Below are positions 1-64,000 of a stretch of DNA of 64,000 nt, piece after piece. Positions within the stretch are counted from its first letter, which is position 1. Every line of letters starts with the position of its first letter. The notes below the pieces were generated by a model that was not told the origin of the DNA, made no database searches, and worked only from the letters and a program-made list of their open reading frames with translations. The translations under genes and the position numbers were made by a program. The stretch is taken from positions 62,001-126,000 of the IMG/VR virus record IMGVR_UViG_3300036944_001289. One strand, given 5' to 3'.

Positions 1-1398
1 CATTCTATTAAACGTTATGTTATTAACGTAATCTTTTTGTAGTAAAATATTACTCTCATTGTATATACTAAAATGGTTCTTTTGTAATGTACTTGTTAGA
101 TCATTTTGCTCTTGAAACAGCATAAATCTATTGGTATCATATATCATGATATAATCGTAATTATTATCTGTAATTATACTAGAAAATGAAAGGCTTGATA
201 CAGAAGATATGGTGGTATTACCCCATATAAATTTGCCTATTTTATTCTGTAATTTGTTTAAGAATAGCTTATATACATTTTTAGTTGTACTAACATATAC
301 AATGTTACTATCATTATATGATATTTTGATTTTATTACAATATTCGCCTATATCAAGAATGATATTCGTACTAACAACCTCTGCTGTAGTATCTAATAAA
401 GGTGACGATTTTACAATTACACCTGTTTTGGTCAGTATATATAAGTTTCCATTTACATCTTTCTCTATATAACAGGGTTCGTTTGTTTGAAATACTTTAC
501 TATTAACGTATTTTGTAGTAAACGTCATCTTTGAGTTGTATATGTATACTGTAAAAGAAGATCTATCATAGACGTATAATAAATCGTCAATATAACGTAC
601 AACAGATGGTTCAATCAAACCACCTATTATGTGCACTAATTTCGGGTTATTTAAAGAAACTCTACTATTATTGAGTGTTGAGTTAATACTAATCTTATAA
701 ACCTGTTTATTATCCTTATCTGCAATATATAAGTTACCGTTGCTATCTGCATCTATTGAAGATATATTTAAGAAGTTTATTTTTGAAGTTGCGTCTACCG
801 CAGTTGCAGATGCAACTGCTCTAAATGTATTAAATTGATTATTAAAATTAAATATGAAATATGCGCTTGGTGTCTGTGTTACTACGTTTAGATTATCACC
901 GTAAAAATTCTTTACTAATAATATATCACTTATTGCAGTTAGTTGCGGGTTTACAGACTGTATACCATATGCACCGGAGTTAGCTGATGATTTCCAGTTT
1001 AATAAGGTGCCTCCGTTTGAAGTAACAGACGCATAGGCGGTATAACCATTCGGTAAGTTATTAGTTAATGCAGAGCATCGTCTGTATAAATCGAAAAAAT
1101 TACTAATGATTTTACCAATTTTTAAATTAATCGAATTCGAATTTACGATTTCATTACTGCTAAAGGTTATATCCTGTTCGTTATACGGTAACGATGTATC
1201 TGTGAGCGGGGTATAGTTAAAATATCCTTCGTTGATAATAAAATCATTTAAAATGTTAGATTGGTTCTGTAATTGTGCGGAAGTATTTGTATAATATCTA
1301 TTAACATATGCAATATTGTCTTTCAGGTTATAAAAACCTGTATATGCAGACCCGTTATAGGTAAACGTATCACCTTCTGTGTAATTATAAATGTTCAT
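1..1398 (-). CDS. Virion structural protein with NHL/beta-propeller-like repeats (runs off window start; absent from ORF track)
   Basis: Hand translation from ATG at 1398 (ATGA overlap with the upstream stop): MNIYNYTEGDTFTYNG...SSIDADSNGNLYIADKDNKQVYKI...IEKDVNGNLYILTKTG; open to position 1. Confidence 0.7.
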   Translation of the reverse strand, partial: MNIYNYTEGDTFTYNGSAYTGFYNLKDNIAYVNRYYTNTSAQLQNQSNILNDFIINEGYFNYTPLTDTSLPYNEQDITFSSNEIVNSNSINLKIGKIISNFFDLYRRCSALTNNLPNGYTAYASVTSNGGTLLNWKSSANSGAYGIQSVNPQLTAISDILLVKNFYGDNLNVVTQTPSAYFIFNFNNQFNTFRAVASATAVDATSKINFLNISSIDADSNGNLYIADKDNKQVYKISINSTLNNSRVSLNNPKLVHIIGGLIEPSVVRYIDDLLYVYDRSSFTVYIYNSKMTFTTKYVNSKVFQTNEPCYIEKDVNGNLYILTKTGVIVKSSPLLDTTAEVVSTNIILDIGEYCNKIKISYNDSNIVYVSTTKNVYKLFLNKLQNKIGKFIWGNTTISSVSSLSFSSIITDNNYDYIMIYDTNRFMLFQEQNDLTSTLQKNHFSIYNESNILLQKDYVNNITFNRM

Positions 1399-4300
1399 CG
1401 TATGTCAAGATTGTATGTAATATCGCTTATATTTGAAGGTAGTATAGATCTAACTCTATCATTAACTACACTTGTCAAAGAGCTTGCGGTTGTACTATCA
1501 ACGTCTAATCCTTTAATATAAACTAATACTTTATTAGATAATCTACCAGGTATGTTATACTTGAAGATATTATCTACGGTTTCTATAGAATTTCTATCAT
1601 CACAAGTGAAGTCGATGTTTATATTGTCTATAGTTATACCTCTCATATAGAGATACTTAATAAAGTCATCTGATAAGGATATGTTGTATATATTAAAATC
1701 TGATACATCGAAACCTGTTGCAATTATTTTTTGATTTGTTATGTAGTCTGTTATTGACTTGTCACTATAATTCTGATTACCTAAGTATAGAATATTTTTA
1801 ACTATAGTGTCAATAGATAATAAATTAGTAGGTGTACTAATGGAATTAGTTAGTACACCATTAACGTAAACATTAATTACACCGTCGAGTAAATTAAAGT
1901 CCATATCAATATGGTTATCTAGGTATTGTAATGGTATTACGTCAATAATTGAATTATCGTTCAGTACATTAACTGAAGAGTAATTAAACGCCCAATACGA
2001 TACAGGTGTGATTGCAGACCAACTGTGAGCATATGTACTCCATACTCTTGCAGATGTTTGTGTAATAAATGTATTTGGTAAGTTTACTGTTAAACAAAGC
2101 TTATCTTCGTAATTTTTATACGTATTTTCTGCGAAGTAAAATCCAGTACAGTTAACAAACGCGTTATTTCCAGACACTGAAGAAATTGATAGGCTATATG
2201 TTGATAGAATCTTACCTGTAGTAAGGGATATCTTATCAGCAATAATATTATTATTAGTGTCTCTTGAAAAGATTAAAGGTAGAGTTTTATAATCTTCGGA
2301 TATAAAGTCTATTTTGAAACCGTTGACAGCTGACTCTGAAAGGCTTATAGTAGATAATAGCTCTCTATCTGTATTAAAAATCTTTAAGCTATTGTTACTC
2401 TGAATATAGAGATTATTATCGTGACTACTTATATCGTCTATTTTATAGACTGTACTCAACCCGACATACGAGGTATTTGTAGGTAGATTAGTAAACAATA
2501 CATATTTGTCTGATGACAGACTTGCACCAAAAGTATCGTTAATATTTATACCTTTTTCTCCAGGTAATGTAAAGGTACTATCTGTTGATGTGGTAATTAC
2601 TGAACTTGCCCCGTTAGATAGTGTTGTTGAGAGAGCAGTTACGAGTGTCTGTAGATCTGTAATGTAGACAGGGCATGGTGATACATTTTTGGTGGTAAAT
2701 ATAGCTTTATTACCTTTACCATAAAAGTGTCTGCTAGCAACCGATGTTTTAATTCCGTCAGGTATATCTGTATTGTAATTAATTATTTGACCGGTAATGT
2801 CAGTTCTAAATAACCCGTTAGATGTGCGTAATACTATATCTGTTGTTTGTGAAACATAACAGATATCAGATATGTTACCTACAGCAACAGGGTCATATGT
2901 ATTCTTTTTTATAAGATTGAAATCAGTATCATAAAAATACACCGCATTGTTTTGCTGTATAATTATGAAAGGTGTAAAGTAAAAATTTTTACGTAATGCA
3001 AAACCTATATTATAATTGTTACCTAATAACTGATATGCTTTTGCATTTTCGAAATCTTTTGCTTTTATCCTAAAGGATACGTTAAATCTACCAGTACCTA
3101 TACTACCTATATCAAAGCTATCATATACAGAACCGTTAAGTAATAGTTGTTCAGTTTCAGGTTCTTCATTACCTGTATTTATATCGTAAGGTATAATAGT
3201 TTGTCTAAGTAAATTAACGTCTTTACCACTTAAAACATTTTCTATATATTTATTACCTATTCTTGCATAGTAGTAAGTACTATTTGGTTCGAACATTAGT
3301 GCTGACTGTATATCATAAAAATTTAATTTAGTTAGTCCGATATTTTCTACAAAACTATCTAGCTCTGATTTAAATGTAAACACCTGCGATGTACTAGAAC
3401 TGAGTGCATTTATGTATGATGTATTTTGTGGTATATAATATCTATCGTACCAAATACCATCTATGATATTAAACCATGAGCATAAAAATATACCATTTGA
3501 CTCGTTAGCAGTATTAACATTTTTGTTATTATCAAGTAATTTATAAACCCTATCACTAAAGTAAGGAGAAGTTGCAGCGTAAGCACCAGCTTCTTTTAAC
3601 CCGGAATCGTTTATATTAATTCTTGTAAAAGGTGCTATTGTATCAGGCAATGTAAATTTGGTATACTTATCAGGTGTTATTAAGTACTCTTTTGTAAAAA
3701 AATTAAAACCAAGCTGTAATTTTTCGTTAGATGTTTCTTGATAGTCGTTTGTTATAATTGCATTATAATTACGTTGTTGCTTGTTTTTAAAGAAAGGTAC
3801 TCTATTTACAAAGTTATTTTTAGAAGTATAATTTTTTAAGTTAAAAAGATCTACATTACCATCGACTGATGTTGCAGATGGTGTCCAGGTTTCGTAAGGT
3901 GAATATACTAAGAAGTTATTTTTTATATTGGTTAACGAATTATTATTATCTATATTAACACCTGATGTATATAATACAAAATTTTGAGTATTATATACAT
4001 TTGTGTCTCTTGCTTGTCGATTAGTTAAAAAATTTATTCTAGTTTTATTTAGCGCTGAAGGTGTACCTACACTTAAACTATAGACAGCGCTTGAAGGTGC
4101 ACCGTAAACTAACCACCCAGTGCCACTTGTAAGTGTGCAGAATAGGTTAATGATATTATTATCAGAGTCGTATAGATAATTAAAATATGTTGCTGATGCT
4201 GGTGAAAATATTAAGGTGTTGCTAATATTCTCTCGTACAAATAGATATTTTTTGTAATACTTATCATAACTCCAAAGTAAGCATATATTTTCACCACTAG

Positions 4301-4688
4301 TTAATGTATAAAAATCAATTACGAAATTTTGAGCATAACTTGAATTACTTGCTGTTATAGTTGCTTGCGATGCTGAAACCAAACTGTTTGGTATTAATGT
4401 AACGTATTGATTTGGTGTATCTTCTATATAAAGTTGTGTAACAATAGAGTTGTTTAAACGCTCAGGTAAGATCTCATCCATTATATCTTCTTTAGAAAAA
4501 TTAAATGTGAGATAGTTATCTGTATAATTCTTTATTATACAGTCGTTAGAACTTAAGAGAAAATTGTATTCTGTCAATATACTACCTTGCTGTGTACCAT
4601 ACGTAACACTATCAAGATTAGCGGTATCATCTGTAAGCGTGAGATTTACAGGTTTAAGCGTACTATAATATTCAATACCAATAGCCAT
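1395..4688 (-). CDS. Large beta-rich virion structural protein (1097 aa), possible LamG/ConA-like C-terminal domain
   Basis: S/T/N/Y-rich; C-terminal INVYVNG...LYLG...DFNIYN pattern; late-promoter TAAATA just upstream; structural gene context. Confidence 0.55.
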   Translation of the reverse strand: MAIGIEYYSTLKPVNLTLTDDTANLDSVTYGTQQGSILTEYNFLLSSNDCIIKNYTDNYLTFNFSKEDIMDEILPERLNNSIVTQLYIEDTPNQYVTLIPNSLVSASQATITASNSSYAQNFVIDFYTLTSGENICLLWSYDKYYKKYLFVRENISNTLIFSPASATYFNYLYDSDNNIINLFCTLTSGTGWLVYGAPSSAVYSLSVGTPSALNKTRINFLTNRQARDTNVYNTQNFVLYTSGVNIDNNNSLTNIKNNFLVYSPYETWTPSATSVDGNVDLFNLKNYTSKNNFVNRVPFFKNKQQRNYNAIITNDYQETSNEKLQLGFNFFTKEYLITPDKYTKFTLPDTIAPFTRININDSGLKEAGAYAATSPYFSDRVYKLLDNNKNVNTANESNGIFLCSWFNIIDGIWYDRYYIPQNTSYINALSSSTSQVFTFKSELDSFVENIGLTKLNFYDIQSALMFEPNSTYYYARIGNKYIENVLSGKDVNLLRQTIIPYDINTGNEEPETEQLLLNGSVYDSFDIGSIGTGRFNVSFRIKAKDFENAKAYQLLGNNYNIGFALRKNFYFTPFIIIQQNNAVYFYDTDFNLIKKNTYDPVAVGNISDICYVSQTTDIVLRTSNGLFRTDITGQIINYNTDIPDGIKTSVASRHFYGKGNKAIFTTKNVSPCPVYITDLQTLVTALSTTLSNGASSVITTSTDSTFTLPGEKGININDTFGASLSSDKYVLFTNLPTNTSYVGLSTVYKIDDISSHDNNLYIQSNNSLKIFNTDRELLSTISLSESAVNGFKIDFISEDYKTLPLIFSRDTNNNIIADKISLTTGKILSTYSLSISSVSGNNAFVNCTGFYFAENTYKNYEDKLCLTVNLPNTFITQTSARVWSTYAHSWSAITPVSYWAFNYSSVNVLNDNSIIDVIPLQYLDNHIDMDFNLLDGVINVYVNGVLTNSISTPTNLLSIDTIVKNILYLGNQNYSDKSITDYITNQKIIATGFDVSDFNIYNISLSDDFIKYLYMRGITIDNINIDFTCDDRNSIETVDNIFKYNIPGRLSNKVLVYIKGLDVDSTTASSLTSVVNDRVRSILPSNISDITYNLDIR

Positions 4689-4711
4689 TTAACAATATTT
4701 ACAAAATAGTA

Positions 4712-5530
4712 TTAGCTATCTACATCAGAATACCATTTTTGTAAAACTTCAGTTGAGATAAATTCGCTAAAATGATCAAAAACAGGCTTTGTATCTAAGT
4801 TTAATTCTTTATGACCTATAAAATAATTTTTTACCTTATCTTCAAGTGTTAGCCTATATGGTACACCGTTAGGTCTTGCAAATCTATGTAACCATCGTAA
4901 AAATGGTAGACATAAAACTTTTTTACCATTTTTACGATATTTTTCATGTATATAACCTTCTTCACCACCAAAACCTCTAAATTTAGAGTTAAATCCTAAC
5001 CATGCGTCTTTTCTGCAAGCAAATAGACCCATTCCTTGAGCAGGTATTTCAAACGGTTGATTATTTATATTCAATCCACGAGGATCTGTACCCCAGGTAC
5101 CCCACATTTGACCTCTCCAAACTAAGTCAAAATGTGTGGAAATGTGTTTTATATCATCATATAACAGTGGACCGTGTAATAGATTTCCTTCATCTAACCC
5201 TTTAACAAAAAAATCTATTAATATTTTTATTGATCCTGGATATAGTAGTACGTGACTATCGATACACATAACATACGGTGTATTTGCATATTCAAATATT
5301 TTACCTTTTACGAAAGTTGATGAGTACTCCCTAAAAGGTATAACTTTACCATTTGGAACTGAGGATATAAAACTTCTTAATGCCTCACCATGCTTACTAT
5401 CTGGATTGTTATCAACAACAATTATTTCAATATCGTTAAGTACTTCAGAATGATATAGTCTAATCGACTGTATCGTAAAGTACACACCATCATAATCATC
5501 AAACGTTGGAATTCCAATTGTTAGCTTCAT
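4712..5530 (-). CDS. Family 2 (GT-A) glycosyltransferase
   Basis: LTIGIPTF, IIVVDNNP, YVMCIDSH (DxD-like), FRGFGGEE motifs. Confidence 0.85.
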   Translation of the reverse strand: MKLTIGIPTFDDYDGVYFTIQSIRLYHSEVLNDIEIIVVDNNPDSKHGEALRSFISSVPNGKVIPFREYSSTFVKGKIFEYANTPYVMCIDSHVLLYPGSIKILIDFFVKGLDEGNLLHGPLLYDDIKHISTHFDLVWRGQMWGTWGTDPRGLNINNQPFEIPAQGMGLFACRKDAWLGFNSKFRGFGGEEGYIHEKYRKNGKKVLCLPFLRWLHRFARPNGVPYRLTLEDKVKNYFIGHKELNLDTKPVFDHFSEFISTEVLQKWYSDVDS

Positions 5531-8500
5531 TGTATGTATCTATTAATACCTGTTGTAGTTTATTTTCAACTTCTACAATTTCGAGTTCATTTACAGTTAT
5601 ATCTCTACTATAATAGGAAAATACTCTGCTTGAATAATAATTAATACCATCTAGTCTAGAAGTTGGATTAGGTGGGTATACAACACTAAGTGATTGGTTG
5701 AAATATATTTCTTCTATAGGTACTCTATTAGATATTGGTGTACTGTATACATTAGGTGCTGGGTAATAAGTTCTGGAGGTTAATGCAAAAGAATTTGTTA
5801 ACCCACTATTATAAAACGCCATCACATGGCACCCGTCTGATAATGAAGGTGTACGGGTATTTAAAGGTAATATATCTACTGCTACATCATTACATATTAT
5901 AAGTTGCCACACTCTATAAAGGTAGTAATCTATACCGTTTACTGTTATATTTGTGGCACATGCCGGGAAAGTATGCGTTGTATTTCCTGGTATAATATCC
6001 CGTCTAGACGTAAATTGTAAGGGTGAGTTAAATTCAAGATATTGAGGTGTGTTTGATTGAGTTGTAGTAGTCGTTGTGCTAGTAGTTGTGGTAGGTGTGT
6101 TTGATTGAGTTGTAGTAGTCGTTGTGCTAGTAGTTGTGGTAGGTGCTGTAGATAATGCTATTGTGTTTAATCCAATATTGTAAAATTGTCTACCGGATAA
6201 TGTTATTGTATGTGGTGTCTCAGTTTGAGTCTCTACACTTATGTTTTTTATAACAGGTATATGAGATGGTATCGTTCCAGACCAAGGTGATATATTTAAT
6301 GAGTCTACTATACGGTCTATTCTACAAATAAATCCACTTGCATCGTTAGTAGGCGTTCTACCCGCAAATATCAAACCCACACATTTCCATGTTGATAATG
6401 AAGGTATAGTTGAGCTTAATAAAGCAAATACAGCTGTTCCAGAATCTCCACCCTGGGTTACTGGAAATGCTTTTTCTTTACTTCTCAATGTAATACAGTC
6501 TTTAAATAATAAAGGTTTAGTGTTAGTGTAAACATTTACAAGTGAACTTGCACCTATGCTATCAATTATAATCTTATCGTTCGTTCTATTATTAATACCA
6601 AAACAACCATCTACATTATAGCCTAAAACACTAAAACTACTATTGGAGTTAAAAAGTAGAGTTTCCTTGTTACTGTTACTTGAAGAAAATACACCATATA
6701 CATCATCCGCTGTAATCCCTGGTATTTTCGTAAACGTGTTAGAGTTAGCTTGTGCTTGTATAGCAGTTAAAGGGTTTGTGCTGTATGTTACATTGTAATT
6801 ACTATTACTATCTGTATTCTTTTTAACATAAATTTCACCACCAGATAGAATACCTGTAACTGAATTGTATCCATCATTTACCGCTTTTATATTACCTTTA
6901 AAACTTGGATAAAATATTATACTTGTGCCTTGACTAGATGAACTAAAAATTTCACATAATACATCATTTGTAGATAGTGCAAATAACCTCGAAGATAATA
7001 AATTACAGTCTAATATTTTTTTAAAATTACCAACATTTAAAATATTGCTATTTAATGAATAAGGGGTATTAGTAACAGGAAATGAAGAAAAAGATGCGTA
7101 GTTATAGTAAGAAGGTATAGAATAAAAGATTTTATTACCTGATAATGCAACAAGTGAGTAGTTAAATAAAGCTATTTGGTCCCACTCACCAGGTAACTCA
7201 ACCCAAGTAGTTGTACTATCTGCAGATAGACCATAACCAATAGTCTGACTAGTACTATTGTTTCCTATCACATTTATCTTCTTGTCTTTTAAGATATAAA
7301 TATTTCCGGAATATATTTTTAAATCTATATTATCATAATTAGGTAATTGATTCGGTAGTACGCTGTACCTGTCAGAATAATTATATTGGTATCTAGTGCT
7401 AGTTCCTGACGAGTATAGTTTATTATCTACACCTAAACCTACAAAAAAAGTATTATCTAACCAAACGTCTTTAAACTTCATAGGTAATAGACCAAATTCT
7501 AATCTACTACCACCTGGTACTATATTTATATTACCAAAAAAAAGCAAATTAAAAGAACCATGACCACAGTGATATACGTCTGTACCACTAAAACCAAATA
7601 GAGTTGTACCGTAATATGTTTTATAGTGTTTTACCTTTGTAAATATGCTAGACAATTGTGTTTGATTGGTTATAAGATCTATTGGTACTGCATGGGTATC
7701 TTTTGTATATATGTTTCCAGGAAACCCCATAGGCCCTAATGTTCTACCACTTCTGAATACAGGTGATTGAAAATTAGGTGAATTAGGGTCAAGTAAAGAA
7801 TCAATCTCTTGTGTTGTTGCAAATTGATAAGGTCCAGGTACATTAAACCCTATAACTTGATTAGAAGATGTATCTATAATGTTATAATTTTGTATATGTA
7901 CAAGGGCTGCATCAATGTAATTATTATCTAAATTAAATGTTTGACACCTCTTATGTCTACCTATAGTATGTTGAGGCCATATTGATATAGCACCATAAGG
8001 TGTGTATTGTGAAGATGCTGGCTGCCTTGCAGATAAAATAGCTGTATTTAAATTTGTACCAGATACAGATAGATAACCAGACATTTGACTCTGCGCATAC
8101 ACGTGGTTGTTTGAAAGACAGCAAATCGAGTTATCTGTATTATCTTTAACGATCAATCCTAATGTAGCGTCGGAACCTAATGTATGAATTGATGATACAC
8201 CACTTTTCAATGGTCTATGTATGTTTCTTGAAATACTTAGAGGTATTACAAGAGGGTCCATGGTATTAAAATAGGTTGTTGCTTGGATTTTAATATCTTC
8301 TACTTGGTGCGGTACGTATATAGGTAATTCACCGCTCAAATTCTCTACATTATTATAACTATCTAAAGTACTAATCGTACCAGTCTCTAACACATCTGTA
8401 ATAACGTCTGTACCATCTAAAGTAATTGTTAGAGGTAATATCTCTTCAGGTAACAACTCTTCGATTGATTTCTTTTTTGTAACAAAAAACTTAACACATA

Positions 8501-8618
8501 TCTCATCAGTATCAATTAAATCTACTTCTTTGGTAGATATGCACCAGCCTACAACGTTAGGGTATTGATCTGAAAAATTCTGTGCGTTTAGAAACTCTTT
8601 TAAGCTCGTTATATTCAT
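5499..8618 (-). CDS. Nal1-type trypsin-like serine protease with a large internal insertion and Thr-rich stalk (1039 aa)
   Basis: N-terminal VVG...CVKFFVTKK...ILP...TDVLETG domain; TLG...LSNNHV (His172), IDAAL (Asp236), RSGRTLG, GGDSG (Ser726), VGLIFAG. Confidence 0.75.
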   Translation of the reverse strand: MNITSLKEFLNAQNFSDQYPNVVGWCISTKEVDLIDTDEICVKFFVTKKKSIEELLPEEILPLTITLDGTDVITDVLETGTISTLDSYNNVENLSGELPIYVPHQVEDIKIQATTYFNTMDPLVIPLSISRNIHRPLKSGVSSIHTLGSDATLGLIVKDNTDNSICCLSNNHVYAQSQMSGYLSVSGTNLNTAILSARQPASSQYTPYGAISIWPQHTIGRHKRCQTFNLDNNYIDAALVHIQNYNIIDTSSNQVIGFNVPGPYQFATTQEIDSLLDPNSPNFQSPVFRSGRTLGPMGFPGNIYTKDTHAVPIDLITNQTQLSSIFTKVKHYKTYYGTTLFGFSGTDVYHCGHGSFNLLFFGNINIVPGGSRLEFGLLPMKFKDVWLDNTFFVGLGVDNKLYSSGTSTRYQYNYSDRYSVLPNQLPNYDNIDLKIYSGNIYILKDKKINVIGNNSTSQTIGYGLSADSTTTWVELPGEWDQIALFNYSLVALSGNKIFYSIPSYYNYASFSSFPVTNTPYSLNSNILNVGNFKKILDCNLLSSRLFALSTNDVLCEIFSSSSQGTSIIFYPSFKGNIKAVNDGYNSVTGILSGGEIYVKKNTDSNSNYNVTYSTNPLTAIQAQANSNTFTKIPGITADDVYGVFSSSNSNKETLLFNSNSSFSVLGYNVDGCFGINNRTNDKIIIDSIGASSLVNVYTNTKPLLFKDCITLRSKEKAFPVTQGGDSGTAVFALLSSTIPSLSTWKCVGLIFAGRTPTNDASGFICRIDRIVDSLNISPWSGTIPSHIPVIKNISVETQTETPHTITLSGRQFYNIGLNTIALSTAPTTTTSTTTTTTQSNTPTTTTSTTTTTTQSNTPQYLEFNSPLQFTSRRDIIPGNTTHTFPACATNITVNGIDYYLYRVWQLIICNDVAVDILPLNTRTPSLSDGCHVMAFYNSGLTNSFALTSRTYYPAPNVYSTPISNRVPIEEIYFNQSLSVVYPPNPTSRLDGINYYSSRVFSYYSRDITVNELEIVEVENKLQQVLIDTYNEANNWNSNV
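6045..6145. repeat. Perfect 48-bp tandem duplication encoding PTTTTSTTTTTTQSNT x2
   Basis: aggtgtgtttgattgagttgtagtagtcgttgtgctagtagttgtggt at 6045 and 6093, then a partial third copy. Confidence 0.95.
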
Positions 8619-8619
8619 T

Positions 8620-9846
8620 TTATATTATATTTATATTACCTGAAACTGACGGTGTTAATGCGTTTACGTAGCATATAGTACCTGTAGATGATGGTGTCCA
8701 CATGATTGTACCTGTGGTTATACCTGAGGTACTGTTGTTACCGTATATATCTGTTATTGACGATGTGTCAAGTGCACTATTTCTTATTGCAAACGGTATA
8801 GATGTACCTACTATGAGGTCGTAATTAGTGTTAGCAGATAGTGTAATTGTTGGATTACTACCTGATGATTGATCTGTTCTAAATTCACCACTAAAAGACG
8901 ATACGTTTATAACTACAGAGCTTGAAGTAAACAACATACTATAAACTGTAGTAGTTGGTGAGGGTGTAGTAGTTGTGGTCGTTGTCGTTGTAGTTGTGGT
9001 CGTTGTGGTTGTTGTGGGGTCGGGTGGGTCGATCGGTGGTAGAGTTGTTGTAGTTGTAGTAGTTGTTATTGGTATTTCAGGTTCTGGTATTATAATAGGT
9101 GGTAGGGATATTATAGGATCCGGTGCACTGCCTAATGAAAATAGTAAGTTACCGTCAATACTACCATTAAAATTTATATTTTTAACCTTTATAGGAAAAT
9201 TACCAGACCATGTTATACCTACACGCACACTATCAGGTACTTTACTTAAATCTATATTCGTATTATATGTTACAACTTGTTTATATATATCGTCTTCATA
9301 CGTATATAACGTTACCTGTTGCATATTGTTTTTAAATGCAACTCTAAATACATTCCATTCATCATTGAATGGTTTTGCAAAACCAGGTATATAATTCGAA
9401 CCAACGTATTCAAATGAGGATAGTTTTCTTACAACAAAGCTACTAGGCTGTAATGTATTAGTACCTGTATTAAATTGTTGTAATCCACCGTTTGATGTAA
9501 AAATACCATCTACATCATACATCGCACACATAAAAAAACCACTAACTGCTGAAAAAGGTGTTGTGTTAGTATCCGTAATAATACCTAAACCACCACCAGC
9601 ACCACCACCAGTTAATGTAGTTACTCTGCTATCTAATAGAAATACACCAAAACCATCATATATTGTGGAGAACTGCAAACCTAAAAAGTCATCATTTTGC
9701 AATAAGAGTCTGTCACCTGTTTGCAATAATAAGTTACCTAAAGATACTCTTTCTTCAGGGTCTTGTATCAAAAACGAAACAGTTATATCATTATCTGTTT
9801 TAAATGCTTGTTTATAAAGTATATTGCTACAAAAACCTGATGACAT
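8620..9846 (-). CDS. Virion protein: lectin/ConA-like N-domain, Pro/Thr-rich linker, small beta-sandwich C-domain
   Basis: DGFGVFL...GGGLG and VRVGITWSG resemble legume-lectin-type motifs; PIITTTTTTTTT/PDPTTTT(18) linker; WTP..GTICY...SGNI C-terminus; TAAATA-N5-ATG. Confidence 0.55.
   Translation of the reverse strand: MSSGFCSNILYKQAFKTDNDITVSFLIQDPEERVSLGNLLLQTGDRLLLQNDDFLGLQFSTIYDGFGVFLLDSRVTTLTGGGAGGGLGIITDTNTTPFSAVSGFFMCAMYDVDGIFTSNGGLQQFNTGTNTLQPSSFVVRKLSSFEYVGSNYIPGFAKPFNDEWNVFRVAFKNNMQQVTLYTYEDDIYKQVVTYNTNIDLSKVPDSVRVGITWSGNFPIKVKNINFNGSIDGNLLFSLGSAPDPIISLPPIIIPEPEIPITTTTTTTTLPPIDPPDPTTTTTTTTTTTTTTTTTPSPTTTVYSMLFTSSSVVINVSSFSGEFRTDQSSGSNPTITLSANTNYDLIVGTSIPFAIRNSALDTSSITDIYGNNSTSGITTGTIMWTPSSTGTICYVNALTPSVSGNINII
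8945..9070. repeat. Low-complexity poly-Thr codon tract
   Basis: Runs of (gtt/gta/gtg/gtc) on the + strand are ACN codons on the - strand. Confidence 0.9.
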
Positions 9847-9867
9847 GTAATTATTTAGTAAGTATTA

Positions 9868-10347
9868 TCAATTAGTAAAGAACCCGGATTTATCTAAAGT
9901 ACCTTTAAATTTAACTTGTTGTGTTTTGAATCTTGGTATTACAATTGTAAAATCGATAATATATTGAGATTCATCAAAAAGAGGTGTGACATTTATATTT
10001 TTAATAGATATCCTAGGTTCAAACTTGGTAACTGCATTTAATATTGTTTCACCTACGAGTCTTGCACGTTGCTCTGTTACAGGTAAGAATAGAAGGTCCC
10101 CAAAGTTGCAGCCAAAAGGTGGATTTAATATTTTTTCCCCTGGTGATGTAGTTAGTATACTCGTTATTGAGTTCTTAATTGCACCTTCGTTATTGTCAAC
10201 TTGTATATCAGCAATTTGACGTATTTTAGCTAGCTCATCACTAAACGTTCTATTTAGCTGTAAATCCATTCTAATATCGGTGTATATATTAGTGTTACTT
10301 CTATTTGCATCTGTATTTTGTAAAAAATCTAGCACAATCTTTGCCAT
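9868..10347 (-). CDS. gp25: Baseplate wedge protein gp25-like
   Basis: AIKNSITSILTTSPGEKILNPPFG...FEPRI signature. Confidence 0.9.
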   Translation of the reverse strand: MAKIVLDFLQNTDANRSNTNIYTDIRMDLQLNRTFSDELAKIRQIADIQVDNNEGAIKNSITSILTTSPGEKILNPPFGCNFGDLLFLPVTEQRARLVGETILNAVTKFEPRISIKNINVTPLFDESQYIIDFTIVIPRFKTQQVKFKGTLDKSGFFTN

Positions 10348-10395
10348 TTAAATATTTACATAGAGAGAAAAATATCAAACTTAATAAATAATAAT

Positions 10396-11010
10396 ATGCA
10401 GAAAAAGTTTCTCACCCTTATAGAAAACACTATCGTACGTAATACTAATGGAGGCTTACTTGTTGGTGATGTTGTAAAATTAGCTGATGGCTTTAAAACT
10501 AAAGAAAAATTTAAGGAATTACCTGATATTACAAAGGAGAAAATATTAGACTTTTCTAAAAGTGATCTCAACTTGTTTATAACAGCAATTAAAACAGAAT
10601 ATCCTTCAAGCTACACTTCAAGTGAATTAAATAGGGGTGGTTGTTTTTATGTCGAAATAGCCCCAGAGTTAGCTCCAGGTTTACTAGATAGACAAAATAA
10701 AGTAACAGTTTGTGCTTCATTACTTATCCCAGATAATAATTACCCTAACTTACCAAAAATACCAGATTCAATAAGAAGAAAAGAAAAGATCAACATGAAA
10801 CCTATACCTGTTGGTGCTTATGAAGAGAATGAAGAGACTATAAATTCACCACATAACCAAACTTGCAAAACACAGCAAGGTGATAAACTAGGTTTAACAC
10901 AAAAGACATTACCCACAAAGAATACAGTTATTCCTTCTGAGACAGCAAAAGACCCCAAGATCAAACCGATCAAGGAGTCTTATGTTAATAACTATATGAA
11001 TGGTTTCTAA
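10396..11010 (+). CDS. Hypothetical late protein
   Basis: 204-aa ORF; TAAATA-N5-ATG; N-terminus MQKKFLTLIE. Confidence 0.65.
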   Translation: MQKKFLTLIENTIVRNTNGGLLVGDVVKLADGFKTKEKFKELPDITKEKILDFSKSDLNLFITAIKTEYPSSYTSSELNRGGCFYVEIAPELAPGLLDRQNKVTVCASLLIPDNNYPNLPKIPDSIRRKEKINMKPIPVGAYEENEETINSPHNQTCKTQQGDKLGLTQKTLPTKNTVIPSETAKDPKIKPIKESYVNNYMNGF

Positions 11011-11930
11011 ACCTTTTCTATTTGACAAAAGCAAGCAAACGCATTTATCTCTTTATCAACTACAAACGCATCTCTATATAAGTACTCACTAACTATTAAC
11101 ACAACCTGACGTTTAAAATCGTCAGGTTTTTCACTGTTATATATAAAGTTTAGGTACGACTTAAGCAAATTACTGTAGTCACCTTGAAATAGAGATTCAT
11201 TCTCTATTAGATGCTTTCTTAAATCTAAAACTTTCTTAGATGTTAATAGTTCATCTATCTTTTGTATGAGTGTATTATTTAACTTGATATCAGGAATTGA
11301 AAGAGTACCTGTTATCGAATATTTTTGAATACTATTGATAGCTTTTCTTAAATCAGGATAACTGTCTTTTATTACTTGGATTAAATATGGCTTTTGCTCT
11401 TGTGGTACGTTTATCTTTTCACTAACTAGTATAGATAGTAATTTCTTACCTATTGCGTTTATAGGTGGTGTAAGGTCAAAGTATTGAGTTCTACTTTGTA
11501 TCGCTGTTATATTTTTATGTTTATAGTTAGCTGTTAAAATAAATCTTGTATAAGATGCATGCTCTTCAATAGCGTTACGAAGACATTTCTGACCCTCGAG
11601 AGTTATACCATCAGCTTCATCTAATATAATAACCTTAATACCACCATCTATGGATCGTATTTGTGCAAAGTTTGTTACTTTATTTCTAATAGTATCGATA
11701 CCATTTTCATCTGACGCATTTATATATAGATACTGACATTTTAATATATCTTGTACAATTATTTTAGCAAGTGTTGTCTTACCAATACCAGGTGGGCCAA
11801 CAAACATTAGATGAGGAATATCATCTTTAATAGAAGAGAAGTACTTTCTATTCTCGTCGGTAAGTACCATATCATCTAATGTTTTAGGTCTAAATTTTTC
11901 AACCCACAATTTTTCAAAATTTTCAATCAT
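11007..11930 (-). CDS. gp44: Clamp loader AAA+ subunit (gp44/RFC-small-like)
   Basis: LWVEKFRP, GPPGIGKTT, INASDENG, ILDEADG. Confidence 0.95.
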   Translation of the reverse strand: MIENFEKLWVEKFRPKTLDDMVLTDENRKYFSSIKDDIPHLMFVGPPGIGKTTLAKIIVQDILKCQYLYINASDENGIDTIRNKVTNFAQIRSIDGGIKVIILDEADGITLEGQKCLRNAIEEHASYTRFILTANYKHKNITAIQSRTQYFDLTPPINAIGKKLLSILVSEKINVPQEQKPYLIQVIKDSYPDLRKAINSIQKYSITGTLSIPDIKLNNTLIQKIDELLTSKKVLDLRKHLIENESLFQGDYSNLLKSYLNFIYNSEKPDDFKRQVVLIVSEYLYRDAFVVDKEINAFACFCQIEKV

Positions 11931-12217
11931 ATTATTTTATTATCTAAGATAAACTCACCTACGCAACCTAATATATAATCTACACGTTCCTTATCATCTT
12001 TTGGTAAATCAAATAAATCAAGAGATAAAGTACTGTCATTAATCCAAACAGTGATATCACTGTTTGGATGTATTACAACTTTAAACGAATAACCTTCCCA
12101 ATTTTTATTAAGTATGTCCATAATAATCCAGGAATCACACATATCACAAATCTGGCTACTCGATAAAATTTCTTTGTTTTTACTTTTTGACATCAGATGA
12201 TCCAAAACCTTTTTCAC
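11927..12217 (-). CDS. Hypothetical protein
   Basis: 96-aa ORF overlapping both neighbours. Confidence 0.55.
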   Translation of the reverse strand: MKKVLDHLMSKSKNKEILSSSQICDMCDSWIIMDILNKNWEGYSFKVVIHPNSDITVWINDSTLSLDLFDLPKDDKERVDYILGCVGEFILDNKII

Positions 12218-12632
12218 CTCGATTAGTTTCGGTTACTTCAGTTGTCCATTCTGTATTTGCTTGTATTAGTGGATAAATTACAAACTGGGCAATTTTATCA
12301 CCAGCTTTAATTGACTGATCTTCAGTTCCAAAATTATATAACTTTATACCGCAATCTCCTCTGTAAGGGTTATCGATAATTCCTGCGTGTGGGAATATGT
12401 GTTTCTTAAAACCTATTCCAGACCTACCTTCTACTTTAAACCAGAATCCGGGCGTTATATAGCCCACCTTAAGACCTACAGGTACTACAGCCCACCCCTT
12501 TGCTGGAATTACCATATCTTCAACCGCTGTAACGTCATAACCAGAATCACCTACATAGGGTTCTTTATGATTAGGCATAGGTAATACAGCCTTTTCATTC
12601 GTTTTAATAAATTTAATTGTAACAGGATACAT
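12180..12632 (-). CDS. dut: Trimeric dUTPase
   Basis: SGYDV, GRSG, GIIDNPYRG, KIAQFV, RGEKGFGSS; start moved to MYPVT, just downstream of a TTGAAT-N15-TATAAT promoter. Confidence 0.95.
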   Translation of the reverse strand: MYPVTIKFIKTNEKAVLPMPNHKEPYVGDSGYDVTAVEDMVIPAKGWAVVPVGLKVGYITPGFWFKVEGRSGIGFKKHIFPHAGIIDNPYRGDCGIKLYNFGTEDQSIKAGDKIAQFVIYPLIQANTEWTTEVTETNRGEKGFGSSDVKK

Positions 12633-12692
12633 ATATATTCTATTATATAATAAAAATATTGAATTCAAGGGTATTTCAGATAAGTATTATTG

Positions 12693-13175
12693 ATGGATAA
12701 CAATACAGATACTAGTGACGTTGTTTCACAACTTATAGAACAGTTGAAAACTACTGCTTCTATTATAGATAAGAAGCAAAAAGATAGTGTTAGAGAAAGG
12801 TTATCCACAGATGATATTGAATCTTTAATTATCGATTCAAGTGCCAAATTAATAAAAGGTTCCGTAGACGCTGTAGATGATCTTAAACAGCTTGTACTTA
12901 CAGCTCCAAATGCTGAAGACGTTGAGGCATTATCTAAATTAGTAGCAGCTGCAGCTGCAGCAATAGAAAGTCTTAATAAAGTTTATAATACAAATCGTAA
13001 AGTTGAAGCTGCTAAGATGCTAAAGCAAATGGATATCGATAATAGACAAAAATTACAGCAAGTCGAAATTCAAGGTAAACTGACGATAAACCGTGAAGAG
13101 CTTATTAAGCAAATGTTAAACGATGCTAAGACAATCGATGTTACTGTAACAACGGTTACGCAAGAGTCTGCTTAA
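12693..13175 (+). CDS. Probable terminase small subunit (gp16-like)
   Basis: Helical LIKGSVDAVDDLKQLVLTAPNAEDVEALSKLV...INREELIKQML pattern resembles T4-like gp16; recognised by eye only. Confidence 0.45.
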   Translation: MDNNTDTSDVVSQLIEQLKTTASIIDKKQKDSVRERLSTDDIESLIIDSSAKLIKGSVDAVDDLKQLVLTAPNAEDVEALSKLVAAAAAAIESLNKVYNTNRKVEAAKMLKQMDIDNRQKLQQVEIQGKLTINREELIKQMLNDAKTIDVTVTTVTQESA

Positions 13176-14040
13176 TTGTATTCTTAACGATGTTGAGGTC
13201 GTTTTTAAGTATATCTACATTTTTTGATATACCTTCCATATTTGTTATAGTGTACTTATAAAATATGGACTTTCTTTCAGGGTCTAAATCTTTAGGATTA
13301 AGCTGTTTGAAGAATGATATAAACTCATATAAATTTCCTAACACTAACTGCAACTTGTCTAGTATATCTAGTTGGTAGTAATTAATTCTATCGAAATATA
13401 ATATATCTGTAACAAGGTTATTACCATGAGGTGTAGTTGCAGTGTCTTTCGTATTGTTTACGATACCTGATAGAGAATATCTTAATAAAGAGTCTGTGGT
13501 ATAGGAAGCGCTTTTCAAAATAGATAATTCAGGTTTGGATATCTTATTCAATATTGTAGTAGGAATGCTATTTAAAATAAAATAGTTATCTTGATATACA
13601 TCGTAATATGGTGAGGTATTATTATCAAGTATACATGTAGTATCACCTATAATGCCTACATCGTCAGAAAAATCTACGAAAAGATTATTATTCTGAATAA
13701 TAGAAGAAACTATTGTTTTATATTGTTCAGATAGTGACTGATATTTTTCAATAAAGAACAATTTAAAAGTGTCGTCTATTTTTTTAGTACTTATTGGAGT
13801 ACCGGTATTATCGTATTGAGGTACAATAAAATTTGTAGAGTTTAGTAGGTTATATATTTTACCGTATTCTGATAGTACATTAGTGCTTGTTTTAGCCCGC
13901 TCAAAATCAATACTAAGTTTAAGCTCCGCAATATAGTTACTAAACGCACTTAATATTGTTGTTGTGTTGTTGTAATATTGTATTGATGTGTTTTGAATAA
14001 CATCTATATAATCCGGTAAAAGTGTGGTTTTATAACTCAT
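13156..14040 (-). CDS. Hypothetical protein (baseplate operon)
   Basis: 294-aa ORF coupled by ATGA overlap to the upstream gene. Confidence 0.6.
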   Translation of the reverse strand: MSYKTTLLPDYIDVIQNTSIQYYNNTTTILSAFSNYIAELKLSIDFERAKTSTNVLSEYGKIYNLLNSTNFIVPQYDNTGTPISTKKIDDTFKLFFIEKYQSLSEQYKTIVSSIIQNNNLFVDFSDDVGIIGDTTCILDNNTSPYYDVYQDNYFILNSIPTTILNKISKPELSILKSASYTTDSLLRYSLSGIVNNTKDTATTPHGNNLVTDILYFDRINYYQLDILDKLQLVLGNLYEFISFFKQLNPKDLDPERKSIFYKYTITNMEGISKNVDILKNDLNIVKNTIKQTLA

Positions 14041-15581
14041 ATAATATCCTCATTTATCTTTGGGTCAGTAAAATGATATGTCTTTACTGCAATTATTTTA
14101 TCGTAAAATGAATTGTCCTTAAATACATGCTTTACATCTATGGTATAATAAATTCCAAGAAATTTATTATCAAAATCATTATCAATATACGAACCTCTTC
14201 TATCGATAGAAAAAAACCTACCACCACCTCTTGCTAAATTACCTTTTACTAATATCTCTACACCCATATTAAGAATAAGGGCGTTAAATAGTGCTTTATT
14301 TCTACCTTGACTTAAAAGTACTAAAGGGTCGTGATATGTTGAAAATATATTGTCAAATGTTTGATTTGTTTTCTTTAGTATATTGTTTATAAAGCTAGGG
14401 TATGGTTTTTGAAATTTACCTTTAAGCACATTAACATAGTTTGAAGTAAAATCTCTTTTTACTTCTTCAATATCACCATCTACACAATCCATTATAAACG
14501 ACTTATTTTCAAAATCATATGCATGCACTATCTTAGTTTTAACTTTGTTGGTATATATATCTGCAGGTACGTTGAAGAAATTTACTTCAATTACATCACT
14601 CATATCACCCATTTCAAGTGTTAAACTTGGCTTTTTAATATCATTTATAGATACGTTATCACTATTTTGTGCACCAGTTATGTTGAAATTTTCAATAAAC
14701 TCTGAACCACCTGCATCTAAATCTCCACGTTTAATATAAGCATTTCTAAATATATCAGCAGTACTTCTTAAAGTAAACTCACCAGTATAACTGTTCTTTT
14801 TAAATAAAGAAAAATCATTACTACTATCACCAGATACGTGTAAGCTTAAAAAGTAGTCAATATCATCCATTGCAGACATATCTGACGGTGATGAGAAAAA
14901 TAATTTATACGATCCTTGTTCAAAATTAGGAGTTGATCCATCTGCTGCAGTTTCAAACAGACTGTCTTCTTCAAGCGCTTTTGTAAGTATTGCTTTTATG
15001 CAATCACCTGTATAAGCTTCTCTAAGCGTATCACTTGACTGTGCTGTATTTACATTTTTAACTAAATCAGATGTTGTAAAGAATACTTTACGTTCTTTTA
15101 GAATTTGATAATCTAAGTCAACTATATCATATCTCTTTAATTTACCTTTATCCGAAGGTAAATTAGTTTCATTAGACAATACAAAGTAATAGTTTAACCC
15201 GAAGAATTCATTGAACTTATCATTGGGAGCGTTAAATTGATCTTCACCATCTAATAATGGTATTATAGTGATATATAAAATATCTCTACCATCACCTCTT
15301 ACCTTAAATCCAAAATTACGCTCAAAGTCACTGTTTAACTCTTTATTTGTGTCTTCTGATACGTATCTTTCTATAACGTCGTCGGTGTTATCTACTATAA
15401 TATAACCATCTAAGTAGAAATTAAAAATATTATCACTTAATGAAAGTTCTTTAATAGATGTTTTTGTTAGTGTAACTGCTGAATCAGCATTAAACAATAT
15501 AGCTCTAAATATATAATATTTGTTATCTATTATATATTTAAATTGATCGAATAACGATGTATCTCCTACTTTATACCTCAT
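14037..15581 (-). CDS. Probable baseplate hub protein (gp27-like)
   Basis: LSLSDNIFNFYLDGYIIVDN start; C-terminal ILVKGN...FLGIYYTIDVKHVF; follows gp53. Confidence 0.55.
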   Translation of the reverse strand: MRYKVGDTSLFDQFKYIIDNKYYIFRAILFNADSAVTLTKTSIKELSLSDNIFNFYLDGYIIVDNTDDVIERYVSEDTNKELNSDFERNFGFKVRGDGRDILYITIIPLLDGEDQFNAPNDKFNEFFGLNYYFVLSNETNLPSDKGKLKRYDIVDLDYQILKERKVFFTTSDLVKNVNTAQSSDTLREAYTGDCIKAILTKALEEDSLFETAADGSTPNFEQGSYKLFFSSPSDMSAMDDIDYFLSLHVSGDSSNDFSLFKKNSYTGEFTLRSTADIFRNAYIKRGDLDAGGSEFIENFNITGAQNSDNVSINDIKKPSLTLEMGDMSDVIEVNFFNVPADIYTNKVKTKIVHAYDFENKSFIMDCVDGDIEEVKRDFTSNYVNVLKGKFQKPYPSFINNILKKTNQTFDNIFSTYHDPLVLLSQGRNKALFNALILNMGVEILVKGNLARGGGRFFSIDRRGSYIDNDFDNKFLGIYYTIDVKHVFKDNSFYDKIIAVKTYHFTDPKINEDII

Positions 15582-15943
15582 TGTAATTGTGCTTTAATAC
15601 TATCTAGTATGGGTTTTATAAATTCTTTTTTAATAATTTTAATTGTTTTTCCTACTAATTTAGGGTCTTGTGGGTATTTAATTTCATTTACCACACATAT
15701 CAACCACCACAACTGCGTGGTACCATAAGCTTGATAACTCAATACAGAGAATGGTGTATTTTTTTGTATGTTATATGTGAAAAAATAATCATTATTGATA
15801 TCTTTAGGTAATGTAATCTTTTTTATAATGTTATAAAAATAAAAGTCTTTTTCACCTGTTTGATATAATTTGAATATGTTTTCATAACGATATAGCTCTA
15901 ACTCTTGTAAATCGTCTATATTATTCTGATAGTTACCGTCCAT
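15578..15943 (-). CDS. gp53: Baseplate wedge gp53-like (LysM-like)
   Basis: LSYQAYGTTQLWWLICVVNEI motif. Confidence 0.8.
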   Translation of the reverse strand: MDGNYQNNIDDLQELELYRYENIFKLYQTGEKDFYFYNIIKKITLPKDINNDYFFTYNIQKNTPFSVLSYQAYGTTQLWWLICVVNEIKYPQDPKLVGKTIKIIKKEFIKPILDSIKAQLQ

Positions 15944-15955
15944 ATGTATATTTAA

Positions 15956-17092
15956 TTATAAGGTTTGTTTTGTTATGGTTACAACGTTTCGTTGTAATCC
16001 TGCGAATAAGAAGTTTCTTGTCTCTTCATTTAGACCTGTAATTGTCATAGTTAGTTGATAAGCATCAGGTACAATAGTTGTAATATTTTCTATTATGCTG
16101 TTATCTTTACTTACTACATTGGGTACAGGTATCACCATTAATCTTCTATTACCTAAAAATTCTATATTTAGATTCTGAATATATGCATACGGTAATGATA
16201 CTACACCTGGTATATCAATACTGTATATTACAGGTAAGTCTATTATATTTTTATCATAACGACCCGGTCTATTTTGATATATTAAAGCAAATAATAATTG
16301 CCAATTATTCGATATATCTGAAAATGTACCTGTATTTAATAATGGAATTTTTACTGTGATAGATCTACCACTTTGACCGAATGCAAATTGCTGAGATTTT
16401 TCAATATAAGTACCTGGTTTAAGTAGACCTGCAAGATTTTTTGATATCTCACCTACATCTGAAACTATATCTAGTAGACCTGTGAATAGACCACCACTGC
16501 TCTCTAAATTGTATGATGCATTTGAATCAAAGTACTTATTATCAAAGTAAGGAAAGATATATTTGAATCCTGTGTCTTCGGTTATATACAACCCAGAGTA
16601 AGGTTCGAGTGCAGGATTATTAAAGGTACCTACAGCTGATTTAATACCATCAATCCCCCTTTTTAACGACTCTATAGACTGTTTACCAATTTCTGACTCT
16701 TTAAATGCCTGTATTGCTTTATCAGTTATCCCACCTGTTGCGATACCACCTAGCTCAGTAAGTGATTTTGCAATAGTTGCACCACCGTCCAATGTTGCAA
16801 AAACGCTATAAGCAGCATTAGCTATAGAATTATTTACAAGAATTCTTTTTTCATACATGTAAATTGGTGGTACGTCTAATCTAGCATTTTTTGGACTTTT
16901 AGTCCATTGAAAATCTTTTATTACATCTATGTAGTCTGTAGACGCGGCATCGGCTCCGTAATTTTTAAAACGTAACTGAGATACATCTGCACCATTTACT
17001 TGTGCAGATGTAACAGGTGAAGAATTACCTCTTGTTAATATAGGTAAAGCGCCGTTTCCTTGCGGTGGTAATGTTAAGGTCCAAAGATTCAT
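15956..17092 (-). CDS. Baseplate tail-tube cap (gp48-like)
   Basis: RSITVKIPL...PVIYSIDIPG...AYIQNLNIEF...YQLTMTI tube-fold pattern; gene position. Confidence 0.55.
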   Translation of the reverse strand: MNLWTLTLPPQGNGALPILTRGNSSPVTSAQVNGADVSQLRFKNYGADAASTDYIDVIKDFQWTKSPKNARLDVPPIYMYEKRILVNNSIANAAYSVFATLDGGATIAKSLTELGGIATGGITDKAIQAFKESEIGKQSIESLKRGIDGIKSAVGTFNNPALEPYSGLYITEDTGFKYIFPYFDNKYFDSNASYNLESSGGLFTGLLDIVSDVGEISKNLAGLLKPGTYIEKSQQFAFGQSGRSITVKIPLLNTGTFSDISNNWQLLFALIYQNRPGRYDKNIIDLPVIYSIDIPGVVSLPYAYIQNLNIEFLGNRRLMVIPVPNVVSKDNSIIENITTIVPDAYQLTMTITGLNEETRNFLFAGLQRNVVTITKQTL

Positions 17093-17093
17093 A

Positions 17094-18716
17094 TTATGTG
17101 TAAGCTCGTTGTAGGTCTCTTATAGAGGTTGTTTGAAATACATTTGTGACAGTATTATTTGTAGATACTACGCTATTATTGTTATTATTAATATTGGATA
17201 TTTTATTAGCTAATTCAGCTAATAATCTCTTGCTTTCATCTAATATTTCTAATTGCTTATATAATAGCTTATTGGATTCATCTGTTGCCTGTTTTAGTTT
17301 AACTAAATCTTGACTATTACTATCTACACCACCATCTACAGACTCGTAATTGATTGGGTTGATAGATTCGTCTGCATCTTCAGGGAAAGGATCTTTGTTA
17401 GTATCTTCTATATCTATTTTAGTCGGGAAGGGTATTTGATTAGGAGATGCTTCATCGGTTAGTGCATCTATGTTTTCTTCTTTATTTGCTTTTGCTTTTT
17501 CTATTTTAAGTTTTTCTGTAGCTGCTTTTTCTTCTGCTTCAGACTTTGCAATCTCTGCTTCTATACCTGGTATATCCAGACCCATTACAGACGCTAGTTT
17601 ACCTTTGACACTAACACCAAAGATTTCAAAATCGGGTATCATATTCCAAAGACCTAGTACTAGTTTATTTTTTATCTTTTTAAAGAAATCTACTAACATT
17701 ACACCTTTTGGTTTTGCTTTACCTCCTGCTACATCTGAACCACCTGCTTTATAATCCAAGAAAGCATTTAATACGCCTAGACCTATACTTAAAGCGGTTC
17801 CATAACCAGGTACTATACTTGCTATACCCGAGGCTACGTCAATTAACCCACCAACGACATCACCCTTTTTAAATCTAGTATATGCAGAGTACCAATCAAT
17901 TAAACTTCCAATACCTGGTATTCTTCTCAAGATCGGTTTAAGTATTTTTGAAGCACCACTAAGAATTTTTGTAAAAAGGTCTTTACCTAAACCTTTAGTG
18001 ATACCTATAAAAGGCTTTAATAGTCCTGTTGTAAGTCTTTTAAAACCTTCTTTTATAGGTCCAAATATTTTTTTGAAAAAATCTATAGGCATTATAGACT
18101 TTACTTTATTTAAAATAAAACCTATACCTTTCATTACTGTTAATGCAACTTTCTTAAATGCACCTTTTAGTCCAGAAAAACCACTCTCAATCAAATCGAG
18201 TGGTAGTAGATTTTTGATAAACTTTAATAACCCTGAAACCTTTTTAAGTAAAACGTTACGCATCCACTTTATACCCGCTAATATACCACCTTTACCTAGT
18301 AGTGTGAGTAAACCTTTTAGTGGGCCATCATTTAATAACCCCATAATAAGTGCCGCTAATCCGCTAAGTATTAATAGTGCAGGCCCTATTAAACCTTTTA
18401 TAAATTTCATAAAACCACTGTCCTCCTTAACAGCTTCTTCCTTTTTAATTGTTTTTGCTGTAGGTATTAGTGATTTTAACTTTCTTAAAGCTTTAACCCC
18501 GATATCATCTAAAGACATCGGTATCAACTCCTTAACAACACTTTCTTGTTTAGGATTTTGTCGAATATTGTTACCTAAGACATTTTTTACATTTTCAGGT
18601 GCCTTTTTTGATTTATCAGAGATAGGCTTATCTTTAGACGCAGCAATATGTTCTGACAATCTTCCTGTTGTTTGTGTTAGTAATAATAATACATCAGCTA
18701 GACTTCTATCTGCCAT
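17094..18716 (-). CDS. Tape-measure-like protein
   Basis: Amphipathic G/K/L/F repeats, hydrophobic segments, RIPGIGSLI...GDVVGGLI motif, baseplate context. Confidence 0.6.
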   Translation of the reverse strand: MADRSLADVLLLLTQTTGRLSEHIAASKDKPISDKSKKAPENVKNVLGNNIRQNPKQESVVKELIPMSLDDIGVKALRKLKSLIPTAKTIKKEEAVKEDSGFMKFIKGLIGPALLILSGLAALIMGLLNDGPLKGLLTLLGKGGILAGIKWMRNVLLKKVSGLLKFIKNLLPLDLIESGFSGLKGAFKKVALTVMKGIGFILNKVKSIMPIDFFKKIFGPIKEGFKRLTTGLLKPFIGITKGLGKDLFTKILSGASKILKPILRRIPGIGSLIDWYSAYTRFKKGDVVGGLIDVASGIASIVPGYGTALSIGLGVLNAFLDYKAGGSDVAGGKAKPKGVMLVDFFKKIKNKLVLGLWNMIPDFEIFGVSVKGKLASVMGLDIPGIEAEIAKSEAEEKAATEKLKIEKAKANKEENIDALTDEASPNQIPFPTKIDIEDTNKDPFPEDADESINPINYESVDGGVDSNSQDLVKLKQATDESNKLLYKQLEILDESKRLLAELANKISNINNNNNSVVSTNNTVTNVFQTTSIRDLQRAYT

Positions 18717-18735
18717 GTAATTATTTAATACTAGA

Positions 18736-19470
18736 TTATATTACAAATAGATCAGGCAAAATATCTACGTAATATTCTGTATTAGGTATTCTGGTTAGCT
18801 CTTTTTCTAATTCTCTTATATCTGTTATAAATTTTATAATATTAATAAACTCTGATGAATCTATAGCTTCTAGTATTGTAAAATTGTTAGCAGTAGAAGA
18901 TGTTGATGTTGTAATAACAGTATCAGAAGATAGTATTTTTATTGATTCTACGAATTTAAGTATCTCTCCAACGTATAAATCACTTATAAACCCCTTAATC
19001 CTTTCATCGTTATCTTTATGTATTTTAAGGATATGTTGATTTACCTTATTATCTATCTCAATAGTTGGTACTTTTAATGTAAATAAAAAATTGTTACTTG
19101 CTACAGTCTTTGTAAGAGAGGGTATTTTTACACTAGAGTTTTTATCAATTATACTAGATAGACTAAAAGATTTATCGTCAATTTTTATTACATCTTGCAT
19201 TTGCTGTCTTAGCGTTAGTACTAGATTAACTCTATCGATTGTTGTTATCTGCTGTGTATCAGGTGTATTTTGGTTTATTATCTTATATATATTAGAGTTA
19301 AAATTTAGTAAAGATATAGTTGTGTCTATAGTAGATTCGATAATAGTTTTTTGTTGAGATAAGCTAACAGGTAGAATATCTACGCTTTTGTTGAGAGTTG
19401 GTAAAAACCCGCTTATAGGCTTTTTTATCTTTTTTACCTCATTTAGAATATTATCAAATTTTTCGCTCAT
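18736..19470 (-). CDS. Baseplate hub assembly protein (gp26-like)
   Basis: LPTLNKSV..PVSLSQQKTII...IDR...LR pattern; context. Confidence 0.5.
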   Translation of the reverse strand: MSEKFDNILNEVKKIKKPISGFLPTLNKSVDILPVSLSQQKTIIESTIDTTISLLNFNSNIYKIINQNTPDTQQITTIDRVNLVLTLRQQMQDVIKIDDKSFSLSSIIDKNSSVKIPSLTKTVASNNFLFTLKVPTIEIDNKVNQHILKIHKDNDERIKGFISDLYVGEILKFVESIKILSSDTVITTSTSSTANNFTILEAIDSSEFINIIKFITDIRELEKELTRIPNTEYYVDILPDLFVI

Positions 19471-19499
19471 GTATTATTTTATGATTGGCTTTGTATTAA

Positions 19500-20309
19500 T
19501 CAATCATCCTGTTGTTTTTCTTGTGTTTTAATCTCTTCTTTAAATTTGTCTATTAAAATTTTACATTCAGGGTAAGGCATTGTTTCGAAATCATAAGTAT
19601 TAAATCTAAGATGCCTTCTTAGATCGTATTCAAAGTTGAGTACATTTTGATACTTCTCGTCGTATATGTACTTAAAAAAGTGAATAAATGAACCATCAAG
19701 TAAATGAACTACATATTCTTTATCTAATTTTATTGTAACTGAGTAATTTGAATATTTGGAAGTTATTTTTGAATGTATGTCTGTTACTGGTATTGTAGGT
19801 AGATACGACAGTATTTTTTCTCGTTCATCTTCTGTTAGTGATCGTAGATCTACTGTAGTACCTTCTTTTAGCGTAACTGAAGATATACTATTTTGTATAA
19901 ATCTTACTGGATTTGCTAATGTGTCAGTAAAATTAGTAGGTAGTTCTATATGATATATAATACCATCTACAGCTACATCTATAGGCTCTATCTTTTTATT
20001 AATTTTATCTAGAATAATATCTGTTGGAATATTTACTGTAACATTATCAGTCAGAAGGGATATGTGTTTACCAATAGTTATTTCTCTTATAAAAATTAGG
20101 ATAACTATTTTATCTAAAATGTTAGGTATAAAGGTTATATCTGTTGTTTTTAGTATTATATTATCAAATAGTTCTGAAAGATCTGATATATTTTCGTGTG
20201 AAAATAAGCTCTTACAAAACGACTTATATTCTACAAACGACAACTCTCTTATTTTTATATCTATACCTTTAGTGCACAGTCTAACTTTTGTGTGTGGATA
20301 TAGGTGCAT
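19500..20309 (-). CDS. Baseplate hub assembly protein (gp26/gp51-like)
   Basis: IRELSFVEYK start; C-terminal FETMPYPECKILID resembles gp51. Confidence 0.45.
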   Translation of the reverse strand: MHLYPHTKVRLCTKGIDIKIRELSFVEYKSFCKSLFSHENISDLSELFDNIILKTTDITFIPNILDKIVILIFIREITIGKHISLLTDNVTVNIPTDIILDKINKKIEPIDVAVDGIIYHIELPTNFTDTLANPVRFIQNSISSVTLKEGTTVDLRSLTEDEREKILSYLPTIPVTDIHSKITSKYSNYSVTIKLDKEYVVHLLDGSFIHFFKYIYDEKYQNVLNFEYDLRRHLRFNTYDFETMPYPECKILIDKFKEEIKTQEKQQDD

Positions 20310-21184
20310 TATTTCTGGAATGGAGATATACGAGGAACGATACCTTTGATACCTCTATTAGATATAGCGTCAATTATATCTGGTAAAGGTAAATAAAGTG
20401 TATCTTTTAAAGCATATCTACTATATGTAAAAGATACGTTGTAGGTATCCATACCTTCTGTATCATATTTTAGGTTTCTTGTTGACAGATTTAACGGTAC
20501 ACAATCATAAAAACTCCAGACTTTTCTTGGAATCATTGATAGGTTTTGATAGGATCTGGAGTATTGTATAAGAGTTATATTACATTTAGGGTTTTTTCTT
20601 ATTTCTTCCTTATTATTGGGATCTCTTGCAACATAACCATAATGTGAAGCCATTATTAGCCATGGTCTGATAACTAGATCAGTAAATGAAGTGTTTGTTT
20701 CCATGAACTGAAGAGTTAATTGTTGATCAGTAAATGGTGATCTATTAGTTAATACACTACCAGGTATAAATCCTCTATTATTATCAATAGTTGCTGTTTC
20801 TACTCCAAGATTTTCGGAGGGTATATCTGCACCTTGTAAAAAGATACAACCTACTACACCTTGCATTGGTGTAGATGTTAATATTTTTTTAGCTCTATCA
20901 ATGTCGAAGTTTTTCTTATCACCATCTACGAACTCTAAACTTCTCATCATTGATGTGTTGAGGCCTGATGGAAATGTATCGAATATAGCTATAAATTGTG
21001 TTCTTAAGGGTATGGTACCTACCCATGATTGTAAAGAGGTTAAAAAATAATCTCTAAAACTTATTAATGGCACACCAGGTATGTTCATACCAAAAAGCTG
21101 TACATTAGGTTGTGCTAGTGTACCACCAGCAAATTGGGACGCACCTGTTATAAAATTACCTGTAGCATTTAAGATACCGGACAT
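20309..21184 (-). CDS. Baseplate-tube initiator (gp54-like)
   Basis: QGADIPSEN, LTLQFMET, WSFYDCVP, NVSFTYS tube-family motifs. Confidence 0.65.
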   Translation of the reverse strand: MSGILNATGNFITGASQFAGGTLAQPNVQLFGMNIPGVPLISFRDYFLTSLQSWVGTIPLRTQFIAIFDTFPSGLNTSMMRSLEFVDGDKKNFDIDRAKKILTSTPMQGVVGCIFLQGADIPSENLGVETATIDNNRGFIPGSVLTNRSPFTDQQLTLQFMETNTSFTDLVIRPWLIMASHYGYVARDPNNKEEIRKNPKCNITLIQYSRSYQNLSMIPRKVWSFYDCVPLNLSTRNLKYDTEGMDTYNVSFTYSRYALKDTLYLPLPDIIDAISNRGIKGIVPRISPFQK

Positions 21185-21196
21185 ACTAATATTTAG

Positions 21197-21388
21197 TTAC
21201 AAACCTGCTTTTATGAGTTTTGTATAATATTTTGGATCTTCTGACAAGTGATCTAAAGCAATTTTAGCCGCTATCTTTTCATCGGTCGTGTGTTCTTTTT
21301 CAACCTTAATACCTTTTTGTAGTTCGTTTCTATCTACATTGTACTTTTTTGATAGTTCTTCTATATTATAATATGTTTTAAATTTCAT
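21197..21388 (-). CDS. DUF5661-like small protein
   Basis: ELQKGIKVEKEHT...IALDHLSEDPKYYTKL. Confidence 0.75.
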   Translation of the reverse strand: MKFKTYYNIEELSKKYNVDRNELQKGIKVEKEHTTDEKIAAKIALDHLSEDPKYYTKLIKAGL

Positions 21389-21397
21389 ATAGATATT

Positions 21398-21428
21398 AAA
21401 AAACCTTACGATATCGTAAGGTTTTTTT
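21398..21428. terminator. Bidirectional intrinsic terminator downstream of the tail tube gene
   Basis: AAAAAACCTTACG-ATAT-CGTAAGGTTTTTT perfect inverted repeat. Confidence 0.85.
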
Positions 21429-21440
21429 ATTAAAAGTATA

Positions 21441-21986
21441 TTAACCTGTTTTGCGCCAGTAATGGTAGGCTACTGTAACGTTAAAATTTTGCAACTCACC
21501 AGTAGCAGTCATATCATATTCAAGTGCTGCAACATCTCTAATACTAACACCTACGAGTTGATATTGTGCTATTTTATTAAGCTGTTTGTCTAATTGAACT
21601 AAGTCAATTACTGCTGACTTTTTAGGTGTAAAATAGTTACCTGTCGAATTAGCATCGTTAAATGTATCGTCAACAACTCTTAAGAATTTCTCTCTTAATT
21701 GCTGTGCAGCATCACAATAAAAGTTTATTGAGTATGATTCACTGCCAGGGTATTGGACAACACCAGGTATGTTGAAATTCAACCCCATATAAGGTGCTTG
21801 GAAGTTTACGATTGATTTTGCAGGTAAAGATGCTGTTCTGCAGTAAACTAAATCTGTTTCACCAATTACAGTGCTGCTGCCATCACCAAAGTTAATATTC
21901 AATACTCTAAAGAGGTTATTTCTTGAAAAGTCCTTAACCTGGGCTTGTGTGTAAAAGTCTTGTATACCTTGTTTGACGTCTGCCAT
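21441..21986 (-). CDS. gp19: Tail tube protein
   Basis: RNNLFRV, CRTASLP, PYMG..F..PG, LVQLD, FNVTVAYHYW. Confidence 0.9.
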   Translation of the reverse strand: MADVKQGIQDFYTQAQVKDFSRNNLFRVLNINFGDGSSTVIGETDLVYCRTASLPAKSIVNFQAPYMGLNFNIPGVVQYPGSESYSINFYCDAAQQLREKFLRVVDDTFNDANSTGNYFTPKKSAVIDLVQLDKQLNKIAQYQLVGVSIRDVAALEYDMTATGELQNFNVTVAYHYWRKTG

Positions 21987-22002
21987 ATGTATTATTATTT
22001 AA

Positions 22003-22200
22003 TCACCCGAACAATAATTGACTATTATTTGAATGAATTTTGCTATCTAAAAGAACGTTCTTAATAGTTATATCACCTGTAGAGTACCATGTTCCACTAA
22101 TCTTAAATCCTAAAGATGTCTGTTCTTCTAAAATACCTGATTTTTCTTCTGTGCTAAATTTTGTAAAAAAGTATACTGTTTGTCCTGTATATATGCTCAT
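22003..22200 (-). CDS. Small hypothetical protein
   Basis: 65-aa ORF with TAAATA upstream. Confidence 0.55.
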   Translation of the reverse strand: MSIYTGQTVYFFTKFSTEEKSGILEEQTSLGFKISGTWYSTGDITIKNVLLDSKIHSNNSQLLFG

Positions 22201-22211
22201 ATTAATAATAT

Positions 22212-22358
22212 TTATTTGCGGGCGTGTTCAGACCAGTCGTTTCTATAGGAACCTTGTATATAAAATCTACGTCTATTGCGCTTAGCCCTTGTTTCTTTTA
22301 TTCTTTCCCGTTTCGATTTATTACGACATGCATCAGGATCATGTTTATAAGGTCTCAT
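22212..22358 (-). CDS. Small Arg/Lys-rich peptide (48 aa; absent from ORF track)
   Basis: MRPYKHDPDACRNKSKRERIKETRAKRNRRRFYIQGSYRNDWSEHARK*; its stop overlaps the next gene's TAAATA. Confidence 0.5.
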   Translation of the reverse strand: MRPYKHDPDACRNKSKRERIKETRAKRNRRRFYIQGSYRNDWSEHARK

Positions 22359-22476
22359 AAATATTCTTAAAATTTTTAAATTGTTCTACTTCAATACTAT
22401 TGCTGTTATGTATTTGTTGTAAATACTATATTAAATTTATATGATATAATAGTATATAACTAAAAATATCCATGAA

Positions 22477-22504
22477 AAATCCCTTAGAATATTCTAAGGG
22501 ATTT
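22477..22504. terminator. Hairpin terminator downstream of the sheath gene
   Basis: AAATCCCTTAGAATATTCTAAGGGATTT palindrome with a T-tract on the - strand. Confidence 0.8.
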
Positions 22505-22532
22505 AATTTAATTTATGAGATGTATTTTATAG

Positions 22533-24887
22533 TTAACCAACTAATTCTTGGAAGTTGGTATCGGTACGTGTAGCGTAAAAGTTTACTAATATAAACTCTG
22601 CAGCGCGTACAGGCTTTAAATAAATGTCAACAACCAGCTCGTTATTATCAATAACAGCAGGTGGATTATTTCTTTCATCACATACGATTAGGTAATCATA
22701 AACACCTTCTGTATTCTTAGCATTTTCAAATATAGGTGTTAATGTATTGATTACTCTTGTTCTTGTTAAGAGGGTATTTGGTTCAAATACGAAGTACTTT
22801 ACTGTATCACGTACTGCCTTCTCAAGATTTAAGAACAATCTACGTACATTAATTCTATCAAATGCACTTGGTTTCTTTTGTAGTGTCTTCTGACCGTATA
22901 TAACGAAACCGTCATTTGGGAAGAATGCTACTGGGTTTATTGATACTCTGTATAGCTGATCTCTTTGCTTTTGTGTTGGATATATTGCAATATCGTTAAC
23001 ACCAGTTACTAAACCTCTTGTAAAGCCTGCTGGTGCAAACCATGGCTGGAAGTTTGTATCAGTATTTACCATATTAGATGCAGCTGTACCTGAGAAAGGT
23101 ACCCATGTCTGATCGTCAAGAGCTGTATCATATACTTTAACCCAGTTAGCGTAAACTGTTGCGTAACTTGTATTACAAACGCTTACAATGTTACGTAATG
23201 GATTAAACATATTTTGTGAGAAATTAGCATTTGAATCTTCTAATACCTTGAAGTTTGCGCCTTGAACAAATACATGTCTTGGTGCATCAGCAACAAAGAA
23301 GCAATCTTGTCTTGCAAATTGTGCAAAATTAGCAAATCTATCAAATATTGTTTTCCAATCATCTCTAAATGTTAGACCTGCACCTGTTACATTTGAAGGG
23401 TCAGTAACGTATAGTCCAGAAATTGCTGATACGTTTACTGTGTCATCAAAATATTTTACACCTGTTGTAGCAGATAAATACTGGCTGACAGCATTGATTG
23501 TAGATATACCACCATCAACTACAAGATCAAAATTGAATAATTCAACGTTAGATACAACATCGAGTAATCTATCGATTTTTGATGGAATTGTTCCTAATTC
23601 TGCTGTCTTTGGATTGCTATCTAGAAAAGAACCAGCTGCAAATAAGCTATCAGCATTACCTAAATTATTACTAATTGCAGTTAGTGCATATCGCATAGTG
23701 GATAACTGCTGATTAGTTGTTATACCAAATCTGCTAGATACTGTTGAGAAGTAAGTATCATCTACAAACTTTCTAGAAGTCATTCTTACTTTATTGGTTG
23801 GTTTACCATCTAGACCTAACCATGTAGAACCATTCTTGTGTGAAAGATTTTCGTTTACAAGTAATGTAATATTTGGTGATTGATCTTCTGATGTTTCTAA
23901 GAAGAAGCTTAGTGGAGCACCACCAGTTTGTGAATTTATTTGTCTATAGTAGTCTAGGGAAGCAACGTATTGTTCTGATAGAATATAATCTAGTGTAATA
24001 GTATCAGGTGCAAATACTGACTGTCTAAGTTTAAACATACCTAAACTTAATGTATCATCATAATCGGAAGTTGAAACGTCGAACTTGCTCAAGTTCTCCA
24101 TTACTTCTGATATACTATCGTTATTTTGACCAAATGTTATTGTATTAGCATCTGATATGGCTGATAGTGCAAAACCGAGTCTGGTTTCAGGTATAGTTGT
24201 GTAATTTGTTGTTTGATTTGCAGATTGTGATACAGATCTTACATCTAATATACCATCAAAGTTAGTAGCAGGTGAAAGATTAGAATTATCAATAACACCC
24301 ACATAGTAACCTTGGTAAAGATTATCAATTGTAGTTTGTGATTTGTTTAGTATGATTATTGCAGCTTTACCTAAATCAGCGCTGGATGCAAATGTAGATG
24401 TAAAATTATTTGACCAGCTAAATGTTTTTTGCTGTAATATATCATTATATTGATCACGGCTTAGCTCAAAGTGTGTTGGTCTACCGATTACATATAATGC
24501 ACCTGATTGTTGTTGTGTATATGTTGATAATGCTGTTCCAAAATTATCACTTCTAATGCTTACAGCGGATGCTGGATAAACAAGGGCACCATATGCTGCA
24601 CCGAACCCATTACCGGAATTCCCACCGTATGGTAATCTATATGTAAATATCTTACCTGCTGTGTTAAATAATGGTCTAGCAGTGTGATAAAAATATCTTT
24701 CTGCAGGAGTTTGTGGGATACCATATATTTGTTCAAACTCACTTAATGTAGTTACTTGGATTATTTCATCTGAAGGACCTTTTTGAGCGAAACCAGTAAC
24801 GAGTACATTTGTACCCACTGGAGTTGTAGCTCTGAGAGATAGATCGATTTCATTAATTTGTACGCCTGGCGACTCAATAGTTTTCAT
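22533..24887 (-). CDS. gp18: Tail sheath protein
   Basis: SPGVQINEIDLS; PWFAPAGFTRG; QRDQLY..INPV; SAFDRINVRRLF; YLKPVRAAEFI. Confidence 0.95.
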   Translation of the reverse strand: MKTIESPGVQINEIDLSLRATTPVGTNVLVTGFAQKGPSDEIIQVTTLSEFEQIYGIPQTPAERYFYHTARPLFNTAGKIFTYRLPYGGNSGNGFGAAYGALVYPASAVSIRSDNFGTALSTYTQQQSGALYVIGRPTHFELSRDQYNDILQQKTFSWSNNFTSTFASSADLGKAAIIILNKSQTTIDNLYQGYYVGVIDNSNLSPATNFDGILDVRSVSQSANQTTNYTTIPETRLGFALSAISDANTITFGQNNDSISEVMENLSKFDVSTSDYDDTLSLGMFKLRQSVFAPDTITLDYILSEQYVASLDYYRQINSQTGGAPLSFFLETSEDQSPNITLLVNENLSHKNGSTWLGLDGKPTNKVRMTSRKFVDDTYFSTVSSRFGITTNQQLSTMRYALTAISNNLGNADSLFAAGSFLDSNPKTAELGTIPSKIDRLLDVVSNVELFNFDLVVDGGISTINAVSQYLSATTGVKYFDDTVNVSAISGLYVTDPSNVTGAGLTFRDDWKTIFDRFANFAQFARQDCFFVADAPRHVFVQGANFKVLEDSNANFSQNMFNPLRNIVSVCNTSYATVYANWVKVYDTALDDQTWVPFSGTAASNMVNTDTNFQPWFAPAGFTRGLVTGVNDIAIYPTQKQRDQLYRVSINPVAFFPNDGFVIYGQKTLQKKPSAFDRINVRRLFLNLEKAVRDTVKYFVFEPNTLLTRTRVINTLTPIFENAKNTEGVYDYLIVCDERNNPPAVIDNNELVVDIYLKPVRAAEFILVNFYATRTDTNFQELVG

Positions 24888-24967
24888 TCTATAGTTATTT
24901 ATGTCTCCCTTGCCTGTTTTTTTATGACACTAAAAATAAAACACCGGGTGTTTCAATAAATAATATT

Positions 24968-25672
24968 ATGTGGATATATAAGATAAATATAGATGATTAT
25001 GAATACATAGGATCAACATATAATAAAAAAGGCCCTGAAGAAAGAAGAAGACAACATGTAAGAGGGTTAATCAAGGGCACACACGTTAACAAGAAGATGC
25101 AAAATGTCTTTAATAAACATCAAACTTTTAGATATACCGTTTTATGTTCCTGTCTTAAATTAGAGCACTTAATACATATTGAGGAAGAATTTATATTGCA
25201 ATCTATGAACGTATTAAAAGATAAATGTCTTAACTTAACGTTATCTTATTCAGGTGGTAGTGGTTGGATGAAGTTTAAGAGCTCGGAAGAGATTCAAAAA
25301 ATACATAGCAAAAGAAGATTATCACCCAGCAGACAACAAATAAGAAATTTAGCCCATAAACAAACGTTACAGGCTAAGTCTGAAGAGGAAAAAGAAAAGA
25401 TATATAAAAAGCAATCTGATGGTCGTAAAAAGAATTTAGTAAACCGTAAAAATTATACACCTATTAATTTAGAAATAACAATACCTGGCGGAAGACCTAG
25501 TGTAGATATATACCATACAGAGCAGGATTTTTTTAAAAAGACAAGATTTGAAACCTCTACACTTTGCACATTAAAGCAGCATGGAATACATGTAGTAAAA
25601 AGAATTTTACCTAACACAAAACACAACTACCCAAAGGGTACTATTGTAAAGTTTATAGAGGTTCAGAAATAA
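24968..25672 (+). CDS. Free-standing GIY-YIG homing endonuclease
   Basis: WIYKI...YIGST...RRQH...H.NKKMQNVFNK...IEEE; inserted antisense between gp3 and gp18 with its own TAAATA-N5-ATG. Confidence 0.75.
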   Translation: MWIYKINIDDYEYIGSTYNKKGPEERRRQHVRGLIKGTHVNKKMQNVFNKHQTFRYTVLCSCLKLEHLIHIEEEFILQSMNVLKDKCLNLTLSYSGGSGWMKFKSSEEIQKIHSKRRLSPSRQQIRNLAHKQTLQAKSEEEKEKIYKKQSDGRKKNLVNRKNYTPINLEITIPGGRPSVDIYHTEQDFFKKTRFETSTLCTLKQHGIHVVKRILPNTKHNYPKGTIVKFIEVQK

Positions 25673-26225
25673 ATTGGGAGAATGCGAAAGTAACGTTAGA
25701 TCCTATTTCTTCGGAATCTCTATAAGAATAGTCAAAACCACCTAACCCGGTAGGAAATGCTTTAGTATATGTAAACTTCATAATATTCTTATCAAATTCA
25801 TCTTTTGCATAAACTACAATATCTGTTTGATAATTAGCAGGTATATTTTTACCTGCTAAATCGTCAGCATTATAATAAGATTTAGAGTCATCATTTAGTA
25901 GATCTAACCATTTATATATTACCCAGTAGTTTGTAAATAGGTTATCTACAGTAAAGTTTACTGTTAAATCATCATAAGGCGGCCTGCTATGTGTTGATAC
26001 TTTATAATTTTGACCTGCATATCCAGCAACTGCAGGTGGTACAATAACTGAAGGTATAACAGTACCGTATATGGAGAATTGTAGCGAATTTAAGTTTAGA
26101 ATACTCTTTGATCTCTCACTCAAGTTAGATGTATTAATCTTCTTTAAGATAGTAGGTAGGCTTAATACCATTAAAAACTTATCTTTTCTGCTTTTGTTTA
26201 ATTGTGACTGTTGAAATGTATCCAT
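25653..26225 (-). CDS. gp3: Tail completion/tube terminator (gp3-like)
   Basis: YDDLTVNFTVDN..NYWVIYKW...AFPTGLG; start ATG overlaps the terminase stop (TAATG). Confidence 0.75.
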   Translation of the reverse strand: MDTFQQSQLNKSRKDKFLMVLSLPTILKKINTSNLSERSKSILNLNSLQFSIYGTVIPSVIVPPAVAGYAGQNYKVSTHSRPPYDDLTVNFTVDNLFTNYWVIYKWLDLLNDDSKSYYNADDLAGKNIPANYQTDIVVYAKDEFDKNIMKFTYTKAFPTGLGGFDYSYRDSEEIGSNVTFAFSQFISEPL

Positions 26226-27913
26226 TATAGAGTTTTCCATCCTTGAGCTTGCAGCCAGTTTACTTCATCTGAATTATCACTGACTAAACCGCCCATTATT
26301 GTAGGCATACCACTATTTATATTATCTGTTTCGTTATACATGCTATTCGACATTACATTATATTTGATACCATAGTCTAGAGCTTTAATCTCAAGTGGGC
26401 GTCTATTATCATCAACACGTGTAACTTCAAAGTATTTTTGAACTAATGAATCTTCTAATACAATTAGTGCCCATACCATTGACATTACTAAATCATCATG
26501 ATAGTTTGCACCTTTTTTAGCTGCCCAAGTACCATTTGGGTATCTGATAAAGTCTTTAAGTTCTTTAACTATATTAATATCTCTAAACTCCACACATCTT
26601 AGAGTGTTAACCCAATATCTCATATTACCCACACCTTTTTGCTTAGTATTTGTGTGATTTATAATACCTAGTTGTGATTTTGATCTACCAGCTTCAGATG
26701 CACCCCAAGATACTATATTTTCGTAACTGTATATGTTCCTTAGATTATCTACAACTTGTGCCCCTTGATTGTTGCGTTCAATACAAACTAGAGGTTTACC
26801 CCATTGTGTTAGCACTTCATCAAGCTTTTTGGTAAAAAGATGTGGTGTAATAGTATTGTTGGCATAATAAGCTACCTGTTTGATCTCTAATAAGTTAGTT
26901 ATATCAAATATATTAATAGCTGAGTAATCTCCACCAACACCTTCACTTACATCTACACCTGCTACATATATTCTATTATCTTTAGGTTCGTCAAATATCT
27001 TGTAGCAACCTTCATCCATTATATATAGCGGGTCTCTTACAAAAGACTTCAATCTATCGTATAACTCTTCATTAATAGTACTATCACCACTATCAAGAAA
27101 TACAGCTTCAAACTCTTGAAGGTAGGAATTATAGTCACCCATAGCTAATATTTGATCTCTCTTCCATCTCTCATCTCTTCCAGGTACTTCTTTCCAATCT
27201 ACTCTATCAAACCCCCAACCATTTATGCTTGCTTCAGCTTCAGTAAAAGTCTTATGAAAAAGGTTACCTGTACCATTTGGCGTAGATACCATAAAAATTT
27301 TAGCTTTCTTAGAAGAAGAAACTACTGGGAATACAGATCTCCAAAAAGCTTCAAGCATACTTGCAGGCTCAATATGCGCAGCTTCATCAATAATTAAAAC
27401 ATTTATTGACATACCTCTTGCAGCTGAACTGGTTGTGGTAGATATTAAAATCTCTGAACCATTTTCAAAGACAACAGATGTTTCTGCCCATTTTTTAACA
27501 CCCGGCTTTAACCAGTTAGGTAATTCTTCATATGCAAGTTTGATTCTCTTAAGAATTTCAATAGCTGTAGATTCTTTATTGGCAACAATTAAAACATTCT
27601 GCCACTCTTGAAAACATGCTATCCAGAGTGCATATATTGTCATGATTGTAGATTTTCCGGCCTGTCTCCCTGATAACAAAACAAAGAACCTACTATCTCT
27701 TAATTTTCTTAATATCCTTTTTTGATATTTGTGTAAATTAATCTTTATTTTACCTTCATCTACGTTACGTATAAAAAAGTAGTTCTCAGCAAAATGTAAT
27801 ATGTTTTGCTGACATTTTTTTAACTCTTTTACCTTTTCAGCATCATACTCATGAACAGCACCCTCTGCAGGTAAATTCGGATTATTTAAGTAATTTTGAT
27901 TATTCTTTATCAT
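26225..27913 (-). CDS. gp17: Terminase large subunit
   Basis: YLNNPNLP, GRQAGKS, IIDEAAHI, STPNG, GVDVSEG, HDDLVMS. Confidence 0.95.
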   Translation of the reverse strand: MIKNNQNYLNNPNLPAEGAVHEYDAEKVKELKKCQQNILHFAENYFFIRNVDEGKIKINLHKYQKRILRKLRDSRFFVLLSGRQAGKSTIMTIYALWIACFQEWQNVLIVANKESTAIEILKRIKLAYEELPNWLKPGVKKWAETSVVFENGSEILISTTTSSAARGMSINVLIIDEAAHIEPASMLEAFWRSVFPVVSSSKKAKIFMVSTPNGTGNLFHKTFTEAEASINGWGFDRVDWKEVPGRDERWKRDQILAMGDYNSYLQEFEAVFLDSGDSTINEELYDRLKSFVRDPLYIMDEGCYKIFDEPKDNRIYVAGVDVSEGVGGDYSAINIFDITNLLEIKQVAYYANNTITPHLFTKKLDEVLTQWGKPLVCIERNNQGAQVVDNLRNIYSYENIVSWGASEAGRSKSQLGIINHTNTKQKGVGNMRYWVNTLRCVEFRDINIVKELKDFIRYPNGTWAAKKGANYHDDLVMSMVWALIVLEDSLVQKYFEVTRVDDNRRPLEIKALDYGIKYNVMSNSMYNETDNINSGMPTIMGGLVSDNSDEVNWLQAQGWKTL

Positions 27914-27920
27914 GATGCAT

Positions 27921-27930
27921 TAAATATTTA
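27921..27930. promoter_or_regulatory. Palindromic TAAATATTTA: probable bidirectional late promoter for gp17 and the divergent gene
   Basis: Reads TAAATA on both strands, between ATGs at 27913 (-) and 27932 (+); matches the core of the T4 late promoter TATAAATA; gp55 is in the window. Confidence 0.65.
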
Positions 27931-27931
27931 C

Positions 27932-28765
27932 ATGTCTAAATCAAATAATCTTCTTGAAATATGGGATACATATAAGAATTCCGTAATTTTAGAAAAAAAG
28001 TCAGCAAAAATGAATACAAAGCCTGGTACTGGTGCAAAGGAGCTTAATGACGAAGCAAATAAAAAGTTTCAACACAAAGATTCAGGTCCTGAAAATGCTG
28101 ATGGTGTTAAGGATATATTAGACCCTAGAAAAAAATCGAGTAAAGAATCTAAAGAAATAGCTAAATTCTCATTGAGTGATGAAAAAATCGATGAGGGTAT
28201 TGAAAAAACAGCATCAAATACGATAAATAATTATATGAAATCTATTTTCGACAAATTGTTTGAAGAGGTAATGAATGATCAAGAGCTCCAAGATGCAGAG
28301 GCACTTGGTGTAGATATGGCAGATGAATCTGATACAGAAGCATCCGACGAAGGCACAGTAACAATTACATTATCACCTGAACATGTATCTCTTCTAAGAG
28401 ATATTTTAGCACAGGTAGATGGTGGTTCTACCGAAACTGAAGAAGATGTCGGTACCGAAGAAGGTGCTAGTGAAGATGAAGAAATGTACGAAGATGAAGA
28501 ACACTCAATGGGTGAAGCAACTGAAGTTGAAGAAATTGGACATGCTATCAAAGATGAAGCAAAGCTCGAAAAAGGCTTAAACAAGGCAAAGAACAACGAA
28601 GTTGGTACCGTAAAGGCCGTAAAAGGTAAGGCCGATGCAAAGGTTACCGATAAAGTAGGTAATGACGGTACACTTGCTGATTCAAAGGGTGAGTCTTTAA
28701 TTAAGCCTTCAAATCATAAGGTTTCAGCTTCTAAGATCAAAGCTGGTGCATCAGCTTTTGAATAA
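27932..28765 (+). CDS. Acidic/basic late protein (head-internal or scaffold-like), with a probable internal second start at 28235
   Basis: TAAATA-N5-ATG at 27932 and again in frame at 28235; strong terminator downstream. Confidence 0.65.
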   Translation: MSKSNNLLEIWDTYKNSVILEKKSAKMNTKPGTGAKELNDEANKKFQHKDSGPENADGVKDILDPRKKSSKESKEIAKFSLSDEKIDEGIEKTASNTINNYMKSIFDKLFEEVMNDQELQDAEALGVDMADESDTEASDEGTVTITLSPEHVSLLRDILAQVDGGSTETEEDVGTEEGASEDEEMYEDEEHSMGEATEVEEIGHAIKDEAKLEKGLNKAKNNEVGTVKAVKGKADAKVTDKVGNDGTLADSKGESLIKPSNHKVSASKIKAGASAFE

Positions 28766-28783
28766 GAATTAGTTTAGTTTAAT

Positions 28784-28818
28784 AAAATACCTGCTAAAAA
28801 TTTAGCAGGTATTTTTTT
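28784..28818 (+). terminator. Intrinsic terminator
   Basis: AAAATACCTGCTAAA-aa-TTTAGCAGGTATTTTTTT. Confidence 0.85.
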
Positions 28819-28834
28819 GTACATAAATAATAAT

Positions 28835-29182
28835 ATGAACAATTTTAAGACATTTTATAACGATATGTTTACCAAAACAGGTACACGACGTTATGTAAAT
28901 GGGCCAAGACACCGTAAAGATGGATTTACAGATACAGATAGATATTACAGACGCCAGCGTCAGAATCTAGTTGCTGATGTATATAAAAAGGATAACTCTA
29001 AAAATCAAAAAATAGAGCAGCTAAAAGTAAGAGGTGGTCAGCAACTTTGCGGCCCTCAAGACCTACAATATATCAAACAAACATTTGGTATAAATTTTGA
29101 CGGTAAACCTAAGCGTTTAGGTAGAACAGGGGTGACATTACTAAAGTGTCCAAAAACAGGTAACTTACTACTAAAGAAATAA
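28835..29182 (+). CDS. Basic hypothetical late protein
   Basis: TAAATA-N5-ATG; MNNFKTFY start. Confidence 0.65.
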   Translation: MNNFKTFYNDMFTKTGTRRYVNGPRHRKDGFTDTDRYYRRQRQNLVADVYKKDNSKNQKIEQLKVRGGQQLCGPQDLQYIKQTFGINFDGKPKRLGRTGVTLLKCPKTGNLLLKK

Positions 29183-29183
29183 T

Positions 29184-29951
29184 ATGTCAACAATTAATTT
29201 TAACGATAATTGTTATCCAGGAATGACATCTGACGGTACTTTTTGCTTTAGATTCAATGATAAAGATACTAATAGCAACGAACAGATGTTATATAGTAAT
29301 TATTGGCAAGAAATATTAAACATGTATGGTCAAAAGGTTACATACTATGTTAATACATATAATATTTTATCAGCTGATAATCTCTATGGTGAGAGTCCTG
29401 CAAAGCAATTTGCGCCGCCGGTAGAGGTTGTAATGGCTATCGAATTGAATGAAAATGCTGATACATTATCTAAATTCGGTTTCTCAAGTGATGATGAAAT
29501 AACAGCTACAATTCATGTATCTGCTTTCTACTCTGCATTTAATATCTTGTCCAGCGTTTATGCAACGCAGTTTAATTTAATTGAACCACGCTCTGGCGAT
29601 GTATTTGCTCTTACTGAATATGGTAGAGGCAGACTAAACGGTAGAGGTGCAAAATATTTTGAAGTTACAGATAGAATTGATGAGGATATATCTTCAATAA
29701 ATCAATTGGGTGGTCATTATGTTTGGAGATTAAAAGCTAAGAGATTCGAATACAGTTTCGAGCCTGGATTATCTGCAGAGAAAGCAGATGCACAAGTGTA
29801 CGAAAATGCATTCTCTGGTGTATTATCTGGAGTGGGTAATAACCCTACAGATGAAAAACGTTACCCAGGTGACATTAACGAAACAAGTAGAACTGTAGTA
29901 TTCGATATGTCTGCAAATGAAGCAACGGACGTATATGGTGGATACTATTAA
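29184..29951 (+). CDS. gp14: Neck protein gp14-like
   Basis: EILNMYGQKVTYY...DNLYGE...LSKFGFSSDDE...PRSGD...FEYS. Confidence 0.85.
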   Translation: MSTINFNDNCYPGMTSDGTFCFRFNDKDTNSNEQMLYSNYWQEILNMYGQKVTYYVNTYNILSADNLYGESPAKQFAPPVEVVMAIELNENADTLSKFGFSSDDEITATIHVSAFYSAFNILSSVYATQFNLIEPRSGDVFALTEYGRGRLNGRGAKYFEVTDRIDEDISSINQLGGHYVWRLKAKRFEYSFEPGLSAEKADAQVYENAFSGVLSGVGNNPTDEKRYPGDINETSRTVVFDMSANEATDVYGGYY

Positions 29952-30220
29952 TCTTTTCTTTCTTCGTTATCCCAATAACTTTGCTGTTGGATAACACGAC
30001 CAGTTATTAGATAATCTATTATTGTATCCCCGGATACGAAGTTAGGTTGTCGAATTGTAAATTCACTACTACTACCTACAAAAGTATATTCTATTTCATT
30101 TTCTGAGAGTTTACGTACGTTTTTAAGGTAATATGATTTACCTGGTTCAAAAAACCCTTTAATGGATCCCTTTAGTGGTAAATTAGCAACTAAAATCGTT
30201 GTACCTGGGATATACTTCAT
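29948..30220 (-). CDS. Hypothetical protein
   Basis: 90-aa ORF in an overlapping - strand run. Confidence 0.6.
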   Translation of the reverse strand: MKYIPGTTILVANLPLKGSIKGFFEPGKSYYLKNVRKLSENEIEYTFVGSSSEFTIRQPNFVSGDTIIDYLITGRVIQQQSYWDNEERKD

Positions 30221-30459
30221 ATATTTTCACCTTTTAGAAACATTTCTATATTATACCTCATGTCCTTTTGTCGCTCATCTATATAATGGTGAAATGCTAT
30301 AGGTTTGATCCATAGTGATGATGTTTCAGTATCCATACCTAACTGTTCTGCTTTATCACATGTCAGATTTACAGCTTCTATTAAACATGCAAACCTTGCT
30401 AAGAATTCTATACCGTGCTCTTGTTCAAGTTGTTTCAATCTCTCAGTTTTTTGATTCAT
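30217..30459 (-). CDS. Hypothetical protein
   Basis: 80-aa ORF overlapping neighbours. Confidence 0.6.
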   Translation of the reverse strand: MNQKTERLKQLEQEHGIEFLARFACLIEAVNLTCDKAEQLGMDTETSSLWIKPIAFHHYIDERQKDMRYNIEMFLKGENI

Positions 30460-30853
30460 ATAATGATTGTATCAATTTTCCTGTTAGCATTAATTTAACC
30501 TTTTTGTCATCAATGCTATAATGTTTAATACTATTCAAAAGTAGTGTTAGTGAATCCTTGATGAATTTTTTATTTTGCCTATGTATTACAATCTCGTTCG
30601 GATTATCTACTTTAGTATCATCTTGATCTAAGACAAATGTTATCACATCTATTAGAATCTTTGAGTAATTATTAACTTTATTTTTTTCAGTGAAAATACC
30701 TTCATCAAAAACTCTCTGCTGTTCGCTACTTGTTTTTAGTAGCTGTTGTAGTAAACGTAAACAATCATCGTATTTTACCTCGTTTGTTTCGATTTTTGGA
30801 GTTTCAAATGATGTAGGTTTAACCTCTGTTGTTATCTTTTGGAGTTCTGTCAT
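30443..30853 (-). CDS. Hypothetical protein
   Basis: 136-aa ORF overlapping neighbours. Confidence 0.6.
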   Translation of the reverse strand: MTELQKITTEVKPTSFETPKIETNEVKYDDCLRLLQQLLKTSSEQQRVFDEGIFTEKNKVNNYSKILIDVITFVLDQDDTKVDNPNEIVIHRQNKKFIKDSLTLLLNSIKHYSIDDKKVKLMLTGKLIQSLYESKN

Positions 30854-31217
30854 GAAAGTATATAGGTTGAGTTGTTATAAAGTTTTTTACTTCGTGGGTT
30901 GCTTTAATATTTTTATCACATTTATCACATTTGTAAATGATATCAGAATCGATTTTTATATCCACTATTTGCTTATTACCTTCTGAGCAAGGGCATGTTA
31001 CAGTTACGTGTTGTTTTTGTATTTCTTTTATTTGCTCCAGTTTAATTGCTTCAATTTTTGTAATAATATGATTATTGTATACTGTATTTCCTATATAGAA
31101 TATTACAAGTTGTAGAAAAAATGCCAACACAAAACCAGCAATAAAATTGCTAGACAGTACACCTACTAAGGTACTAACTAGACATGTTAGTACAAAAGAT
31201 ATTAAAATGTTTCTCAT
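30819..31217 (-). CDS. Membrane protein with C-terminal Zn-ribbon
   Basis: Two N-terminal hydrophobic helices; CPC...CDKC. Confidence 0.65.
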   Translation of the reverse strand: MRNILISFVLTCLVSTLVGVLSSNFIAGFVLAFFLQLVIFYIGNTVYNNHIITKIEAIKLEQIKEIQKQHVTVTCPCSEGNKQIVDIKIDSDIIYKCDKCDKNIKATHEVKNFITTQPIYFHDRTPKDNNRG

Positions 31218-31564
31218 TAATTAATTGTATCTACAATTTTGGATAATTCAACCATTGTTTTACCCATATTTTCTAAATGATTATTAAGAATAGAGAGCTT
31301 TTCACTGTTTTTCTTTTTAATAGAAGGATTGTTTTTAGCTGTTTCTATTATCTTACGTAAATTTAATAGACCAACAAAAACATCTGTTGAAATATCATCA
31401 AATCTATCTAAAGGGTAAGGTTTTACAGGAGGTGCGAAGTCACTAGCTTGATTAGTTAAGTTGCCTACCTTATTAGGTTGTGGTAAGTCTTCACTCTTTT
31501 TAATACCTGCTTGTTGACGCTGCACATTGTAAATGGTACTGTCTTCTCTAATAAAGTTACTCAT
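31217..31564 (-). CDS. Hypothetical late protein
   Basis: TAAATA-N5-ATG; 115 aa. Confidence 0.65.
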   Translation of the reverse strand: MSNFIREDSTIYNVQRQQAGIKKSEDLPQPNKVGNLTNQASDFAPPVKPYPLDRFDDISTDVFVGLLNLRKIIETAKNNPSIKKKNSEKLSILNNHLENMGKTMVELSKIVDTIN

Positions 31565-31593
31565 CTTTATATTTAATCGATTAAATATAAATA
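31554..31593. repeat. Direct repeat copy 1 (divergent late-promoter region)
   Basis: aagttactcatctttatatttAATCgattaaatataaata; 37/40 identical to 32028-32067. Confidence 0.85.
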
Positions 31594-31757
31594 TGAACGC
31601 GTTTAATAGTCTTGTAGAGTCAATTCTAGAGGAAAAAACTAAAAAAGATCGATGCGCAAGAAAAGCAGATCGAGTATATGGTAAGAAAACTTCTGCTTAT
31701 AAATCTGGAGCTATTGTTCGTTGCCGTGGTGGTAAAATATGGAAAAAGAAAAAATGA
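31593..31757 (+). CDS. Small basic Cys-containing late protein
   Basis: MNAFNSLVESILEE-KTKKDRCARKADRVYGKKTSAYKSGAIVRCR; TAAATA-N5-ATG. Confidence 0.7.
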   Translation: MNAFNSLVESILEEKTKKDRCARKADRVYGKKTSAYKSGAIVRCRGGKIWKKKK

Positions 31758-32026
31758 GCAAAATTAATAAAAATTTTGATGTAGCTGTTAATTTTCTTTT
31801 AGAAAAATTCGAAAAGGAGAAAAAGCAAGGGTTACATGGTTGGTTCTCAAGAAATAAAGGAAAGGGATGGATAGATTGCAAGACTGGCAAACCATGTGGT
31901 AGACAAAAAGGTGAAAAAAGAAAAGGGTACCCTGCATGTAGGCCTACAATGGCTCAATGTAATTCAAGATCAAAGTATAAAAAAGGTACGAAGAGAATTT
32001 CTTGGAAGAAAGGTGATAAAACATAA
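31754..32026 (+). CDS. Small basic Cys-containing late protein
   Basis: ...NFLLE...GLHGWF...WIDCKTGKPCGR...GYPACRPT; ATGA-coupled to the upstream ORF. Confidence 0.7.
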   Translation: MSKINKNFDVAVNFLLEKFEKEKKQGLHGWFSRNKGKGWIDCKTGKPCGRQKGEKRKGYPACRPTMAQCNSRSKYKKGTKRISWKKGDKT

Positions 32027-32027
32027 T

Positions 32028-32067
32028 AAGTTACTCATCTTTATATTTTGTTGATTAAATATAAATA
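32028..32067. repeat. Direct repeat copy 2
   Basis: aagttactcatctttatatttTGTTgattaaatataaata. Confidence 0.85.
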
Positions 32068-32072
32068 ATAAT

Positions 32073-32498
32073 ATGAATAATTATCAGAAAAGATTTCAAA
32101 AGTTTCTTTTAGAGCAAGATGAAGCAGAGATCACAGATAGAGATGCAATGGCTTCAACTTTAGATAAAGGAACATCACCTGAAGATTTTGATGTAGATGC
32201 ACCAAAAGGCGCAGTCGGTCAAGTACCTGCTGAATTAACAGCATTCCAGAAGCAAATGTATGATGAGTTAAGAAACTGGTTAGGTCAGATGGAAAACTTT
32301 AAAGAATTTCTTAATGGTACCGATTCTGCAAGTATTCAAACTAAGCTAAACTCAGCATCACCTGAAACACTCTTTAAGAAGATCAGCGATGCTGAAACAA
32401 AGAAGATTTCAAGAGTTGCAATGGAATTAGGATCCTTAATAGAAATTATGAAGGGTTACCTAGCAGGTGCAGCCGATAGTAAATATAAGGGTCAGTAG
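32073..32498 (+). CDS. Hypothetical late protein
   Basis: MNNYQKRFQKFLLEQDE; TAAATA-N5-ATG. Confidence 0.7.
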   Translation: MNNYQKRFQKFLLEQDEAEITDRDAMASTLDKGTSPEDFDVDAPKGAVGQVPAELTAFQKQMYDELRNWLGQMENFKEFLNGTDSASIQTKLNSASPETLFKKISDAETKKISRVAMELGSLIEIMKGYLAGAADSKYKGQ

Positions 32499-32564
32499 CC
32501 CCTGCTGCGGAATTAACTTACTATTTTTAAGTTGATTCCAACTCACAAGCAAATAAATAATTAT

Positions 32565-33587
32565 GTGAGTATAATATATAAAGCAAAACATAAAAACGTT
32601 AAAGATAAAGAAGAAGAAATTATAACAGCGTATTTGCAGGGAGAATCGATTGGTGATTTAGCTCGCAAATACGCTGTTTCTCTATATGTGGTTGATCAAA
32701 TTCTAATCAAAAACAACATCCAAAAAAGAACATATGAGGAAGCTAATGATCTCAAAGTTCAAAAATTATATTATAATGATAATATCTTAGAAAAATATAA
32801 AGAAGGAGCTTTGCTATATCAACAAGGTATACCTCTTTACAAAATCATTAAACAACTCAACATTGCTGAGTATAGATTAGTGCAATTCCTTAAAGAAAAT
32901 AGCATACCTTTACGTACACGTTCTGAAATTCAATCTGCATTATCAGTTAGACCTTGGGGTCAGAAAATTAAAGGTCCTGACATAATTCAAAAAATTATAG
33001 AAGAATATAATCAAGGTGTAGGTTGTGTTGAGTTAGCACAAAAATATAATGTTGTTCATGGTACTATTCGATTACTATTAAAACGTAATGGTATTAAGTT
33101 TAGAACATGTAAAGAAACACAGTCTTCTGAATACACTAAAAACTACATTAAACAGAAAAATCTAAATAAATACGGTGTGGTTAGCACTATGCAACTACCT
33201 GAAGTTTTTGAGAAGGCTCAAAAATCTATGTTCAAGTATAAAACCACTATAATAGAAGGTGTAGAGTTTCAACATTTACGTGGTTATGAAGAGTATGGTA
33301 TCCGATATATCCTAGAGCATTTTGATGATGTAATTGTTACTGATATACTTGCAGGTAATGATGTTTATAATCTTAATATTCCTTACAACCATCAAGGTAA
33401 AGATAGGGTGTATTTTCCTGATATTTTTATACCGAAATTTAATTGTTTGGTTGAAGTAAAAAGTGATTACACTTATAACCTAGACATCGATCGCAACATT
33501 GCTAAAAAAGAAGCTGCTGAAAAGATAGGTTATACACATATTACTTTAATTTTTGATAAAAAAGGTAATTTGATAAAACGACTTTAA
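32565..33587 (+). CDS. Free-standing PD-(D/E)XK endonuclease with HTH repeats (putative homing endonuclease)
   Basis: Three Y..G.....LA.KY.V HTH-like repeats, KYGV..MQ, RGYE, YFPDIF...LVEVKS; GTG start 5 nt after TAAATA. Confidence 0.75.
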   Translation: MSIIYKAKHKNVKDKEEEIITAYLQGESIGDLARKYAVSLYVVDQILIKNNIQKRTYEEANDLKVQKLYYNDNILEKYKEGALLYQQGIPLYKIIKQLNIAEYRLVQFLKENSIPLRTRSEIQSALSVRPWGQKIKGPDIIQKIIEEYNQGVGCVELAQKYNVVHGTIRLLLKRNGIKFRTCKETQSSEYTKNYIKQKNLNKYGVVSTMQLPEVFEKAQKSMFKYKTTIIEGVEFQHLRGYEEYGIRYILEHFDDVIVTDILAGNDVYNLNIPYNHQGKDRVYFPDIFIPKFNCLVEVKSDYTYNLDIDRNIAKKEAAEKIGYTHITLIFDKKGNLIKRL

Positions 33588-34624
33588 ATATTATTAGATT
33601 TTAACATCTGTAACATCAACAGACCTTCTAATCCTTGATATACATTATCAAGGATTATTTTTTGTGAAAATTCATCAATCTGTTTGTCTATACAATACTC
33701 ATTGATATCTTTATATTTTCTTAAGTTTTCAGGCCATATAAATACATTCTCACCTAAGTTTAATAATACCTCACTCTTCTTAAGAGAAGCATCATCACAC
33801 CACTGATTATCGAGTACCCATACTCTATTGTATGTAGAGAAACCTAACAATTGCTGTTGTTGTAACTCATTATACATTTTGTCTGATTCATCTTGAATAC
33901 CACCAACTGCTAACCCGTTTTTAATAAAGAAGCTATCTATAGGACCCTCTAGAAGAAAAATATTTTCGTTATCTTTATCTACAGAATGAACACCGTATAA
34001 GCTGCGAACACCACCTACTTTAGAAAGATATTTTGGCTTTTTAAAGTTATCTGAATCAAGTAAGGTACGCGTCTGGTAAAAGATTATATCATCAAGAGCA
34101 TTATAAAAAGGTAGAATTAATCTATTTTTATGTACTTTATCTACTAATGATAAATAAAAAGTTTTAGGTCTATTTACTGCAGTATATAATCTACGCTTTA
34201 CTATAAACTCTAGTGCAATTCTAACTATTGCATTACCATCATAAAACTGTAATTGTGTTGGATCTAAAAGATTTATACAATCTTCTGGAAGAGTTTTTAA
34301 CTCGATTTCTACCTTCTTTTCTTGTTGTTTCGGTATTTCTATCTCATCATAACCATTCGTTTGTATCTCATCTACAACAACATTAAACGGTTTACCGGTT
34401 ATATCTAAGACAAAATTTAATACTTTTTTACTATACCCGCAGTTATGACAATAGCATGTTTCAGTTTTAGGTATATAAAAGAAACGTTTCTTTTTACCAA
34501 AGCTCTTACCTTCTTTACAGAACGGGCATGAACCGTTATATGTTCTAGTAATTTTACTATAACTAGTGTGGCTTACATGCTGATAAAATACTTGTACAGC
34601 ATATTGTTCAGGTACCGCTATCAT
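33584..34624 (-). CDS. gp61: DNA primase
   Basis: CPFC...CHNC zinc finger; PKY; EGPIDS; LDN; KDINE. Confidence 0.92.
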   Translation of the reverse strand: MIAVPEQYAVQVFYQHVSHTSYSKITRTYNGSCPFCKEGKSFGKKKRFFYIPKTETCYCHNCGYSKKVLNFVLDITGKPFNVVVDEIQTNGYDEIEIPKQQEKKVEIELKTLPEDCINLLDPTQLQFYDGNAIVRIALEFIVKRRLYTAVNRPKTFYLSLVDKVHKNRLILPFYNALDDIIFYQTRTLLDSDNFKKPKYLSKVGGVRSLYGVHSVDKDNENIFLLEGPIDSFFIKNGLAVGGIQDESDKMYNELQQQQLLGFSTYNRVWVLDNQWCDDASLKKSEVLLNLGENVFIWPENLRKYKDINEYCIDKQIDEFSQKIILDNVYQGLEGLLMLQMLKSNNI

Positions 34625-34668
34625 ATTTAGTAAAGAATAATATAGTTCCTTTACCGAATATCAAGTTC

Positions 34669-35004
34669 TTATTTATCGTTTATACTTTCGATATCTATCT
34701 TTTGCAATGGTTTCTCAAGATTCATTGAAGATAGTCTTTCATTCTGTATTACTAACTTTGTACCACCGGTAACTACGCCGTTTTTAATGGTATAAAGGAA
34801 AAATGTAGATTTCCATAAACCTACACGTACAATACGGGCTGGTTTACCGTTTAATAATATTATATCATCTTCATTATAATCATTACCAATGAAGACAAAT
34901 AATGCTGCTACTATTTTTTGTATGGTTGATTGAAACATTAAACCAACAATACCTACTATGAAAAGCCAGGTATTGTCAGCAAAAAGTTTCTTAATAGTCT
35001 CCAT
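34669..35004 (-). CDS. Small membrane protein with MscS-like TM and beta-domain
   Basis: Hydrophobic N-terminus, then DIILLNGKPARIVRVGLWKSTF...VIQNERL. Confidence 0.5.
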   Translation of the reverse strand: METIKKLFADNTWLFIVGIVGLMFQSTIQKIVAALFVFIGNDYNEDDIILLNGKPARIVRVGLWKSTFFLYTIKNGVVTGGTKLVIQNERLSSMNLEKPLQKIDIESINDK

Positions 35005-35020
35005 GTTCAGCCGGAGATGA

Positions 35021-35227
35021 TTATACTCTTGCGTTACTTAGCGTGGTGGTTTCTTTTGTATTCTTATCTACTACTGAAACAACACCTTTATGTAAAAAGG
35101 TACCACTGTTAGGGTCATAGTAATGAGCCTCAGTAACAATTTTACCTTCTATCTCTCTTATTACCATTTTAGGTATTACTATATTACCTGATATTGGTGA
35201 AACGATTTTTTTAGGTTGGACGAACAT
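35021..35227 (-). CDS. Hypothetical protein
   Basis: Probable start MFVQPKKIVSP just after the upstream stop. Confidence 0.55.
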   Translation of the reverse strand: MFVQPKKIVSPISGNIVIPKMVIREIEGKIVTEAHYYDPNSGTFLHKGVVSVVDKNTKETTTLSNARV

Positions 35228-35231
35228 ACAA

Positions 35232-35534
35232 TTATTTATTCTCTCGATTCCTTTTATACTGAGCTGTACATAAACTATAAACTTGCTTAGGTAATTCTTC
35301 ATTTACCTTTTCCACAATATTATTGTCTATTGCAAATTTAAATTTATCGAATGATATAACCCTATTTACCATATTCGGAATCGAAAGGAAACAATGGGAA
35401 TCGTTAATATCTTCTATGTATATAAACATCTCTCCTGCATAGTCCCCAGTTTGGACTGCATATATGTCCTTAGACTTTAGGTGTATTTTGTTTGTACCAA
35501 TCGATTGTTTCTTGAATGCTTTTATTAAATTCAT
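35232..35534 (-). CDS. Hypothetical protein
   Basis: 100-aa ORF. Confidence 0.55.
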   Translation of the reverse strand: MNLIKAFKKQSIGTNKIHLKSKDIYAVQTGDYAGEMFIYIEDINDSHCFLSIPNMVNRVISFDKFKFAIDNNIVEKVNEELPKQVYSLCTAQYKRNRENK

Positions 35535-36441
35535 ACTTAGGCTTCCAGTTTGTTAGTAGTTTAATCTTTGTAGAATCAATTGCGTATCTAAAATCATGTC
35601 CTTTTCTATCTTCTACAAACTTTATAGTATCCTCAGGTAACACGTTCATATGTTTACATATGGTCGTAATAACATCTAAGTTAGTCATCTCTTCCCCAGA
35701 CCCAATATTATAAACATTACCTGATTTACCTTGATTATATAAATTCCATATTGCATCTACATGATCAACCACATGAATCCACTCTCGTACATTTTTACCA
35801 GTACCATAAACAGGTACGCTTTTACCATTAAGTATATTTGTGATTGTTTTCGGAATAAGTTTTTCATGATGCTGTTTTGAGCCGTAATTATTGCTACATC
35901 TTGTTATTATTGTATCTAACCCGTATGTATCATTATATGATTTTACTATAAGATCGCTACTCGCTTTAGATGCAGAGTATGGTGATCTCGGTGATAATGG
36001 TGTATATTCTGTAAATGGTTTATCATTTTCATGTAAATGCCCATAGACTTCATCCGTACTTACATGTATAAATCTACCATGTGCACCGTTTTTTCTCCAA
36101 CCTTCTAGTAGTTTGTGTGTACCTATGACATTAGATTCTGTAAAAACAAGTGGCCCTGTAATACTATTATCAACATGACTTTCTGCAGCGAAATGAAAGA
36201 TAGCATCGAACTGCTTATACTTACAGCTTTCGAAAAAAATATCAGTTGAGCATGTAGCAAGGTCAAACTCAAAGTTTATCATGCCGATAGTATCGTATTG
36301 TTTCTTTAAATTGTTTTTATTAGATGCGTAACCTTTTTTATCAATGGTATAAATCTCTGCATCGACTTTATTATCGAGAAAATCTATAAAATGGCTACCT
36401 ATAAAGCCATATGCTCCTGTTACTAAAAATCTTTTCATCAT
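35470..36441 (-). CDS. rmlB: dTDP-glucose 4,6-dehydratase
   Basis: VTGAYGFIG, HFAAESHVD, STDEVYG, YSASK, NNYG, DRKGHDFRY. Confidence 0.95.
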   Translation of the reverse strand: MMKRFLVTGAYGFIGSHFIDFLDNKVDAEIYTIDKKGYASNKNNLKKQYDTIGMINFEFDLATCSTDIFFESCKYKQFDAIFHFAAESHVDNSITGPLVFTESNVIGTHKLLEGWRKNGAHGRFIHVSTDEVYGHLHENDKPFTEYTPLSPRSPYSASKASSDLIVKSYNDTYGLDTIITRCSNNYGSKQHHEKLIPKTITNILNGKSVPVYGTGKNVREWIHVVDHVDAIWNLYNQGKSGNVYNIGSGEEMTNLDVITTICKHMNVLPEDTIKFVEDRKGHDFRYAIDSTKIKLLTNWKPKYEFNKSIQETIDWYKQNTPKV

Positions 36442-37349
36442 ATTTTGCATACTGTTGTATTTGTTCTAGTTTCTATTGCTCTTACAAAGTTAGCAGCATC
36501 AAGTAGATCTGCGTGTGTACCGCAATCAAACCATGCTGTGTGGTTATCGAGTAAATGAAGTGCTATATTTTTTTCTTTAATGTATTGATTGATAACATCA
36601 ACGATTTCAAGTTCACCTCTTTTAGATGGTTTACAATTTTTTGCTTTTTCTATGCAGGTTTCATCAAAAAAGTATAGACCAGGTATTGCGTAATTAGTCG
36701 GTGGTATCTCAGGTTTTTCTACAACACCTGCAATATCACCACTTTCATCTAAAACTGCTACACCGTAAGCAGATGGGTTCTTTACTTTATAACCAAATAT
36801 AACATTCTCATTAGGCATTATATTTTTTATATCTGTATCGAATTGCGAACCGTAAAAAAGATTATCTCCAAGTACGAGAGCAGTAGGGCAACCTTTAATA
36901 TATTGTTCTGCAAGAATAAAAGCTTCAGATAAACCTTTTGGATCGTCTTGAATAACAAACCTATACGTAAACTTAATATTATCTGGGTTTATATTATTTA
37001 GAAGATTTTGAAATGCCGGCTTATCTATAGTTTTCACTATAAAAGTAATATCTTCAACTCCAGCTGCTAGTAATGTACTAATTGGGTATTCTACCATTAC
37101 ATGATTATAAACAGGTAATAACTGCTTACAAGTGCAATAGGTAAGTGGTCTTAGTCTAGTGCCATGCCCTCCTGCTAAAATTATACCTTTTCTTTTCATC
37201 TCTTTATTAACGCTATTTTTTTCGGATTTCAAGTACTTTTCTGCGAGAGGTGTTAATTGCATTTTAAACGCTTTGAGCTGTCTGATTGCTTCTTCTCTAG
37301 TTTTAAGAGTATTCCTTAATCTGTCTGCAAGTGTTGGCCATTTACTCAT
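36438..37349 (-). CDS. rmlA: Glucose-1-phosphate thymidylyltransferase (50-aa N-terminal extension; core starts at 37199)
   Basis: KGIILAGGHGTRLRPLT, KQLLPV, LGDNLF, EKP, RGELEI, WFDCGT. Confidence 0.93.
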   Translation of the reverse strand: MSKWPTLADRLRNTLKTREEAIRQLKAFKMQLTPLAEKYLKSEKNSVNKEMKRKGIILAGGHGTRLRPLTYCTCKQLLPVYNHVMVEYPISTLLAAGVEDITFIVKTIDKPAFQNLLNNINPDNIKFTYRFVIQDDPKGLSEAFILAEQYIKGCPTALVLGDNLFYGSQFDTDIKNIMPNENVIFGYKVKNPSAYGVAVLDESGDIAGVVEKPEIPPTNYAIPGLYFFDETCIEKAKNCKPSKRGELEIVDVINQYIKEKNIALHLLDNHTAWFDCGTHADLLDAANFVRAIETRTNTTVCKI

Positions 37350-37831
37350 TATATAAAAGATAATTTAAAAAATTGTTTAAATTTGTCTAAGTCACCTTCT
37401 CGTCCTAGATTATAAATAGGTATCCAATAGTACTCTGCAATACGAAGAGCTTGTGCAGTACCGCCCTGTAGTTCACCATTTACTGTCCAGCACACTACAA
37501 AATCGCTAGGTGTCGTTAAATTACTACCTAGTATTTGATATACATTTCTTGTATGTAATCTCTTACTGAATTCATTACAAGCCTCCCAATTTGGATGAAA
37601 TTGTTTTGTTATTTCTCTTGCTTTATCGTCATTATCAAGAGAATTTTGTGGTAGAAATATTTCTTTTCTACCACAAACTAAATCACAACCTTGTTCAAAA
37701 GCAGTATCAGCACCTTTTGCTCCACCACTTCTCAAGATGCAGTTTTTAAGTGCAAGTAATTTACCTATACTTCTCATTACATCAAGTACATTTTCAGGTG
37801 TCTCTCTTGAACCTATTCCAGCGTATATCAT
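37349..37831 (-). CDS. SLOG-superfamily (DprA/Smf-like) protein
   Basis: YAGIGSRETP, LRSGGAKGAD, RNVYQILG, GGTAQA. Confidence 0.8.
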   Translation of the reverse strand: MIYAGIGSRETPENVLDVMRSIGKLLALKNCILRSGGAKGADTAFEQGCDLVCGRKEIFLPQNSLDNDDKAREITKQFHPNWEACNEFSKRLHTRNVYQILGSNLTTPSDFVVCWTVNGELQGGTAQALRIAEYYWIPIYNLGREGDLDKFKQFFKLSFI

Positions 37832-38283
37832 TCTGTGCTGAGTGTGTTCATGATATACTCTTCAAGATCTTTACCATGTTTGAAAGATGATGCTGATTTG
37901 TAAGAAACGTTCTTCATTATCATTTTAAATTTTGCTAACATGGAATGAGCAGGGTGTGAATACCTTATACCTTCCTTTACACGTGAAAAACATATAAGCT
38001 CCTCCCAGTGTATCTCACTATCGATATATAGTATATCTATTTTGTTTTTGTAAAATACTCTCTGATCATTAAATTCAGGATCTATTTTAGAACCTTCATT
38101 CTTTTTATCATCATCTCTTTCGATTATTTTATCTACAGATGCTGCATGTTTTTTTAATATTATCAAATCTACATCAGAAGGCTCGACATCACTTTGATAC
38201 GAGTATCTACCAGTGATAATGAATGGTATATTATTTTTAGATAGATTTACCAGAGCGTTATTTTGCTCTACTGTAATATTCAT
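37828..38283 (-). CDS. Putative nucleotidyltransferase-fold protein
   Basis: IITG...PSDVDLII...KIDIL (hG..DxD..D pattern). Confidence 0.55.
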   Translation of the reverse strand: MNITVEQNNALVNLSKNNIPFIITGRYSYQSDVEPSDVDLIILKKHAASVDKIIERDDDKKNEGSKIDPEFNDQRVFYKNKIDILYIDSEIHWEELICFSRVKEGIRYSHPAHSMLAKFKMIMKNVSYKSASSFKHGKDLEEYIMNTLSTE

Positions 38284-38289
38284 AATAAT

Positions 38290-38961
38290 TTATAGATTAA
38301 AAGCAGCAATAGTATGTTTGAATGGATCTCCAGGGATTTCTTTGACTAACTTAAGCATCTCTGCTGCAATATCTCTAATCTCTTCTTGTGCATCGAGTTT
38401 GTTTCTAAGATTTAGGAAATGATAAAAACTTCTCCAGTTAAACATTATATCGCAATCAATTTGTGAATTATACGTTTTAAAGAAACGTGCAGATTCTTTA
38501 GCACGTTTACGTCCTAAAGTCTTTTCTAAATCCTTGAGTGCAGCGTGATAAAGATCATTACTAATCTCTGTATGGATTTGCAGAATATCATACCAATCTT
38601 TACCATTATGCTTCTCTAAATACTTTCCTGTAAGTGACACTGCTTTAATATTCTTCCAGTCTTCAGGTAAATAAAACTTATCCTCTTTTAGCTCTTTGTA
38701 GCGTGCAGATTCACCATTAATTGATACTCCAATACGGTGCTTTAATTTATGTATATGTGATGCAATGTCACTAGTTACTAAGAAATGTAGAGATGATTTT
38801 TCAAAAGGAGTATGATGACCATTTTCTGCTAACATTTTTAACAAACTTGGTATTCTTTCACGCTTATCATTGGTTATTTCTCTACTTGTTGAAGTCCACG
38901 CAGAACATGCATGTACTTCATCACTACCGTAAAAACCTAAAAGCTTTATTTCGTTATTCAT
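38290..38961 (-). CDS. thyX: Flavin-dependent thymidylate synthase
   Basis: H.TPFE, KHR...SINGESARY, KESARF, NWRS...LR...AQEEIR. Confidence 0.92.
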   Translation of the reverse strand: MNNEIKLLGFYGSDEVHACSAWTSTSREITNDKRERIPSLLKMLAENGHHTPFEKSSLHFLVTSDIASHIHKLKHRIGVSINGESARYKELKEDKFYLPEDWKNIKAVSLTGKYLEKHNGKDWYDILQIHTEISNDLYHAALKDLEKTLGRKRAKESARFFKTYNSQIDCDIMFNWRSFYHFLNLRNKLDAQEEIRDIAAEMLKLVKEIPGDPFKHTIAAFNL

Positions 38962-39785
38962 AGTTTAAATTTTTCTAGTGCTTCTCTAATTGCTACTTCT
39001 TCATCACCAAAATCAAAACCCCAACTCCTTACCTTTTTGTTTGATAATACACAATTTGATCTATTAGCTTTAATTGGAATATCCTTATATTCTACAATCT
39101 TCCAGTTAGGATTATATAAGTCATACTCTACCATAATATCTAAAACTTGCTGTGTTGTAAGAGCGTTGCTATGTACTGCATTAAAGATACCTGGTGTAAA
39201 GTTTTGAGCTAACTTATGTATGAATCTACAAAGATAACGTAAATCTGTCTTGCTGTTCCTAAAGTCAATAAGATTATTATATCCAAGTAACTTATTGAAG
39301 TAGTTCTTTCTAGAACTAACGTAATCGAATGGTATGCGTAGTCTTACTATTGCAACCTCATCTAATGTCTTATTTATAATTGTCTCAGCAATATGCTTTG
39401 TTTTACTATAGAAACTACTCTTATCGTTGAATATACCAAAATTAGGTATATCCTCTTCGTTAAAGACCTTTTCATAACCATCATATATGCAACCAGAACT
39501 TATATGTATAATCTTGACACCTACACAAGATCTCTGTAAAGATCTTACAAGCTCAACATTCTGTTTATAGCAGTTTTCTTTATCACTCTCGCAAGCATCA
39601 ACATTAGGGTTACCTGTATATCCTGCACAATTGATAACCAATTTTATTTTCTTTTCACATAGGTAACTTATAAGGGTCATCTCATCAAAATAATTCAACT
39701 CTTTCCTGGAAACTATAAAAGCATCAGGCATTTCTTCTTTAAGAGCATTACCTACAAACCCCTTACCTAAGATTAGAACATTCAT
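38958..39785 (-). CDS. rmlD: dTDP-4-keto-6-deoxyglucose reductase, NRS/ER (3,5-epimerase/4-reductase)-like
   Basis: GKGFVG, INCAGYTGNPNVDACE, SGCIY, EEDIPNF, SFYSKTK, RSNCVL. Confidence 0.8.
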   Translation of the reverse strand: MNVLILGKGFVGNALKEEMPDAFIVSRKELNYFDEMTLISYLCEKKIKLVINCAGYTGNPNVDACESDKENCYKQNVELVRSLQRSCVGVKIIHISSGCIYDGYEKVFNEEDIPNFGIFNDKSSFYSKTKHIAETIINKTLDEVAIVRLRIPFDYVSSRKNYFNKLLGYNNLIDFRNSKTDLRYLCRFIHKLAQNFTPGIFNAVHSNALTTQQVLDIMVEYDLYNPNWKIVEYKDIPIKANRSNCVLSNKKVRSWGFDFGDEEVAIREALEKFKL

Positions 39786-39815
39786 TATAGAAATATAATG
39801 AATGTTCCTTTATAT

Positions 39816-40172
39816 TCAACTACCTTGTCTTTGAATTTGAGACGATATAAACTTATTAAGGTAGGCACCTAGCGAATCAGCTTCCTGCTGTGAGTGTGCC
39901 ACTACGATAGGATCAACTGCATTGCCATCAAAATCATAACCTAATATAATGAAGCTGTTCATGAATTCTTCACATGTAGCTACCATAGCTTCTAATTCAT
40001 CTTTAGACTTTTTACGTTGTAATTGTTTTCTAAATTGAATCGCGAGTGCGTCTTTAATTAAATCTGATAATTGCTCATTAGTTATCGGTTGCGGAACCTG
40101 CTGAGCTTTTGTTTTCTTTTTTTCTTTTTTCTTAGGCTCTTGCTTTGGTGTTTCCATATTATCTGGTTCCAT
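39816..40172 (-). CDS. Hypothetical protein
   Basis: 118 aa; TAAATA-N5-ATG. Confidence 0.65.
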   Translation of the reverse strand: MEPDNMETPKQEPKKKEKKKTKAQQVPQPITNEQLSDLIKDALAIQFRKQLQRKKSKDELEAMVATCEEFMNSFIILGYDFDGNAVDPIVVAHSQQEADSLGAYLNKFISSQIQRQGS

Positions 40173-40176
40173 ACAG

Positions 40177-40533
40177 TTATTTATGCATTACAAAAGGGTT
40201 ATTGGCTGGTATATTGTTAACACCTTTTTCGATTAAATATGTAACAATAGTTTCTATACTTTCTGTTTTAAGAAATGAACCTTTTGTAAACTTACGACCA
40301 CCATCGTCAAATTCAAACAAGATTTCATTCATTTCATCTTTGTTTTGATAACAAGTAACATATACTGAAGTTAGTCCTGGATCTACCAACACAGTCCATC
40401 TACGTGGGTCAGTAATAGAGTACGCATTAAAGATTTTAAAAACAACAAAACCACTGTCTTTGAGTCTTTTGATGAAGTACCCAGCAGTCTTTATTTTGTT
40501 GGATATTCGTCTCTCTTTGAGTCTGTGTTTCAT
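40177..40533 (-). CDS. Hypothetical protein
   Basis: 118-aa ORF in operon. Confidence 0.65.
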   Translation of the reverse strand: MKHRLKERRISNKIKTAGYFIKRLKDSGFVVFKIFNAYSITDPRRWTVLVDPGLTSVYVTCYQNKDEMNEILFEFDDGGRKFTKGSFLKTESIETIVTYLIEKGVNNIPANNPFVMHK

Positions 40534-40534
40534 G

Positions 40535-41263
40535 TTAGTTAATTAATGCTGACATTATATAAGTCAAGTTTGTGTTACCTTTAACTATATCCATTTTTAT
40601 AATACCATAACTTGTATTGATAGAGCATTTTATACTAGTAGCACCATTAAAGTAGATTAATCTAAACGTATCAAGATTAATCGGTAGTGGTTTATTAATT
40701 AAATTACCTGAATACTTATCTGCAACCACGGTTATAAAATTATCAACATTATGTTTTGTTTTATCTCCTAACTCTGCGTATATTTTATCATTCTCAGTAT
40801 ATAAATAGATTTTGTTAGTCGCTGCAGCAAAAGATGTTCCTTTAAGCAGTGTGTCTAAATTCTGTTCTGATATATCAAAGCAGATATTATACTCAAGTTT
40901 ATTTACTTTATCTACATTTATGGTTGTCTTTTTGATAATACCGCTCTCTAAAAGATGATAAGAAAACTTAAATGTACCATCATTATACTTAATATTGTTA
41001 TCAACTACATTGAACTCTATATCTTTCGTTTTGATTAGAGATAAAGCTCCGCTTAATCTCTTGACGTCAGGTAGGTTTAATGTTCTTACTTCATCGCTTA
41101 ACACAGGTTGAGATGATATCAAACATAACGTATTATCAGGTGATGAGCATGTCGTTTTTAATTCATTATTCTGTACATCAATACAGCACACTGAATTCAG
41201 TGTGCTGATTGGTGATAGAAAATTTTGAATAAACTCTTTTTTATCGAAAATTTTTATCTTCAT
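40535..41263 (-). CDS. gp45: Sliding clamp (gp45-like)
   Basis: 242 aa with clamp-like alternating secondary-structure pattern; replication cluster downstream of gp32. Confidence 0.65.
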   Translation of the reverse strand: MKIKIFDKKEFIQNFLSPISTLNSVCCIDVQNNELKTTCSSPDNTLCLISSQPVLSDEVRTLNLPDVKRLSGALSLIKTKDIEFNVVDNNIKYNDGTFKFSYHLLESGIIKKTTINVDKVNKLEYNICFDISEQNLDTLLKGTSFAAATNKIYLYTENDKIYAELGDKTKHNVDNFITVVADKYSGNLINKPLPINLDTFRLIYFNGATSIKCSINTSYGIIKMDIVKGNTNLTYIMSALIN

Positions 41264-41646
41264 AGACCTCTTTTGCGAGATATAGTATATGAAGATTCAA
41301 TTTTATCAAGTCTTTTCAAAATTAAATCTTGTTTTTCAATAACAGTGTCTAATAGATCATAAATCTTATCTCTTTCATCAAAAGATAACCATAGTTGGCC
41401 ATCATCTTGTTGCACTTGTACTTGCGGTTGTACTTGTACTTGTGGTTGTACTTGATGAACAGGTGGTAGATTTTGCTGTATTTGTGGTGCAATATTATGA
41501 CGTAAAGCATCACTTAGTACCTTTTTGACATCTTCACTACGTCTTTGTAAAGTACTAGACGACCCTATGATCTGGTCATCTAGACTTTTCATTAATCCGT
41601 AATTTGAGCCTATAAAATTAACTAGAATTTCTTGCTCGTTTGCCAT
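41260..41646 (-). CDS. Hypothetical protein with QVQPQV repeats
   Basis: 128 aa; short tandem repeats at about 41411-41455. Confidence 0.6.
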   Translation of the reverse strand: MANEQEILVNFIGSNYGLMKSLDDQIIGSSSTLQRRSEDVKKVLSDALRHNIAPQIQQNLPPVHQVQPQVQVQPQVQVQQDDGQLWLSFDERDKIYDLLDTVIEKQDLILKRLDKIESSYTISRKRGL

Positions 41647-41650
41647 TTTA

Positions 41651-42481
41651 TTAAGTTAGGTCTAGACCATCAAGCAACTTAGATACTTCATCATCATTAT
41701 CTGTCGATACTCTTACAGGTGCTTCTTTAGCTTGTACTGGTTTTTCTTCTACAGGAGCTTTATCTGTCTTCTCAGCATGGAAGTGTTCCTTTAACATTAG
41801 TCTTAGATCATCAGCACTCTTAACTGTAAAGATTTTATCTAATTCAAATACACTATCGTATACTTTTTGGTATTTATCTTCATCTAGATCTTTGATTTCA
41901 AATGGCAATGAAAACTTTGAAGCTACATATGAAGGAAAGTCGCCTTGCTTTTCTACTTTGATTCTTAGATTAACACCATTTGGTGATAGATCGAAGATGC
42001 GAGGACCGATGCTCTCAGATTCATCACCTTCAATCGCATCAGCAATTACTGTTTGAAGTTGCTTACCGTAACGTACAATCTTTACCTTACCGTTATTATC
42101 GGGATTGGTAGGATCGTTTATAACGTATACATTTACAAGCCACTTTTCAGCTCTCTTAACTGTCTCGGCTTTCTTTTTTTGTACTTCTGTACCTGTTTTG
42201 AGAATACGGAATCTTTCTTCTGCAATTGGATCTCTTTCACCAAAAGTTTGTAAGCTTAATGCAGAGACGTATTGTCCTGTTGAAAAGCTTGTCCACCCAT
42301 GTTGATAATAGTGGAAAAATGTCTTTTTTGGTTCTTTTGCAGGTAGCAATCTTACTGTGTAAGTATTGCCTGGCTCTAGCTTAAGGATGTCACCTGTACC
42401 TCCTGATTGTTTGTCTTGTGCAATTGCACCTTTAATACTTTGGAATATATCGTTTATGTTATTTTTGTTATATGTTGTCAT
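41651..42481 (-). CDS. gp32: Single-stranded DNA-binding protein
   Basis: VRLLP, YYQHG, NVYVINDPTNPDNNGKVK, IFDL, YVASKF, acidic tail. Confidence 0.9.
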   Translation of the reverse strand: MTTYNKNNINDIFQSIKGAIAQDKQSGGTGDILKLEPGNTYTVRLLPAKEPKKTFFHYYQHGWTSFSTGQYVSALSLQTFGERDPIAEERFRILKTGTEVQKKKAETVKRAEKWLVNVYVINDPTNPDNNGKVKIVRYGKQLQTVIADAIEGDESESIGPRIFDLSPNGVNLRIKVEKQGDFPSYVASKFSLPFEIKDLDEDKYQKVYDSVFELDKIFTVKSADDLRLMLKEHFHAEKTDKAPVEEKPVQAKEAPVRVSTDNDDEVSKLLDGLDLT

Positions 42482-42490
42482 AAGAAAATT

Positions 42491-43132
42491 TTAGAAATTG
42501 GAAATTAGTTTATTAAAAATAAGATTACAAGCTTTTTTACATTTAGAACTGGTATAATATTTGGTACGAAAGAAATTTAAGTTTGATATTTCTTTACCAA
42601 ACATAAACCTCTTAATATCACTTTCATATTCTGATATTATTTTATCAACACCATCATATGAAAACAACGGGTAAAGACAAATTTTTCTCTCCTTTAGGTG
42701 AAGTAAAAAACTATGACAGTTACTGCCTTGTTGTTTATATTTAATGTAATCTGTCATGTTTATACCGTGTTCTTTACAAAATTTGTATATAAAAATAAAG
42801 CTATCTTTTATTTTTTCTAGCGTCTGGTCATGATCTGGATTGTTCGGAATGAATGTGTTATGATAGATTGTATATGCTTTTATCGCTCTTTGTGATAGAT
42901 AAAAAGCTAAATCAAAATATTTTTCACCATATACAAAATATGGTGCTTCAAAAAAATCTTTTATCACTAGATGTTGGAATTTATCAAAGAATTTACCGAG
43001 TTTTGCTACACATACATACTCTGTTGTATTTTCAAAACCTTCAAAGTTTTTGCGATATCTAAAAGGCTTATCGTTAAACTTGCGTATGGTTTCTATATAG
43101 CAGTTGTATATGTACTTTTCTTGATTATCCAT
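42491..43132 (-). CDS. Putative helicase loader (gp59-like)
   Basis: Size, position directly upstream of gp32, aromatic/basic composition. Confidence 0.45.
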   Translation of the reverse strand: MDNQEKYIYNCYIETIRKFNDKPFRYRKNFEGFENTTEYVCVAKLGKFFDKFQHLVIKDFFEAPYFVYGEKYFDLAFYLSQRAIKAYTIYHNTFIPNNPDHDQTLEKIKDSFIFIYKFCKEHGINMTDYIKYKQQGSNCHSFLLHLKERKICLYPLFSYDGVDKIISEYESDIKRFMFGKEISNLNFFRTKYYTSSKCKKACNLIFNKLISNF

Positions 43133-43424
43133 CTAGTTTTACTTTATTCTTGTTTATTATTTTTGTTATATATTTGCTTTTTGTTACTGACGGCTCTATA
43201 ATCATGAATTTCTTTAAAGCTTCGAAATCACTATCTTCACCTATAGCCATCTTATATAATTTTTTAATTTTGGGATTTGTTATAATTTTAGTAAAAACTG
43301 TTGCAAAATTTATTTTTTTACCATAATAAAGATGACAGAAGGTGCAGAAAGAATAAAATGCATGGTTAAATTCAGTATCTTCAATCGTTGCGCTAGGTAA
43401 CTTAGGCTTAGATGTATTACTCAT
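43125..43424 (-). CDS. Hypothetical protein
   Basis: Start MSNTSK after a TTGAAT...CATAAT promoter. Confidence 0.55.
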   Translation of the reverse strand: MSNTSKPKLPSATIEDTEFNHAFYSFCTFCHLYYGKKINFATVFTKIITNPKIKKLYKMAIGEDSDFEALKKFMIIEPSVTKSKYITKIINKNKVKLDG

Positions 43425-43453
43425 ATTGTATATTATGAATAATGTACCAGGAT

Positions 43454-44776
43454 TCAACTACTTAGAATTTGAAGTGCTCTTGCGTTATCACTTAAATCAC
43501 CACCGCTCTCTAAACTGTCGTCTTCATATATAGTGAGGGTTTTATAATCAATACGCAGTGTAGTTGTACCGTAATTTGGACCAAATCTATTTTTCGCTAT
43601 ATTCATTCTAGTTATATTAAGTTCTCGATCTTCGTCAGATTGTGTTATTATCCCTATAAAATCAGCAGTCGCAGCTAAACCTATACTCTCACTTATACTC
43701 TCTAATCCAGGTTTATCGGTATCATAGCCTGAACGATTCAACTGTGTGGCTGTAATTATAGGGCAATTAAAGATATAACTTAATGCTCTAACTTGTTCAG
43801 TAACAATCTTTACACGTTCGTATGAATTATCACCTGTAGGACCTTTTAGTAGATTAATATAATCCAATACTATTGCATCTATATGTACACCAGTACTTTG
43901 TATATTTTTTAGGTAACCTTGTAATTGCGAGGGTGTAATAGTACTAGGCGGAAACTCTTTTATTACAAGTTTACTAGTAGGGTTATCTTTAGTGTGTTCA
44001 AGTATTTGAGTCTTTAATGTTTGAGATTCAACCTTGAGTTCTGATATAGGTATCTTACTAACACTGGATGCTAATCTCTTAGCATATACTAACTCACTCA
44101 TTTCAAGAGTTATCAGTAATACGGTCTTACCATTATTTGCGATATTAGTTGCAAAATTACCCAAGAATATACTCTTACCAACGTTTGTTTCACCAGCAAA
44201 AATATAAATTGCTCTTCCGTTCTTCAACCAGCCACCACCTAGCTTTCTATCTAAGAATTTATAACCCGTAGGTATTACAGGTTGTTCTGTATTCAGATCA
44301 TCTATTAGAATATTAATATCTTTGAATAGATCTAAACCTATATTTGTTTTTAAGTTTACATTACAGCTCTTTTCAAACTTATCTAAGATGAAACCTGTAT
44401 CTATTTTGCCATTCGAAACGTCCTTAGAGATATCGAGCATTGTATGCCATATAGAACGCTCCTTAATATATCTTTCTGTATTCTCAATAAGTTCGTCATT
44501 GTTAAATGACTTATCCATCTCAGAAAACTTATTAACTACAGTCTTAAATGCTTCTCTTGAATCTGAATCAATGAGATATGTCTTTAGTTCTGTAATTGTA
44601 GGTGGTACATTTCTCTTGTTATAAAAATCTTTAATGATAGTATATATAGTTTTTATATTCTTATCCTTAAAGTGTGCAGGGTTAACCGCACTTATAACAG
44701 TAGAAAGATACTTCTCATCTGTAAGAGATTTGTAAATTAAAATCTGTTCGAAAAAATCTAAATTGATTTTCTGCAT
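43454..44776 (-). CDS. gp41: Replicative DnaB-like helicase
   Basis: AGETNVGKS, ITLEMSE, IKEFPP, VLDYINL, TATQLNRSG, SESIGL, KNRFG. Confidence 0.95.
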   Translation of the reverse strand: MQKINLDFFEQILIYKSLTDEKYLSTVISAVNPAHFKDKNIKTIYTIIKDFYNKRNVPPTITELKTYLIDSDSREAFKTVVNKFSEMDKSFNNDELIENTERYIKERSIWHTMLDISKDVSNGKIDTGFILDKFEKSCNVNLKTNIGLDLFKDINILIDDLNTEQPVIPTGYKFLDRKLGGGWLKNGRAIYIFAGETNVGKSIFLGNFATNIANNGKTVLLITLEMSELVYAKRLASSVSKIPISELKVESQTLKTQILEHTKDNPTSKLVIKEFPPSTITPSQLQGYLKNIQSTGVHIDAIVLDYINLLKGPTGDNSYERVKIVTEQVRALSYIFNCPIITATQLNRSGYDTDKPGLESISESIGLAATADFIGIITQSDEDRELNITRMNIAKNRFGPNYGTTTLRIDYKTLTIYEDDSLESGGDLSDNARALQILSS

Positions 44777-44788
44777 TAGTTTATGATA

Positions 44789-45505
44789 TTATACTGTTAA
44801 TAATTTACCAGTGTAAGCTTTGTATTTTTCTTTGAAGTACTTCTCTCCGGCTCTCCACTCTTCGGTAAACTCTCTGAGGCCTGGTGATTGATGTATTACT
44901 GGTAAATCGATTACACCTGTCTTGAGCTTTTTGATAGCAGCATCCATACTAAAGATGAGATCATAATAGTGAAATCTAGCTGGATTTTTTTCATCGAATC
45001 TCAAATCTCCAAGTTTTTTGAGATTAACACCAATAAACAAACCATCTATAAGAAGTGCTTGCTTATTTAGTGGTCCAAAAGATGTATACATATAATCATC
45101 TGGGGATCCATGACCAACACAACCAAGATGATCTTTTCTTTCTGACATAAGATGCCATAGCATAGGATTGTTATGATATCCGAAATTTGCTACTTTTGAT
45201 CCAGCTAGACCAATAACATCAAACTGTTCGAAACCTTTATAAATACGTTCAAGAAAATCTAAGCAATTTACAAATATATCATCATGCATAAAAATAGCAT
45301 GTGTATAACACTCTTTGAATGTCTCGACATAATTTATATGTCTATTATAAACAGATGCCAAACTTTCATTGTTCTGATATACCCATGAAATATGATGTCC
45401 AAATAGCCCATAAAAAATACTAGGTAAATTCTTTTCTAAACATTCACCTAAAATAGTATCACTTCTATCTTTATGTTTTGTTGCTACTACAAATTTTATA
45501 TTCAT
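44789..45505 (-). CDS. GT-A fold glycosyltransferase-like protein
   Basis: LASVYN, IFMHDD, VIGLAG, LIDGLFIG, FHYYD, VIHQSPG. Confidence 0.75.
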   Translation of the reverse strand: MNIKFVVATKHKDRSDTILGECLEKNLPSIFYGLFGHHISWVYQNNESLASVYNRHINYVETFKECYTHAIFMHDDIFVNCLDFLERIYKGFEQFDVIGLAGSKVANFGYHNNPMLWHLMSERKDHLGCVGHGSPDDYMYTSFGPLNKQALLIDGLFIGVNLKKLGDLRFDEKNPARFHYYDLIFSMDAAIKKLKTGVIDLPVIHQSPGLREFTEEWRAGEKYFKEKYKAYTGKLLTV

Positions 45506-45975
45506 TTTAAAATATGATTAAACTTACATTCAAACTCACAATCTTCACCACCAAATTCATTATACTTTCTACTAAACGGTTCACCTACTAATTTTTTATA
45601 AAACGCTATTCCTTCTACTGAATTTGAGTTAACATAAAAAGTACCACACCAAAGCTGACTGTCCTGCAGAGCTCGTTTCGTAAGCATTTTAGCTATACCT
45701 TGACCTTTAAACTTTTCATCTGTTACGATATAATAAGTTTTTAATGTGCAATTAGCTTTTGTATTACAAGTAAACGCGTGTAAACCTACTATTATATCAG
45801 TAGCTTCATAAAAAGCTACTAATATTGGAAATTCCTTCCACCACCCTCTTGTTTCCCATAAGTAACCAAAAGTATTCATAACAAAAGAGTCTGTGTTATT
45901 ATACATAAACTCCATTAGTTTATACTTTTGGTCTTGTGTATTAGGTGTTATATATTCAAGTCTAAATTTTGTCAT
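45502..45975 (-). CDS. GNAT-family acetyltransferase
   Basis: IVTDEKFKGQGIAKML (motif A) and N...IAFYKK (motif B). Confidence 0.8.
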   Translation of the reverse strand: MTKFRLEYITPNTQDQKYKLMEFMYNNTDSFVMNTFGYLWETRGWWKEFPILVAFYEATDIIVGLHAFTCNTKANCTLKTYYIVTDEKFKGQGIAKMLTKRALQDSQLWCGTFYVNSNSVEGIAFYKKLVGEPFSRKYNEFGGEDCEFECKFNHILK

Positions 45976-46634
45976 AGCTCTAGAAAAGGGGACTTACACT
46001 CAAAGCCACCAACTGGTTTGATACCTTTTTTAGTCATCCTATATAAGATACCTTCTTCTATTTTTTTAAACCCTTCTCCTGGTATAGAGGAAAAACTATT
46101 ATGATCATAGAATAGTGTACTACCTTGCCTTGCAAGGTATACATTTAGTGTTTTAATATTCATTATCCATAAACCAAATGTTCCTTGTAACATACTTAGT
46201 ACATATTCGATATTGAGTATTTCATTTGAAATAGTTGTGCATTTATCAAATCTATTTTCAAAAAGATCTAGTAATGCTGGTATTATACTAGTATCTACTA
46301 AATTATCGTGATCAGGTATATTCTCGTCTTTTAATTGCTTAAAGTTAGTTAACACCCCATTATGAGCGACGATCCAATTATTTTTTTCAAAAGGGTGACA
46401 ATTATGTAATTTCCATTTTCGCTCAAATGAAGTAGGTGCTTGATTGTGCCCTAAATATAGGAAGCCTTCTGGTAGTTTTATCGTATTCCAATCAAAACTA
46501 CCTTCTGTCTTTTGTATATCGTATGATTCACCATTAGTATAACATACTCCAGAAGCAAAATTCCCACGTTGCTTATTCGCCTCATCTAAAATTTCAAATT
46601 TATTCGTATTAAACGATCCAAATATGCCGCAAAT
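45972..46634 (-). CDS. Class II (Ntn) glutamine amidotransferase with non-canonical ATT start (220 aa)
   Basis: The frame extends 93 codons upstream of the ORF-track start to ATT-TGC-GGC-ATA-TTT-GGA = (M)CGIFG; RG, GH.QAPT, HPF, AHNG, VDT motifs; an in-frame TAG lies 4 codons upstream. Confidence 0.85.
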   Translation of the reverse strand: MCGIFGSFNTNKFEILDEANKQRGNFASGVCYTNGESYDIQKTEGSFDWNTIKLPEGFLYLGHNQAPTSFERKWKLHNCHPFEKNNWIVAHNGVLTNFKQLKDENIPDHDNLVDTSIIPALLDLFENRFDKCTTISNEILNIEYVLSMLQGTFGLWIMNIKTLNVYLARQGSTLFYDHNSFSSIPGEGFKKIEEGILYRMTKKGIKPVGGFECKSPFLEL

Positions 46635-46638
46635 ATAG

Positions 46639-46668
46639 TTACCCTACCTTCCTTGTTAGATTAAACAT
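46639..46668 (-). other. Putative 9-codon leaderless uORF (MFNLTRKVG*)
   Basis: TTGAAA-N16-TATCAT-N5-ATG; stop lies 4 nt before the ATT start; contains AAGGAAGG. Confidence 0.45.
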
Positions 46669-46715
46669 ACTGAATGATATTAACTTATTTTTGGTTTTCA
46701 AGATTAAATAATAAT

Positions 46716-48539
46716 ATGAGTTTTACAAAATTAGGATGGGCTAACAAAGCAATTATAGGTTACAGTTTCTTACTCGAACAAGATGAAGAAATAAAACAAT
46801 CTACACCACCCGCACCGAGTGCTGAACTTTCACAGGATGCTATTATTGGTCCTATGTTAAAATTCATTCATCAAAAAATGTTGGCGTATATTAAGAAATC
46901 TCAAGAAGAAGGTAAGGCTGCTAAACTTACACCTTATAGAGATCGCTCTATTTATTTTTTACAATTTATTAAAGATAATTTCCCCGAGCTTGTTAATAAT
47001 AAATTAGCAGAGATTGAAAAAAAGAAGCCAAGAGAGAAGAGAGAGGGTGCACAAGACGTCACACCTATTGATGCTGAAGGTATTGTTCAAAAGAAGCGCA
47101 TTCCTTCTGCTACAGAAATTAACTGGTGGTTTGGAAATACTTTAAGAAGTTTACCAAATGGTAGAGAAGTTTATGATAAAGTAAAAAACGAGCTGATTGC
47201 AAAAACAGATAATAAATCAATACAGGACTATATTAACGTTACCGCAACCACGCGCGGTGAAAGATTTAAAATAGATGCTGGTTCTTTCTTACCTACTTCA
47301 GATATAACAACGGCTCTTGCTACACCTTTATCTGCATTTAAATCACCTGAAGAGAGATTCGAACAACAAATAACTGATGAGCCTCGTGTTAGTTTAGAGG
47401 AGATTAAGGATTTTCTTATACAAGCACTCGTAGCGTTTAAAGAAGATGAAAAAGGTGATCCGTATATTAGTGATGAAGTTAATGATGTAATATCTGGCGT
47501 ATATGGAAATGAAACTGCAGAAGATTTAGAAGGATATGTGACAAGTAAAGCTCGTAAATATAATAAATTAGCTCAACGTGGAGGTGACGCAGGTGCGAAA
47601 AAGTTGTATGAAATATTAAGCGATATTATCGAAAATTTCACACACTTTAAGCTCTTTGGTGTTTTAAGAACAACACCTGAAACATCGGATATTGCACTGG
47701 GTTCAATACAAGATATTAAGGATGATGTTGTTTATGGTATTGAAGACTTTAAAGAAAATAATGAAGAGTTTGCTGCAAGTTTTGATAAAATGATTGCAAA
47801 AATCGAAAATATGGATACAATATCTGAAATATTGACATATTTGGAAGGTCGTATAGAAGTATTACCTACACACAGTAACCCTACCATTCAAAGATTTGCA
47901 AAGAAGCTCGAAAGTATATACAATTCAATAAAAAATAAGATATCTACCGCTAAAAAGTTAAAAAGTGATGAATTGAGTGCTGTTGTATCACCTAGTAGTG
48001 AAATTAAATCAAAGGTAGAATTATCTACACCGTCTGAAGAAGATGTTGCGAATTCTTGGAAGAAGAACGAAGCTTTCGTGACTAATCTATTTAATATATT
48101 GAGGACATCAGGTGGTTCTTACCAAGCAGCAAAGTCAAAGATAGCCGATATGTCTAGTGACCGCACTAAACCTAAGAGAAATGAAAGAGGTGAGGTTGAG
48201 CTTGACGATAATGGCAATCCTATTGAAGTACCTGTAAAGAAAAACAAAATAGCTGTTGAGATGTTAGCTTGGTTAAATAATATCTCTTCAAAAATTGATG
48301 ATGCTGGTAGTATAATCACGAATCTATTTACCCGCTCGTATAATGAACAGGAGTTTTACGAAAACGGTAGTTCTCCTGAAAGATGGATTACCTATAGCAA
48401 ATTTGATACAGGTAGCGGCGACTATATCAATACCGAATCTGTAAAAATTACACCTAAACAGGTAAATAACCTTCTCGTTGAGAACTATCGCAATAGTATC
48501 AGAAAGAAGGTTATTGCTCAGCAAAGATATCTATATTAA
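46716..48539 (+). CDS. Large helical late protein (607 aa), candidate head-internal/ejected protein
   Basis: TAAATA-N5-ATG; N-terminal ...SFLLEQDEE; antisense insertion between queC and the GATase gene. Confidence 0.7.
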   Translation: MSFTKLGWANKAIIGYSFLLEQDEEIKQSTPPAPSAELSQDAIIGPMLKFIHQKMLAYIKKSQEEGKAAKLTPYRDRSIYFLQFIKDNFPELVNNKLAEIEKKKPREKREGAQDVTPIDAEGIVQKKRIPSATEINWWFGNTLRSLPNGREVYDKVKNELIAKTDNKSIQDYINVTATTRGERFKIDAGSFLPTSDITTALATPLSAFKSPEERFEQQITDEPRVSLEEIKDFLIQALVAFKEDEKGDPYISDEVNDVISGVYGNETAEDLEGYVTSKARKYNKLAQRGGDAGAKKLYEILSDIIENFTHFKLFGVLRTTPETSDIALGSIQDIKDDVVYGIEDFKENNEEFAASFDKMIAKIENMDTISEILTYLEGRIEVLPTHSNPTIQRFAKKLESIYNSIKNKISTAKKLKSDELSAVVSPSSEIKSKVELSTPSEEDVANSWKKNEAFVTNLFNILRTSGGSYQAAKSKIADMSSDRTKPKRNERGEVELDDNGNPIEVPVKKNKIAVEMLAWLNNISSKIDDAGSIITNLFTRSYNEQEFYENGSSPERWITYSKFDTGSGDYINTESVKITPKQVNNLLVENYRNSIRKKVIAQQRYLY

Positions 48540-49288
48540 TTTATATAAGGTATATCTCTACAACCTTTTTGTTTATAGACCTCATCAAGTCGTTCTTGTT
48601 GAACGTATTTGATGGGGTCTTTATATTTGGCTTCAATAAAACCTCTAAGTCTTAGACTACTCGAAGGTGTATCAGCATCGGCTAATTTATCTTCTCTATT
48701 CGAGTAGCAGGTCCAAGTCTTACTAAAATCCACACCGAGTCTAATACCTTCTTCAATGATTGATTTCTTACTCATCTCAATGAGAGGAGCTTCAATCTTT
48801 ATCTTTGATTTACGGTTTAGTGATATAAGATTATTAACTGAATTAATAAATTCCCCGCTACCATCCCAGTAGCCAGCTAGTGAGTCCGCTTCAGCAGCAC
48901 CATACCAAACAGTATCTGCACCTACGGACTCTGCATATGCAGAACATATAGATAAGAACATCAGATTTCTAAATGGAACGTATGATACGGGTTGAGCATC
49001 TCCTGCCATTTTCTTAACATTTGGATTATCAATATTAAGATTAGTAAGTGATGAAACTGGTGCGATATCTTTTATATACCTAACATCAAGTACTTTATTG
49101 GTAATTGTTACAGTATAAACATCTTGTAACATATTAGTATGGTGAGGTACGCACTCAAGTTCTCTAGAGTGTCTCTGACCATAATCAAAAGTTATAGTAT
49201 GTATTTCATTAAATCCCTGTGCTACTGCCATATACAGTAGCACTGTTGAATCTGCACCTCCACTAACTGTTAATACTAATTTACTCAT
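48536..49288 (-). CDS. queC: QueC-family (7-cyano-7-deazaguanine synthase-like) protein, divergent
   Basis: SGGADS, FDYGQRH..E, YVPFRN, APL...K..I, TWTCY; the CxxCxxC motif is absent. Confidence 0.85.
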   Translation of the reverse strand: MSKLVLTVSGGADSTVLLYMAVAQGFNEIHTITFDYGQRHSRELECVPHHTNMLQDVYTVTITNKVLDVRYIKDIAPVSSLTNLNIDNPNVKKMAGDAQPVSYVPFRNLMFLSICSAYAESVGADTVWYGAAEADSLAGYWDGSGEFINSVNNLISLNRKSKIKIEAPLIEMSKKSIIEEGIRLGVDFSKTWTCYSNREDKLADADTPSSSLRLRGFIEAKYKDPIKYVQQERLDEVYKQKGCRDIPYIN

Positions 49289-49297
49289 TTTATTAGA

Positions 49298-50410
49298 TTA
49301 CTTTTGTTCCGGTTCATCACCATCTTCAACCTCTGAAGGTACTTCAGTTTGTAGTTGTGAACCGTAAGACCACGCAATCTTCATTTTCTCTTCCATGCCA
49401 GGTAAGATAATCTTATTCCAGATGTCTTCATCTTTACCCCACTTAGAGAAGTATCCAAGCTTAGTACCATCAAGTAGCGAGTAAGTTGGTCCAGATTGGT
49501 TTATTACACCAAGCCCAACAGCTAATTCTACAAGCCCGTAGTATCTATCTAAACCAGTAGAGAATGACAAGAACATTTCACCTTCAAGATATTGCTTGAT
49601 AAATCTATTCTTTACTGTGAGAGCTCTCAGAATTACACCAGAATAGTTCTTTTGACCAGGTGCAAGCTTTGCATTTTCATTCTTACCGTCATCCTTTTGA
49701 GGTTTTCTTGCAAGCTGAATAGTTACTGATGGAAGATAGACTACTGATCGACCACCTGGCATATTCTTTTCTAGTGATGGATACATTGCCATTGGGTCAT
49801 CATAGACGTGATTGGTCATTACAATGGTCGTTTGGGTCATTGCACCAAGATTAGTACAAGTCTGCATTAGTGTTTTCATTGCACGTGCTTTGGTACCGGT
49901 ATCTTGAGATGTGCTTTCTTTTTCCATTCTGTTTATATCCATCTCAGACTGTAGATTGCCAAGGGAATCTATAACAATAAAGAATTTGCCATGCATTTTA
50001 GCTTCTCTTACGGAATTTAAGAACTTATAGATTGCATTTCTGGTTTGTTCAATCGTAATACAAGGTACGTATTTTACCTTTGAGATATCGAGACCTAGAC
50101 GTTGTGCACCTTCTGGGTCAATAGCGTTTTCTGTATCAAAAATAACAACCGTCATACCTTTTTTCTGTGCATTTGCAGCCATCTGCTGCACGAAAAAGGA
50201 TTTACCAGACATTGAAGGTCCAGCTAAAACTGTTACTCTTCCCTTTGGAATACCACCGTGTACTGAGCCGGATACAATCGCATTCAATACATAACTACCA
50301 GTGTCGATATACTCTTTTACTGTACTTAACGTATTATCATTAAGATAAGTTGCGAACGGATTGACACTATTAATCGATTCTAATACTTTTGAAATTTCTT
50401 TGTCTATCAT
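49298..50410 (-). CDS. uvsX: RecA-like recombinase
   Basis: DTGSYVLN, GPSMSGKS, FDTE, IDSLG, TNHVY, KNRF. Confidence 0.95.
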   Translation of the reverse strand: MIDKEISKVLESINSVNPFATYLNDNTLSTVKEYIDTGSYVLNAIVSGSVHGGIPKGRVTVLAGPSMSGKSFFVQQMAANAQKKGMTVVIFDTENAIDPEGAQRLGLDISKVKYVPCITIEQTRNAIYKFLNSVREAKMHGKFFIVIDSLGNLQSEMDINRMEKESTSQDTGTKARAMKTLMQTCTNLGAMTQTTIVMTNHVYDDPMAMYPSLEKNMPGGRSVVYLPSVTIQLARKPQKDDGKNENAKLAPGQKNYSGVILRALTVKNRFIKQYLEGEMFLSFSTGLDRYYGLVELAVGLGVINQSGPTYSLLDGTKLGYFSKWGKDEDIWNKIILPGMEEKMKIAWSYGSQLQTEVPSEVEDGDEPEQK

Positions 50411-50425
50411 AGATAAGCATTATAT

Positions 50426-50593
50426 CTATTTTTTGAGATCTTCAAGTAATAATTTTATCTTTTTACTGATATAATTATTTCTACCCTTGTGTTCTTCTAA
50501 AAATTTTATAACTTTATCGTATTTATATTGATACTCAGCTTTACCTTTTTCGTAAGCTTCTCTTATAGCTAAATCGTAATATATTTTATTCAT
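50426..50593 (-). CDS. Small hypothetical protein (55 aa; absent from ORF track)
   Basis: MNKIYYDLAIREAYEKGKAEYQYKYDKVIKFLEEHKGRNNYISKKIKLLLEDLKK*. Confidence 0.45.
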   Translation of the reverse strand: MNKIYYDLAIREAYEKGKAEYQYKYDKVIKFLEEHKGRNNYISKKIKLLLEDLKK

Positions 50594-50598
50594 TACAT

Positions 50599-50630
50599 AA
50601 AAAAGCCCTCTTTTTAAGAGGGCTTTTTTT
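50599..50630. terminator. Bidirectional intrinsic terminator
   Basis: AAAAAAGCCCTCTT-ttt-AAGAGGGCTTTTTTT. Confidence 0.85.
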
Positions 50631-50635
50631 ATTTT

Positions 50636-50998
50636 TTATTCAAAAAGCTTAATAACTTTAGGTTCTTCCGTTACTGGTGTCACCGGTTGAACGTTAAATG
50701 TACCTGATACAATTCTTTCGTATTGCGATGCAATCTTTTCATCAACTTCAAAATTAGAGCCTAAGGCTATAGAATTTAATGAGTATGTAAATTCAAAATT
50801 TCTCTTGTTAATTTCGCTATATTTAACGAATTCAGCAAAGAATAGAGGAACTAGTTGAATTTGCAATTGACCGTTAGCTGGTTGAACCGCAATCATTACA
50901 GGATTAACGACTGTTAATGTGCCTTCTTGTTTACTCGGTGCGCTGATACCTAGAATATTTCTACCTACTTGATCTATGAATGTAATATATTTAGACAT
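50636..50998 (-). CDS. Hypothetical protein (possible Sm-like fold)
   Basis: GRNILG...LTVVNPVMI...QIQLVP...IASQYERI; has its own promoter and terminator. Confidence 0.6.
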   Translation of the reverse strand: MSKYITFIDQVGRNILGISAPSKQEGTLTVVNPVMIAVQPANGQLQIQLVPLFFAEFVKYSEINKRNFEFTYSLNSIALGSNFEVDEKIASQYERIVSGTFNVQPVTPVTEEPKVIKLFE

Positions 50999-51028
50999 AT
51001 ATGTATATTATATTATAATAAGAGATTT

Positions 51029-53608
51029 TCAACTGAATAAATCAAATAAATTAGTTTGAACAATAGAACCTGGCCGTTGTAATTCCCATCTGACATTTTC
51101 ATATAGTCTTTCTACAGCTGCGAGTACAGTCTTTTCAAAGATTAATTCGTAGTCTGGCTGAAAGATCTGTTTAAATTCTTCAGGGTAGTAGTATTTATAA
51201 GCAATTTTTTCGATATTATATTTGTTAGGTGTCTGTAGTTGTAATAATCTAACTTTATCACCGGATGATATCTTTTCGTATTTGTTAGTTAACTGTAGCT
51301 TTTCAATAAGTCTATTATAAAATATTGCTGCTTTAATATGATGCGGTGTACCTTTGGCTATTTCGAAACCATTACTGAGTTGTTCTCTTGCTTCATAATT
51401 ATTTAGATTACTAACCGTTGCAATAGATTCGATCGGTAGTGTCTTAAATATCTCCCACACGTTATTAATTGATATATTCGTTTTAGAATAATCCTGAGTA
51501 GAGAGCATCGTTTCAATTATATCTTTAATATAAGGTTTAACAGCAGATGGTATTGTACTACGTACAACATCTACACCTACGTATTTGTATTTATTACAAG
51601 GTATTTCTTCAATATCTAAGACATGTATTATATATCTTTTCTTCTGTAAGAAGATACCGGTATCAGCTATTGCTTCTCTTTTAAATACAAACCTACTATC
51701 TTCTGAGAATAATTCACGTTCACCCCATACTTTTATTTCGTTATTGAGCATATCACCTAGCTCTTTTACTTTATCGTAAAACTCTTTACTAATCTTGCCA
51801 GGTTTGTTAGAAAATATTACACCGTTTTGTACAATATTATCTAAAGTAAGATAAATAGAATCTGTATCGCCATATACTACGATATCATTATTATCTTGCT
51901 CTGTTATATTTGGTACATTCTCTTTTACGAACTTTTTAGCAACCTCTCCTGCAAATTTAATTACTTCTTGACCGGTTAAGGTTACAGATGAGGCTATATC
52001 GTCGTCACCTAATGGATTGTTTTTGTTACCAAATGCACCATAAGTTGCATTAATATATATCTTTTGAGCCAATTGCTTAGAGTCTAATTGAACACTCTCG
52101 TTCTTTAGATTATTATACTCTTCGCATTCTGTTTGATTTAGTTCTTCTAATTCTTTAATACGAAGTTTTACTTTCTTAAGTTTAGCTTGCGTCTTTTTAC
52201 GCTCCTTGTAGTAATAATCTAATACCTCAGGAAATATACCACGCTTTTTCTGTGTGAATATAATATTTGCCTTACTTATAGTAAGTCTCTCCTTTTGTAT
52301 AAAAAGAGCAAACTTGTCTTCAGTAAGTGTAAATGTTTGACCTGTAACGTGTCGTATTACCACATTACCATCTTCTCGTTTAATTATTTTACCTATCTTT
52401 GTCTCTGGTGATGTATTTAGAGTAATCATCACATTAGGATATAGAGAGTTAGCGTCAAATGATACTATATGCTTTTTAAATCCAGGTAATGGTTCACGAA
52501 CAAACGCACCGGGGTTAACGCCACTCTCTACATTGCGTATAAATGTAGGCAGTATTTGATTCTTATGTTTAGCGCGTATTGCTGCTGCTCCATTTATAAC
52601 TGATATAGAACCCATTGCTGCTTCAAATGTAGTTAGTCCTATATATGCAAACATTCTCACTAGGTTTAAATATCTTAGTTTGAACTCAAGGTTCTTAAGT
52701 AGTCTTACGTCTTGAATATTGTACTCTACAAACTTCTGCCAATTTTCATTGTATAGATCTATTAGATTACCTGTACCAATATCTACCTTTGATTCACCTA
52801 GTTCTAATTTAGCAATACTGTTTAGCTTGTAACTCTCTTTTTCACCTGGTGAGAACCTCTTATATATGTCAAGATAATCTATAAGAGATACACCTTCTAT
52901 AAACCAGCGCTGCAAGTCTTGACCTTTATCGTTGTGTATTTCACGGAAGTACGTTTTACCTGCTGGTGATAAACTATTACGTGTATTATCACCAAAAAGG
53001 TTTTGTACCCTATTCATGATATATGGAATATCGAATCCCATACTATTCCATCCACTTACAATATCGGGTGGATCAGATTTAAACCAATCTATAAACTTAG
53101 TAAGTAATTCTACTTCATTTTTACAATATATAAAGTCTACATCACTATCGACTACATTAAAAGGTTTTTCGCCCCAGCATATAAATCTCTTTGTAGTTGA
53201 ATCATATATAGTAATGACATTGATAGGGTATTTCGAATATCTTGCGTCAGGAAACTCTTCTGCAATAACTTCAATGTCAATAAATACTACTCTTACATCA
53301 TTTTTACTAAAGTCGGGTGTTTCGTTATCTTTATAGAATCGCTCTATAAGAAACTGTTGAACACATGGAAAATTATCGAATACTCTTGTTATACCTGTAT
53401 TGGTGATAAAAGAGCTTCTGTCAAATTGAGTATTAAATATACGTTTAACTAGCTTAGTACCGAATATTGAATCATATTCACCAGGACCTTCTATATAGAG
53501 GTGGGGTTTATAGGTAAAATCTTGTACATTTCTTTTACCATTTTCATCCCACCCTAATATAGTTATCTTCTGTTCTTTGCTGTTATAAAAAGCGTTCCTA
53601 TAACTCAT
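51029..53608 (-). CDS. gp43: Family B DNA polymerase
   Basis: IDIE, GWNSMGFD, YNIQDV, SFDANSLYP, KIYINATYG, YGDTDS, KKRY. Confidence 0.97.
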   Translation of the reverse strand: MSYRNAFYNSKEQKITILGWDENGKRNVQDFTYKPHLYIEGPGEYDSIFGTKLVKRIFNTQFDRSSFITNTGITRVFDNFPCVQQFLIERFYKDNETPDFSKNDVRVVFIDIEVIAEEFPDARYSKYPINVITIYDSTTKRFICWGEKPFNVVDSDVDFIYCKNEVELLTKFIDWFKSDPPDIVSGWNSMGFDIPYIMNRVQNLFGDNTRNSLSPAGKTYFREIHNDKGQDLQRWFIEGVSLIDYLDIYKRFSPGEKESYKLNSIAKLELGESKVDIGTGNLIDLYNENWQKFVEYNIQDVRLLKNLEFKLRYLNLVRMFAYIGLTTFEAAMGSISVINGAAAIRAKHKNQILPTFIRNVESGVNPGAFVREPLPGFKKHIVSFDANSLYPNVMITLNTSPETKIGKIIKREDGNVVIRHVTGQTFTLTEDKFALFIQKERLTISKANIIFTQKKRGIFPEVLDYYYKERKKTQAKLKKVKLRIKELEELNQTECEEYNNLKNESVQLDSKQLAQKIYINATYGAFGNKNNPLGDDDIASSVTLTGQEVIKFAGEVAKKFVKENVPNITEQDNNDIVVYGDTDSIYLTLDNIVQNGVIFSNKPGKISKEFYDKVKELGDMLNNEIKVWGERELFSEDSRFVFKREAIADTGIFLQKKRYIIHVLDIEEIPCNKYKYVGVDVVRSTIPSAVKPYIKDIIETMLSTQDYSKTNISINNVWEIFKTLPIESIATVSNLNNYEAREQLSNGFEIAKGTPHHIKAAIFYNRLIEKLQLTNKYEKISSGDKVRLLQLQTPNKYNIEKIAYKYYYPEEFKQIFQPDYELIFEKTVLAAVERLYENVRWELQRPGSIVQTNLFDLFS

Positions 53609-53623
53609 GCAGAAATATTATAA

Positions 53624-55090
53624 TTATTCCCGATTGTATTTTGTTATATTTTTTCTTGCACTGCTACCATAAGGTGTGCTGTATAGCTCTAAGTAACAAT
53701 CTATATTGGTATCCGTTTCAAGCCAGCGTGTTTCTGCATACTGTCTTGCACGTTTTGATATTGCCTTATATTGTTTGTGGTCTTTAAGAGTTTCGTTGAT
53801 TCTGTCTATCATTTCATCACCAGTCTTGAACTTAATAGGAGCATTTGAGTATGTTACTATATCTTGACATGCAATAGGTAGACCAAAAGCACACGCTTCA
53901 ATATACTTGAGATCGCTCTTAGCTTTATTAAAGTTGTTATCTTGTAGTGGTGCTATCATCATATTTGCTTTAATATTAGCAATATCTTGACCATAGTTAT
54001 ATAACTTAGACCATGGATGAAATTCGATCTTACCAGATTTTACGAGATCCATTAACGGTAATGGAAATGCACCTAAGAATATCCACTGAAACTTATCAAC
54101 AGTCTTACGAATTACATTATTCACATGGAAAAAGTCATCGTTATAATTTCCTGTTCTGTTTTCTACATCGAAATGTGCACCTGAACCTGTATAGAGAATA
54201 CGTGGCTTCTTCTTATTATTATCATAACTTGTCATTATTTCAGTACCATCGTAATAATTACCTAACCAGAACTTAGGCATGAAGTTTGGAATTACTGTAA
54301 CATTCTTATTACCTGTCTTACTCTTGTAGTAATCTTTCATGAAATCACAAGTAACTGTAATTTCATCACACAGAGCCATAATTGCACATGCTGATTCTCT
54401 TATCTCTGGATTATCAAAAGCTGGCTTAAACTTGTTATAGTCTGGTATGTCCTCTTTGAAACAGATATCATCTATTTCATAAATTATTTTCATCCCGTTT
54501 TGTTTTGAAACATCACGTAAGAATCTTACAAATTCAAGCTGTTGTCTTGTTGCTTGTCTTTGAATTCTTACGGACTTTACCATAGTATAATATCTTGGAT
54601 CTAGATTCATTACTGTTGTACCATGCACAACAGCCTTTTGATGAGCGTTGAGTACTTGCTCAGGCCAGATCATTCTCCAGTGACCACCATTTATATTCAG
54701 TTTAAATCGTTAATTAAAACCCGCTTATTAAAGCTGCTATATATTTCTATATAGATTAGACTATATCATCACCTCGTAAGGTGCTCCCCATTTCCACATC
54801 ACTTGATGTGTACTCACTTTTGTGATAGTCGTTGAACGTTCCGTTATGGCTTCGCTGCTGATTACCAGTTAAGGTTTCCAGCAATTAAAGGAGTTTGCAT
54901 TATATATTACTATATAATGGGCCAAGGTTTAGCCTGAGTAGTCTGCGTAGTAGTTTAAAAATCTTGGCAAAGATAGTTCTGGTGGAAGCATTTCTTCACT
55001 CTGTCGTTGAGGCTGTACTGTTTGTTGTATTTGCTGTGTAGGGTCACTAAACGGTAGTCTAGGTCTATTTATTGAATTAGGTACGAACAT
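53624..55090 (-). CDS. GT-B glycosyltransferase, spliced: exon 1 55090-54931, exon 2 54687-53624 (407 aa)
   Basis: Joining the exons gives YYADYSGC-GHWRMIWP in frame (1224 nt); IYEIDD, VIPNF, APLQDNNFNKAKSDLKYIE. Confidence 0.88.
54688..54930 (-). ncRNA. Group I self-splicing intron (243 nt, IA-like, no ORF)
   Basis: Exon ends in U within a GGCU/GGCC P1 (U-G pair); intron ends in G; P AAUUGCUGGAAA, Q AAUCAGCAGCGAAG, R UUCAACGACUA, S GAUAUAGUCU; P7.1 and P7.2 hairpins, P8, P9. Confidence 0.92.
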
Positions 55091-55112
55091 AATTTATATA
55101 CAGTATATTATT

Positions 55113-55982
55113 TTAAAATATTAAGAAATCAAATTTATAACCGTTTTCTTCTACACATTTCTTTTTTGCTAAATTTCTTTCCAAATCAATTTTAAATGTG
55201 TATTCACTTTTAACTTCAATTATTCTTTTTTCTTTAATTATAAAAATATCTGGATAATATCTATGCTCTTTACCATTATATGTATACGTAAAGGGAGGCA
55301 TGTTACATTTACCTGTTTCGATATCATCTTCTGTATAACCTTTAGCTAATAATAAATTAATTGCTTTATTTTCATAGCCTTGTGTTTTAAATTCCTTCTC
55401 TCCTACTATAAATGTTTTTATAGAAAAAGCGCTATTTTGTTGTTTTTCAAAATACTCTGCAACTTGCATAGGGTTAATAACTCCATACTCTTCTTTAAAT
55501 TTTTCTTGATATCTCTTTATTAATTCACCCCAACCATTATATTTTAATATAATGGTCTGTTTAAACAATTCGTTAGTAACATTTTTATAATTATATTGTT
55601 CTTTTCTGTTTCTTTTTTTAATACCATTTTCATTTAAAACTCTAATAATAACACAATTATCTACGCTGTATTTTTTGGATACATAATTGACACCCTTACC
55701 GTTGGAATACTCCTGAATAATATCTTTTATCTCATCTTCTGTAAATTTTTTGTAAATTGTATTGTTTCTTTTTTCATTATATCTTAATATGTTTCTGGAT
55801 TCTTTTTTATTACGTAACGAAACACCGTTTTTAATTATTATTTCTCTAATTACAGATACATTAACGGCATATAGGTTAGCAAGTTCTGACGCTGAGTAAC
55901 CTTCAATATAATTTATTATAATTTCTTTAGCTTTACCTTTTGTATTTTGATGCCTACTTTCATAAACAATATCTATGTTCAT
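55113..55982 (-). CDS. Free-standing PD-(D/E)XK endonuclease with HTH repeats (paralogue of 32565-33587)
   Basis: YGVINPMQ, QGYE, YYPDIF...IIEVKS; TAAATA-N5-ATG. Confidence 0.78.
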   Translation of the reverse strand: MNIDIVYESRHQNTKGKAKEIIINYIEGYSASELANLYAVNVSVIREIIIKNGVSLRNKKESRNILRYNEKRNNTIYKKFTEDEIKDIIQEYSNGKGVNYVSKKYSVDNCVIIRVLNENGIKKRNRKEQYNYKNVTNELFKQTIILKYNGWGELIKRYQEKFKEEYGVINPMQVAEYFEKQQNSAFSIKTFIVGEKEFKTQGYENKAINLLLAKGYTEDDIETGKCNMPPFTYTYNGKEHRYYPDIFIIKEKRIIEVKSEYTFKIDLERNLAKKKCVEENGYKFDFLIF

Positions 55983-56017
55983 ATATATATTTATTGTTTT
56001 GGTTATTGTATTCTTAA

Positions 56018-58042
56018 TTAATCAACAAAGTTTACACGTTTTGTTATTCCGTTATGCTTTTCAAGAAAGATTATATCTCCGTTTACAGCTTTTACACTCT
56101 CTTTTCTATGCGAGATAATTAAAATAGATTCTTTAAACGTTTCTACTCTTTCTTTTAGAATATCTACTACTAGCTCTACACCACGTTGGTCTAAGCTGGT
56201 ATCAAATAGTTCATCATATACAGTTACATTATAGTATACATCTCCGTGAGTCTTTCTCATATCAATAAATGAGAAAAGACATGCTAAATCAATAGCTTTT
56301 CTTTCTGCACCAGAGAAGTTATTATAAAGGCATATCTTACCTTTTTCGTTTAATATCTCTTCTTCAAAATACTCGTTAAATATGCATATACTATTACTAT
56401 CTAGCTTCTTGAGGTAGAATGCTAATTTTGCGTTAAAGTTTTGTAGAATTTTCTTTACTAGGAAACTCTTTACACCTTCTTCACTTATTACAAACTTTAC
56501 AACCTCAAGCATATCAGCTTTCTTTTTAAGACTTTGAATTGTATTATTGGATGTTTCTATCTTTGTATTTGCCTCTTTTATTAATTCATCAAAAGTCGTG
56601 ACATCGTTTGATATAGTTATGCTACCTTCTTGTAACTGTTTATTTAAATTCTGTAAATCTGTAATTCTTTTCTTATTTGACTGTCTTGTAGTTTCTTGCA
56701 CTGCTGCAAGCTTTATATCTTTATTAAGACTATCTATGTGTTTCTTTATTTTGGACTTTTTATCTTCTAAACCATTTGCCTCTTTTACATATGCAGATAA
56801 TGTCTCTACTAATTTTAGCACATCGTTATGCATATTTTTCTTTTCTTTTTCTATCTCCTCTATATCGTGTTCTGATATTGGACGTAAGCATGTAGGGCAA
56901 ATCTGTTCAGTAGTACCTACTTTTTGTAATTGCTCTTTTTTGGTTTTGATTTCGTTTTTTACTGTTGCTACATTTCCAAGTGTCTGATTGCATAGTTCTT
57001 CTACCTTAACCAAAGCCTTAGTATATTTTTCTAATTCTGTATTCTTTTCAGTCTGATTTATTATAACTTCATTTTGAATATCAGTTTCAATCTTTTGTAT
57101 CTCTGCCTCGTTATCTTTGATTTTTTTATTAATCGCTAATATCTTGGTCTCTTTTTCTTTAGACTTTAACTCCTTTTGCTTTTCAAAGGCAGATACACTG
57201 TTTTTAATTTCACTAAGTCTGGCATTTTCTATGTCTAGTTCTCTCTTTGTGCTGTTTTGGTCTTCTCTAAGAGAAGACATCATTGCAGAGAAAACCTGCA
57301 AATTGAATATTTGTTCAATAAACTTTCTTTTCTCTACTTTAGACTTTGACATGAAAGGTAGAGTATCATTTAATGTCATCAGTACACAATTTCTAAATAC
57401 TTCAGGTGATGATGATAGTACAGTTTCAATATACGAATTTGTATTTGCAATAGTATCTAATGTTATATCATTACCATCTTTATAAAGAAACAATCTAGAC
57501 GGTGATAATGTTCTTATTATGTTGTATGTGTTTGTATTACCGTTTTGATTAACATCGAATTCTAATTGCACTTCGCATGTATTTTGAGTTATATTGTTTG
57601 ATATAAACTCTTTCTTAAGTTCTCTTAATGTAGTACCAAATATAGCAAAGTATAATGCATCTGCTATAGTGGAATTGTGTGATGTAATACCGTTACTATA
57701 ATATTCCTTAACGTTTCTAACTTGCAAATCATATAAATTTTTAAATAAATTAGTACCTCTTACGTATTTTATAGTTTCACAACCGTCCTTTGTATGAACA
57801 ATTTCATTTACATTTAAATGTTGAACCTTTACAAACTCTACACCTGTAAATACTCTATGGTTACCTGAACATTTAAGGTTTTTTCCGGCATCAGTTTCAA
57901 TTTCATAAACTTGTTCATTGTATGCTGTTACATCTGCTTCATCGATAGGGTTAAACCCAAATCTTGTCTCTACATCAATATGACCTTTATATTGAGGATA
58001 TACTTTATAAAAATCAGCTATTTGTTTTACAGTAGCTTTCAT
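56018..58042 (-). CDS. gp46: gp46 (Rad50/SbcC) C-terminal precursor: 123-aa IntC plus C-extein
   Basis: Intein block B CSGNH, block F LYDLQV, block G YYSNGITSHN|S; then STIADAL, CPTC zinc hook, FSGAE signature, YDE, IISH. Confidence 0.92.
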   Translation of the reverse strand: MKATVKQIADFYKVYPQYKGHIDVETRFGFNPIDEADVTAYNEQVYEIETDAGKNLKCSGNHRVFTGVEFVKVQHLNVNEIVHTKDGCETIKYVRGTNLFKNLYDLQVRNVKEYYSNGITSHNSTIADALYFAIFGTTLRELKKEFISNNITQNTCEVQLEFDVNQNGNTNTYNIIRTLSPSRLFLYKDGNDITLDTIANTNSYIETVLSSSPEVFRNCVLMTLNDTLPFMSKSKVEKRKFIEQIFNLQVFSAMMSSLREDQNSTKRELDIENARLSEIKNSVSAFEKQKELKSKEKETKILAINKKIKDNEAEIQKIETDIQNEVIINQTEKNTELEKYTKALVKVEELCNQTLGNVATVKNEIKTKKEQLQKVGTTEQICPTCLRPISEHDIEEIEKEKKNMHNDVLKLVETLSAYVKEANGLEDKKSKIKKHIDSLNKDIKLAAVQETTRQSNKKRITDLQNLNKQLQEGSITISNDVTTFDELIKEANTKIETSNNTIQSLKKKADMLEVVKFVISEEGVKSFLVKKILQNFNAKLAFYLKKLDSNSICIFNEYFEEEILNEKGKICLYNNFSGAERKAIDLACLFSFIDMRKTHGDVYYNVTVYDELFDTSLDQRGVELVVDILKERVETFKESILIISHRKESVKAVNGDIIFLEKHNGITKRVNFVD
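57674..58042 (-). mobile_element. Split intein C-fragment (IntC, 123 aa)
   Basis: Ends in HN followed by Ser+1; contains block B, so the split site is atypical. Confidence 0.9.
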
Positions 58043-59095
58043 TAATTTCTTTTTTTATACTTTCTATTTGACTGTTATATGGTTTGTGTGACCAAAATTT
58101 AATAATATTATATCCATTGTCTTTAGCAATTAAATGTTTCTTTTTTTCATGTTCTATTTTTGATGTTATGGAGATGTTTTTATATGGGTATTTAAAATTT
58201 TTAATTTCATCATGTGACATAATTTCAGGATCTGGGTGAAATTCATATCTGTTGTATTCGATAATAATCTTAAGAGAAGATATTGTAAAATCAAAGTAAA
58301 ATATTTTTTTATTATCTCTTAATGAGAACTCCTTAGACCCTGTAATTCCTATCATGATATCATTACGTTGTATACCTAATTTCCTACAAAACTTATATAA
58401 AGGTATTAAAATCTTTAAACTTTCTTTAGAGGCTTTGCCGCGTTTCTTATATGTAATATATTTAAAATTATAATAGTGTGTGTTAAAATTTTCTGTTGTT
58501 TGTTCTATTTTGTTTTCTAAAATATACTTTTTTGTTTTGTGTATGATGTATTGATCTGAACCTTTTTGTACCCTAAATTTACAATAATCATCTAAATTAC
58601 AATTTCGTAATATAAACGACTCTAAACTATGTTGTTTAAGTTTGTTTATTAACTCAATTTCTTTACTACTTTTACAAAGTAATGTAATTTGCCACTTTTT
58701 CTGTCGGTTATTAAAAACTTTTAAACCTTCTAATTCTCCATACTTTTCAATACATTTTTTAAGTGAAAACGTAGACTGCCTTTCCTTAACCTTATTAATT
58801 GCATCTTGCGTTGTTAATCCTTTTTAACCCAATAACCAACTTGATTATTTCTCCAATCCTTTCGTCCTGTATTTTTGCTTTTACTTTTTTGCGATAATAT
58901 TTGTTGATGCTCTAATACTTTTTTAATAGCCTCATCTTCTGTATACCCTTTTTTAATCCAAAAGTACTTTGAGGATTTTCTAAATGAGCTTACATGCCTT
59001 TTTGCTTCTTCTTCTGTAAAAACTATTCCAGTATCAGGGTTGATTCTTTTTCTAGTTACCCAAAATTGCCATTGTTGTGGTGAATTGTAACTCAT
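58014..59095 (-). pseudogene. Vsr/DUF559-like homing endonuclease with a -1 frameshift at ~58820 (about 360 aa if restored)
   Basis: YWVKK|D* becomes YWVKKGLTTQDAINKV in the -1 frame, open to 58014; FYFDF...IIIEYN.YEFH...K...A..NGY.II.FW; own TAAATA-N5-ATG. Confidence 0.8.
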
Positions 59096-59103
59096 ATAAT
59101 TAT

Positions 59104-59337
59104 TTATTGATTCTCAATAAATTTTTTAAACTTTTCCAAAACCATTGCATCCTTTATTTGAATAGTTACTTCAGTCTGCGGATCAACACACTTACCTACA
59201 CCGTTTCTTCTGTCTTCCTTATCTCTATTAATACCGGTGATAATATTTAAACCTGTATTAAAGTCTAAACTAACCACATCATCACCTACTGATAGGAAGT
59301 TTTTTATCTTTATGTTTTTAAAGTTTACGTACTTCAT
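59104..59337 (-). CDS. gp46: gp46 N-terminal precursor: 49-aa N-extein plus 28-aa IntN
   Basis: IKNFLSVG...NIITGIN...NGVGK|CVDPQTEVTIQI...; ATGA-coupled to gp47. Confidence 0.92.
   Translation of the reverse strand: MKYVNFKNIKIKNFLSVGDDVVSLDFNTGLNIITGINRDKEDRRNGVGKCVDPQTEVTIQIKDAMVLEKFKKFIENQ
59107..59190 (-). mobile_element. Split intein N-fragment (IntN, 28 aa)
   Basis: Block A CVDPQTEV directly after the Walker A Lys. Confidence 0.88.
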
Positions 59338-60404
59338 GTAATTACCTTATTGTATAAGGATAAAGTATATTTTATAATTTCCTGTTTGTTATTTATATCT
59401 AACATGCTTACAAATTCTGTTACAATATTTTCTATTTCAGCGCCCTTTATGTCAGAGTCTACTACATCTTCGTGTACTTTTAGTTTATTGTAGTTAACAT
59501 CGTAATCTATTTTAAGATCTGCAGGTTTAAATGTTGTTATTTTACCGACTAAAAGATCTAGATGGTCTGTTGATATATTTTTATCTACTATTAGCTTAAT
59601 AATATTACCTTTAAAGTTATTGCTAAAATATGTGATTGGGTCTTTGTTCGTAATAATCTCTGAAAGAGAAACTTTTAGATGTTTAGGTGTTAATGTGTTT
59701 TCTTTAAATTCAAATTGTAGTGTATCTGTATCTAATAGATAATAACCTTTTGTTTGATAGGCATCACCGAAGTCTGTCTGGAATGGGTTACCTACGTAAA
59801 TTATTTTGCAGATGTTTGAAAATACCTTTTCATCTCGTTGATGAAAGTGTCCTGAAAATACTAGCTTACTTTTTGCTGTTAAATCATCTGGGTTATCTCC
59901 ATGTTCGCAGATTTTATGACCGTTCATTCTAAAATTCTGTAGTTCAAAATGACCAAACACTACATCACTTTGCGGAATATCTTTTATGTCACATCCCCAA
60001 GGGCAGAATGTAAATCGTTTACCATTAAAATCTACACTGGTTATATTATCAAAAATTTGTATATTAGAATTACCTTTCATTATTGAAAGGCTATGAACAT
60101 CTGATGTGTTCTTATAATAGCAGCAATGGTTACCTGGTATCATAATAATCTTAAATTTACTTAATTTTTGTAAAATTAGTGAGTGATAATGTAGAGTTTT
60201 AACTTCTACTGCATCTCTATAATGCATCCAATCACCACAAAATATAACAGTATCTATATTATTAGATTCGAGCTCAGATACAAACCAATTTGCCCAGTTT
60301 AAAGCAACATTTAACCAAAAATCGCTATTTTGATGTACCCCTAAATGTAAGTCCGTAAATATTGCTATTTTATTATTCAGAGGAGTCACTGTCATAATCA
60401 TCAC
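59334..60404 (-). CDS. gp47: Recombination nuclease (Mre11/SbcD-like)
   Basis: TDLHLG, CGD, PGNH, GHFE, SGHFH, YVGNP. Confidence 0.93.
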   Translation of the reverse strand: MMIMTVTPLNNKIAIFTDLHLGVHQNSDFWLNVALNWANWFVSELESNNIDTVIFCGDWMHYRDAVEVKTLHYHSLILQKLSKFKIIMIPGNHCCYYKNTSDVHSLSIMKGNSNIQIFDNITSVDFNGKRFTFCPWGCDIKDIPQSDVVFGHFELQNFRMNGHKICEHGDNPDDLTAKSKLVFSGHFHQRDEKVFSNICKIIYVGNPFQTDFGDAYQTKGYYLLDTDTLQFEFKENTLTPKHLKVSLSEIITNKDPITYFSNNFKGNIIKLIVDKNISTDHLDLLVGKITTFKPADLKIDYDVNYNKLKVHEDVVDSDIKGAEIENIVTEFVSMLDINNKQEIIKYTLSLYNKVIT

Positions 60405-60822
60405 TAATTGGCTTTACGTAGAGGTCAACATCGCAATTTTCTGTTAACTCTTGCTCATACATTCTTTCTTTATACTCTGTTATCGTATCGTGATGCTTCT
60501 TTTCTTTTTTGATTCTATTAATGAATGCATTGAATGCTATTGTTGTAAAGTAACTGAAAGGGTTAAATTCTGATTTAATATCGAACTTTTTATTCTTAAC
60601 TGCAGTATACATCTTTACTATTGCATCGCCTACCATTTCATCTCTATATGTATAGTTAATAAAATTTGAGGAATAACTTAGACCTGTTGCAATTTTATTA
60701 ATATATTCAGCTAACTCATTTGTAATTTCATTAGATTTATAATATATAACAAGTTTCTGTTTAAACTCTTCAGGGTCTACATAATATTCTGTCTTTTTAG
60801 GTTTTGGACCTCGTTTTGCCAT
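60373..60822 (-). CDS. gp55: Late-transcription sigma factor
   Basis: YVD...KIATGLS..NFINYTYRDEMVGD...NPFSYFTTIAFNAFINRIKKEKK. Confidence 0.92.
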   Translation of the reverse strand: MAKRGPKPKKTEYYVDPEEFKQKLVIYYKSNEITNELAEYINKIATGLSYSSNFINYTYRDEMVGDAIVKMYTAVKNKKFDIKSEFNPFSYFTTIAFNAFINRIKKEKKHHDTITEYKERMYEQELTENCDVDLYVKPISDDYDSDSSE

Positions 60823-60835
60823 AGTGAGATTATAT

Positions 60836-62281
60836 TTAATCTAGAGGTTTTTCAACCAGTTTTGTTGAAGAATAATTAATTTTTTCTCTATCGTAAATAG
60901 ATTTGCGATGCATACCGTGAGCACCACCGTATTTTAGATTATCTACTATATCTACAATAGTCAATTTTTGTTTGTTGTTGTGTAATCTTAAACCTCTACC
61001 AATCGATTGTATAATTCTTATAAAGCTTTTACCACCTGATCCAAAAACTATCATATGTATATTTTTTACATTAATACCAGTAGAAAATATGGCACTTATT
61101 GCAACGCAAACTATATTATCTTTAACTTCCATCTCCTTAATAACTCTGTCTCTCTCATCTACATCTACATCACCTCGTATAAAATATACGATTTTATCTT
61201 GTAATTTAGCTTTAAGATTATCGTAAATTAACTGGCCGTGTGATATATGATTTACTAGTATTAGAGTATTGTTATTAAAGTTTTTGCATAGTGTATTAAT
61301 TATATTGTTTCTAAATTTATTATTATAGATGTGTTCTAATTCTGATTTATACTTATTAGTGCCAGGTATTTGAGGAACTTTAGTAGTATAATCTATATCT
61401 AATACTTTAATAGATACTTGTGTAAGATATTTCTCTTCTCTTAATTCAAAACTACTCTTTTCATAGATAATAGTACCTAATTTACTTATAATATTTAGCT
61501 CTTCACCTCTATCATCAGGTAATGTACCTGTAAGACCAAATTTATGGTATGTTTTAATTTCATCTACAAGTTTACATATTTTGTTTTTACCTTTTAATTT
61601 GTGCGTTTCATCAACAATAACTAAATCTACATCGTTTATCCATAGATTTTCTGCATATTTGCTTTGTAATATACCTATATTTGCTATGATAACATCACTG
61701 CTAAGATCAGGTTCTATATTTCCAGTCCATCTTGTAACAGTAAATGGTACTTTATAGCTTAGAAAATCAGAGTGTGTTTGGTTTACAAGTGATAGATCTG
61801 GAACTATCATTAGTGCTTTTAGTTTCTTAACCTTATAATTATAAAACGTACTCAATAAACTTGCTGAGATTAAAGTCTTACCACCACCTGTACCTATTTT
61901 AATTATACCTCTACCGAATGAAAGCGCGTTCTTTATTGTTTCGCTTTGAAAATCTCTAAGTTTAAGAGATAGATCATCATAAACATCAACACCGGTTACT
62001 GTTGGTCTAACTACCTTTGGTATATCTTTATCAATATCTAGGTTTACATCAGTAAAACTTACAGATATAAATTTACATATATCAAAAAATAGCCCCGGCT
62101 CAAACATACCTGTAGGTGTTATAAAGTATTTTCTATCAGCAACAAACCTCATCCCTTTTTTTCTCATAAAAAAGGCACCTTCGTTCTTTACACTGAAATG
62201 TTCCCTTATTTCAGTTAGAAAATCACCAGATAACCTACAAAGTCCACGATTTTTTAGATAATCTATACGTATACTTTTCAT
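60836..62281 (-). CDS. uvsW: SF2 DNA helicase
   Basis: LRDFQ, TGGGKT, VDETH, GLTGT, STGIN, QSIGRGLR. Confidence 0.93.
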   Translation of the reverse strand: MKSIRIDYLKNRGLCRLSGDFLTEIREHFSVKNEGAFFMRKKGMRFVADRKYFITPTGMFEPGLFFDICKFISVSFTDVNLDIDKDIPKVVRPTVTGVDVYDDLSLKLRDFQSETIKNALSFGRGIIKIGTGGGKTLISASLLSTFYNYKVKKLKALMIVPDLSLVNQTHSDFLSYKVPFTVTRWTGNIEPDLSSDVIIANIGILQSKYAENLWINDVDLVIVDETHKLKGKNKICKLVDEIKTYHKFGLTGTLPDDRGEELNIISKLGTIIYEKSSFELREEKYLTQVSIKVLDIDYTTKVPQIPGTNKYKSELEHIYNNKFRNNIINTLCKNFNNNTLILVNHISHGQLIYDNLKAKLQDKIVYFIRGDVDVDERDRVIKEMEVKDNIVCVAISAIFSTGINVKNIHMIVFGSGGKSFIRIIQSIGRGLRLHNNKQKLTIVDIVDNLKYGGAHGMHRKSIYDREKINYSSTKLVEKPLD

Positions 62282-62676
62282 TACAATTGCTCTAATTGCA
62301 TTATTTTTATAATATTTGAAACATCGTAGGTCATAGATGAAAATGTCTTTTCTGTCTTTTCAAGAAATTCTATGATTATTTTCTCTTCACCTATTTTAAT
62401 ATTCATCTCTCTCATTTTATCATGGTTTTCAGCAGCATTTTCTGCTGTAATCAAACTTAATTTAACAGGTGACTGTGTTTGTAGTTCAGTCATTACAGTT
62501 TTTTTAAAAAAATTCTTATCGTTTTCGAGCTTTAATAGATTACGTTTATGATTGATCAGTCTACTAACCCAAAAATGTTTACGAGCAGGTATTCTTAGGC
62601 CTACTTCTTTTATGTTAAATTCGTCAATCTTAAGATCTTCTTCGATTTCTTTTATATATCGTTCTAACAATTCCAT
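62281..62676 (-). CDS. uvsY: Recombination mediator (UvsY-like)
   Basis: EEDLKID...RIPARKHFW...FLEK...YDVSNII; adjacent to uvsW. Confidence 0.8.
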   Translation of the reverse strand: MELLERYIKEIEEDLKIDEFNIKEVGLRIPARKHFWVSRLINHKRNLLKLENDKNFFKKTVMTELQTQSPVKLSLITAENAAENHDKMREMNIKIGEEKIIIEFLEKTEKTFSSMTYDVSNIIKIMQLEQL

Positions 62677-62707
62677 ATTATATTATAAATATATAATACA
62701 ATTATCA

Positions 62708-62917
62708 ATGATAAGTTTTAAAAAATTCTATGCTATTTTTAAAGAAGATAGCTCTTACTCAGATGGTACATTAGGGCCTGCTGCAAATGTATCTCACAAT
62801 GCAATAGCCAATAGCGATTGGTATGCACCTGGTGACTATAGAATACCAAAAGGTGGTAGAGTATATAGACGCAGTGGTGTTGTAAAGCGTAAAAAGAGAC
62901 GTAAATACAAAAAATGA
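62708..62917 (+). CDS. Small basic late protein (69 aa)
   Basis: MISFKKFYAIFKED...KRKKRRKYKK; TATAAATA upstream. Confidence 0.6.
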   Translation: MISFKKFYAIFKEDSSYSDGTLGPAANVSHNAIANSDWYAPGDYRIPKGGRVYRRSGVVKRKKRRKYKK

Positions 62918-63339
62918 TAACAGATTTTGGTCATTGGATTAATTGCACATCATTAAATGTTGAGGAGTTACCCTATGGCTTTATCTATTTGATAGAGAAT
63001 AAAGTAACAAATAAAAAGTATATAGGTAAAAAACAAATTAAAAGTGTAAAAAAGCTTAAACCATTAAAAGGTAAGAAGAATAAAAGGCATTTTGACGTTG
63101 AGACAGATTGGAAGACTTATACATCTTCTTCTAATGAGGTTAATAGTGACATAGAAAAGTACGGAAAAGATAACTTTTCGTTCTCAATTATAAAATTTTG
63201 TGATTCTAAAAGTGAATTAGCATACTTTGAAGCAAAATTACAATTCGAAGAGAACGTACTATTACGTGAGGATTACTATAACGGTATCATAAATTTGAGA
63301 ATAGGTAAAAATTGTTTTATAAAAAAGTTGAAAACATAA
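62914..63339 (+). CDS. Small GIY-YIG-fold nuclease
   Basis: YGFIYLIEN...KYIGKK...WKTYTSS...E...YYN. Confidence 0.75.
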   Translation: MITDFGHWINCTSLNVEELPYGFIYLIENKVTNKKYIGKKQIKSVKKLKPLKGKKNKRHFDVETDWKTYTSSSNEVNSDIEKYGKDNFSFSIIKFCDSKSELAYFEAKLQFEENVLLREDYYNGIINLRIGKNCFIKKLKT

Positions 63340-63359
63340 AATACAGTATATAATACAGT
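63328..63359 (+). promoter_or_regulatory. Representative sigma70-type promoter TTGAAA-N15-TATAAT-N5-ATG
   Basis: The same 15-nt spacer layout precedes dut, uvsX, gp55 and uvsY. Confidence 0.65.
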
Positions 63360-63917
63360 ATGTCTGTTATATACGATGTTGCTGATGATATTAATATAAT
63401 CGACGTTAATTCGATGTTTGTTGAAAAAACCTACGTAGATATAGTTAATGATTTATATAAGCTAGATCTATTGAAACCTAAAATAACTACAGATGTTAAG
63501 CGAATAATGTATCATCATGTAATACATGATATTTGTGAGTTTTATTTATGTAGTCCTCTTAGAAAACCTGTGGTATTATTCAATAATACTCAGTTAGAAG
63601 ACTGTCTAATCTTTCAATACTTTACAGAAGAAGATATATTGGGCATATTAACAAGTGTATTTGCAAAAATACAAAAGACTTTACCTATTAGATGCTACTT
63701 AAGTAAGTATAGTGGCAAGCATCTAAAGTACAAATCTAACTCTGATGATGGTAAAATACTAAATACCTTGAATTTAATAAAGGAAATTAGTAATTCACCT
63801 GTTAAATCTGATATAACATTCGAGAATATTAAAAAATTTACTAAGAAATACGGATTGATATACTTAAATCAAGAATACTTTACCAGGCTTGCAACTAAAC
63901 ATCTTTATATTCGTTAA
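63360..63917 (+). CDS. Hypothetical protein, possibly a degenerate RNase H/FEN N-domain
   Basis: IIDVNSMF...KRIMYHHVIHDI...PVVLFN...KIQKTLPI pattern. Confidence 0.55.
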   Translation: MSVIYDVADDINIIDVNSMFVEKTYVDIVNDLYKLDLLKPKITTDVKRIMYHHVIHDICEFYLCSPLRKPVVLFNNTQLEDCLIFQYFTEEDILGILTSVFAKIQKTLPIRCYLSKYSGKHLKYKSNSDDGKILNTLNLIKEISNSPVKSDITFENIKKFTKKYGLIYLNQEYFTRLATKHLYIR

Positions 63918-63934
63918 TAAATATAAATATTATT

Positions 63935-64000
63935 ATGAGTATTTTCGATAAAAAAGCTAACCAGATCATTTCATCATTTTTATTAGAAGGTGTAGATTCC
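63935..64000 (+). CDS. Late protein, N-terminus only (runs off window end)
   Basis: TAAATA-N5-ATG; MSIFDKKANQIISSFLLEGVDS. Confidence 0.55.
   Translation, partial: MSIFDKKANQIISSFLLEGVDS

What the first reader, a model, noticed from the sequence alone, without database searches (positions are those of the whole stretch)
44789..49288. Candidate new base/protein modification pathway: variant QueC + GATase + GNAT + glycosyltransferase in the replication core
Seen: queC follows uvsX. After one antisense late gene come a class II GATase, a GNAT and a GT-A protein chained by ATGA overlaps, directly before the gp41 helicase. Known: phage QueC and Gat-QueC enzymes make preQ0/G+ for 7-deazaguanine DNA modification, and other QueC-family members conjugate deazaguanine to proteins in defence systems. 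Inference: GATase supplies ammonia to QueC, and the GNAT/GT may add acetyl or sugar groups, giving an undescribed hypermodified base or modified protein. Caveat: folE, queD, queE and dpdA are not in this window, and adjacency alone does not prove a shared pathway.
Basis: partly seen in the sequence, partly recalled or inferred. Interest (0 to 1): 0.72.

Follow-up and report, generated by a model that had tools for sequence, protein, structure and literature searches.

The report
Phage deazaguanine DNA-modification genes, acetyl variant
These genes are one piece of a complete phage system that replaces guanine in its DNA with a 7-deazaguanine base, and in this phage an acetyltransferase sits where relatives carry the known formyl-adding enzyme, which predicts a DNA base not yet described.

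Summary
On the minus strand the order is gp43, UvsX, QueC, one antisense ORF, class-II amidotransferase (Gat), GNAT, GT-A glycosyltransferase, gp41, with ATGA overlaps at Gat/GNAT and GNAT/GT.

The 209-kb genome also encodes FolE2, QueD, QueE, a two-domain QueF and a DpdA3 DNA transglycosylase. DpdA3-kinase-QueF has the same order as in Flavobacterium phage immuto_2-6A, whose DNA carries formyl-preQ1.

QueC and Gat match the two halves of the phage 9g Gat-QueC fusion. The same split pair lies side by side in unrelated Vibrio phages.

In 82 related loci the glycosyltransferase is always present. The slot after Gat holds this GNAT in 61 loci and a DpdN formyltransferase (41.5% identical to immuto's) in 15, never both.

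Best reading:
- Gat and QueC make preQ0 using glutamine nitrogen.
- QueF reduces it to preQ1.
- DpdA3 inserts it into DNA.
- The GNAT acetylates the aminomethyl group, giving a predicted N-acetyl-preQ1.

The glycosyltransferase's acceptor is unknown, and nothing supports protein modification. This is a new variant of a known kind, and none of it has been tested biochemically.

The parts
49298..50410 (-). UvsX recombinase, the upstream flank of the island
   Evidence: PF00154 RecA E 5e-22. It precedes QueC in 66 of 66 related loci.
48536..49288 (-). QueC, 7-cyano-7-deazaguanine (preQ0) synthase. This is a variant without the CxxCxxC Zn motif and with a lineage-specific C-terminal tail.
   Evidence: PF06508 E 1.4e-51. 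TIGR00364 scores 153.2 bits against a cut-off of 150.3. The PP-loop SGGADS is present. Against B. subtilis QueC (3BL5), the three distal cysteines align to a gap, T and S. In the family alignment they align to D, T/S and S, and they are kept only in L103 and in the Vibrio phages. hhalign to residues 254-467 of 9g Gat-QueC gives 99.3%.
46674..48539 (+). Antisense ORF of 621 aa, function unknown, variable in length and position
   Evidence: No Pfam match; one marginal PHROG hit to a family of unknown function; no usable Atlas match. Homologues of 170-621 aa occur in 50 of 66 related loci. In L100 the antisense ORF lies between Gat and GT instead. No TATAAATA lies upstream.
45972..46634 (-). Stand-alone class-II (Ntn) glutamine amidotransferase (Gat) with an ATT start codon; the proposed ammonia-supplying partner of QueC
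   Evidence: PF13522 E 1.5e-5. It matches GlmS and PurF from residue 1. Cys1, Arg22-Gly23, His-Asn-Gly 90-92 and Asp113 are invariant. hhalign to residues 1-217 of 9g Gat-QueC gives 85%, E 6e-6, and to VH7D gp015 gives 94.6%. The ATT start is preceded by AAGGAAGG.
45502..45975 (-). GNAT acetyltransferase, ATGA-coupled to Gat; the proposed preQ1 N-acetyltransferase and functional analogue of DpdN
   Evidence: PF13508 and PF00583. The model has pLDDT 93.4 and resembles amine N-acetyltransferases. The Q/R-G-x-G-I-A motif is conserved. The same slot holds a DpdN formyltransferase in 15 related loci.
44789..45505 (-). GT-A fold glycosyltransferase (PF13712), ATGA-coupled to the GNAT; acceptor unknown
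   Evidence: PF13712 E 3e-9. The model has pLDDT 93.6 and a GT-A fold. The H-D-D (DxD-type) motif is conserved. Present in 82 of 82 related loci. No homologue in 50,697 GenBank phage records.
43454..44776 (-). gp41 replicative helicase, the downstream flank of the island
   Evidence: PF03796 DnaB_C E 6e-29.

Best explanation
The stretch is one of three dispersed parts of a complete DpdA3-type 7-deazaguanine DNA-modification system in an uncultured T4-like phage. The proposed steps are below; each is marked as shown or inferred.
1. FolE2, QueD and QueE, encoded just outside the window, turn GTP into 7-carboxy-7-deazaguanine. Gene content is shown; activity is inferred from family membership.
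2. QueC and the stand-alone class-II amidotransferase act as a split Gat-QueC. The amidotransferase releases ammonia from glutamine, and QueC uses it to turn the carboxylate into the amide and then the nitrile (preQ0). Homology and recurrent adjacency are shown; binding and the nitrogen source are inferred.
3. The two-domain QueF reduces preQ0 to preQ1. Catalytic residues are shown; a Vibrio phage VH7D QueF has been tested by others.
4. DpdA3 exchanges guanine in phage DNA for the deazaguanine base. Orthology to immuto_2-6A DpdA is shown; activity is inferred.
5. The GNAT acetylates the aminomethyl nitrogen of preQ1, as free base or once in DNA. The product would be 7-(acetylamino)methyl-7-deazaguanine, the acetyl counterpart of the known formyl base fdPreQ1. 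This is inferred from slot replacement by DpdN.
6. The GT-A glycosyltransferase is a fixed member of the island, but its acceptor is not known.

The likely purpose is protection of phage DNA from host nucleases.
For: The pathway is complete in one genome:
- FolE2: PF02649 E 1e-69; NF010200 268.8 bits against a cut-off of 215.
- QueD.
- QueE: phrog_2076 E 3e-44.
- QueC.
- QueF, with the ESKSIKLY motif, Cys/Asp and HFHEE intact.
- DpdA3: E 2.4e-72 to immuto_2-6A DpdA; hhalign 99% to phiST CGPG_00065. The only PDB sequence hit is the DNA-guanine transglycosylase 7UI4, at E 0.19.

DpdA3-kinase-QueF has the same order as in immuto_2-6A. According to PMC10516641, that phage's guanines are fully replaced by fdPreQ1.

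DpdA3 and QueF recur in both near-complete relatives that carry the island.

Gat and QueC match the two halves of the 9g fusion. They are neighbours in three Vibrio phages in other genomic contexts.

GNAT and DpdN:
- 61 loci have the GNAT, 15 have DpdN (PF00551; 41.5% identical to YP_010114479.1) and 6 have neither. Whichever gene is present is ATGA-coupled to the Gat stop.
- The two (near-)complete GNAT genomes examined beyond this one, and this genome itself, have no DpdN anywhere. DpdN records have no GNAT in the parts recovered.
- On a gp41 tree our GNAT clade is sister to the DpdN clade.

There is no ThyA or hydroxymethylase gene that could provide another DNA target.
Against: - No chemistry was measured. 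The base in the DNA is unknown.
- The GNAT/DpdN swap maps to a single event on the tree, so it is one observation, not a repeated pattern.
- One clade has neither enzyme.
- This GNAT family is found only in this lineage, and its fold is generic.
- The complex prediction for QueC with Gat gave no verdict.
- In this phage the two genes are 2 kb apart, with an antisense gene between them.
- QueC has lost its Zn site, so its chemistry may differ from canonical QueC.
- Hutinet et al. could not show DpdA3 activity in E. coli (PMC10516641).
- The ATT start could mean weak expression of Gat.
Confidence: 0.55

Rival explanations
1. The GNAT and the glycosyltransferase have nothing to do with deazaguanine. 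They form a sugar or envelope/protein-modifying module, for example amino-sugar acetylation and transfer, that happens to be fixed in the replication gene cluster of this lineage. Only QueC and Gat serve the base pathway.
For: - Relatives carry nucleotide-sugar genes beside the GT: a cytidylyltransferase, a cupin, and GDP-mannose-dehydratase-like epimerases.
- The GT's structural neighbours act on polysaccharides and small molecules.
- Neither gene has a homologue near other phage deazaguanine clusters.
- All genes of this module keep their position within the lineage, so position alone is weak evidence.
Against: - The slot just after Gat is filled by DpdN in the sister clade, with the same ATGA coupling. 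GNAT and DpdN never co-occur.
- The genes lie in one tight operon with early replication genes.
- No hydroxymethyl-pyrimidine route exists as another DNA target.
Confidence: 0.3
2. Gat and QueC together make the amidine base G+ (archaeosine base), as the fused Gat-QueC of phage 9g does, and the DNA carries dG+.
For: Gat and QueC are homologous to the two domains of 9g Gat-QueC. That enzyme together with DpdA gives dG+ in E. coli (PMC6884629).
Against: - The genome keeps a QueF with all catalytic residues, which makes preQ1 from preQ0.
- The sister clade has DpdN, which needs the preQ1 amine.
Confidence: 0.1
3. The Que genes are auxiliary metabolic genes. They raise the preQ1 supply so that the host TGT can queuosine-modify host tRNAs and the phage's own tRNAs; DNA is not the target.
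For: The phage encodes about 27 tRNAs, including His-GTG, Asn-GTT, Asp-GTC and Tyr-GTA, the four queuosine-accepting species. Que genes in aquatic phages are often annotated this way.
Against: - A DpdA3 DNA transglycosylase orthologue sits two genes from QueF, in the same order as in a phage with fully modified DNA.
- DpdN is present in the sister clade.
- No bacterial-type TGT was found (PF01702); QueA and QueG were not searched for.
- The two uses are not mutually exclusive.
Confidence: 0.07
4. QueC here is a QatC/Cap9-like enzyme that attaches a deazaguanine to a protein.
For: QueC has an altered C-terminus. QueC-family enzymes of this kind are known in defence systems (established knowledge, not tested here).
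Against: - QueC reaches the TIGR00364 equivalog cut-off.
- In PADLOC it matches only the dpd 'QueC' model.
- No TGT-like or QatB-like partner lies next to it.
- The full free-base pathway and DpdA3 are present.
Confidence: 0.02

Closest known systems
[quoted passage not shown]
   Same: - DpdA3 is orthologous (E 2.4e-72), as are QueF (E 1.5e-73) and the small kinase (E 4e-21).
- The order DpdA3-kinase-QueF is the same.
- QueD and QueE are homologous.
- The sister clade of our phage carries a DpdN 41.5% identical to immuto's.
   Different: - Our phage has no DpdN. A GNAT sits in the slot that DpdN occupies in the sister clade.
- It uses FolE2 instead of FolE.
- It adds a stand-alone amidotransferase and a GT-A glycosyltransferase.
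- Its genes are spread over three loci in a T4-like genome, whereas immuto is not T4-like (DNA polymerase A).
- Its QueC lacks the Zn motif.
Gat-QueC of Enterobacteria phage 9g and Crenarchaeota (class-II amidotransferase fused to QueC; gives G+)
   Same: The two domain families are the same. Gat matches residues 1-217 and QueC matches residues 254-467 of the 9g protein.
   Different: - Here they are two separate genes, with QueC first, 2 kb apart and with an antisense ORF between them.
- QueF and an acyltransferase are present, so the end product is expected to derive from preQ1, not G+.
- 9g QueC keeps the CxxCxxC motif.
QueC plus 'nucleophile aminohydrolase' pairs of Vibrio phages (Schizotequatrovirus VH7D and 1.081.O; giant phage 2.275.O)
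   Same: A stand-alone Gat homologue of about 200 aa lies immediately after QueC, together with QueF and FolE. The papers read here do not mention this Gat.
   Different: - The Schizotequatrovirus members (1.081.O, VH7D) use DpdA2; VH7D also has the DpdM methylase and the group shows very low modification levels (PMC10516641). No DpdA is annotated in the 2.275.O stretch shown.
- Their QueC keeps the Zn cysteines.
- They have no GNAT and no GT.
DpdN, the proposed preQ1/dPreQ1 formyltransferase (PF00551)
   Same: The operon slot is the same, as is the coupling to Gat. The expected acceptor, the aminomethyl group of preQ1, is the same, and both transfer an acyl group.
   Different: The protein superfamily differs (GNAT versus PurN-like) and so does the donor (acetyl-CoA versus a formyl-folate). 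The GNAT is an analogue, not a member.

Membership tests
Phage 7-deazaguanine DNA-modification system (DpdA type) | Genes for preQ0 synthesis from GTP (FolE or FolE2, QueD, QueE, QueC) | tested here: met
   FolE2; QueD; QueE; QueC. All lie in one 209-kb record.
Phage 7-deazaguanine DNA-modification system (DpdA type) | A DpdA-family DNA-guanine transglycosylase | tested here: met
   A 287-aa ORF at genome 159722-160585. phmmer E 2.4e-72 to immuto_2-6A DpdA. hhalign 99% to phiST DpdA3. phrog_19058 E 2e-57. PF01702 and DUF6610 were negative, as expected for the divergent DpdA3 group. No structure model was made.
Phage 7-deazaguanine DNA-modification system (DpdA type) | A 7-deazaguanine derivative present in virion DNA | not testable with these tools
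   Only assembled contigs of the source runs are held, with no raw signal and no mass spectrometry.
Gat-QueC | An active class-II amidotransferase domain (N-terminal Cys, Arg, Asn-Gly, Asp) | tested here: met
   C1, R22-G23, H90-N91-G92 and D113 are invariant in 15 and 22 sequences.
Gat-QueC | Amidotransferase and QueC fused in one polypeptide | tested here: not met
   They are separate genes, at 45972-46634 and 48536-49288, with an antisense ORF between them. They are adjacent but still separate in L031-L034 and L037.
QueC (TIGR00364 / PF06508) | PP-loop SGGxDS and a family score above the curated cut-off | tested here: met
   SGGADS is present. PF06508 scores 175.5 bits. TIGR00364 scores 153.2 bits against 150.3.
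QueC (TIGR00364 / PF06508) | C-terminal four-cysteine Zn site | tested here: not met
   Only the first Cys (TCY) is kept. The CxxCxxC cysteines align to D, T and S in the family alignment.
DpdN (preQ1 formyltransferase) | PF00551 formyltransferase fold | tested here: not met
   The protein in our slot is a GNAT, and no DpdN homologue exists anywhere in the genome. It shares DpdN's position and probably its acceptor, not its family.
GNAT acetyltransferases | GNAT fold with an acetyl-CoA-binding motif | tested here: met
   PF13508 scores 28.3 bits against 27. The model has pLDDT 93.4, with TM about 0.7-0.8 to solved GNATs. The Q/R-G-x-G-I-A motif is conserved.
GT-A glycosyltransferases (PF13712) | GT-A fold with a DxD-type metal/nucleotide-sugar motif | tested here: met
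   PF13712 scores 37.2 bits against 27. The model has pLDDT 93.6. The best matches are the majastridin-UDP complex and StrF. H74-D75-D76 are conserved.
QatC/Cap9-type protein deazaguanylation | A QueC-like enzyme encoded with its defence-system partners | tested here: not met
   The PADLOC scan of QueC, Gat, GNAT, GT, the antisense ORF and DpdA3 gave only the dpd 'QueC' model.

The most novel reading that the evidence does not exclude
The DNA of this widespread aquatic phage lineage carries a doubly elaborated 7-deazaguanine. The base would be acylated (acetyl or formyl, depending on the clade) and also glycosylated by the conserved GT-A enzyme. The sugars would differ between relatives according to the nucleotide-sugar cassettes next to the GT. 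That would be the first glycosylated purine analogue found in DNA.
Probability: 0.1. Interest if true: 0.9.

Novelty: new variant of a known kind. Interest (0 to 1): 0.64.

Why it matters
Eight 7-deazaguanine derivatives are known in phage DNA, and each new one came with a new enzyme. Here a concrete, testable ninth is predicted: N-acetyl-preQ1, made by a GNAT that replaces the known formyltransferase.

The lineage is common. At least 319 IMG/VR contigs carry the island, from freshwater, shale-gas and ocean samples.

The analysis also points to a stand-alone glutamine amidotransferase as a recurrent partner of QueC. The papers read here do not mention it. A role is proposed for it.

It shows a QueC family that works, or works differently, without its Zn site.

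Modified guanines of this kind block restriction enzymes. They can also bias sequencing and the recovery of viromes.

Tried and rejected
- **Complex prediction of QueC with Gat.** Score 0.20 against a mark of 0.32, so no verdict. It is not used for or against binding.
- **DNA-level search against GenBank phages.** No match for the region.
- **tblastn of GT and GNAT against 50,697 phage records.** No match.
- **Searches of the genome for PF01702 (TGT), PF20314 (DUF6610/DpdA4), PF01227 (FolE), PF04055 (radical SAM) and Vibrio DpdA2.** All negative. DpdA3, FolE2 and QueE were then found by other queries, so these blanks reflect divergence, not absence.
- **PF18909 (MazZ-like) in the genome.** No match, but the control did not ring either, so this is uninformative.
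- **MazZ-like gene of relatives against phiST CGPG_00068.** No similarity.
- **hmC or hmU route as an alternative target for the GT.** Rejected, because no PF00303 gene is present.
- **Fold searches for the GT and the GNAT.** They confirm the folds but give no acceptor. A TET-associated DNA glycosyltransferase appears only at rank 30.
- **Atlas searches.** They added nothing beyond the family names.
- **Sequencing runs.** Only contigs are held, so no read-level signal of modification could be sought, and read laying was not used.
- **Rfam scan of the window.** No hits.
- **Literature searches for an acetylated or glycosylated deazaguanine in DNA.** Nothing found.
- **Structure prediction.** It was unavailable twice. 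When it opened, the two jobs went to the GT and the GNAT, so no DpdA3 model was made.

Full report
**What is in the sequence.** The window is bases 62001-126000 of a 209,282-bp IMG/VR virus record with direct terminal repeats, estimated 100% complete. It is a T4-like phage of about 31% G+C. Its DNA polymerase is only about 30% identical to that of any named phage.

The gene order on the minus strand is as follows:
- gp43: 51029-53608
- two small ORFs
- UvsX: 49298-50410
- QueC: 48536-49288
- a 621-aa ORF on the plus strand: 46674-48539
- a class-II glutamine amidotransferase (Gat): 45972-46634
- a GNAT: 45502-45975
- a GT-A glycosyltransferase: 44789-45505
- the gp41 helicase: 43454-44776

The ATGA overlaps at Gat/GNAT and GNAT/GT, and the short gaps at UvsX/QueC and GT/gp41, can be read in the sequence.

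1. The amidotransferase has no standard start codon. Its catalytic Cys is preceded by ATT, with AAGGAAGG 12 nt upstream. ORF callers therefore report only a 127-aa fragment. The 88%-identical relative has ATG at exactly that position. ATT occurs in 6 of 82 related loci, in four separate sequence contexts, each with a good ribosome-binding site. I read it as real AUU initiation, not as a broken gene.

2. QueC is a true variant. It has the PP-loop and just reaches the TIGR00364 equivalog cut-off (153.2 against 150.3 bits). However, the CxxCxxC part of the Zn site is replaced by D, T/S and S across the lineage. The motif survives only in the deepest relative (L103) and in Vibrio phage QueCs. A conserved C-terminal tail has also been added.

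3. The antisense ORF matches nothing and has no TATAAATA upstream. Its length varies from 170 to 621 aa. It is absent from 16 of 66 loci, and in L100 it sits between Gat and GT. 'Late gene' is not supported.

**The rest of the pathway is in the genome.** They lie elsewhere in the same record, at these genome coordinates:
- FolE2: 129065-130060 (PF02649 E 1e-69; NF010200 above cut-off).
- QueD: 132837-133469, and QueE: 134560-135330.
- DpdA3: 159722-160585; a small kinase: 160582-161151; a two-domain QueF: 161154-162074.

PF01702 missed DpdA3. It is nevertheless clear by four measures:
- E 3.5e-9 to Cellulophaga phage phiST CGPG_00065.
- hhalign 99% over nearly the full length.
- E 2.4e-72 to the annotated DpdA of Flavobacterium phage immuto_2-6A.
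- The only PDB sequence hit of its profile is the bacterial DNA-guanine transglycosylase 7UI4, at a weak E of 0.19.

QueF keeps the ESKSIKLY motif, the Cys/Asp pair and HFHEE. The order DpdA3-kinase-QueF is the same as in immuto_2-6A. That phage's DNA has all G replaced by 7-(formylamino)methyl-7-deazaguanine (PMC10516641). Both near-complete relatives that carry the island also carry DpdA3 next to QueF.

**QueC and the amidotransferase.**
- The Gat profile aligns with residues 1-217 of the fused Gat-QueC of phage 9g (85%, E 6e-6), and QueC aligns with residues 254-467 (99.3%).
- Homologous stand-alone amidotransferases lie directly after QueC in Vibrio phages 1.081.O, 2.275.O and VH7D, in different genomic contexts. 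The two Hutinet papers read here do not mention them.
- Cys1, Arg-Gly, His-Asn-Gly and Asp of the Ntn amidotransferase active site are invariant.
- A class-II amidotransferase combined with a PP-loop ATPase is also the architecture of asparagine synthetase B (established knowledge).

I infer a split, glutamine-dependent preQ0 synthase. [quoted passage not shown] Our genome also keeps QueF. I therefore favour ammonia supply to QueC over G+ formation. The complex prediction gave no verdict.

**Conservation.** At least 319 IMG/VR contigs encode a Gat relative, and 314 protein clusters match it. I examined 82 loci with Gat identity from 100% down to 42%.
- QueC is present in 66 of 66 loci that reach UvsX.
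- The GT is present in 82 of 82 loci that reach gp41.
- The GNAT is present in 61.
- A MazZ-like dGTP diphosphohydrolase domain gene is present in 56, but not in our phage.
- Cytidylyltransferase, cupin or GDP-mannose-dehydratase-like genes are present in a minority.

All this is one lineage, so fixed position alone does not prove shared function.

**The GNAT slot.** Among the loci without the GNAT, 15 have a gene of 173-183 aa at the same place, also overlapping the Gat stop by ATGA.
- It is a PF00551 formyltransferase.
- It is 41.5% identical over 97% of its length to immuto_2-6A YP_010114479.1 (E about 1e-36 to 1e-40). That protein is the one Hutinet et al. named DpdN, the proposed preQ1 formyltransferase.
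- Among 50,697 phage records, the Immutovirus DpdN genes are the only strong hits.
- This genome (100% complete) and the two relatives with the GNAT (88% and 100% complete) have no DpdN anywhere. DpdN records have no GNAT in what is covered.
- On a gp41 tree the DpdN loci form one clade (100/100) that is sister to our GNAT clade (99/94). The six loci with neither enzyme form another clade.

The exchange therefore happened once. This limits its weight, but it is an in-place replacement of one acyltransferase by another.

The GNAT model (pLDDT 93.4) resembles primary-amine N-acetyltransferases such as SpeG and RimI, and it keeps the acetyl-CoA motif. I conclude, as an inference, that the GNAT acetylates the aminomethyl nitrogen of preQ1. 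The predicted base is 7-(acetylamino)methyl-7-deazaguanine. No paper in the held library describes such a base.

**The glycosyltransferase.**
- The model (pLDDT 93.6) is a GT-A fold with a conserved H-D-D motif.
- Its neighbours are the majastridin-UDP complex, StrF, WbbL, RmlT and FKRP. A TET-associated DNA glycosyltransferase appears only at rank 30.
- It has no homologue in GenBank phages.
- There is no ThyA-type hydroxymethylase in the genome, so the T-even style hmC target is absent.
- In the deepest clade Gat and GT are directly adjacent.
- Its place in an operon with early replication genes fits a DNA-directed role. The variable nucleotide-sugar cassettes beside it resemble an arms-race pattern. 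Neither point is proof.

I leave its acceptor open.

**Rivals.**
- A tRNA-queuosine role is suggested by about 27 phage tRNA genes, including the four GUN-anticodon species. It does not explain DpdA3 and DpdN. It may coexist with the DNA role.
- G+ formation is weakened by the presence of QueF and the acyltransferases.
- Protein deazaguanylation has no support.

**Origin.** Two shale-gas metagenome runs hold the whole stretch. Weaker matches come from lake and freshwater runs. Relatives also occur in Tara Oceans assemblies and in other unclassified assemblies. Only contigs are held, so no read-level trace of modification could be sought.

**Verdict.** This is a new variant of the known DpdA3-type deazaguanine DNA-modification systems. 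What is new:
- a split amidotransferase/QueC pair, with a QueC that lacks the Zn site;
- a GNAT in the DpdN slot, which predicts an undescribed acetylated base;
- a conserved glycosyltransferase of unknown target.

Noticed in passing
window 46632-46634 (minus strand); L035, L045, L048, L051: The amidotransferase starts with ATT directly before its catalytic Cys. This is true in 6 of 82 loci, in four separate sequence contexts, each with a strong ribosome-binding site. The other 76 loci have ATG. Gene callers extend or truncate these ORFs (for example P0052, and the 127-aa GTG ORF here).
   Followed up: partly
genome 160582-161151 (outside the window; L011:16582-17151): A small AAA_28 / thymidylate-kinase-like gene lies between DpdA3 and QueF, overlapping the DpdA3 stop. 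Its homologue holds the same place in Flavobacterium phage immuto_2-6A (E 4e-21), which also has a phosphoribosyltransferase in the cluster. A nucleotide-level step in DpdA3 systems may have been overlooked.
   Followed up: partly
L020:9135-9482, and 56 of 82 related loci: Most relatives, but not this phage, carry a gene of about 115 aa with the PF18909 domain (dATP/dGTP diphosphohydrolase, MazZ-like) between the acyltransferase and the GT. Its role in a guanine-replacement system is unexplained.
   Followed up: partly
genome about 37.4-45.0 kb and 195.7-198.9 kb (L007, L008, L013): About 27 tRNA genes are present. They include His-GTG, Asn-GTT, Asp-GTC and Tyr-GTA, the four species that normally receive queuosine.
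   Followed up: no
window 46674-48539 (+); L100:4677-5519 (-): The charged antisense ORF varies from 170 to 621 aa between relatives and is absent in 16 of 66 loci. In one clade an antisense ORF lies between Gat and GT instead of between QueC and Gat. It behaves like a fast-evolving or mobile insert in the operon.
   Followed up: partly
L042-L044 (about 4161-4592 in L042); L098 and L100: In some relatives QueD lies between UvsX and QueC. In others a cytidylyltransferase-like gene lies there. The island accepts Que and sugar-nucleotide genes at several points.
   Followed up: no
L023:9442-11323; L058: Two GDP-mannose-dehydratase/epimerase-like genes are inserted between the MazZ-like gene and the GT in a few relatives. 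This suggests that the sugar donor differs between lineages.
   Followed up: no
genome 133676-134476 (-): A PhoH-like gene sits between QueD and QueE.
   Followed up: no

What the first reader, a model, noticed from the sequence alone, without database searches (positions are those of the whole stretch)
48536..49288. QueC with a remodelled active site: Zn-binding cysteines lost
Seen: the PP-loop SGGADS, YGQRH and VPFRN motifs are intact. The C-terminal metal site reads TWTCYSNREDKLADADTPSSSLRLRG instead of TxxCY...CGxCxxCxxR, and GYPDCR reads GYWDGS. Known: canonical QueC binds Zn through four Cys; only the first remains here. Inference: this is a Zn-independent clade or an enzyme with a different substrate or product (e.g. 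an amide rather than a nitrile). The intact ORF argues against simple decay.
Basis: partly seen in the sequence, partly recalled or inferred. Interest (0 to 1): 0.62.

Follow-up and report, generated by a model that had tools for sequence, protein, structure and literature searches.

The report
Zinc-site-less QueC of aquatic phages
A 209-kb T4-like phage carries a QueC enzyme that has swapped three of its four zinc-holding cysteines for Asp, Thr and Ser, yet the new version is tightly conserved in many related phages and sits in a complete preQ1 DNA-modification pathway, so it is most likely a working zinc-independent QueC, not a decayed or re-purposed one.

Summary
ORF 48536-49288(-) is a 250-aa QueC with every catalytic motif intact. 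Zn ligands 2-4 are replaced: Cys to D204, T207 and S210. YPDC reads YWDG.

It is not private decay. All 120 listed metagenomic relatives (63-95% identical) and at least 78 of 80 viral contigs share the Cys-less loop. The loop is more conserved than the rest of the protein.

In a tree, the Zn-less proteins form one clade. Its sister is a phage clade that keeps all four Cys, also has YWDG, and shares the same gene order. Other QueC lineages lost the site independently.

The complete genome also encodes FolE2, QueD, QueE, a bona fide nitrile reductase QueF and a DpdA3 DNA transglycosylase. QueF and DpdA3 occur with both the Zn-less and the Zn-retaining QueC. A free-standing class-II glutamine amidotransferase (45972-46634, ATT start) follows QueC throughout the group.

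Best reading: a Zn-independent but otherwise ordinary preQ0 (nitrile) synthase, probably glutamine-fed, supplying dPreQ1-type DNA modification.

"Amide instead of nitrile" is not. This is a new variant of a known enzyme, of moderate interest.

The parts
48536..49288 (-). QueC-family PP-loop ATPase, 250 aa, Zn-site-less variant
   Evidence: Pfam QueC E 1.4e-51. TIGR00364 153.2 bits against a cut-off of 150.3. AF2 model pLDDT 93.3. Best Foldseek matches are QueC 2PG3 and 3BL5.
49247..49264 (-). PP-loop SGGADS (residues 9-14)
   Evidence: S9, G10, G11, D13 and S14 are invariant in 121 clade sequences.
49160..49183 (-). YGQRHSRE (residues 36-43), equivalent to the YxQxHxxE motif
   Evidence: Invariant Y36, Q38, H40 and E43. 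Y35 of E. coli QueC is essential (PMC13329287).
48965..48979 (-). VPFRN (residues 104-108)
   Evidence: Invariant. R99 of E. coli QueC is essential (PMC13329287).
48857..48874 (-). GYWDGS (residues 139-144), a variant of the YPDC motif
   Evidence: Y140 and D142 are kept; Pro is replaced by Trp and Cys by Gly. The Zn-retaining sister clade shares this variant.
48641..48718 (-). Former Zn-knuckle loop, residues 191-216. C194 and Y195 are kept. Zn ligands 2-4 are replaced by D204, T207 and S210.
   Evidence: Column mapping. 18 of 27 loop positions are at least 99% invariant, against 79 of 219 elsewhere. Loop codons show 10-12 synonymous against 3-7 non-synonymous differences.
48560..48601 (-). 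C-terminal helix specific to the Zn-less clade (residues 230-243: Q230, Q231, Y238, C243)
   Evidence: Y238 is present in 13 of 13 Zn-less rows and is a gap in the sister clade. Q231 is present in 12 of 13. AF2 predicts a helix at 231-240.
45972..46634 (-). Free-standing class-II (Ntn) glutamine amidotransferase, 220 aa, with an ATT start directly before the nucleophile Cys
   Evidence: The frame and sequence read ...TAT ATT TGC GGC..., with AAGGAAGG 12 nt upstream. GATase_6 E 1.5e-5. Relatives start ATG-TGC or ATT-TGC. Found in 13 of 14 QueC-bearing viral contigs, usually immediately after QueC. Weak homology to the Gat part of phage Gat-QueC proteins.
46674..48539 (+). 621-aa ORF of unknown function on the opposite strand, lying between QueC and the GATase
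   Evidence: Missing at this place in the relatives, where the GATase is the next matched gene after QueC in 15 of 16 loci that cover it. No Pfam family; one weak PHROG hit.
45502..45975 (-). GNAT acetyltransferase, overlapping the GATase stop
   Evidence: Acetyltransf_7 E 2.4e-6. Not found at this position in relatives.
44789..45505 (-). Glycosyltransferase-like gene (Glyco_tranf_2_5), a conserved third member of the QueC-GATase-GT trio
   Evidence: Pfam E 3.3e-9. Follows the GATase in all 16 related loci that reach that far.
49298..53608 (-). Replication-module neighbours: UvsX/RecA (49298-50410), ORF120 (50636-50998), PolB (51029-53608)
   Evidence: RecA E 5e-22. PolB hits T4-like cyanophages at about 30% identity. 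The order ORF349-PolB-ORF120-UvsX-QueC-GATase-GT-DnaB is conserved.

Best explanation
The gene encodes a functional QueC (7-cyano-7-deazaguanine, preQ0, synthase) whose C-terminal structural zinc knuckle has been replaced by a metal-free polar loop. Cys ligands 2-4 became Asp204, Thr207 and Ser210, and the first Cys-Tyr pair is kept. A new C-terminal helix probably stabilises the loop. The enzyme still adenylates 7-carboxy-7-deazaguanine and converts it through the amide to the nitrile. Ammonia is probably delivered by the free-standing class-II glutamine amidotransferase that accompanies QueC throughout this phage group. The phage's own QueF then reduces preQ0 to preQ1, and a DpdA3-type transglycosylase puts that base, or a further derivative, into phage DNA. 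Shown here: the sequence state, its conservation and selection, its phylogenetic position, the fold, and the pathway genes. Inferred: the activity, the absence of metal, the GATase partnership and the final DNA base.
For: (1) All catalytic motifs, and the four residues proven essential in E. coli QueC, are kept (PMC13329287).
(2) The Cys-less loop is nearly invariant across 121 proteins of 63-95% identity, and occurs in at least 78 of 80 viral contigs. Loop codons differ by 10-12 synonymous against 3-7 non-synonymous changes; the rest of the gene shows about 70 against about 80.
(3) In a tree built without the Zn-site columns, the query lies in a 13-row, all-Zn-less clade (SH-aLRT 95). Its sister (88) is a 9-row clade (95) with four Cys and the same YWDG motif.
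(4) Both clades share the gene order PolB-UvsX-QueC-GATase-GT-DnaB.
(5) The complete 209-kb genome encodes FolE2 (E 1e-69), QueD, QueE, DpdA3 and a bimodular QueF. DpdA3 scores phmmer E 9.5e-10 to phiST CGPG_00065 and is 46% identical to the CP220 homologue. QueF scores E 1.4e-43 to V. cholerae QueF and keeps the catalytic Cys and the ESKSxKLY NADPH motif.
(6) QueF and DpdA3 co-occur with Zn-retaining QueC (G005, G008, G010) and with Zn-less QueC (G001, G015 which is 93% complete, G016, G026).
(7) The AF2 model has pLDDT 93.3, with 86-97 over the loop. The top structural matches are QueC 2PG3 and 3BL5.
Against: No biochemical or genetic test exists for any member of this clade. The Zn motif is called a hallmark of the family, and Zn is said to be required for QueC function (PMC13329287). 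Activity without it is therefore an inference from conservation and context. The strict E. coli-type equivalog model NF008317 is far below its cut-off (119 against 378 bits), and TIGR00364 passes only narrowly. YPDC is altered to YWDG. The host could in principle supply preQ0 for QueF. The GATase partnership rests on conserved adjacency and on the existence of fusions elsewhere. The complex prediction gave no verdict. C46, C194 and C243 are conserved cysteines, and I could not examine their geometry, so a relocated metal site is not excluded.
Confidence: 0.6

Rival explanations
1. The remodelled enzyme stops at the amide: it is an ADG (7-amido-7-deazaguanine) synthase.
For: Phage QueC homologues proposed to make ADG exist (QueC* of Campylobacter phages; PMC10516641). 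This phage's DpdA3 is 46% identical to the CP220 one, and CP220 DNA is 100% dADG. YPDC is altered.
Against: CP220 QueC* keeps all four Cys. It differs instead in the YGQRH motif, which reads YGSNH there, whereas the query has the canonical YGQRH..E. A motif-complete QueF nitrile reductase is encoded and conserved at 55-73% identity in relatives; it would have no substrate if the pathway stopped at the amide. The Zn-retaining sister clade has the same context.
Confidence: 0.1
2. QueC plus the adjacent GATase are a split version of Gat-QueC. Together they make the archaeosine base (G+, 7-formamidino-7-deazaguanine) for DNA, as in phage 9g.
For: The GATase is found with QueC in 13 of 14 contigs, mostly immediately downstream. 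Its only hits in cultured phages are Gat-QueC fusions annotated as archaeosine synthase, and a 'nucleophile aminohydrolase' directly after QueC in Vibrio phage 2.275.O. Phage 9g Gat-QueC makes dG+ (PMC6884629).
Against: QueF with an intact NADPH motif and catalytic Cys points to reduction of preQ0, not amidination. The gene order is QueC then GATase, the reverse of the fusions. Similarity to the Gat domain is weak (27% over 124 aa, E 5e-5). The complex prediction gave no verdict.
Confidence: 0.12
3. The loss of the Zn site is an adaptation to zinc scarcity, part of a zinc-sparing rebuild of the whole pathway. This would explain why the site was lost, and it is compatible with the best explanation.
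For: This genome uses the Zn-independent GTP cyclohydrolase FolE2 instead of FolE. Under Zn starvation, FolE, QueD2 and QueC are the under-metalated steps of the queuosine pathway in A. baumannii (PMC12458113). folE2 is Zur-regulated in many bacteria, and queC and queF are in the N. meningitidis Zur regulon (PMC6103462). Among related contigs, FolE2 was found only with Zn-less QueC (3 of 21, plus this genome and its near-identical copy G001) and never with Zn-retaining QueC (0 of 11 sister-clade contigs, four of which carry FolE).
Against: 10 of 21 Zn-less contigs carry the Zn-dependent FolE-IA, including the 93%-complete G015, so the two changes are not coupled. The numbers are too small for significance. 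This phage comes from a shale-gas metagenome, not an open-ocean one. QueD keeps a Cys/His motif.
Confidence: 0.2
4. A metal is still bound, by a rewired site (for example C194 with D204 or the conserved C46/C243), so the enzyme is not metal-free.
For: C194 is invariant although its three partner ligands are gone. C46 and C243 are invariant in the 121 close relatives. D204 could ligate a metal.
Against: C46 and C243 are also present in much of the Zn-retaining sister clade, so they are not replacements. Other Zn-less QueC lineages have lost even the first Cys (TWTSY). Thr and Ser are poor Zn ligands. C194 precedes the essential Tyr (Y189 in E. coli), and that alone may explain why it is kept.
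Confidence: 0.1
5. Simple decay: a pseudogene or relic private to this genome.
For: None, beyond the missing cysteines.
Against: The ORF is intact. There are 1670 word-search hits, and the top 120 all carry the Cys-less loop. The loop is under purifying selection.
Confidence: 0.01

Closest known systems
Canonical QueC (preQ0 synthase; B. subtilis 3BL5, Pectobacterium 2PG3, E. coli P0AG67)
   Same: Same fold: these are the top Foldseek hits, at 29-30% identity. It shares the PP-loop, YxQxHxxE, VPxRN, the Tyr and Asp of YPDC, the conserved Lys, and the Cys-Tyr pair at the start of the knuckle. queD and queE are in the same genome.
   Different: Zn ligands 2-4 are Asp, Thr and Ser. YPDC reads YWDG. 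There is a C-terminal tail about 25 residues longer, with a clade-specific helix. A GATase gene accompanies it. It is encoded inside a phage replication module.
QueC of phages with DpdA3 plus QueF (e.g. [quoted passage not shown]
   Same: The same pathway set: DpdA3, GTP cyclohydrolase, QueD, QueE, QueC, QueF. The sister clade has the same synteny, the same YWDG motif, the same GATase neighbour and 44-54% identity.
   Different: Those proteins keep the four-Cys knuckle (ACGxCTAC). No DpdN-type formyltransferase or DpdM (DUF3109) was found here.
Gat-QueC (class-II GATase fused N-terminally to QueC; phage 9g, Crenarchaeota)
   Same: A class-II Ntn amidotransferase is functionally tied to a QueC module. 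The GATase here is weakly homologous to the Gat part of phage Gat-QueC.
   Different: Here there are two separate genes in the order QueC then GATase. QueF is present, so the expected product is preQ0/preQ1 rather than G+.
QueC* (proposed ADG synthase of Campylobacter phages, CP220 CPT_0114)
   Same: A phage QueC homologue next to the DNA polymerase gene, in a genome with DpdA3.
   Different: CP220 QueC* keeps the four Cys, has YGSNH instead of YGQRH, and is only 26-27% identical. CP220 has no QueF match.
Cap9 and QatC (QueC-family protein deazaguanylases of CBASS type IV and QatABCD)
   Same: The same PP-loop fold. Cap9 (9NTO) is the fourth Foldseek hit.
   Different: Both keep a Cys-rich Zn motif and sit in defence operons (PMC13329287). 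The query has the full canonical QueC motif set and a biosynthetic, replication-module context. It has no CD-NTase or QatABD neighbours.

Membership tests
QueC (PF06508 cluster 1, preQ0 synthase) | Significant match to the family models | tested here: met
   PF06508 E 1.4e-51. TIGR00364 153.2 bits against a cut-off of 150.3, which is narrow. NF008317, the E. coli-type equivalog, 119 against 378 bits, not reached.
QueC (PF06508 cluster 1, preQ0 synthase) | SGGxDS PP-loop | tested here: met
   SGGADS at residues 9-14, invariant in the clade.
QueC (PF06508 cluster 1, preQ0 synthase) | YxQxHxxE and VPxRN motifs (Y35 and R99 are essential in E. coli) | tested here: met
   YGQRHSRE at 36-43 and VPFRN at 104-108.
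QueC (PF06508 cluster 1, preQ0 synthase) | YPDC motif (Y131 essential) | tested here: inconclusive
   The motif reads YWDG. The essential Tyr and the Asp are kept; Pro and Cys are replaced. The same variant is common in Zn-retaining QueC representatives.
QueC (PF06508 cluster 1, preQ0 synthase) | C(x)8CxxCxxC zinc-binding motif | tested here: not met
   Only the first Cys (C194) remains. Ligands 2-4 are D204, T207 and S210. It is therefore filed as a Zn-less variant within the homologous family, not as a canonical member.
QueC (PF06508 cluster 1, preQ0 synthase) | Essential Tyr after the first Cys (Y189), and the conserved Lys (K165) | tested here: met
   Y195 and K174 are invariant in a 44-sequence alignment.
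QueC (PF06508 cluster 1, preQ0 synthase) | Genomic association with queD and queE | tested here: met
   QueD (G000 132837-133469) and QueE (G000 134560-135330) are in the same complete genome, about 22 kb away and not in one operon.
QueC (PF06508 cluster 1, preQ0 synthase) | ATP-dependent conversion of CDG to preQ0 | not testable with these tools
   Needs an enzyme assay or complementation.
Gat-QueC | Class-II GATase domain fused N-terminally to the QueC domain | tested here: not met
   QueC is a 250-aa single-domain protein. The GATase is a separate 220-aa gene downstream.
QueC* (ADG synthase, Campylobacter phages) | Close sequence kinship to CP220 CPT_0114, in a pathway that ends before preQ0 (no QueF) | tested here: not met
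   26-27% identity to CPT_0114 and a different motif state. QueF is present here.
Cap9 / QatC protein deazaguanylases | Defence-operon context (CD-NTase, or QatA/B/D), with remodelled or minimal motifs | tested here: not met
   The neighbours are UvsX, PolB, DnaB, the GATase and a glycosyltransferase. The full canonical motif set is present.
DpdA3-type 7-deazaguanine DNA modification system (whole pathway) | A DpdA3 transglycosylase plus preQ0/preQ1 synthesis genes in one phage genome | tested here: met
   DpdA3 at G000 159722-160585. FolE2, QueD, QueE, QueC and QueF are also present. The modified base itself is not testable here.

The most novel reading that the evidence does not exclude
The Zn-less QueC, the free-standing Ntn amidotransferase and the always-adjacent glycosyltransferase-like gene form a conserved three-gene unit. 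This unit makes a so far undescribed 7-deazaguanine derivative: neither preQ0/preQ1, ADG nor G+. DpdA3 then installs it at every G of a widespread group of about 200-kb aquatic T4-like phages. On this reading the loss of the Zn knuckle reflects a changed reaction or a new protein-protein interface.
Probability: 0.12. Interest if true: 0.8.

Novelty: new variant of a known kind. Interest (0 to 1): 0.5.

Why it matters
QueC is described as a zinc enzyme, and its four-Cys knuckle is treated as a hallmark of the family.

A large phage clade, under purifying selection, does without three of the four ligands while keeping every catalytic residue and the full pathway context. That is a natural experiment suggesting the zinc is structural and dispensable.

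The clade also comes with a ready-made control: the Zn-retaining sister clade, 44-54% identical, has the same neighbours. The pair can be used to test what the zinc does.

The finding also shows that these abundant, uncultured phages of about 200 kb carry a complete DpdA3/QueF pathway. They therefore probably have DNA in which G is replaced by a preQ1-type base. This affects how their DNA behaves in restriction, sequencing and metagenomic recovery.

Finally, the conserved QueC-GATase pairing suggests a glutamine-dependent route to preQ0 that has not been characterised. Annotation pipelines that accept only ATG, GTG and TTG starts will miss or truncate the GATase.

Tried and rejected
(1) Complex prediction of QueC with the GATase: score 0.14, no verdict. 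It is not evidence either way.

(2) Pfam TGT (PF01702) and DUF6610 (PF20314) searches for a DpdA were blank. PF01702 is also blank on CP220, which has a DpdA3. That blank therefore had no power. DpdA3 was found instead with the phiST CGPG_00065 protein.

(3) Idea that Zn loss marks the ADG-forming QueC*: rejected, because CP220 QueC* keeps four Cys.

(4) Idea that GYWDGS is part of the same remodelling: rejected, because the Zn-retaining sister clade shares it.

(5) Idea of a strictly coupled Zn-sparing pathway (Zn-less QueC always with FolE2): not supported. 10 of 21 Zn-less contigs have FolE-IA, and only 3 of 21 have FolE2.

(6) Idea that QueD has lost its Zn site (the motif reads HGY, not HGH). 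The same motif is in the QueD of phage phiST, whose DNA is fully dDG-modified, so this was not pursued as a defect.

(7) P0261 was taken at first for a Gat-QueC. Its N-terminal part shows no similarity to the GATase; its best local match contains a DGVRSxD-type stretch like those of the AAA_28-type proteins.

(8) Scan of 185,579 species genomes for close relatives: only 33-35% identical canonical QueC were found. No cellular source of the Zn-less form was found.

(9) Literature searches found no description of a Zn-less QueC. The 2026 family survey does not mention one.

(10) DpdN-like formyltransferase (PF00551) and DpdM (PF11307): absent from the genome.

Not done: read laying was not used. 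The model coordinates are not exposed, so I could not measure distances among C46, C194, C243, D204, T207 and S210. No alternative genetic code was used; ATT is a table-11 start.
Full report
**What is there.** The window is bases 62001-126000 of a 209,282-bp IMG/VR virus record with direct terminal repeats, judged complete. G+C content is about 31%. The replication genes are T4-like: PolB, UvsX and DnaB. The only runs that hold the stretch in full are two shale-gas metagenomes, and these may be its source.

ORF 48536-49288(-) encodes 250 aa. It matches Pfam QueC at E 1.4e-51 and passes the TIGR00364 equivalog narrowly (153.2 bits against 150.3). It fails the E. coli-type model NF008317.

- SGGADS at residues 9-14
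- YGQRHSRE at 36-43
- VPFRN at 104-108
- GYWDGS at 139-144
- a loop at 191-216 with a single cysteine, C194

Alignment to B. subtilis QueC (3BL5) and a 76-sequence alignment place D204, T207 and S210 exactly in the columns of zinc ligands 2, 3 and 4.

**Not decay, and not private.**
- A word search found 1670 relatives. The 120 listed (63-95% identical; several also appear in Tara data) all carry the same Cys-less loop.
- At least 78 of the 80 best viral contigs found with a clade profile carry it too. For the other two my pattern caught a wrong frame.
- The loop is the best-conserved part of the protein. 18 of its 27 positions are at least 99% invariant, against 79 of 219 elsewhere.
- In five pairwise codon comparisons the loop shows 10-12 synonymous against 3-7 non-synonymous differences. 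The rest of the gene shows roughly 70 against 80.

**Where it sits in the family.** The exhaustive search gave 6601 cluster representatives at E<=0.001. I used it because the claim concerns the limits of a clade.

A motif table of the best 150 representatives shows that nearly all keep four Cys. A few other lineages lack them: P0125, P0129, P0130, P0134, P0137, P0154 and P0175. Some of these have lost even the first Cys.

I built a maximum-likelihood tree with the Zn-site columns left out. It puts the query in a 13-row clade that is entirely Zn-less (SH-aLRT 95). This clade is sister (88) to a 9-row clade (95) of phage proteins that keep a four-Cys knuckle of the ACGxCTAC type. The tree needs four changes of state, and at least two are forced by well-supported branches. 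It was a quick search, so stars deserve some caution. Identity levels (44-54%) and synteny agree with it.

The YPDC to YWDG change is shared with the four-Cys sister clade and with many other four-Cys representatives. It is therefore older than the zinc loss and independent of it.

What is specific to the Zn-less clade is a remodelled C-terminal tail with invariant Q231 and Y238. The model predicts it as a helix at 231-240. I infer, but cannot show, that this helix packs on the former knuckle.

**Fold.** An AlphaFold2 model from a 44-sequence alignment has mean pLDDT 93.3 and pTM 0.91, with 86-97 over the loop. Foldseek ranks QueC structures 2PG3 and 3BL5 first and Cap9 next.

**Pathway context.** The genome has the whole route. 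All of these genes except QueC lie outside the window.

| Gene | G000 coordinates | Evidence |
|---|---|---|
| FolE2 (GCYH-IB) | 129140-129925 | E 1e-69 |
| QueD | 132837-133469 | |
| QueE | 134560-135330 | |
| QueC | in the window | see above |
| DpdA3 transglycosylase | 159722-160585 | |
| Bimodular QueF | 161154-162074 | QueF_N 3e-31, QueF 3e-23 |

There is no FolE-IA.

DpdA3 scores phmmer E 9.5e-10 to phiST CGPG_00065, is 46% identical over 261 aa to the CP220 homologue, and matches phrog_19058 at 2e-57. The Pfam TGT model cannot see this subfamily, even in CP220.

QueF aligns to V. cholerae QueF at E 1.4e-43. The catalytic Cys, the QPDWG Asp and the ESKSxKLY NADPH motif are all in place (residue roles from general knowledge of QueF).

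QueF's substrate is the nitrile preQ0. QueF and DpdA3 are found together in four-Cys genomes (G005, the complete G008, G010) and in Zn-less ones (G001, G015 at 93% completeness, G016, G026). The other contigs are fragments that do not reach that region.

The same pathway around both forms of QueC is the main argument that the two forms do the same job. I found no DpdN-type formyltransferase or DpdM. The expected base is therefore dPreQ1 or an undescribed derivative.

**The amidotransferase.** The 127-aa ORF at 45972-46355 is the tail of a 220-aa class-II (Ntn) glutamine amidotransferase. The frame is open back to an ATT codon at 46634-46632, directly before the nucleophile Cys (I/M-CGIFG). A Shine-Dalgarno-like AAGGAAGG lies 12 nt upstream.

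Relatives begin ATG-TGC, or again ATT-TGC behind AGGAGG. The gene is present in 13 of 14 QueC-bearing viral contigs, usually starting within a few bases of the QueC stop. A glycosyltransferase-like gene and DnaB always follow it.

The order ORF349-PolB-ORF120-UvsX-QueC-GATase-GT-DnaB holds in both clades. In this genome a 621-aa ORF on the other strand and a GNAT gene have been inserted.

The GATase's only matches in cultured phages are Gat-QueC fusions and a 'nucleophile aminohydrolase' directly after QueC in Vibrio phage 2.275.O. I therefore infer a two-subunit, glutamine-using QueC. The complex prediction gave no verdict.

**Comparison with the literature.**
- The 2026 survey of PF06508 names SGGxDS and C(x)8CxxCxxC as the two hallmark motifs. 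It shows that Y35, R99, Y131 and Y189 are essential in E. coli, and it does not describe a Zn-less QueC (PMC13329287). All four essential residues are kept here.
- The proposed amide-forming QueC* of Campylobacter phage CP220 keeps its four Cys and differs elsewhere (PMC10516641).
- Phages with DpdA3, QueC and QueF are known to replace all G by a preQ1 derivative (PMC10516641).

Targeted searches found no paper on a zinc-free QueC.

**Why the zinc was lost.** A zinc-economy explanation is attractive. FolE, QueD2 and QueC are the under-metalated steps under Zn starvation in A. baumannii (PMC12458113). FolE2 is the classic Zur-regulated, Zn-independent substitute for FolE (PMC6103462). This genome has FolE2.

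The coupling is loose, however. Among 21 larger Zn-less contigs, 10 carry FolE-IA and 3 carry FolE2, and none carries both. Four four-Cys contigs carry FolE-IA and none carries FolE2. I keep this as a minority hypothesis.

**Verdict.** "Different product" is not supported. The most likely reading is an isofunctional, metal-free preQ0 synthase, fed by a partner amidotransferase, in a DpdA3/QueF DNA-modification pathway. It belongs to the QueC homologous family but fails one hallmark feature. I therefore file it as a new variant of a known kind, of moderate interest, with a clear experimental path.

Noticed in passing
window 45972-46634 (-): The class-II glutamine amidotransferase starts at an ATT codon directly before its nucleophile Cys. 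ORF callers that accept only ATG, GTG and TTG report a 127-aa fragment. Three related contigs (L049, L055, L060) also use ATT, behind AGGAGG. The others use ATG.
   Followed up: yes
window 44789-45505 (-), and related loci L028-L060: A glycosyltransferase-like gene (Glyco_tranf_2_5, E 3e-9) follows the GATase in all 16 related loci that reach that far. QueC-GATase-GT is therefore a conserved trio inside the replication module. Its role, which could be further modification of the DNA base, is unknown.
   Followed up: partly
window 46674-48539 (+) and 45502-45975 (-): A 621-aa ORF without family matches lies on the opposite strand, and a GNAT acetyltransferase lies next to the GATase. Both are insertions specific to this genome, between or beside QueC and the GATase.
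   Followed up: partly
G000 160582-161151 and 137266-138093 (outside the window; L019:14582-15151, L003:11266-12093): Two AAA_28 / thymidylate-kinase-like P-loop proteins. One sits between DpdA3 and QueF. CP220 has homologues, one of them next to its DpdA3 (CP220 ORF 55493-56035). In the metagenomic protein P0261, a 217-aa N-terminal part unrelated to the GATase precedes the QueC domain; its best local match contains a DGVRSxD-type stretch like those of these AAA_28 proteins. This hints at a kinase step tied to 7-deazaguanine metabolism.
   Followed up: partly
G000 162102-163489 (L019:16102-17489): Two ORFs directly after QueF, of 195 aa and 267 aa. The second matches phrog_17104, which has unknown function. 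Neither has a Pfam family. They are candidates for further modification enzymes.
   Followed up: no
G000 129140-129925 (L071:1501-2286, -): FolE2 (GCYH-IB) is present instead of FolE. In related phage contigs FolE and FolE2 are mutually exclusive. The phage FolE2 is 62-76% identical to proteins on contigs of 290-680 kb, which are likely cellular. This suggests a fairly recent capture from a host.
   Followed up: partly
G000 132837-133469 (L003:6837-7469): QueD carries CxxxHGY instead of the canonical CxxxHGH, plus a low-complexity tail of about 60 aa. The QueD of Cellulophaga phage phiST, whose DNA is fully dDG, has the same HGY. The closest solved structure is 7V0F, a 200-aa CPH4 synthase.
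   Followed up: partly
G000 about 138400-146000 (L003:12461-19429): A run of about nine glycosyltransferase- or methyltransferase-like genes downstream of QueE. I recognised them by eye from the translations only.
   Followed up: no
proteins P0136, P0138, P0235: These are QueC homologues of 545-594 aa. P0136 and P0235 carry intein-like insertions of more than 100 to about 350 aa inside the Zn-knuckle loop; P0138 has a normal loop, and I did not locate its extra length.
   Followed up: no
FN667788 (CP220) 100966-104404; window 48536-53608: In Campylobacter phage CP220 the QueC homologue lies directly before the DNA polymerase gene, as QueC lies near PolB here. The two phages also share DpdA3 at 46% identity. 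A 7-deazaguanine/replication gene linkage is therefore shared by distant T4-like phages.
   Followed up: partly

What the first reader, a model, noticed from the sequence alone, without database searches (positions are those of the whole stretch)
53624..55090. ORF-less group I intron inside a phage glycosyltransferase gene
Seen: 243 nt (54688-54930) with group I P/Q/R/S elements, a U-G pair at the 5' splice site, terminal G and P7.1/P7.2 hairpins. Removing it joins a 53-codon exon missed by the ORF track and restores ADYSG-C-GHWRMIWP, with the Cys codon split T|GT. Known: phage group I introns mostly occupy highly conserved genes such as td, nrd, DNA polymerase and terminase. Inference: a glycosyltransferase host is unusual and suggests this gene, directly upstream of gp43, is conserved and important in this lineage. 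It is also a compact ribozyme candidate.
Basis: partly seen in the sequence, partly recalled or inferred. Interest (0 to 1): 0.75.

Follow-up and report, generated by a model that had tools for sequence, protein, structure and literature searches.

The report
Phage intron with partner nuclease gene
A 243-base self-splicing group I intron does interrupt a conserved glycosyltransferase gene of an uncultured T4-like phage, and in every lineage that has it a nuclease gene sits next door that probably spreads it: a familiar kind of selfish DNA in a new host gene.

Summary
Window 54930..54688 (minus strand, 243 nt) matches the Rfam group I intron model over its full length (96.6 bits, E 1e-25). It has a U.G pair at the 5' splice site, a terminal G, and P7.1/P7.2 hairpins (subgroup IA2 type).

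The host protein has a GT-B (GT4-like) glycosyltransferase fold. It sits between gp46 and gp43 in 74 of 74 intron-less relatives examined.

It encodes two helix-turn-helix modules plus a TnsA-like PD-(D/E)xK nuclease domain. It is present in all five intron-bearing lineages found and in none of the intron-less ones, including their closest sisters.

The best reading is an ORF-less intron partnered with a free-standing homing endonuclease ("collaborative homing", as at cyanophage S-PM2 psbA). Splicing and cleavage were not tested, because no RNA run was listed. This is a new member of a known kind, with a possibly new homing-endonuclease family. Next door, gp46 is broken by a split intein.

The parts
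54931..55090 (-). Exon 1 of the glycosyltransferase gene. It holds 53 codons plus the first base (T) of the Cys codon, and encodes strand beta1 and the start of the YSGCG loop.
   Evidence: ORF. It aligns with the N-termini of intron-less homologues.
54688..54930 (-). ORF-less group I intron, 243 nt, IA2-like. Elements in window coordinates: internal guide sequence 54925..54920; P2 54918..54899; P3 54893..54888 with 54789..54784; P4-P5 54884..54855; P6/P6a 54855..54836; P7 54830..54825 with 54764..54759; P7.1 54825..54814; P7.2 54810..54795; P8 54783..54770; P9 54754..54737; P9.1 54734..54723; P9.2 54721..54699; terminal G 54688.
   Evidence: Rfam 96.6 bits. Helices mapped. Of 50 predicted pairs, 26 show compensatory changes across 7 phage introns. 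Compensatory changes also occur in orthologous introns at the same site. The gap against the intron-less allele is exactly 243 nt.
53624..54687 (-). Exon 2 of the glycosyltransferase gene. It begins with GT of the Cys codon, then GHWRMIWP... The annotated 349-aa ORF starting at MIWP is a truncation artefact.
   Evidence: GT-B fold shown.
55113..55982 (-). Free-standing 289-aa DUF7487 gene. It encodes two N-terminal helix-turn-helix modules and a C-terminal PD-(D/E)xK nuclease domain (E204, D245, E256, K258). It is the candidate homing endonuclease, and it ends 182 nt upstream of the intron insertion site.
   Evidence: Pfam PF24308, E 1.5e-26, plus a weak TnsA-like N match. Invariant D/E/K residues. 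AF2 model with pLDDT 80. TnsA nuclease domain at Z 9.1, Vsr at 6.3, I-Bth0305I at 6.0. Present only in intron-bearing genomes.
56018..58042 (-). Context: the gp46-like (Rad50/SbcC-type) gene, C-terminal fragment. Homology with relatives that lack both the intron and the nuclease gene stops at its end (56014) and resumes in exon 1.
51029..53608 (-). Context: the gp43 family B DNA polymerase gene, directly downstream of the glycosyltransferase gene.

Best explanation
The glycosyltransferase gene of this uncultured T4-like phage is interrupted, inside the Cys codon of its conserved YSGCGHW loop, by a 243-nt ORF-less group I intron of the phage IA2 type.

Splicing (inferred from the anatomy). The transcript should fold into the P1-P9.2 ribozyme. 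Exogenous guanosine bound at P7 attacks after the U of the U.G pair in P1. The terminal G 54688 then takes the same pocket, and the exons are joined to give a 407-aa GT-B enzyme. The TAA formed at the 5' splice site stops ribosomes from running into the ribozyme.

Mobility (inferred). The adjacent free-standing DUF7487 gene encodes a site-specific PD-(D/E)xK endonuclease. It cuts intron-less alleles at or near the insertion site during mixed infection. Repair from the intron-bearing genome copies the block nuclease gene, exon 1 and intron into the recipient. The intron splits the target site and so protects its own genome. This is collaborative (trans) homing.

What is shown: the intron, its exact limits, its conserved structure, the restored reading frame, the nuclease fold and motif, and the perfect co-occurrence.
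What is inferred: self-splicing activity, nuclease activity and the nuclease's target.

My confidence that this is a genuine, functional group I intron in this gene is about 0.95. My confidence that DUF7487 is its homing endonuclease is about 0.55.
For: Intron:
- Full-length Rfam hit at 96.6 bits.
- Exact 243-column gap against the intron-less allele.
- Homologues read through the predicted junction.
- 26 of 50 helix pairs covary among related phage introns.
- The orthologous intron in L105, 74% identical, keeps P3, P6, P6a, P7.1, P8 and P9 through double changes.
- Exon 2 is under purifying selection: identity by codon position is 91, 94 and 58%.

Nuclease:
- DUF7487 has invariant D245, E256 and K258.
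- Its C-terminal domain matches the TnsA catalytic domain at Z 9.1 over 115 residues, and also Vsr and the homing endonuclease I-Bth0305I.
- It has N-terminal HTH modules.
- Only the C-terminal domain is conserved across the family; the N-termini vary.
- Homologues are free-standing genes beside DNA ligase or QueC/QueE genes.

Linkage:
- All five intron-bearing lineages carry the gene. They are the window, P0005/L002, P0010, P0008/L106 and P0085/L105.
- None of 74 intron-less IMG/VR loci carries it, nor do the nearest intron-less sisters P0002/3, P0004 and P0007.
- On the GT tree the five lineages need five changes, at least four of them forced by well-supported branches.
- The intron is 97% identical between the window and L002, while four-fold sites of exon 2 are only 60% identical.
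- Exon 1 groups the window with the intron-bearing P0005 (83%) rather than with P0002 (66%), although P0002 is its nearest relative in exon 2.

Precedent: S-PM2 psbA with F-CphI, and a second phage case (PMC6083498, PMC3984707).
Against: - There is no RNA evidence: no RNA run was listed.
- No biochemical data exist for any DUF7487 protein, and no paper mentions the family.
- The nuclease gene and the intron are only 182 nt apart. Ordinary recombination would also keep them together, so co-occurrence alone does not prove a functional partnership.
- In L002 the last 47 nt of the nuclease gene are 85% identical to the window, against 97% for the intron. The two did not obviously move together in the latest exchange.
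- P0006 (intron-less) and P0008 (intron-bearing) share an exon-1 type, which does not fit one simple conversion tract.
- P10 pairing is weak, at 2-3 bp.
- The Foldseek E-values for the nuclease model were all above 0.001. The fold call rests on VIA-align Z scores and the sequence motif.
Confidence: 0.6

Rival explanations
1. The intron is genuine and DUF7487 is a free-standing homing endonuclease, but its target is not the intron insertion site. It could lie in the 3' end of gp46 or in exon 1, for example. The nuclease gene would then spread by intron-less homing, and the intron would hitch-hike by co-conversion or be inherited separately.
For: The nuclease gene is inserted exactly between gp46 and the GT gene, the classic position of T4 seg/mob genes (PMC2988022, found). 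The intron and the nuclease 3' end differ in divergence between the window and L002, at 97% against 85%. DNA contigs in runs X3 and X4 lack 845 bp of the nuclease gene but keep its last 57 nt and exon 1. This shows that the two elements can be uncoupled.
Against: No genome with the nuclease gene but without the intron was seen among five plus 74 lineages. That is what is expected if the intron is needed to protect the target. Exon 1, which lies between the two elements, co-segregates with them in the window/P0005 pair, and the mosaic boundary falls near the insertion site.
Confidence: 0.2
2. DUF7487 is not a homing endonuclease. It could be a regulator, a repair nuclease, or a defence or counter-defence gene. 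It would be a passenger that entered the locus together with the intron and stays with it only through tight physical linkage. The intron would then move, if at all, by general recombination.
For: No member of the family has been characterised. The fold matches have middling Z scores, and Foldseek E-values are above 0.001. The distance of 182 nt makes joint inheritance likely in any case.
Against: The protein has the modular build of phage homing endonucleases: variable HTH DNA-binding modules plus a conserved nuclease domain with an intact catalytic motif. The gene is sporadic and inserted between conserved DNA-metabolism genes, both here and in homologues. It is patchy on the host-gene tree, needing at least four changes.
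Confidence: 0.15
3. The intron is a decayed, non-splicing remnant, and the glycosyltransferase gene is a pseudogene in this phage.
For: No transcript data are available, and P10 is weak.
Against: The covariance-model match is full-length and high-scoring, with all core helices and junctions intact. Orthologous introns keep the helices through compensatory changes. Both exons are intact and under purifying selection in four lineages with DNA, and a fifth is inferred from gene spacing. The gene is otherwise universally kept in this phage group.
Confidence: 0.03

Closest known systems
Cyanophage S-PM2 psbA group I intron with the adjacent free-standing endonuclease F-CphI, and the second described phage pair; 'collaborative' or trans homing (Zeng, Bonocora & Shub 2009, as described in PMC6083498 and PMC3984707)
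   Same: [quoted passage not shown] A free-standing nuclease gene sits immediately beside the interrupted gene. Both elements are optional among relatives.
   Different: The host gene is a GT-B glycosyltransferase, not psbA or nrdA. The nuclease has a TnsA-like PD-(D/E)xK fold in family DUF7487, not the Endo VII-like (F-CphI) or HNH type. Cleavage of the intron insertion site has not been shown here.
Phage subgroup IA2 group I introns (T4 td/nrdB/sunY; Staphylococcus Twort-like, Bacillus SPO1-like and many other phage introns; Rfam RF00028)
   Same: The core P3-P9 and the junction sequences are the same (GUUCAACGACUA, GAUAUAGUCU). P7.1 and P7.2 are present, and P2, P8 and P9 carry tetraloops. 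Nucleotide identity is 70-79% over the core.
   Different: The host gene and insertion site are new. There is no internal ORF. A 49-nt P9.1/P9.2 extension follows the Rfam model's end.
PD-(D/E)xK-superfamily homing endonucleases: I-Ssp6803I, and the Vsr-like EDxHD family (I-Bth0305I; Dassa et al. 2009, PMC2677866)
   Same: The nuclease domain has a restriction-endonuclease-like fold. The EDxHD family also occurs free-standing in aquatic phage genomes and in group I introns. The structural match to I-Bth0305I is Z 6.0 and to Vsr Z 6.3.
   Different: DUF7487 keeps the canonical E...PD...ExK motif and is closest to the TnsA catalytic domain (Z 9.1). It has no sequence match to any solved structure, and its DNA-binding part is a pair of HTH modules.
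TnsA, the Tn7 transposase subunit (PDB 1f1z)
   Same: It is the best structural match for residues 170-289, with 115 residues aligned at rmsd 3.0 A. There is also a weak match to Pfam Tn7_TnsA-like_N.
   Different: There is no TnsB/C partner, no transposon ends and no TnsA C-terminal domain. The gene context is a phage replication module.

Membership tests
Group I intron (Rfam RF00028) | Match to the covariance model above the curated gathering score | tested here: met
   96.6 bits against a cut-off of 50, E 1.1e-25, model positions 1-253. The whole-window 'gathering' run missed it.
Group I intron (Rfam RF00028) | P1 helix between the 5' exon and the internal guide sequence, with a U.G pair at the 5' splice site, and a terminal G at the 3' splice site | tested here: met
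   Exon GGCU plus intron AA pairs with UUGGCC, and U 54931 pairs with G. The terminal G is 54688. The limits are fixed independently by the intron-less allele.
Group I intron (Rfam RF00028) | Conserved core helices P3-P9 kept through compensatory substitutions | tested here: met
   26 of 50 pairs are compensatory among 7 phage introns. Orthologous introns at the same site show 16 double-change cells. P7 is invariant and therefore uninformative.
Group I intron (Rfam RF00028) | Guanosine-dependent self-splicing | not testable with these tools
   No RNA run was listed. An in vitro assay is needed.
Subgroup IA2-type phage intron | Extra hairpins P7.1 and P7.2 between P7 and P3' | tested here: met
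   The hairpins lie at intron 106-117 and 121-136. Both are predicted in the consensus fold, and P7.1 covaries.
Homing endonuclease, PD-(D/E)xK superfamily | Restriction-endonuclease-like fold with the acidic/lysine catalytic motif | tested here: met
   D245, E256 and K258 are invariant and E204 nearly so. TnsA Z 9.1, Vsr Z 6.3, I-Bth0305I Z 6.0.
Homing endonuclease, PD-(D/E)xK superfamily | Optional gene inserted between or within conserved genes, with a patchy distribution among close relatives | tested here: met
   It is a roughly 0.9 kb insertion between gp46 and the GT gene. It is absent from 74 of 74 intron-less loci and from the nearest sisters.
Homing endonuclease, PD-(D/E)xK superfamily | Site-specific cleavage of alleles that lack the element | not testable with these tools
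   This requires recombinant protein and intron-less target DNA.
Collaborative (trans) homing pair | ORF-less intron and a free-standing endonuclease gene adjacent to each other and co-distributed | tested here: met
   Five of five intron-bearing lineages carry the gene (the P0010 intron is inferred from gene spacing only), and no intron-less lineage does.
Collaborative (trans) homing pair | [quoted passage not shown] | not testable with these tools
   The only support is indirect: no genome carrying the nuclease gene without the intron was seen.
GT-B glycosyltransferase (GT4-like) | Two Rossmann-like domains of the GT-B fold | tested here: met
   The AF2 model of the intron-less homologue P0002 (pLDDT 74) matches BshA, MshA, HepE and PglA, with E 5.6e-10 and TM about 0.6. 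PHROG 7162 matches at E 8.7e-23. The Pfam match is below threshold.
GT-B glycosyltransferase (GT4-like) | Sugar-transfer activity and a known acceptor | not tested
   The acceptor is unknown. The genome has no thymidylate-synthase-like hydroxymethylase, so T4-style DNA glucosylation is not supported.

The most novel reading that the evidence does not exclude
DUF7487 is a previously unrecognised family of free-standing homing endonucleases, combining a TnsA-like PD-(D/E)xK nuclease with tandem HTH modules. [quoted passage not shown] This would be a third, independent natural case of collaborative homing. The pair has persisted and diverged together (intron down to 74%, nuclease down to 57% identity) instead of fusing into a single mobile intron.
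Probability: 0.5. Interest if true: 0.6.

Novelty: new member of a known kind. Interest (0 to 1): 0.45.

Why it matters
The result corrects the annotation of a core gene in an abundant, uncultured group of aquatic T4-like phages. The 349-aa ORF is a truncation; the real product has 407 aa.

It adds a glycosyltransferase to the list of phage genes invaded by group I introns.

It also gives a concrete, testable function to an uncharacterised Pfam family, DUF7487. Only two natural examples of an ORF-less intron cooperating with a free-standing endonuclease are described in the review I read (PMC3984707). A further case with a different nuclease fold, seen in five diverged lineages, would show that this arrangement can be stable and is more than a brief step toward a composite mobile intron.

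The locus also carries a split intein in gp46. Three kinds of selfish element therefore sit within 6 kb of a replication module.

Tried and rejected
- The whole-window Rfam scan at gathering thresholds found nothing. Only the narrow 'evalue' scan and the genome scan recovered the intron.
- Searches for RNA runs listed none, so no spliced junction could be checked. DNA runs gave contigs only.
- Sequence searches of the nuclease and of a GT profile against PDB found nothing meaningful. NCBIfam gave nothing for the GT protein.
- Foldseek on the whole nuclease model gave no hit below E 0.001. The domain-level VIA-align second look was needed.
- A pattern scan for the intron's P4-P5 stretch in viral and metagenome contigs found only the same phage and an unrelated LAGLIDADG-bearing intron.
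- A scan of viral contigs with the nuclease protein found only the same phage.
- The promoter and terminator scans were uninformative in this AT-rich DNA.
- I considered that DUF7487 might serve the neighbouring gp46 intein. I rejected this because the P0005 and P0010 lineages have the intron and DUF7487 but an uninterrupted 600-aa gp46.
- I considered a T4-like DNA glucosyltransferase role for the host gene. It is not supported, because no hydroxymethylase-type gene was found in the genome.
- The 42-aa ORF inside the intron (54884..54756) spans the catalytic core, so I rejected it as a gene.
- DNA for the P0010 lineage was not available, so its intron is inferred from gene spacing only.
Full report
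**1. The observation**

On the minus strand, the ORF list shows a 53-codon ORF (55090..54929) and a 349-codon ORF beginning MIWP (54673..53624), separated by non-coding sequence.

A whole-window Rfam scan at gathering thresholds returned nothing. A scan of 54500..55150 gave a full-length match to RF00028, Group I catalytic intron. It spans 54941..54737 on the minus strand, covers model positions 1-253, and scores 96.6 bits against a cut-off of 50, with E 1.1e-25. A scan of the whole 209,282-bp virus genome found the same match. It is the genome's only match at E 0.001 or better.

The alignment and my own helix mapping give the following elements, in intron coordinates:
- P1: exon GGCU plus intron AA pairs with intron UUGGCC, and the last exon base forms a U.G pair.
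- P2: 8 bp with a GUAA loop.
- P3, P4, a short P5, and P6/P6a.
- P7: GACUAU pairs with AUAGUC.
- P7.1 and P7.2: two hairpins inserted between P7 and P3'.
- P8: UACG loop.
- P9: GAAA loop.
- A 49-nt P9.1/P9.2 extension that ends in G 54688.

Reading, an in-frame stop lies at 54712-54710. Downstream of it, G 54688 is the only G that precedes an in-frame junction. The exon-1 frame ends in a TAA built from the exon's last T and the intron's first two A.

**2. Independent proof of the boundaries**

The exon-2 protein has 1744 homologues. Most are 398-414 aa long, about 53 residues longer than the ORF. They read ...LPRFLNYYADYSGCGHWRMIWPEQ... straight through the predicted junction.

An intron-less allele from a phage 87% identical in DNA (L004) aligns as GGCT|GTGGTCAC, with a gap of exactly 243 columns. 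BLAST homology with L003 and L004 resumes at window 54687, the first base of exon 2. Shifting the splice sites by one base would not reproduce the intron-less sequence. The spliced product has 407 aa.

**3. The ribozyme is conserved as a structure**

blastn against phage genomes hits only the intron. It finds 238-268 records, including Staphylococcus Twort-like, Bacillus, Acinetobacter, Vibrio and Pseudomonas 201phi2-1 phages. Identity is about 70-79% over the core. The hits lie in genes as varied as tape measure, cell-wall hydrolase, ribonucleotide reductase and RNA polymerase.

I aligned the window intron and its L002 copy with five of these introns. The consensus fold contains P2, P3, P4, P5, P6, P6a, P7.1, P7.2, P8 and P9. 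Of its 50 pairs, 26 are kept through changes on both sides. P1 with its U.G pair also covaries with each intron's own exon, as can be read.

Orthologous introns at the same GT site were found in four other lineages:
- L002: 97% identical to the window intron.
- L106: 89% identical over the part not masked by N.
- L105: 74% identical, Rfam 77.5 bits.
- P0010: inferred from gene spacing only.

L105 keeps P3, P6, P6a, P7.1, P8 and P9 through double substitutions. L002 has a U-A to C-G change in P9.1. Exon 2 is under purifying selection: identity by codon position between the window and L002 is 91, 94 and 58%. This argues strongly that the intron splices. No RNA run was listed, however, so splicing itself was not observed.

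**4. The host gene**

Pfam gives only a sub-threshold Glyco_trans_1_2 match. PHROG 7162, 'glycosyltransferase', matches at E 8.7e-23.

An AlphaFold model of the intron-less homologue P0002 (pLDDT 74) matches GT4-type GT-B enzymes: BshA, MshA, HepE and PglA. The best E-value is 5.6e-10, probability 1.00, TM about 0.6. The insertion site lies in the loop between strand beta1 and helix alpha1. That loop, YSGCGHW, is invariant across the family.

The gene lies between the gp46-like and gp43 genes in every one of 74 intron-less IMG/VR loci with enough flank. The polymerase is only about 30% identical to those of cultured T4-like cyanophages. This is therefore a deep, uncultured aquatic lineage. The acceptor is unknown, and no thymidylate-synthase-type hydroxymethylase is encoded in the genome.

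**5.

Homology between the window and intron-less relatives stops at 56014, the end of gp46, and resumes in exon 1. The 289-codon gene 55982..55113 is thus an insertion of about 0.9 kb.

Several results point to a nuclease:
- It belongs to Pfam DUF7487 (E 1.5e-26), with a weak TnsA-like N-terminal match.
- Relatives share only the C-terminal ~45% of the protein.
- Fifty family members have invariant D245, E256 and K258 and a nearly invariant E204. This is a PD...ExK nuclease motif.
- In the AlphaFold model (pLDDT 80), residues 170-289 superpose on the TnsA catalytic domain at Z 9.1, with 115 residues at 3.0 A. They also match Vsr (Z 6.3) and the homing endonuclease I-Bth0305I (Z 6.0).
- Residues 10-120 form two helix-turn-helix modules, like resolvase, paired-domain and Cbp1 DNA binders.

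Foldseek alone gave no hit below E 0.001, and there is no sequence relative in PDB. Other family members are free-standing genes beside DNA ligase or QueC/QueE genes in virus-like contigs. No paper mentions the family.

**6. Co-distribution**

Among 80 IMG/VR loci, only the one identical to the window has the intron, and only that one has the nuclease gene. All five intron-bearing lineages carry a DUF7487 gene directly upstream of exon 1. In L106 its product is 73% identical to the window's over the 172 residues held, and in L105 57% over 89 residues.

The closest intron-less sisters have gp47, gp46, GT and pol with nothing in between. These are P0002/3, P0004 and P0007.

On a GT tree the five intron-bearing rows need five changes. 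At least four are forced by well-supported branches, and each intron-bearing lineage within the main clade has an intron-less sister. This was a quick tree; a careful tree with three of the lineages gave three changes, at least two forced.

The window and L002 introns are 97% identical, although four-fold sites in exon 2 are only 60% identical. In exon 1 the window is closest to the intron-bearing P0005 (83%) and far from P0002 (66%), which is its nearest relative in exon 2 (85%). So there is a mosaic boundary near the insertion site. The block of nuclease gene, exon 1 and intron has a history different from that of exon 2.

**7. Mechanism**

The anatomy fits 'collaborative' or trans homing. 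In that process a free-standing endonuclease cuts intron-less alleles at the intron insertion site. The ORF-less intron protects the donor and is copied into the break. This is described for cyanophage S-PM2 psbA with F-CphI and for one other phage (PMC6083498 and PMC3984707).

No genome with the nuclease gene but without the intron was seen, which fits that model. Four points count against it or remain open:
- The two elements are 182 nt apart, so linkage alone would keep them together.
- In L002 the last 47 nt of the nuclease gene are 85% identical to the window, not 97%.
- P0006 and P0008 share an exon-1 type but differ in intron state.
- Neither the nuclease activity nor its target has been tested.

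I put the intron at about 0.95 and the nuclease partnership at about 0.55.

**8. DNA-level polymorphism**

Contigs of two related metagenome runs (X3, X4) contain a joint from 55169 to 56015. It removes 845 bp of the nuclease gene but keeps its last 57 nt, the spacer and exon 1. In X3 a contig with the full gene coexists with this form. This looks like loss of the endonuclease gene from intron-bearing genomes, the decay phase expected for homing elements.

In the source run the assembly breaks inside the intron core, and depth more than doubles at 54713..54813. Other introns with the same core are therefore present in that community.

**9. Comparison and novelty**

The intron is an ordinary member of the phage IA2-type group I introns, in a new host gene. 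The arrangement is a new example of a known kind of system. The possibly new element is the nuclease family.

A glycosyltransferase host is not in itself surprising, given the range of phage genes already known to carry such introns. At 243 nt the intron is not unusually compact.

**10. Neighbouring element**

The gp46-like gene is itself broken:
- ORF 59337..59104 encodes the gp46 N-terminus up to the P-loop, ...NGVGK, followed by 28 residues starting with C.
- ORF 58042..56018 starts with about 108 residues that match the Pfam intein splicing domain (E 3.6e-6, below the cut-off). These end in ...SHN, followed by STIADALYFAIFG...
- The uninterrupted homologue reads NGVGK-SSISESIYFAIFG.

About 1 kb with two short ORFs lies between the halves. 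This matches the 'fractured gene' arrangement of split intein plus free-standing endonuclease described from marine metagenomes (PMC2677866). The P0005 and P0010 lineages have an intact 600-aa gp46 but still carry the intron and DUF7487. The nuclease therefore tracks the intron and not the intein.

Noticed in passing
window 56018-59337 (minus strand): The gp46-like Rad50/SbcC-type gene is split in its P-loop (GK|S) by what looks like a split intein with an atypical split point. ORF 59337..59104 holds the N-extein plus a 28-residue N-intein piece starting with Cys. ORF 58042..56018 starts with a C-intein piece of about 108 residues ending in HN, followed by S. About 1 kb lies between the halves. 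This resembles the 'fractured genes' of Dassa et al. 2009. Relatives have an uninterrupted 599-600 aa gp46.
   Followed up: partly
window 58014-58355 and 58814-59095 (minus strand): Two short ORFs (113 aa and 93 aa) lie between the two intein halves. The 113-aa ORF matches the C-terminal end of PHROG 22677, a 353-position family of unknown function, at E 4.6e-12. It may be the remnant of a larger gene, perhaps a decayed endonuclease. It overlaps the start of the C-intein ORF by 29 nt.
   Followed up: partly
window 55170-56014: In metagenome runs X3 and X4, contigs join 55169 directly to 56015. This deletes 845 bp of the DUF7487 gene but keeps its last 57 nt and exon 1. In X3 a contig with the complete gene coexists with this form. 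The nuclease gene is therefore polymorphic in natural populations.
   Followed up: partly
window 54688-54930 versus L002:233-475: The intron is 97.1% identical between two lineages (7 differences). The flanking exons are 82-83% identical, four-fold sites about 60%, and the nuclease gene's 3' end 85%. Either the intron alone was exchanged recently with very short conversion tracts, or it is under unusually tight constraint. This is not resolved.
   Followed up: partly
window 54713-54813: In the source run X1, summed contig depth rises from about 240-265 to 594 over the intron core, and the assembly breaks at 54734-54771. Other elements in the same sample share this conserved P7-P8 region.
   Followed up: no
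whole window: The Rfam scan of the full 64 kb at gathering thresholds reported no match, although the intron scores 96.6 bits when a short stretch or the whole genome is searched. Filtered whole-window scans can miss such introns in AT-rich phage DNA.
   Followed up: yes
L089:1274-2148 (IMGVR_UViG_3300007635_000087): A different group I intron (Rfam 54 bits) in another viral contig shares an identical 24-nt P4-P5 stretch with the window intron. It is followed by a 238-aa LAGLIDADG-type ORF. Its gene context is unrelated: no GT, gp46 or DUF7487.
   Followed up: partly
L094-L099: DUF7487 homologues sit directly downstream of DNA ligase genes in two different virus-like contigs. One of these contigs (L096) also has a NUMOD3-bearing ORF on the other side of the ligase gene. 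Another homologue sits beside QueC/radical-SAM (7-deazaguanine pathway) genes. These positions are typical of free-standing homing endonuclease genes.
   Followed up: no
window 54756-54884 (minus strand): A 42-codon TTG-initiated ORF lies wholly inside the intron and spans its catalytic core (P4 to P8). I treat it as a mechanical ORF, not a gene.
   Followed up: no
whole genome G000: No thymidylate-synthase-like gene (PF00303) was found in the 209-kb genome. The conserved glycosyltransferase between gp46 and gp43 is therefore unlikely to act on hydroxymethylated bases as the T4 glucosyltransferases do. Its acceptor is unknown.
   Followed up: partly
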